A stretch of 12,448 nucleotides of DNA, from IMG/VR virus record IMGVR_UViG_3300045747_000063, positions 1 to 12,448 of that record, one strand, 5' to 3'. A program made the translations under genes and the position numbers. Below, piece by piece: positions 1 to 12,448 of the stretch (positions are counted from its first letter, which is position 1; every line of letters begins with the position of its first letter). Source of the stretch: a virus. Lineage: Duplodnaviria; Heunggongvirae; Uroviricota; Caudoviricetes. The notes below the pieces were generated by a model. The model worked only from the letters and a program-made list of their open reading frames with translations. It was not told the origin of the DNA and did no database searches.

Positions 1-23
1 TCCATTGAGATAGAGGGATAACG

Positions 24-968
24 ATGAGCGCAAGACAAGATTTAGCAGACTTCATTCTACGCCAACTCGGTTCACCTGTAATCGTGATTGAAGTTGACTC
101 ACAGCAACTCGAAGACAACATAGACTTGGCTGTTCAATACTACCACGAGTACCACTTCGACGGTATTGAGCGTGACTACCTGTCGTACATCATCGTTGGA
201 ACAAAAATTACCGTAGCCGATGCTACTGGCTTCACCAAGGGTGGGGCTGTTATGTCTTTGGATGGAGCAACCGTTGCACTGATTTCAAATGTAACTGGAA
301 ACGTAATCACAATCAACAAGCAGGTTGGTTTGGTTAAATTCTCAGTTGGTCAAACAATCTCAACTGGAAATTCTGGTGGCGCACAAACAACTATCTCAGG
401 TATTGTTCTTGGCGACCCAGACAATGGTTGGATTCCTGTAGCCGATGAAATCGTTGGCGTGAAAAAGATTCTGAACATCACAAGCATCCTCGGTTCATCC
501 GATTACATGTTCAATGTGAACTACCAAATCATGATGTCTGAAATTCAAAACTTGACCAGCGCAGGAACTGCATACTTCTACGGCGTGCAACAATTCTTGG
601 GTCACTTGGACTTCATCATGAAGAAGGAAAAAGATTTCCGCTTCAACCGCCGTATGAATCGTTTGTACCTAGACATTGCTTGGACACAAGACGTTAAGGT
701 TGGCGATGTTGTTATCGCAGAAGTGTACCGCGCACTAGATGAAGTGAACTTCCCAAAAATCCTTGATGATATCTGGTTGAAGCGTTATGCAACAGCCTTG
801 GTTAAAAAGCAATGGGGTAGCAACACACGTAAGTATCAAGGAATGCAACTACCAGGTGGGGTGACATTCAACGGTCAAACCATATATGACGAAGCAGTTG
901 AGGAAGTGAAATACCTAGAAGGTGAAGCTATTTACAGCACTTCGCCATTGGAATTCATGACGGGTTAA
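24..968 (+). CDS. gp13: T4-like neck protein gp13 (head completion/adaptor)
   Basis: Characteristic gp13 motifs: ILRQLGSPVI.IEVD..QLED.IDLA.QYYHE.HFDG, FRFNRRMNRLYLDI.W, D.WLKRYATALVKKQWG.N..KY.GMQLPGGVTFNG..IYDEA. SD GAGGG upstream. First of the 13-14-15-16-17 series. Confidence 0.95.
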   Translation: MSARQDLADFILRQLGSPVIVIEVDSQQLEDNIDLAVQYYHEYHFDGIERDYLSYIIVGTKITVADATGFTKGGAVMSLDGATVALISNVTGNVITINKQVGLVKFSVGQTISTGNSGGAQTTISGIVLGDPDNGWIPVADEIVGVKKILNITSILGSSDYMFNVNYQIMMSEIQNLTSAGTAYFYGVQQFLGHLDFIMKKEKDFRFNRRMNRLYLDIAWTQDVKVGDVVIAEVYRALDEVNFPKILDDIWLKRYATALVKKQWGSNTRKYQGMQLPGGVTFNGQTIYDEAVEEVKYLEGEAIYSTSPLEFMTG

Positions 969-971
969 ACA

Positions 972-1070
972 ATGAACGTTATAGACATAGTAGGAATCGT
1001 GTTTATCTACTCAATAGACAGTTTTTTGGTTTACCTACTTTGGCAGATACTAAGAACCATGTTTAGGTAA
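972..1070 (+). CDS. Putative 32-aa single-pass membrane peptide (MNVIDIVGIVFIYSIDSFLVYLLWQILRTMFR), not in the ORF track
   Basis: Hand-translated: ATG 972 to TAA 1068-1070. Fills the gp13-gp14 gap with 3-nt spacers at each side. The TAAACAATG junction is identical to the one in front of gp17. About 20-residue hydrophobic core and basic C-terminus. Codon usage is atypical (4 ATA, AGA, AGG). Confidence 0.55.
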   Translation: MNVIDIVGIVFIYSIDSFLVYLLWQILRTMFR

Positions 1071-1073
1071 GAT

Positions 1074-1829
1074 ATGACAGCAATCGTAAATCCATATTTC
1101 CACGCAAATAAAGGCAGTGAACAAACTCTGCTGAATTCGCTCGTCCGCGAATCTATCCAAGTGCACGGAAGACAGTATTACTACCTACCACGTGATGCAC
1201 AAGTTAAGGATGTAATCTTAGGTGAAGACGTTGTATCGGCATTTACACTTGCCGTTCCTCTTGAAATGTATATGGTGGATGCTCAAGGATTCTCTGGTCA
1301 AAAAGAAATGTTTTCGAAGTTTGGTCTACAAATTCAGAACTCATATAAGCTTGTTGTTGCGGTTGACCGCTGGGAAAAAGAAGTAAAGTCCCAGTTCGAC
1401 ACCCAAGCATTCAACGGTGAGGCTGGTTTCACCATCCCAAATTATCTGCGCCCACACGAAGGCGACTTGATTTATGACTCGCTAACAAAATTCTTGATGG
1501 TAATCAAGTTCGTTGACCACGATATGGAGTTCTATTCATTGGGAAAGAACTACGTGTACTACTTGTCATGCGAATCTTTCTTGTACCAAAACGAAGCGAT
1601 TGCAACAGCAGTTCCAGAAATCGACACGTTTGCTTCATTGAGTATGGACAATTTGAACTTCCAGTTGATGACAGAAACTGGTGTGGCATTGCGTCAAGAA
1701 GATGGTAACTTCATCTTGCAAGAAGAAAGTCCAATCCCCGCAGAACCAACACGCAGTGTGAACATGGACTACACAATCCCTGCTCAGAGCATAAATACAA
1801 CTGTTGCATCTAACCCATTCAACATGTAA
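1074..1829 (+). CDS. gp14: T4-like neck protein gp14
   Basis: Motifs NPYF...GSEQ.L...LV.E.IQ.HG..YYYLPR, GED..S.F, EMY....GF.G....FSKFG, P.EGDLIY, FY.LGKNYVY.L.CE.F.Y..E.I.T...EID. Synteny between gp13 and gp15. Confidence 0.95.
   Translation: MTAIVNPYFHANKGSEQTLLNSLVRESIQVHGRQYYYLPRDAQVKDVILGEDVVSAFTLAVPLEMYMVDAQGFSGQKEMFSKFGLQIQNSYKLVVAVDRWEKEVKSQFDTQAFNGEAGFTIPNYLRPHEGDLIYDSLTKFLMVIKFVDHDMEFYSLGKNYVYYLSCESFLYQNEAIATAVPEIDTFASLSMDNLNFQLMTETGVALRQEDGNFILQEESPIPAEPTRSVNMDYTIPAQSINTTVASNPFNM
1790..1797 (+). promoter_or_regulatory. Putative T4-type late promoter (CATAAATA)
   Basis: 7/8 match to the gp55 late promoter TATAAATA, about 40 nt upstream of the gp15 start. Confidence 0.55.
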
Positions 1830-1838
1830 CGGTGAACT

Positions 1839-2597
1839 ATGTCATCCCCAATTTTTAAAGCCAACCATTTCTACCACCAGACTACGAAGAGTTTCATCGT
1901 GTCTTTTGGTGAACTATTCAGCAACATCTCAATCGAAAAATACCAAGCAGATGGTACTAAGGCACAGACATATGAAGTGCCGATTGATTTCTCGCCGAAG
2001 AACAAATGGTTGATAATGATTGGTGAACGTCCAGACTACACAACCAACCAAGTCCAGATGACGTTGCCTCGCTTGGCATTTGAAATCACCAGCATGACAC
2101 CAAACATGGCTCGAAAGATTGGGTTCAATGGAACTTACTCAATCGCCAATGTAAACGGTGGTGGACAAACAAAAATTTACAATCCGGTTCCATATGATTT
2201 GACTGTGAATCTTTACGCTATCACAAAAGATAACGAAGACATGCTTCAAATTATTGAGCAAATTATTCCGTTCTTCCAACCAACGTTGGTGTTGAACCTG
2301 AACCTGCTACCAGAGTACAACGTATACAAAGACATTCCAATCTCATTGATGAATGTCACAACTGAAGACAGCTACAACGGAAGCACAGAAGACCAACGTT
2401 TCATCAACACCACATTCACGTTCAATGTGCCTTTGTTCTACTTCGGCCCAATCTCCGACAAGACAAAAGAAATCAAAGACGCAAAGGTTGCTGTTACAAC
2501 CAACCAAGGAAAATTGGAGAACTACGAAGCAGTGGTTAACCCAATAACAGCAAGCAAACAAGCAGTGCATACAATAGTGGAGACATGGAAGCAATAA
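1839..2597 (+). CDS. gp15: T4-like tail sheath stabilizer / tail terminator gp15
   Basis: Motifs FYH......IVSFGELFSNI, VPI.F.PK.KW, TLPRLAFE, PVPYDL...L......EDMLQIIEQIIPFFQP. SD GGTGA. Synteny. Confidence 0.95.
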   Translation: MSSPIFKANHFYHQTTKSFIVSFGELFSNISIEKYQADGTKAQTYEVPIDFSPKNKWLIMIGERPDYTTNQVQMTLPRLAFEITSMTPNMARKIGFNGTYSIANVNGGGQTKIYNPVPYDLTVNLYAITKDNEDMLQIIEQIIPFFQPTLVLNLNLLPEYNVYKDIPISLMNVTTEDSYNGSTEDQRFINTTFTFNVPLFYFGPISDKTKEIKDAKVAVTTNQGKLENYEAVVNPITASKQAVHTIVETWKQ

Positions 2598-2598
2598 T

Positions 2599-3018
2599 AT
2601 GAACGATACAATGGCAGAAGTATTTGAAGTAACACCAGTTGAAGTGATAGACACAGCAGGAGTTTCATTAACGATTGCACCAGAAGGTGCAGAGGATGAA
2701 GACCACGCATACGCACGTGACCGTCACTATGAACTTGCAGAGAAAGGCGCAGAGGCTCTACTAATCGCAATGAAGATTGTGAAAGAGACTGAGAACCCAC
2801 AAGCCATCAAAGAATTGAGCGGTCTGATTAAGACTCTCTCGGAAATCAACAAAAACTTGCTGCATCTGCACAAGGATAAAGCTGATATTCAAGCCGTAAA
2901 GGGAACTGGTAAATCCCAACCAAGCACAAATGTCGAACAACAAAACATCATCTTTGCTGGCAGCAGCAAGGACTTGAACAAGTTGATTCAAACTCAGTTG
3001 AATGAACTGAATAAATAA
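2599..3018 (+). CDS. gp16: Terminase small subunit gp16
   Basis: D..YAR...YEL..KG.EAL..A......E.P.A...L..LIK.L......L..LHK helical core and C-terminal NIIFAGSSKDL (cf. N.IF.GST.EL in T4-like gp16). 139 aa, directly after gp15. Confidence 0.88.
   Translation: MNDTMAEVFEVTPVEVIDTAGVSLTIAPEGAEDEDHAYARDRHYELAEKGAEALLIAMKIVKETENPQAIKELSGLIKTLSEINKNLLHLHKDKADIQAVKGTGKSQPSTNVEQQNIIFAGSSKDLNKLIQTQLNELNK
3010..3017 (+). promoter_or_regulatory. Putative late promoter (AATAAATA) overlapping the gp16 stop codon
   Basis: 7/8 match to TATAAATA, 25 nt upstream of ATG 3043, with an AAAGG SD in between. Confidence 0.6.
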
Positions 3019-3042
3019 TACACTTATAACGAAAGGCGAAAC

Positions 3043-5022
3043 ATGGCAACCCTAAAACAATTGATGGCACTGACTGAACGTAACCGTGGTGAGCCTGACG
3101 GCGATGAACGCGAAGAACGCAAACTCGATAAAAAGTTCAACAAGCCAGTTGGACAAACAAAGTTCATGAAGGACTATGATGACAAGCGCGATGGCGTTGG
3201 TAAGTCTAAGGACACACCTTCTGTTAAGGAAGAAGTACAAGCAATCGAAGAAAAAACAATTCTTTCATTGAAGTCTTTTTTGGCTGGCCCAGATGTATCA
3301 AATGAACAACACAATCAAAACTACATCGAAGGTCTTGGTGACTACAATCTAATCACAGACCCAAGTCATACGCATATCCACTCGACCAATGAATCTATCG
3401 AACCAAACGCAGACAATAGTAAGCGCGTCGATGTGCGTGGTAAATCTAATAGCTCCGGTGTATCGGGTCTTGAAGTTCCAAAGCATATGTTGGAAGGAAA
3501 GAATGGATTGATGGAATTCCACAAAAAAGCACAAGCTGAGTTTCCAAATTCAGATGGTTCAACCCCACGTCATGAACCAATGGGCGACAAGGAATTGCAA
3601 AGAAGCCACAAGGCTCTTGCAGAAGAACACGCAAAACTTCCAGAACACGAGCAAATAAAGAAAGAAAAAGAAGCCAGAGGAAGACTAGGCAAGCTTGGTG
3701 TAACCAGCGTTCTTTCACAAAGTGATAAAACCGACACTATGCTCGGTATGAAACACCCGAAAACAGGGAAGCCAATCGTTAGTGCTCCATCAGTTAAGAA
3801 TGTAGCTGGTCATGCCGTTTATCCAGTTGGAGACCACGAACATCACATTATTAACACATGCCGAGGACAAACCGAAGGGTGTGGTGGTAAGGTCGATGCT
3901 TCTGGAAAAATAAGCACACGAACTGGCACATGCTTCGCACCAAATGCAGAAGCACAATACAAAGATGCCGCTGCAAAACGTGCAAAATTGACATATTCAT
4001 CACACCACCCACACTTGCACAAAGATGTATTCCATGCAACTGTTGGTGAGTTGCGTGATGAAGCAGCCAAGGGTGATAAAGCCAAGACAGACAAAGAAGG
4101 CGAAAAAGGTGGACACGTTGTAGTTAGACCTGACACCACAGCAGAAAACGATAATGATAAAACTGCTCACGCGGTGGCATTGTTGAATAAACAACGTTCA
4201 GAAAAAAGCAAAACCGATGGAAAATCTCGTCCAGAAATTCTAATCAACCGTTACTCCAAAACTGGTCAGGAAGGTTCGACTTACTCGAACACTGGGCCAA
4301 AAGTTAAGAATGGTGGAACAATTGGTGAGAACGTGCGCAGAGATTCAAAGCGTCACAACCAAACTGTTAAGGCAAGCGATTCTTCTGGAAAAGACTTTGT
4401 TAAGGCAAGCGGTGAAAAAGAAGAACCACGTCACCAATACATGGTTAATGACTTGAAGCGTAATGGCGATGAAGAGAAAAAAGTAGATGCACACCTACAC
4501 ACTGTTCGTCATTGGAGTGCCCCAGTTGCCAATGAACATCTAACTGGTCATGAAAAAACCAAGAGCGAAGCTCACTATGATGCAAATGGAAAAGAAACAA
4601 CAGAAGACAAAGCGCACACTGGTTTCGCATCAAGAAATGGTAGAACATATCGCTACAGCAATCACCATGTGATTCCAAAGCGTTATCCAACCGATGGGCA
4701 TCCAGCAGATGACCGCTTGTTCGACTCTCACCACATGAGCGAAAAATACAAATCGAAAGAAGGTGGTTTGTATTCCAGCAATGGTAAGCGTCACGGTGGC
4801 GTAATCATGACTTCACCAACCGACTCGACTTCAAACCACAAGCGTCAACACGCTGAGTTTACACACCCTGTATCTAAACATGTTGACTCTATTGTTAAAA
4901 CTGGACGTTATGATGTTGACCACCCAGATGAACAAGAAGCAGCACGTGGAAAAGAATACAAGGAACCAATTGAAGGTAAAGCAGTGAAGAGTATCACTGG
5001 ACTCAAAAAGGCAAAACTGTAA
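3043..5022 (+). CDS. 659-aa His/Lys-rich protein with a three-Cys (Gp88-like) domain; probable internal head protein
   Basis: Long ORF with phage-typical codons and an SD. Leader MATLKQLMALTE. Its only three Cys form TC-x6-C-x16-CFA, followed by VVRPDTTAE, NRYSK, TYS and DGHPADDRLFD, in the order I recall for Gp88-like phage proteins. The family call is from memory. Confidence 0.9.
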   Translation: MATLKQLMALTERNRGEPDGDEREERKLDKKFNKPVGQTKFMKDYDDKRDGVGKSKDTPSVKEEVQAIEEKTILSLKSFLAGPDVSNEQHNQNYIEGLGDYNLITDPSHTHIHSTNESIEPNADNSKRVDVRGKSNSSGVSGLEVPKHMLEGKNGLMEFHKKAQAEFPNSDGSTPRHEPMGDKELQRSHKALAEEHAKLPEHEQIKKEKEARGRLGKLGVTSVLSQSDKTDTMLGMKHPKTGKPIVSAPSVKNVAGHAVYPVGDHEHHIINTCRGQTEGCGGKVDASGKISTRTGTCFAPNAEAQYKDAAAKRAKLTYSSHHPHLHKDVFHATVGELRDEAAKGDKAKTDKEGEKGGHVVVRPDTTAENDNDKTAHAVALLNKQRSEKSKTDGKSRPEILINRYSKTGQEGSTYSNTGPKVKNGGTIGENVRRDSKRHNQTVKASDSSGKDFVKASGEKEEPRHQYMVNDLKRNGDEEKKVDAHLHTVRHWSAPVANEHLTGHEKTKSEAHYDANGKETTEDKAHTGFASRNGRTYRYSNHHVIPKRYPTDGHPADDRLFDSHHMSEKYKSKEGGLYSSNGKRHGGVIMTSPTDSTSNHKRQHAEFTHPVSKHVDSIVKTGRYDVDHPDEQEAARGKEYKEPIEGKAVKSITGLKKAKL

Positions 5023-5025
5023 ACA

Positions 5026-6678
5026 ATGCTTCAAATCCCTGAGAGTATTGAGGCTCACTTAGAAACACTGTCATTTAGAGGAAATTTCAACCTTAGAGAA
5101 GGTTCTACTAAGGTTGGAATGACCGCAGAAATGTTGGCAGAACGTTTCAAGTGTTCTCAAGACCCAATCTATTTCATTAAGAACTACATCCACGTTGTCC
5201 ACCCAGACCGTGGTATTTGTTTGATGAATCTTTATCCTTATCAGGAAAAGATGATTCAAGCATATCACCATAACAAACGTGTAACGTTCATGACTCCGCG
5301 ACAGTACGGTAAAACCACCGTCTCTGCGGCGTATTTCATTTGGTACATTCTATTCAACGATGATAAGACTGTTGCGATTCTTGGTAACAAGCAAGCAACT
5401 GCCGATGAAATCATGGATAGAGTTAGATTGGCGTATGAGTGTTTGCCGAAGTGGTTGCAACAAGGTGTTACATCTTGGAATAAACGCTCAATCACTCTCG
5501 TAAACGGCTCTAAGTGTTTCGGTGCTGCTACATCATCAAGTGGTATTCGTGGTAAGACAATTCAATTGCTGTACATTGATGAATATGCGTTCGTTGAAAA
5601 CAACATCGCAGAAGCATTCTTCACATCTGTGTATCCAACGATTACCGCTGGTAAAGACACAAAGGTTTTCATCACATCTACCCCAAACGGATATAATCAC
5701 TTCCATAAAATCTGGAATGAGGCTAACAAGAAGGGTGACGATTGGAATGGTTTCGTCCCATTGCGCGTGTATTGGACAGAAATGCCAAACCGAACACAGG
5801 CTTGGTATAACGAACAGAAGGCAGTTCTAGGTGAACTAAAAACAGCGCAGGAATTGGATGCAGAATTCTTGGGTTCGAGTATGACGTTGTTGACAGGTGC
5901 TACGATTGCACGTCTGACATACGATACACCATTATCTCAACCTGGTGGTCACTACCACGGATTGAAAATTTACACAGAAGTCCAAAAGAACCACGTATAT
6001 TCCATTGAGGTGGATACATCACGTGGTAGACACTTGGACTCGTCCGCGTTCACGGTGTTTGATATTTCGACATATCCTCACACGATTGCTGCAACATATA
6101 AGAACAACGAAATTGCACCATTGCTATACGCGTCAGTAGTTGAGAAATTAGCTCGTGTGTACAACATGGCATTCATGCTCATTGAAATTAACGATATCGG
6201 TGGACAAATTGCCGACACTATTTACTCAGACTTGGAGTATGAGGGTGAAATGTTCTGGACGAAATCCGGTGATATTCTTGGTAAGACTGGAGTTGACCCA
6301 TATCCGGGTATACGCACGACTAAGAAGACTAAGCGTATAGGTTGTGCCAACTTGAAGGACATGATTGAGAACAACCAACTAATCATCAATGACTTTGACA
6401 TGATTAGCGAATTGAGTACGTTCGTTCAAAGTACAACTGGCTCATATGAGGCAGATGAAGGATTCCACGACGACACTGTTACCACATTATGGCTACATGC
6501 TTGGCTATGTGCACAGCCTTGGTTTGGCGACTTGACCGATACAAACTTCCGCCTAAAGCTGCACCAGAACCACGTTAAAGAAATGGAAGAATCTTTGGCT
6601 GCTCCTTCATTCCTTGATGGAACTGAAGACTATGTTGACAACGGATATGACGACCAACGTCATGCGTGGTTAATATAA
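5026..6678 (+). CDS. gp17: Terminase large subunit gp17
   Basis: Adenine-binding LYPYQ, Walker A PRQYGKTT, Walker B LLYIDEYAF, coupling motif ITSTPNG, nuclease VDTSRG..LD.SAF and EG.HDD. Uninterrupted 550 aa. Confidence 0.98.
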   Translation: MLQIPESIEAHLETLSFRGNFNLREGSTKVGMTAEMLAERFKCSQDPIYFIKNYIHVVHPDRGICLMNLYPYQEKMIQAYHHNKRVTFMTPRQYGKTTVSAAYFIWYILFNDDKTVAILGNKQATADEIMDRVRLAYECLPKWLQQGVTSWNKRSITLVNGSKCFGAATSSSGIRGKTIQLLYIDEYAFVENNIAEAFFTSVYPTITAGKDTKVFITSTPNGYNHFHKIWNEANKKGDDWNGFVPLRVYWTEMPNRTQAWYNEQKAVLGELKTAQELDAEFLGSSMTLLTGATIARLTYDTPLSQPGGHYHGLKIYTEVQKNHVYSIEVDTSRGRHLDSSAFTVFDISTYPHTIAATYKNNEIAPLLYASVVEKLARVYNMAFMLIEINDIGGQIADTIYSDLEYEGEMFWTKSGDILGKTGVDPYPGIRTTKKTKRIGCANLKDMIENNQLIINDFDMISELSTFVQSTTGSYEADEGFHDDTVTTLWLHAWLCAQPWFGDLTDTNFRLKLHQNHVKEMEESLAAPSFLDGTEDYVDNGYDDQRHAWLI

Positions 6679-6681
6679 ATA
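6674..6681 (+). promoter_or_regulatory. T4-type late promoter TATAAATA overlapping the gp17 stop codon
   Basis: Perfect consensus, followed by SD GGAG (6691-6694) and ATG 6701. Confidence 0.8.
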
Positions 6682-6700
6682 TTTCATATTGGAGAATTAC

Positions 6701-6877
6701 ATGACAACAGAAACAATTGGCGTTAAGCGCACTCTTCGCCAAATCAAAGAAGCATTGGCTAAACAAAAAGGCCGTCACACGATTACCAAGCGTGACCCAA
6801 CAACCGGATTCGAAGAAAAGATGGTTCACTTTGGAACTGTTGATAATGTTCCAGCCGGATGGAAGATTTCAGACTAA
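6701..6877 (+). CDS. 58-aa basic hypothetical protein, possible small internal head protein
   Basis: GGAG SD 6 nt before ATG 6701 (better start than the track's 6689). Late promoter upstream. Stop overlaps the next start (TAATG). Contains KRTLRQIKE. Confidence 0.8.
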   Translation: MTTETIGVKRTLRQIKEALAKQKGRHTITKRDPTTGFEEKMVHFGTVDNVPAGWKISD

Positions 6878-7407
6878 TGAAGAACTGGCGCGAATACCTC
6901 ATTGAATATCACAAGACTCCTGCTGGACTTGTTCCATCGCATGAGACATTGGATTCGCCAAATGAAAAGCATTCGTATGGTGAGGTAGATGGACACAAAG
7001 TTTATCATACTGGCAAGCATACCTACGTCACAGACAAAGACGGTAACACGGTTGGTCACATTGGACACAAGAAACAAAAAGGTGCACCAGCAGGCCGTCT
7101 AGCAGTATCGAATATCACCAAAAAAGAAGGCACATCAATCAGTATGGGAAAAGTATTACACCATCTGATACACAAAGGACATTCGCTAGAGTCGGACAGC
7201 ATGAATACGCCGTCAGCGCATGGGATGTTGATGAAACTAGCTAAACATCCAGACATAACTACTCATATAGAAGATGGACAGCGAAATGTTGTACCACATC
7301 ACGGCGATATAACATCCACCGAAAATCAAAATAAATATTCCGCTCATTATGAAGAACCACACTTTTGGGATGTTCAAAAGCATATCTTGGTGTTTAATAA
7401 AAAATGA
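6877..7407 (+). CDS. 176-aa His-rich protein with CTS-like leader MKNWREYLIE; degenerate GNAT-like fold
   Basis: TAATG coupling puts the start at 6877 rather than 6859. The leader resembles T4 CTS MKTYQEFIAE. The LAVSNI...LHHLIHKGHSLESDSMNTPSAHGML..L..HP.I pattern resembles phage GNAT-like proteins (L.SD..QT..g..lW..L). Confidence 0.85.
   Translation: MKNWREYLIEYHKTPAGLVPSHETLDSPNEKHSYGEVDGHKVYHTGKHTYVTDKDGNTVGHIGHKKQKGAPAGRLAVSNITKKEGTSISMGKVLHHLIHKGHSLESDSMNTPSAHGMLMKLAKHPDITTHIEDGQRNVVPHHGDITSTENQNKYSAHYEEPHFWDVQKHILVFNKK
7330..7337 (+). promoter_or_regulatory. Possible late promoter (AATAAATA)
   Basis: 7/8 match, about 67 nt upstream of ATG 7404, but inside a coding sequence, so it may be chance. 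Confidence 0.35.
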
Positions 7408-8576
7408 TTACAGTAAAAACTCTCCTTTCCGAAGCCAAGAAGCCTGTTGCAGGACACGTCATTCACCTTTTGACTAATCCACAAGTGACAGGTAAAGAAG
7501 TAGACAACCTTGAAAATTCTATTTCTCAACCGGGAAAGAAACATATATATCACACCTCCGATATCAAGCCTGAGACAAAGGCGTTCTATCAAGGTGCGAT
7601 GAGCAACCACAAACATTTCTTCGCCAAAGATGGCGAGGTTAAGACCGTGTTTGACGCTGTAGATAAAGTGAAAGGCGATAAGAAACCAATCACAGTTATG
7701 ACACACCCAAATCAGGTCGATGCATTAACAGCATCGTTTAAGACAACTCATCCAGACGAGAACATCAAGGTGAAACCGCTCTTACATGACAAGGAAGCTC
7801 CAATCAAGGACAAGAAACAATTGGCTCTCATCCACCCGTCCGTTCCACGTGAACAAGCGAAGAAGATGATTGGTGAAGCACTTGAGGTTGGCGACTTCGT
7901 TACAAATGGTTTGGTTGAAGGCGAAATCATCAACATTCACCCACGATATGCAGTCATCGTTGAAAACGGCAATGAACACAGAGTGTGGATTGAGCAATTG
8001 GACTTTATCGAAGGTGAAGCAAACCAGAATCGTATCTACAAAGAATCATACAAGTATCGCGGCTACAAGTCTAAGAATTTGACACGCGAACTCGCAGAAG
8101 AATTCAGAGAACTATCGAAGTCAACAGAAGACGTGTATGCACTCCTAAATTGCTTGAAGTCGTGTGACTTTATCATGGGGTCAACATCAGATAGCATCCA
8201 AGAAGACTTCAAAAACACCCGCATTCAGCTTGAACGCGCCAAGCGTTACACGAGTAAGTTTGGCATAAATATATCTGAGAAACTTGAATTTGTTGAAGAA
8301 AATTGCCTGCAACACGCAATTATCGAAGGTGTTGCATTTACCACCACCGACAAAAACATGATTGCAAAGTTGATTGCATCCGTGGCAGATGAATCGCCAA
8401 CTGGAATAGACCCAACCGCAATAATCAATAAAGCAGTTCAGAAATTAAGACTCGCTCAACTAACTCCACCAGGTTGGAAGATAGTTGGTCGAATGTTAGC
8501 AGTTGCAACCAAAGCTGGCATCCGTTGGAACAAGGATACGTTCAGCAAATCACAATTAGAAATGATGGGACTATAA
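7404..8576 (+). CDS. 390-aa divergent homologue of the T4-like phage cytidylyltransferase-like protein (HIGH-family fold plus SH3-like domain), catalytic motif degenerate
   Basis: ATGA overlap with the previous gene. Collinear resemblance to the cyanomyovirus cytidylyltransferase as recalled: NPQVTGKE vs NPPTTGHE, IKPETK vs LDPD.K, KTVFDAV vs RTIFDVL, EVGDFV...GEII...Y......RVWIEQL vs .VG..V...G.II...N......KSWI.DV. Leader MITVKTLLSE. Confidence 0.85.
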   Translation: MITVKTLLSEAKKPVAGHVIHLLTNPQVTGKEVDNLENSISQPGKKHIYHTSDIKPETKAFYQGAMSNHKHFFAKDGEVKTVFDAVDKVKGDKKPITVMTHPNQVDALTASFKTTHPDENIKVKPLLHDKEAPIKDKKQLALIHPSVPREQAKKMIGEALEVGDFVTNGLVEGEIINIHPRYAVIVENGNEHRVWIEQLDFIEGEANQNRIYKESYKYRGYKSKNLTRELAEEFRELSKSTEDVYALLNCLKSCDFIMGSTSDSIQEDFKNTRIQLERAKRYTSKFGINISEKLEFVEENCLQHAIIEGVAFTTTDKNMIAKLIASVADESPTGIDPTAIINKAVQKLRLAQLTPPGWKIVGRMLAVATKAGIRWNKDTFSKSQLEMMGL

Positions 8577-9770
8577 ATGGCTACCAAAATCCAAAGCTTC
8601 AAAGACCACCTAACCGTTGAAGGCTCAGACGACCGCGCCGAACGTGCATTGACATTTGGTCACACCCAATTGGCAACAACATCGAAATCACCAGCCAAGA
8701 ACAAAGCTATGGTAATCCCAAGAGCTGGTAACGGCCCAACAACATATCACGCAGACCGTGCGGCAGCACAGACTCACATTGATACACATGGTTTGGGTGG
8801 AAGTCACCAAATCGTCAATGCGTCTACAGAATACGCAATGGAGTTGATGGCTAAGTTGATGAGCGAAGGCGACGACCAAACTGACTTCGCATTGATGCTT
8901 GAATCAATTCTGTTGGAAAACTACGACAGTCCAGTGTTGATGCAAGATAGCCTCGATGATGTCAAGAAGAGTGCTGCTAAATTGAGCGCACAAGCACGCA
9001 AGGCAACTGATGCACTCGACGGTGGAACATCTGACCAACACAAGAAGGCTGCAAATCTTCACGCTATTGCTGCTCACGAACACCGAAAAGCCCTGAATAT
9101 GATTCACAACAAGGTTGACAATTTGACCTATCAAATCCGCAATGCTGCGCACCCATCTTCTATCAATAATCTACACGATGGTTTGCTAGGAGAACTTCAA
9201 TCCAAGCGCACCGACTTGGAAAATGATAGTTTTGACCACAGCAAAGAAATTGCCAGTCACCACAAGGAAATTGGATATCACACATCGAACGTAAACGAAG
9301 GAACCGAAATGGCAACTCTAAAATCGCTTTCAGAAGCATTCAGCGGAATCTTGCAAGCAGCTAAAGATAAAGCAAACACACCACCAAAGAAGAAGTATGG
9401 TGAACGTGATGGCGATGAAGATGACAAGAAAACATACTCAGGTGCACTAGGTGATGCATTGGGTATCAAGGCCAAGAAAGAACCATCCAAGGGCGACCTA
9501 ACTCGCGGCGAAATGAAGGGTGTTGGTAAGGTTCGTCGTCACGTGTGCACAGAAGGCGTTGATTTCACCGTGTACCAAGTTGGAACAAAGTTCGTTGCTC
9601 AAATCGTTGAAGGTGAGGAAGTTGTATTTGAATGTGCAGCACCAACAGAAGCTGGCGCAATCGCTCAAACAAATCGCATCATCGAACAAACACTTGAAGC
9701 TTGCGCTGAAACTCAAGTAGCTTCAGTTGAAGCAGCAAAGAGCGTAGCAAAGAAGGTGACATCGAAATGA
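8577..9770 (+). CDS. 397-aa hypothetical protein, probable multi-segment internal head protein with an internal in-frame start at 9309
   Basis: Starts immediately after the previous TAA. Leader MATKIQSFKDHLTVE. His-periodic helical segment. Internal GAAGGA SD plus ATG GCA ACT CTA AAA at 9309. Confidence 0.85.
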   Translation: MATKIQSFKDHLTVEGSDDRAERALTFGHTQLATTSKSPAKNKAMVIPRAGNGPTTYHADRAAAQTHIDTHGLGGSHQIVNASTEYAMELMAKLMSEGDDQTDFALMLESILLENYDSPVLMQDSLDDVKKSAAKLSAQARKATDALDGGTSDQHKKAANLHAIAAHEHRKALNMIHNKVDNLTYQIRNAAHPSSINNLHDGLLGELQSKRTDLENDSFDHSKEIASHHKEIGYHTSNVNEGTEMATLKSLSEAFSGILQAAKDKANTPPKKKYGERDGDEDDKKTYSGALGDALGIKAKKEPSKGDLTRGEMKGVGKVRRHVCTEGVDFTVYQVGTKFVAQIVEGEEVVFECAAPTEAGAIAQTNRIIEQTLEACAETQVASVEAAKSVAKKVTSK

Positions 9771-10336
9771 GTTTACTCCCACAAAAAGGTGAGAAGATTT
9801 CCAGTTATATAAAAGACTTCAATCCAGTTCCAGCAAAAAGCGAAATCAAATCTGCATTGAAAGCTGGTGTAGCTGGTGTCAAGAAGGCTGCAAGCATTTT
9901 CACAAATCCTGTCAAGGCTGCTAACAAGCGTCTTGGTGAGGAATTGGAAACTGCAACAAAGAAAATTCCAAAGGGTGACAGCACTGCACCAAACGAAGGT
10001 TCTTCTCTCGGTAAAGCTGTGCACGCAAAATCATCGTACACGCAAAAAGACCCGCAGCCAACAAAAGTAACTGAGTCTGACGATGCAATCGGAAAACTCT
10101 TGGCAGACAAGCACGACTTGAATGTTACAACAGTCAAAAAATCTTCAACTGGTTCAACACACGTTAGCGTAAACAACGCAGCAGGCGCAGACGATTTGAA
10201 GAAAGCAAACCAAACATTGAAAGATGCTGGATATGCTAAACATGTAGCTGTGCACGCACCACAGAAGATGACTCTTGGTGGAAGATTTGAACGTCCAAAG
10301 GGAGATGCAGCAAATACTTCCAGTGGAAATGACTAA
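9767..10336 (+). CDS. 189-aa Lys-rich hypothetical protein, possible internal head protein
   Basis: ATGA overlap with the previous gene. About 27 Lys (hand count), no hydrophobic stretch, phage-typical codons. Confidence 0.8.
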   Translation: MSLLPQKGEKISSYIKDFNPVPAKSEIKSALKAGVAGVKKAASIFTNPVKAANKRLGEELETATKKIPKGDSTAPNEGSSLGKAVHAKSSYTQKDPQPTKVTESDDAIGKLLADKHDLNVTTVKKSSTGSTHVSVNNAAGADDLKKANQTLKDAGYAKHVAVHAPQKMTLGGRFERPKGDAANTSSGND

Positions 10337-10337
10337 C

Positions 10338-10345
10338 AATAAATA
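10338..10345 (+). promoter_or_regulatory. Putative late promoter (AATAAATA)
   Basis: Intergenic, 7/8 consensus, followed by AAAGGAG SD (10358-10364) and GTG 10372. Confidence 0.7.
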
Positions 10346-10371
10346 GTATCACAATATAAAGGAGCAACACC

Positions 10372-11406
10372 GTGTCCCAATACTCATACACAAAAAAGCC
10401 AAACTTCCTTGCTGACGCAAAGCGTCCATTCAAGTTGACAGAAGCATCTTGCATTTTGAGCAACTCAGCCACAACTTGCACACGCGCAGCAGGAAGCTTC
10501 ATCACTGACGGCGTAGTGGTTGGTCAAACAATTACAGGCCCAGGAGTAGTAGCAGGTACAACCGTATCCGCCGTGAACTCTGCGACCTCGATTACCCTAT
10601 CACAAAACACAACATCATCTGCGGCTGGCACTGTTGAACTTTTGTTTGCATCAGCTTCTTTGCCAATTACATACGCTGCACCAGAAGGTTGGATTCAACC
10701 AGGTGTTGGTGGAAATAACGGCGTTGCAATCCAATCTGCTTCATGGTCTGGTAGCGTTCTTACATACAACGCAACCGCACACGGACTTGTAACAGGTCAA
10801 GATGCTTTGATTACTGGTGTTATCGGTGGAACTGTTGCCGATGCATACAACGGTCATAAGGCTGCTGTAACTGTAGTTACTGCTGACCAATTCACTGTTG
10901 CACAAACTGTTAACCCAGGACTTGCAACTGTTGTTGCAACATTGAGCAAGGTTTGGAGCATTTACGAAGTTATTGTCTCAATGGGTGGTTTGGATACTAC
11001 ATATGCAGACTTCTTGACAATCCCAACATTCGCCGCAGCAGTTACATTGGCTGGTACAGGTGTGGGTGGTACATTCCACTACAAGACAGGTGATGTTTTC
11101 ACAGTTATTTTGACTGCATCTGAACCAATCGCAGTAAACGTTGGTGCAGGTCTACCAACATTGCAGTTGAACATCACATCTGGTGCAAAACAAGCCGTAT
11201 ACAACCCAGCGTTGTCCGGTGCAAGCACTATGGCGTTCTCGTATACGCTAGTAGCTGGTGATATCGCAACCGCCACAAACGTAACAACAGGAACAACCGT
11301 AGCAGCAAACGGCGGGGTATTCAACGACATCGCAGGAAACAGCCAAGCTGGTTTCACACCAGGCTCGTTCACCGCCGCTGCAATAACTACTGTTGCATTC
11401 AACTAA
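10372..11406 (+). CDS. 344-aa modular beta-rich virion structural protein (head decoration/adhesin-like, C-terminal Ig-like domain)
   Basis: Strong SD and late promoter. Thr/Ala/Gly/Val-rich. Modules: GQTITGPGV.AGTTV..V.SATSITLS; TAHGLVTG....ITGV.G......NG....VTV..ADQFTV; YKTGD.F.V.L..SEPI.V..G.PTL.L......A.Y....SG..T.AFSYT..AGD....NGG...D.AGN (bacterial adhesin Ig-like repeat). Confidence 0.85.
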   Translation: MSQYSYTKKPNFLADAKRPFKLTEASCILSNSATTCTRAAGSFITDGVVVGQTITGPGVVAGTTVSAVNSATSITLSQNTTSSAAGTVELLFASASLPITYAAPEGWIQPGVGGNNGVAIQSASWSGSVLTYNATAHGLVTGQDALITGVIGGTVADAYNGHKAAVTVVTADQFTVAQTVNPGLATVVATLSKVWSIYEVIVSMGGLDTTYADFLTIPTFAAAVTLAGTGVGGTFHYKTGDVFTVILTASEPIAVNVGAGLPTLQLNITSGAKQAVYNPALSGASTMAFSYTLVAGDIATATNVTTGTTVAANGGVFNDIAGNSQAGFTPGSFTAAAITTVAFN

Positions 11407-11413
11407 TAATATC

Positions 11414-11435
11414 GGGGTGAGTTAAGTCTCACCCC
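11414..11435 (+). other. GC-rich intergenic hairpin GGGGTGAG-TTAAGT-CTCACCCC (terminator-like or mRNA-stabilising)
   Basis: Perfect 8-bp inverted repeat with a 6-nt loop, 7 nt after the stop at 11406. No adjacent U-tract on either strand, so it is not a canonical intrinsic terminator. Confidence 0.65.
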
Positions 11436-11460
11436 ACTCATTTGATAAAGGAGCATCACC

Positions 11461-11892
11461 TTGGCAGACAAGAAAATTTCCGAATTAGTTTCGGCTACCA
11501 CAGTTAACACAACCGACTACTTCCCAATCGTGCAGGGTGGAACTACTCTCAAGCTCGATTTTGCAACGTTGTTGTCGCATCTTCCAGCACCAGCAATTGA
11601 ATTGCCTGCTCAAGAATCACCGGCATCTGGTGCGTTGTCAACTGCAATCAAGACCTCTCTAGTCACCAGTACAACCGGAGCAACCAACTACACATTGGCT
11701 GCTGGTACACATGGTACAAAGAAAGTAATTGCGGCACAAACAATGGGTGGTGCAGCAACTGCTGTTATCACAGTAACAAGTGGAACTGGATTCACAACAT
11801 TGACTTTCAATGCAGCAGGCGACTACGTTTCTCTTGAGAACATCAATGGATTCTGGTTCATCTCTGGAAACACAAGCGTTGTAGCAGCATAA
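11461..11892 (+). CDS. 143-aa virion structural protein (T4-like ADKKISEL family, fibre/decoration-like)
   Basis: AAAGGAG SD plus TTG start. N-terminal KKISEL..AT.....DYFPIVQGG...K motif typical of phage fibre/structural N-termini. YTLAAG..G..K and TLTFNA.GD.V.L......WFI pattern. Confidence 0.8.
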   Translation: MADKKISELVSATTVNTTDYFPIVQGGTTLKLDFATLLSHLPAPAIELPAQESPASGALSTAIKTSLVTSTTGATNYTLAAGTHGTKKVIAAQTMGGAATAVITVTSGTGFTTLTFNAAGDYVSLENINGFWFISGNTSVVAA

Positions 11893-11906
11893 TCTGGTGA
11901 AGAAAA

Positions 11907-12448
11907 TTGGATATTAAATTAACACAGCTTCCAGAAGCAGCATCGAGCGCGTCCGATGACCTGTTTATGGTTGTGCAAAATGGAGTGAACAAGAAAATAT
12001 CTTTGACAACATTGTTGAAGACACTTGACTCGTTTGACAATATCCAAATCAATCCGTCTAGACGACCAATTGACCTTAGAATTAGTTCAAGCAACTCCAC
12101 AAATCTGTTTTACATTGACGGCTCTGCCGACTTCATCGGGGTTGACACTGCGACACCACAAGCGAAATTCCATGTAAATGGAAACATCAAAGTTGGAAGT
12201 ATCGCAGATGATGGAGTCTTTTTGAATTCAGCCGAAGATATCACCTTCACAAATGCTACTGATGCACCAGAAGGTGTTGGTTATTTCAAGCCGCTTAACG
12301 CGGCAAGAGAAATATCAAACTTGTATGTTGATACAGGTCTTAGCATTGGACAATTCGATTTGGGTAACGGAATTTCGGGCCAGTATAAAACATTGACCGC
12401 TGTTACTCTTCCAAGTGGAGCAAAAGCGACTGTGAAGGTTGCGGCTGG
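11907..12448 (+). CDS. Partial structural/fibre protein, paralogue of 11461-11892 (runs off the window; not in the ORF track)
   Basis: GGTGA SD plus TTG at 11907. Open to the window end: MDIKLTQLPEAASSASDDLFMVVQNGVNKKISL...FIGVDTATPQAKFHVNGNIKV...FDLGNGISGQYKTL. IG..T.TP...FHV.GNI is a common phage fibre repeat. Confidence 0.8.
   Translation, partial: MDIKLTQLPEAASSASDDLFMVVQNGVNKKISLTTLLKTLDSFDNIQINPSRRPIDLRISSSNSTNLFYIDGSADFIGVDTATPQAKFHVNGNIKVGSIADDGVFLNSAEDITFTNATDAPEGVGYFKPLNAAREISNLYVDTGLSIGQFDLGNGISGQYKTLTAVTLPSGAKATVKVAA

Follow-up and report, generated by a model that had tools for sequence, protein, structure and literature searches.

The window, a 12,448-nt stretch that forms the start of a 76-kb IMG/VR contig (43% complete), carries genes in the order gp13-gp14-gp15-terS-X-terL-g1 to g5 (Table 1). 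The same contig encodes sheath, tube and portal genes as well as a T4-type prohead protease (Peptidase_S77, PF03420; 80.9 bits, genome position 18253-18921), whose gene is adjoined by those for a T4_CASP scaffold (PF25623) and Gp23 (PF07068). The source of the contig is a distant, uncultured T4-like myovirus; its terL product is at most 44% identical to the TerL of cyanophages and pelagiphages. The proteins treated below as candidate cargo are predicted to be Lys-rich with a pI of 8-9.6, g4 lying outside that pI range.

Table 1. Positions of the features discussed (L1, leader rule defined in the text).
Feature	Position	Strand	Description
terS	2599..3018	+	gp16-like small terminase (context); phrog_445/735, PF11053
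ATAAATAATAC	3011..3021	+	late-promoter-like motif, 32 nt upstream of the X start codon
X	3043..5022	+	659 aa, Lys/His-rich, between terS and terL; probably GP88 family (through its homologues); passes L1
X leader	3043-3078		MATLKQLMALTE
terL	5026..6678	+	gp17-like large terminase (context); PF03237, PF17289; stop codon TAA at 6676-6678
TATAAATA	6674..6681	+	core ATAAATA at 6675-6681; overlaps the terL stop, 20 nt before the g1 ATG
g1 Shine-Dalgarno	6691-6694		GGAG; g1 ATG at 6701, 6 nt downstream
g1	6701..6877	+	58-aa basic protein, weak candidate; I-K-E at residues 15-17; fails L1
g1 leader region	6701-6751		KRTLRQIKE sits inside MTTETIGVKRTLRQIKE
g1/g2 junction	6875-6879		TAATG
g2	6877..7407	+	176 aa, 11% His; weakly GNAT-like predicted fold
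g2 leader	6877-6906		MKNWREYLIE
g2/g3 junction	7404-7407		ATGA
g3	7404..8576	+	390 aa; 22 homologues besides the query's own record
g3 leader	7404-7433		MITVKTLLSE
g3/g4 junction	8574-8579		TAA then ATG
g4	8577..9770	+	397 aa
g4 leader	8577-8621		MATKIQSFKDHLTVE, atypical, ends T-V-E
g4 internal site	9309-9335		MATLKSLSE at Met245
g4/g5 junction	9767-9770		ATGA
g5	9767..10336	+	189 aa, Lys-rich (14% Lys); no leader in the window phage

The TATAAATA octamer, the four coupled junctions and every leader quoted in the initial annotation of this DNA were found where that annotation had placed them. It had also taken the cassette behind terL to be expressed late. The genome shows no enrichment of the full T4 octamer, TATAAATA (5 occurrences on the + strand versus ~3 expected). 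The motif that recurs ~32 nt upstream of clearly late genes is ATAAATA(A/G)TA(C), and ATAAATA itself has 20 copies on the + strand of the genome and 4 on the - strand. The 10-11-mer that precedes X also stands 32-50 nt ahead of three other genes (sheath, scaffold and the gene at 17955); the site at 6675 has the ATAAATA core only, not the longer motif. What stands of the claim is this promoter-like core, shared with the late genes, which may point to late expression of the cassette.

The individual leader-bearing genes

X has 59 homologues (E down to 1e-100), many of them annotated with PF17338, whose common N-terminus reads MLSFKxF(I/L)xE followed by S. Its alignments with PF17338-annotated proteins cover 78-89% of the length at 33-42% identity (E 1e-100 to 1e-63). 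Direct hmmscan of X gave no Pfam match at E <= 0.1, the PHROG scan was likewise empty, and pairwise BLASTP against the positional GP88 proteins of two related contigs (L008 and L010) was not significant. Judged by the annotation of its homologues, X probably belongs to the GP88 family. For g1, a copy in L002 with 91% identity was the one relative found.

The homologues of g2 begin with MLTFRAWLVE or MSTLNQLRTFLLE, and in both cases the mature part starts at the same Y, so that orthologue leaders differ (10 versus 13 aa) around a constant L-x-E then Y junction. In AF2 models the leader is a low-confidence helix (residues 4-11) before the folded domain; in the g2 model (pLDDT 75) residues 1-25 are otherwise disordered. 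The best 50 PDB matches of g2 by Foldseek are all GNAT proteins, although weak ones (best E 2e-4, TM 0.33-0.40), GNAT clusters appear in the Atlas search only at ranks 38 and 51, and no Pfam match was found. The loop after strand 74-82 reads KKEGTSISMGK and is without the G-x-G/A of the acetyl-CoA pyrophosphate-binding loop (Q/R-x-x-G-x-G/A).

In g3 the leader is followed by a nucleotidyltransferase domain that has degenerated, then by a small beta-barrel and finally by a helical C-terminal domain, which is conserved. The g3 homologues share the leader consensus M(K/I)x(V/I)KxLLE. Two short forms (247 aa and 244 aa) keep the leader and have no N-terminal enzyme domain, while the C-terminal 240 aa are strongly conserved and also exist as a stand-alone version. 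In the g3 model (pLDDT 82.8), residues 15-159 match NadR, PPAT and NMNAT with Z 9-10 and an rmsd of 3.3-3.8 A over 133-141 aligned residues. BFVD matches are cytidyltransferase-like phage proteins (E down to 3e-13), and PF01467 is present in three g3 homologues and PF06574 in one, with no Pfam match for the window g3 itself. A tblastn search with g3 against 50,697 phage records returned zero matches. In alignment A1, the homologues P0009, P0010, P0013, P0014 and P0017 carry PPTxGH and SATKMR/SASKMR, and P0015 carries VHAGH and SSTKMR. The catalytic (T/H)xGH and ISxTxxR-type motifs are absent from the window copy, which reads VTGK at the first motif and has the second-motif segment deleted. According to the model, g3 has a Rossmann-type nucleotidyltransferase fold that has lost its motifs. 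The two pseudo-enzymes proposed initially are each borne out in part: g3 has the fold (Z ~10) and lacks the TxGH His and the ISxTxxR segment kept by its homologues, and g2 is weakly GNAT-like.

Homologues of g4 have MTTLKQLRE, MKTFKELAE or MKSLKELRKSLEE at their N-termini. They also share the internal LKSL(R/S)E, P0030 having no Met there, and the synteny of the g4 C-terminal domain extends to L004 and L009. The g5 homologues in L008 (6866) and L004 (10846) have an extra N-terminal stretch with MSSIKSIKE or MKLNEQIKE. Of the five cassette genes, only g2, g3 and g4 have convincing leaders; that of g1 is weak and g5 has none. As candidates we rank X, g2 and g3 as good, g4 as probable and g1 as weak, with g5 leaderless.

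Leaders as an exchangeable N-terminal module

Five of the six leaders quoted initially indeed end in an exact (I/L)-x-E (X LTE12, g1 IKE17, g2 LIE10, g3 LSE10 and g4-internal LSE253); the sixth, at the g4 N-terminus, ends TVE15 and is not an exact L/I-x-E. The caveat given at that time, that this site alone is weak, was justified, as a bare [LI]xE ends at residues 6-20 in 29 of the 109 ORFs of the contig (27%). Because the bare motif is so common near N-termini, a stricter rule was fixed. This rule, L1, requires ^M..[LIVFYW]..[LIFYM] together with an [LIM].E that ends at residue 9-13; it was derived after the window and two relatives had been viewed and fixed before L008, L009 and L010 were viewed. 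Four of the 109 contig N-termini match L1 (X, g2, g3 and one pilin-like ORF), compared with 8 of 576 internal Met positions, the true start of g2 and the g4 internal site being left out. In T4, used as a positive control, 14 of 409 ORFs match, among them ipII, ipIII and gene 24, with ~3% false positives such as T4 lysozyme. The leaders inside this one window are heterogeneous: when a g3-family PSSM was run over the 109 contig N-termini, X ranked 2nd and g2 only 13th.

The three test contigs L008, L009 and L010 carry g3 homologues 40-54% identical to the window g3. L1 matches 17 of their 78 genes (binomial P = 1e-9 against the T4 rate), and all 17 fall within variable stretches around terL; some of them are g2, g3 or X orthologues and so are not fully independent. 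Split by class, the matches are 17 of the 32 variable genes and 0 of the 46 conserved structural ones (Fisher P = 9e-9). This bears on a reading in which these are ordinary late accessory genes, with N-termini alike through AT-rich, weakly structured 5' ends that favor translation (MK.., MT..) plus a chance L-x-E. Such a reading could draw on the frequency of the bare motif, on the A/T-rich leader codons (e.g., AAA, ACA, ACT, TTA) and on the diversity of the window leaders, but conserved late structural genes are under the same expression constraints and have no L1 match, hydrophobic spacing and the Glu position stay constant while codons vary, and the leaders are extra residues ahead of domain boundaries. 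We consider it very improbable.

In the window and its relatives, leaders stand before GP88, nucleotidyltransferase-like, Sacchrp_dh and DUF6267 domains; in relatives the domain behind the leader begins at residue 25 (Sacchrp_dh) or residue 28 (DUF6267). Two genes between protease and scaffold have only their first ~22 residues in common (MAITKPITDSLKE...), and the body of one of these two matches a module of a relative's g4-family protein at 61% identity. Leader codons vary at synonymous positions, with spacing and Glu kept, and the upstream DNA is not conserved; these synonymous differences and the unconserved upstream DNA argue that selection acts on the leader peptide. Among homologues of g2, g3, g4 and X the leader is kept, or swapped with the cut point in register. 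We show here by sequence comparison that the leaders form a lineage-wide exchangeable peptide module, placed on unrelated proteins whose genes lie beside head and packaging genes.

A candidate route into the head

The gp23 propeptide contains LNE7, LEE12, LDE20 and LNE55, the last immediately preceding the gp23 core that aligns with mature T4 gp23*, and the scaffold has 3.9 [LI]xE per 100 aa versus a genome mean of 1.25. On account of these propeptide sites and the scaffold density, the protease specificity of the contig phage looks similar to that of T4. Since the leaders resemble the capsid-targeting leader clipped by the T4 protease, the tagged genes probably encode head-loaded proteins. 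In the proposed mechanism each cargo protein would carry a helical N-terminal leader of 9-15 residues, typically M-(A/T/K)-T-L-K-Q-L-x-E or M-K-x-aromatic-x-x-aromatic-(L/I)-x-E, which, like the T4 capsid-targeting sequence (CTS) MKTYQEFIAE, would bring the protein into the scaffolding core while the prohead assembles. A gp21-type serine protease (Peptidase_S77) would remove the leader by a cut behind the (L/I)-x-E Glu, and the mature protein would remain in the head alongside the DNA.

The same shared N-terminus might instead be recognized by another partner, for example a chaperone, an export route or a modifying enzyme, or act as an autoregulatory helix, and not be a capsid address; exact MTT(L/F)KQ(L/F)xE starts do occur on contigs, mostly small fragments, in which Peptidase_S77 was not detected. 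We think such a role quite unlikely. In length and pattern the tag is close to the T4 CTS, with the T4 protease motif at its end, and tagged genes are grouped with those for the head and for packaging, one of them (MTTLKQLKE, in L018) directly after the protease gene. The N-terminus of the protease itself has a similar K-L-I-T-E, and among possible modifying enzymes a radical-SAM gene is absent from the 76-kb contig.

A second possibility, which we regard as unlikely, is that the tagged proteins enter the prohead as core or scaffold accessories, like T4 gp67/gp68, and are then degraded or expelled, with no delivery to the host. Even where the g3 of relatives is down to 41% identity, g3, the g4 C-terminal domain and g5 keep their order; a synteny this deep is at least as compatible with a role in assembly or structure as with variable cargo, and is unlike the hypervariability expected of anti-defense cargo. 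The strongly conserved C-terminal region of g3 with its stand-alone version, the presence of leader genes inside the protease-scaffold block, and the eight internal [LI]xE sites of g3 (2.1 per 100 aa, above the genome average) point in the same direction. On the other side, [LI]xE is sparser than the genome mean in g2, X and g5 (0.5, 0.9 and 0.5 per 100 aa), as expected for proteins that survive the prohead protease, and folded enzyme-type domains (nucleotidyltransferase, GNAT-like and the relatives' Sacchrp_dh and DUF6267) are not scaffold-like. The short-leader T4 precedents, the internal proteins (IPs) and Alt, are also retained and not degraded (PMC8442874, PMC5694885).

Our preferred explanation, held with moderate confidence, is that a distant T4-like myovirus has X, g2, g3 and probably g4 as internal proteins of its head; capsid targeting, leader cleavage and virion retention are what we infer from the sequences. 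The proposal that T4-type leaders mark head-loaded proteins is well supported by comparison, through the Peptidase_S77 gene, the L1 enrichment on variable genes near terL and the conservation among homologues; g1 is a weak candidate, and g5 has no tag in this phage. Putative ejection into the host and any anti-defense activity, a decoy or sponge role included, are speculative. That an uncultured T4-like clade loads whole, often enzyme-type proteins by an exchangeable 9-13-residue tag and delivers them with the DNA is a tentative and rather doubtful extension; its cargo would be GP88-family, nucleotidyltransferase-like, GNAT-like, saccharopine-dehydrogenase-like and DUF6267 proteins.

Relation to known head-loaded proteins

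It is established that T4 has a CTS which gp21 cleaves and that the T4 internal proteins are alike in the leader only (PMC8442874, PMC3012670, PMC12373910, PMC5694885), and T4 Ip1-3 block type IV restriction enzymes (PMC12373910). The locus shares with them a short N-terminal leader (~10 aa) common to otherwise unrelated proteins, of the form M-K/T-T-aromatic or aliphatic-K/Q-E/Q-aliphatic-x-E and ending in the gp21 motif (L/I)-x-E, together with a phage-encoded Peptidase_S77 and Lys-rich, basic proteins; L1 is matched by ipII and ipIII as well as by X, g2 and g3. The locus is a variant of the T4 CTS and internal-protein scheme, not the new system first suggested. The candidate window cargo differs in having no sequence similarity to T4 IPs, in size (176-659 aa with enzyme-type folds versus ~80-190 aa), in flanking the terminase genes unlike T-even ip loci, in using several leader variants within one genome, and in that some cargo genes are conserved and syntenic, not hypervariable.

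For enzyme-sized cargo delivered to the host, T4 Alt, a head-packaged ADP-ribosyltransferase, is a precedent; Alt and gp24 have short N-terminal propeptides trimmed by gp21 (PMC5694885). The likeness is that of a large enzyme or structural protein with a 10-20-residue propeptide removed by the prohead protease, and the gp24 leader MAKINELLRE fits L1, but the window proteins are homologous to neither. As the catalytic motifs of g3 are lost and those of g2 doubtful, enzymatic action on the host is uncertain.

Injected phage proteins work before phage gene expression begins, and they are hard to find because there is no homology among them. If the tag works like the T4 CTS, the head-internal proteome of uncultured T4-like phages could be predicted from an N-terminal signature plus a Peptidase_S77 gene. 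New cargo classes would then include a GP88-family protein encoded within the terminase operon and the polyamine-type enzymes of relatives, besides degenerate nucleotidyltransferase-like and GNAT-like proteins. If delivery by the tag is also true, injected takeover and counter-defense proteins could be catalogued straight from metagenomes with the tag as a sequence handle. In this way a mechanism known from T4 would reach new, enzyme-like cargo, which adds an instance and cargo, not a new principle. In a full-text literature search on the T4 capsid-targeting sequence and related topics, such leaders in environmental T4-like phages were not found described.

In phiKZ-like and SPN3US jumbo phages, inner-body or ejection proteins are processed by a T4-related prohead protease (PMC5694885), so that many head-internal proteins are matured at x-x-E by a gp21-related enzyme. 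Their propeptides are mostly >100 residues with (S/A/G)-x-E, whereas those here are 9-15 residues with (L/I)-x-E, in T4 style. SPN3US gp53 and gp54 have identical N-termini and diverged bodies, as do the two genes after the protease gene in this contig.

Phage identity and gene order around the terminase

The window is the opening section of a 76,448-base IMG/VR virus record with an estimated completeness of 43%. Profile searches identified T4-type head and tail genes (see the table), and the rest of the contig encodes sheath, tube and portal proteins, a T4_CASP scaffold and Gp23. The closest TerL proteins of cultured phages, from cyanomyoviruses, Pelagibacter phage HTVC008M and a Variovorax phage, share no more than 44% identity with this one; neither the window DNA (megablast) nor the g3 protein (tblastn) found a match among 50,697 deposited phage records. 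Together with the T4-type genes, these comparisons place the contig as a deep-branching uncultured T4-like myovirus. Compared to T4, it has one additional gene, X (659 aa), between terS and terL, and an extra block between terL and the sheath gene, made up of five coupled genes (g1-g5, the cassette) followed by three conserved genes without known function (h1-h3). These three, or four with DUF7207, are kept in all relatives. h1 starts with MSQYSYTKKP, and h2 and h3 have a MADKKISEL-type start in common. h1, h2, h3 and DUF7207 have no PHROG function and no leader, i.e., no short N-terminal peptide like the T4 capsid-targeting sequence (CTS) that ends in a prohead-protease site (L/I)-x-E; they are likely neck or fibre components. 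Three relatives (L004, L008, and L010) have a minus-strand gene of 501-528 aa between terL and g3, with an N-terminal Cys-x2-Cys zinc-ribbon-like start, which is missing from the window and could represent a mobile element or a nuclease gene. Some relatives have an interrupted terL. In L008, its N-terminus is on a 142-aa ORF and a faint intein match falls on the main ORF; in the contig of the homologous protein P0021 a 328-aa ORF separates Terminase_6N from Terminase_6C.

Coordinates of features in the window, in the full contig (G000) and in related contig stretches
Feature	Position	Strand	Basis or remark
gp13-like head-tail adaptor	24-968	+	profile search
gp14-like head closure protein	1074-1829	+	profile search
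gp15-like sheath stabiliser	1839-2597	+	profile search
terS	2599-3018	+	profile search
terL	5026-6678	+	profile search
h1, h2, h3, DUF7207	window 10372-12448, on to ~12952 of contig
ATAAATAATAC sites	window 3011-3021; contig 13769, 17923, 19505
Peptidase_S77 prohead protease	contig 18253-18921		further along contig
Two small protease-scaffold genes	G000 18921-19184 and 19186-19476 (L011:6922-7477)
Pilin-like ORF	G000 72480-72731		83 aa
501-528-aa gene	L004:6968-8554; L008:8390-9895; L010:7826-9409	-	between terL and g3
Interrupted terL	L008:4692-6837
Saccharopine-dehydrogenase-type enzyme	L009:812-2248; L004:158-1615		PF03435 + PF16653
Ferritin-family gene	L009:12385-12825		within cassette
T4 gp61.1	NC_000866 18966-19130		54 aa, hypothetical

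The initial annotation had described g1-g5 and X as candidate capsid cargo, with six CTS-like leaders among them, the cassette being translationally coupled behind a late promoter. All the features it listed were found where it had placed them, the leader sequences are correct as quoted, and the junctions are coupled as claimed: TAATG (6875), ATGA (7404), TAA-ATG (8574-8579), and ATGA (9767). A GGAG sequence lies 6 nt ahead of the g1 ATG (6701). The octamer TATAAATA is present at 6674-6681, overlapping the terL stop codon; its reading as the late promoter of this phage was abandoned, since the octamer is not enriched (5 observed on the contig plus strand vs. ~3 expected) and a different, extended motif recurs. 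This motif, ATAAATAATAC, is longer than the T4 octamer and is found ~32 nt before the ATG of late genes (X, the gene at 17955, and the scaffold gene) and 50 nt before that of the sheath gene. Its core ATAAATA is strand-biased, with 20 plus-strand and 4 minus-strand copies. ATAAATAATAC is a candidate late-promoter consensus of the clade. The site at 6675 contains the core ATAAATA alone and not the extended motif, so that late expression from it is at most plausible.

The N-terminal leader as a recurrent module

Counting bare (L/I)-x-E sites proves little: 29 out of 109 contig ORFs have one ending at residues 6-20. A PSSM derived from leader sequences of the g3 family failed to unite the window leaders (X ranked 2nd and g2 only 13th) and was superseded by a looser rule, L1, which specifies M at position 1, a hydrophobic residue at 4, one of L, I, F, Y, or M at 7, and (L/I/M)-x-E ending at residue 9-13. 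L1 was fixed once the window had been examined along with the relatives L004 and L006. Among the 109 N-termini of the contig it has 4 matches, namely X, g2, g3, and a pilin-like ORF located far downstream; among 576 internal Met positions it has 8, excluding the true start of g2 and the internal site of g4. The pilin-like ORF, which starts with MKKILGFTLIEFMIVLAIVG, is the sole match outside the terminase region, and its N-terminus resembles that of a type IV pilin/pseudopilin prepilin (G-F-T-L-I-E, then a hydrophobic helix). In the positive control, T4 (409 ATG-ORFs of at least 50 aa), 14 matches were obtained, including ipII and ipIII (both MKTYQEFIAE) and gene 24 (MAKINELLRE); the remaining 11 correspond to a false-positive rate of roughly 3%. 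T4 gp61.1, encoded in an early-gene region distant from the ip loci, starts with MKTFKEFIKE, close to the CTS.

L1 was applied unchanged to three test contigs (L008, L009, and L010) fetched via g3 homologues 40-54% identical to the window g3. It matched 17 out of 78 called genes, some of them orthologues of g2, g3, and possibly X and about a dozen encoding proteins unrelated to those of the window. All 17 lie within the variable stretches from terS to terL and from terL to h1. Typical leaders are MTTLKQLRE, MATLKQLSE, MKSFKQFISE, and MWSFKQYLIE. None of the 46 conserved genes, which include gp14, gp15, terS, terL, the three post-cassette genes, DUF7207, sheath, tube, portal, and protease, was matched (Fisher's exact P = 9e-9). 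Because these co-expressed structural genes lack it altogether, it is very unlikely that the N-terminal pattern arose from translation-driven bias and chance.

Comparison of homologues indicates that the leader is a separable peptide module. The initial annotation had made its proposal depend in part on leader conservation among homologues; in the g2, g3, g4, and X families the leader was either conserved or exchanged with the cleavage position kept in register. In the g2 family, MKNWREYLIE, MLTFRAWLVE, and the 13-residue MSTLNQLRTFLLE all precede the same mature start, Y-(H/E)-x-T. The g3-family consensus M(K/I)x(V/I)KxLLE persists in members down to 39% identity and is kept even in 247-aa and 244-aa forms without the entire N-terminal domain; one member starts with MKTYQEITE, nearly the T4 sequence. 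Homologues of g4 start with MTTLKQLRE, MKTFKELAE, or MKSLKELRKSLEE, and the commonest N-terminus among 59 X homologues (many annotated GP88) is MLSFKxF(I/L)xE followed by S. g5 has no leader in the window, and its L004 and L008 homologues carry one on an N-terminal extension. In L009 the leader forms 24-27 extra residues before the Pfam domain of a saccharopine-dehydrogenase-type enzyme and of a DUF6267 protein. The enzyme's leaders differ between orthologues (MKSFKQFRQIKE in L009, MKQLSEIRRLIE in L004), in each case ahead of the Rossmann domain. This enzyme family takes in polyamine-pathway enzymes. The L009 cassette also contains a ferritin-family gene. Within a single genome, the leader codons of paralogues differ synonymously and their upstream DNA shows no relationship, which argues for selection on the peptide, not on a DNA/RNA cassette. 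In AF2 models of g2 and g3, the leader is in a low-confidence helix (residues 4-11) before the folded body.

The candidate cargo proteins

Neither PHROGs nor Pfam gave any match for g1-g5 or X, and related-locus searches with single proteins as queries returned only 91-93%-identical copies. Residues 15-159 of the g3 model (mean pLDDT 82.8) form a nucleotidyltransferase fold matching NadR, PPAT, and NMNAT at Z 9-10 (VIA-align), and phage "cytidyltransferase-like" proteins match in BFVD. This domain is followed by a small KOW/Tudor-like barrel and a strongly conserved helical domain. When the whole g3 model was compared with the PDB by Foldseek, only noise came back, pyruvate kinases ranking first, and an Atlas search with the C-terminal part gave no usable match for the fold of residues 228-388. 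In an alignment of the g3 family, homologues with an intact enzyme domain have PPTxGH and SATKMR; the window g3 has VTGK and has lost the second segment. With the fold present and the motifs lost, the earlier call of g3 as a pseudo-cytidylyltransferase stands.

g2 has the highest His content in the contig (11%). All top 50 PDB matches of its model (pLDDT 75) are GNAT acetyltransferases, all weak; g2 may thus be GNAT-like, and activity is doubtful. Only two close homologues were found in a 5.8-billion-protein set, and one more in L010 by local BLAST. For X, membership of the GP88 family may be proposed through transitive homology alone: pairwise BLASTP with positional GP88 proteins was not significant, and the link comes solely from the large homologue search. 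No recognisable fold or family was found for g1, g4, or g5. g1 is a weak candidate: its (L/I)-x-E ends at residue 17, L1 is not matched, and distant homologues are lacking. Within g4, the internal MATLKSLSE contains an LKSLxE conserved in the family. A "gene within a gene" reading is not supported, as the Met is missing there in homologue P0030; instead of concealing a gene start, the site may be cleaved as a second one. Most of the candidate cargo proteins are Lys-rich (pI 8-9.6), a composition compatible with life beside DNA.

Links to the prohead and a proposed loading route

Four L-x-E sites occur in the gp23 propeptide. The final one, L-N-E55, is just ahead of the core aligning to mature T4 gp23*. 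The density of (L/I)-x-E per 100 aa is 3.9-4.1 in the scaffold and protease, 0.5-0.9 in g2, X, and g5, and 1.25 as the genome mean; such a pattern would be expected from shredding of the scaffold together with a single cut in the cargo. That the tagged proteins are core accessory proteins which get degraded seems unlikely to us. Two adjacent small genes between protease and scaffold have only their first ~22 residues in common (MAITKPITDSLKE... and MAITKPITDSLKEA.Q.VLEA). In its body, the first shares 61% identity with an internal module of P0032, a 350-aa g4-family protein of another phage, so the same cargo module can be encoded in the head-core block or in the post-terL cassette. A scan of IMG/VR for DNA encoding exact MTT(L/F)KQ(L/F)xE starts gave 18 loci, at least 12 of them true gene starts and 6 from the clade. 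One clade locus is the gene directly after the protease gene, another locus is on a jumbo-phage contig also encoding Peptidase_S77, and several others look like chance (a GroES-like gene, complete small phages without the protease). Use of the tag for another partner is quite unlikely, and no radical-SAM (PF04055) match was found in this 43%-complete contig.

By analogy with T4 (PMC8442874; PMC3012670; PMC5694885), the leader would attach to the scaffolding core while the prohead is being assembled. Cleavage by the Peptidase_S77 protease behind the leader Glu would follow, and the mature protein would stay in the filled head. We consider such T4-type head loading probable for X, g2, and g3, and somewhat less so for g4. 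The likeness to the T4 CTS/internal-protein system is at the sequence level; internal proteins as such are defined by presence in the virion, leader removal, and ejection. A search of the literature on the T4 CTS, including cyanophage and metagenome work, found no description of CTS-like leaders in environmental T4-like phages. The arrangement differs from T4 in that the cargo is of different size and type, the tagged genes flank the terminase, several leader variants occur side by side in one genome, and a portion of the cargo set is conserved. In relatives with g3 only 41% identical, the order of g3, the g4 C-terminal domain, and g5 is retained. This points to a conserved role, possibly a structural one, for at least a part of the block, unlike the T-even ip loci, which are a fast-changing arsenal (PMC12373910).
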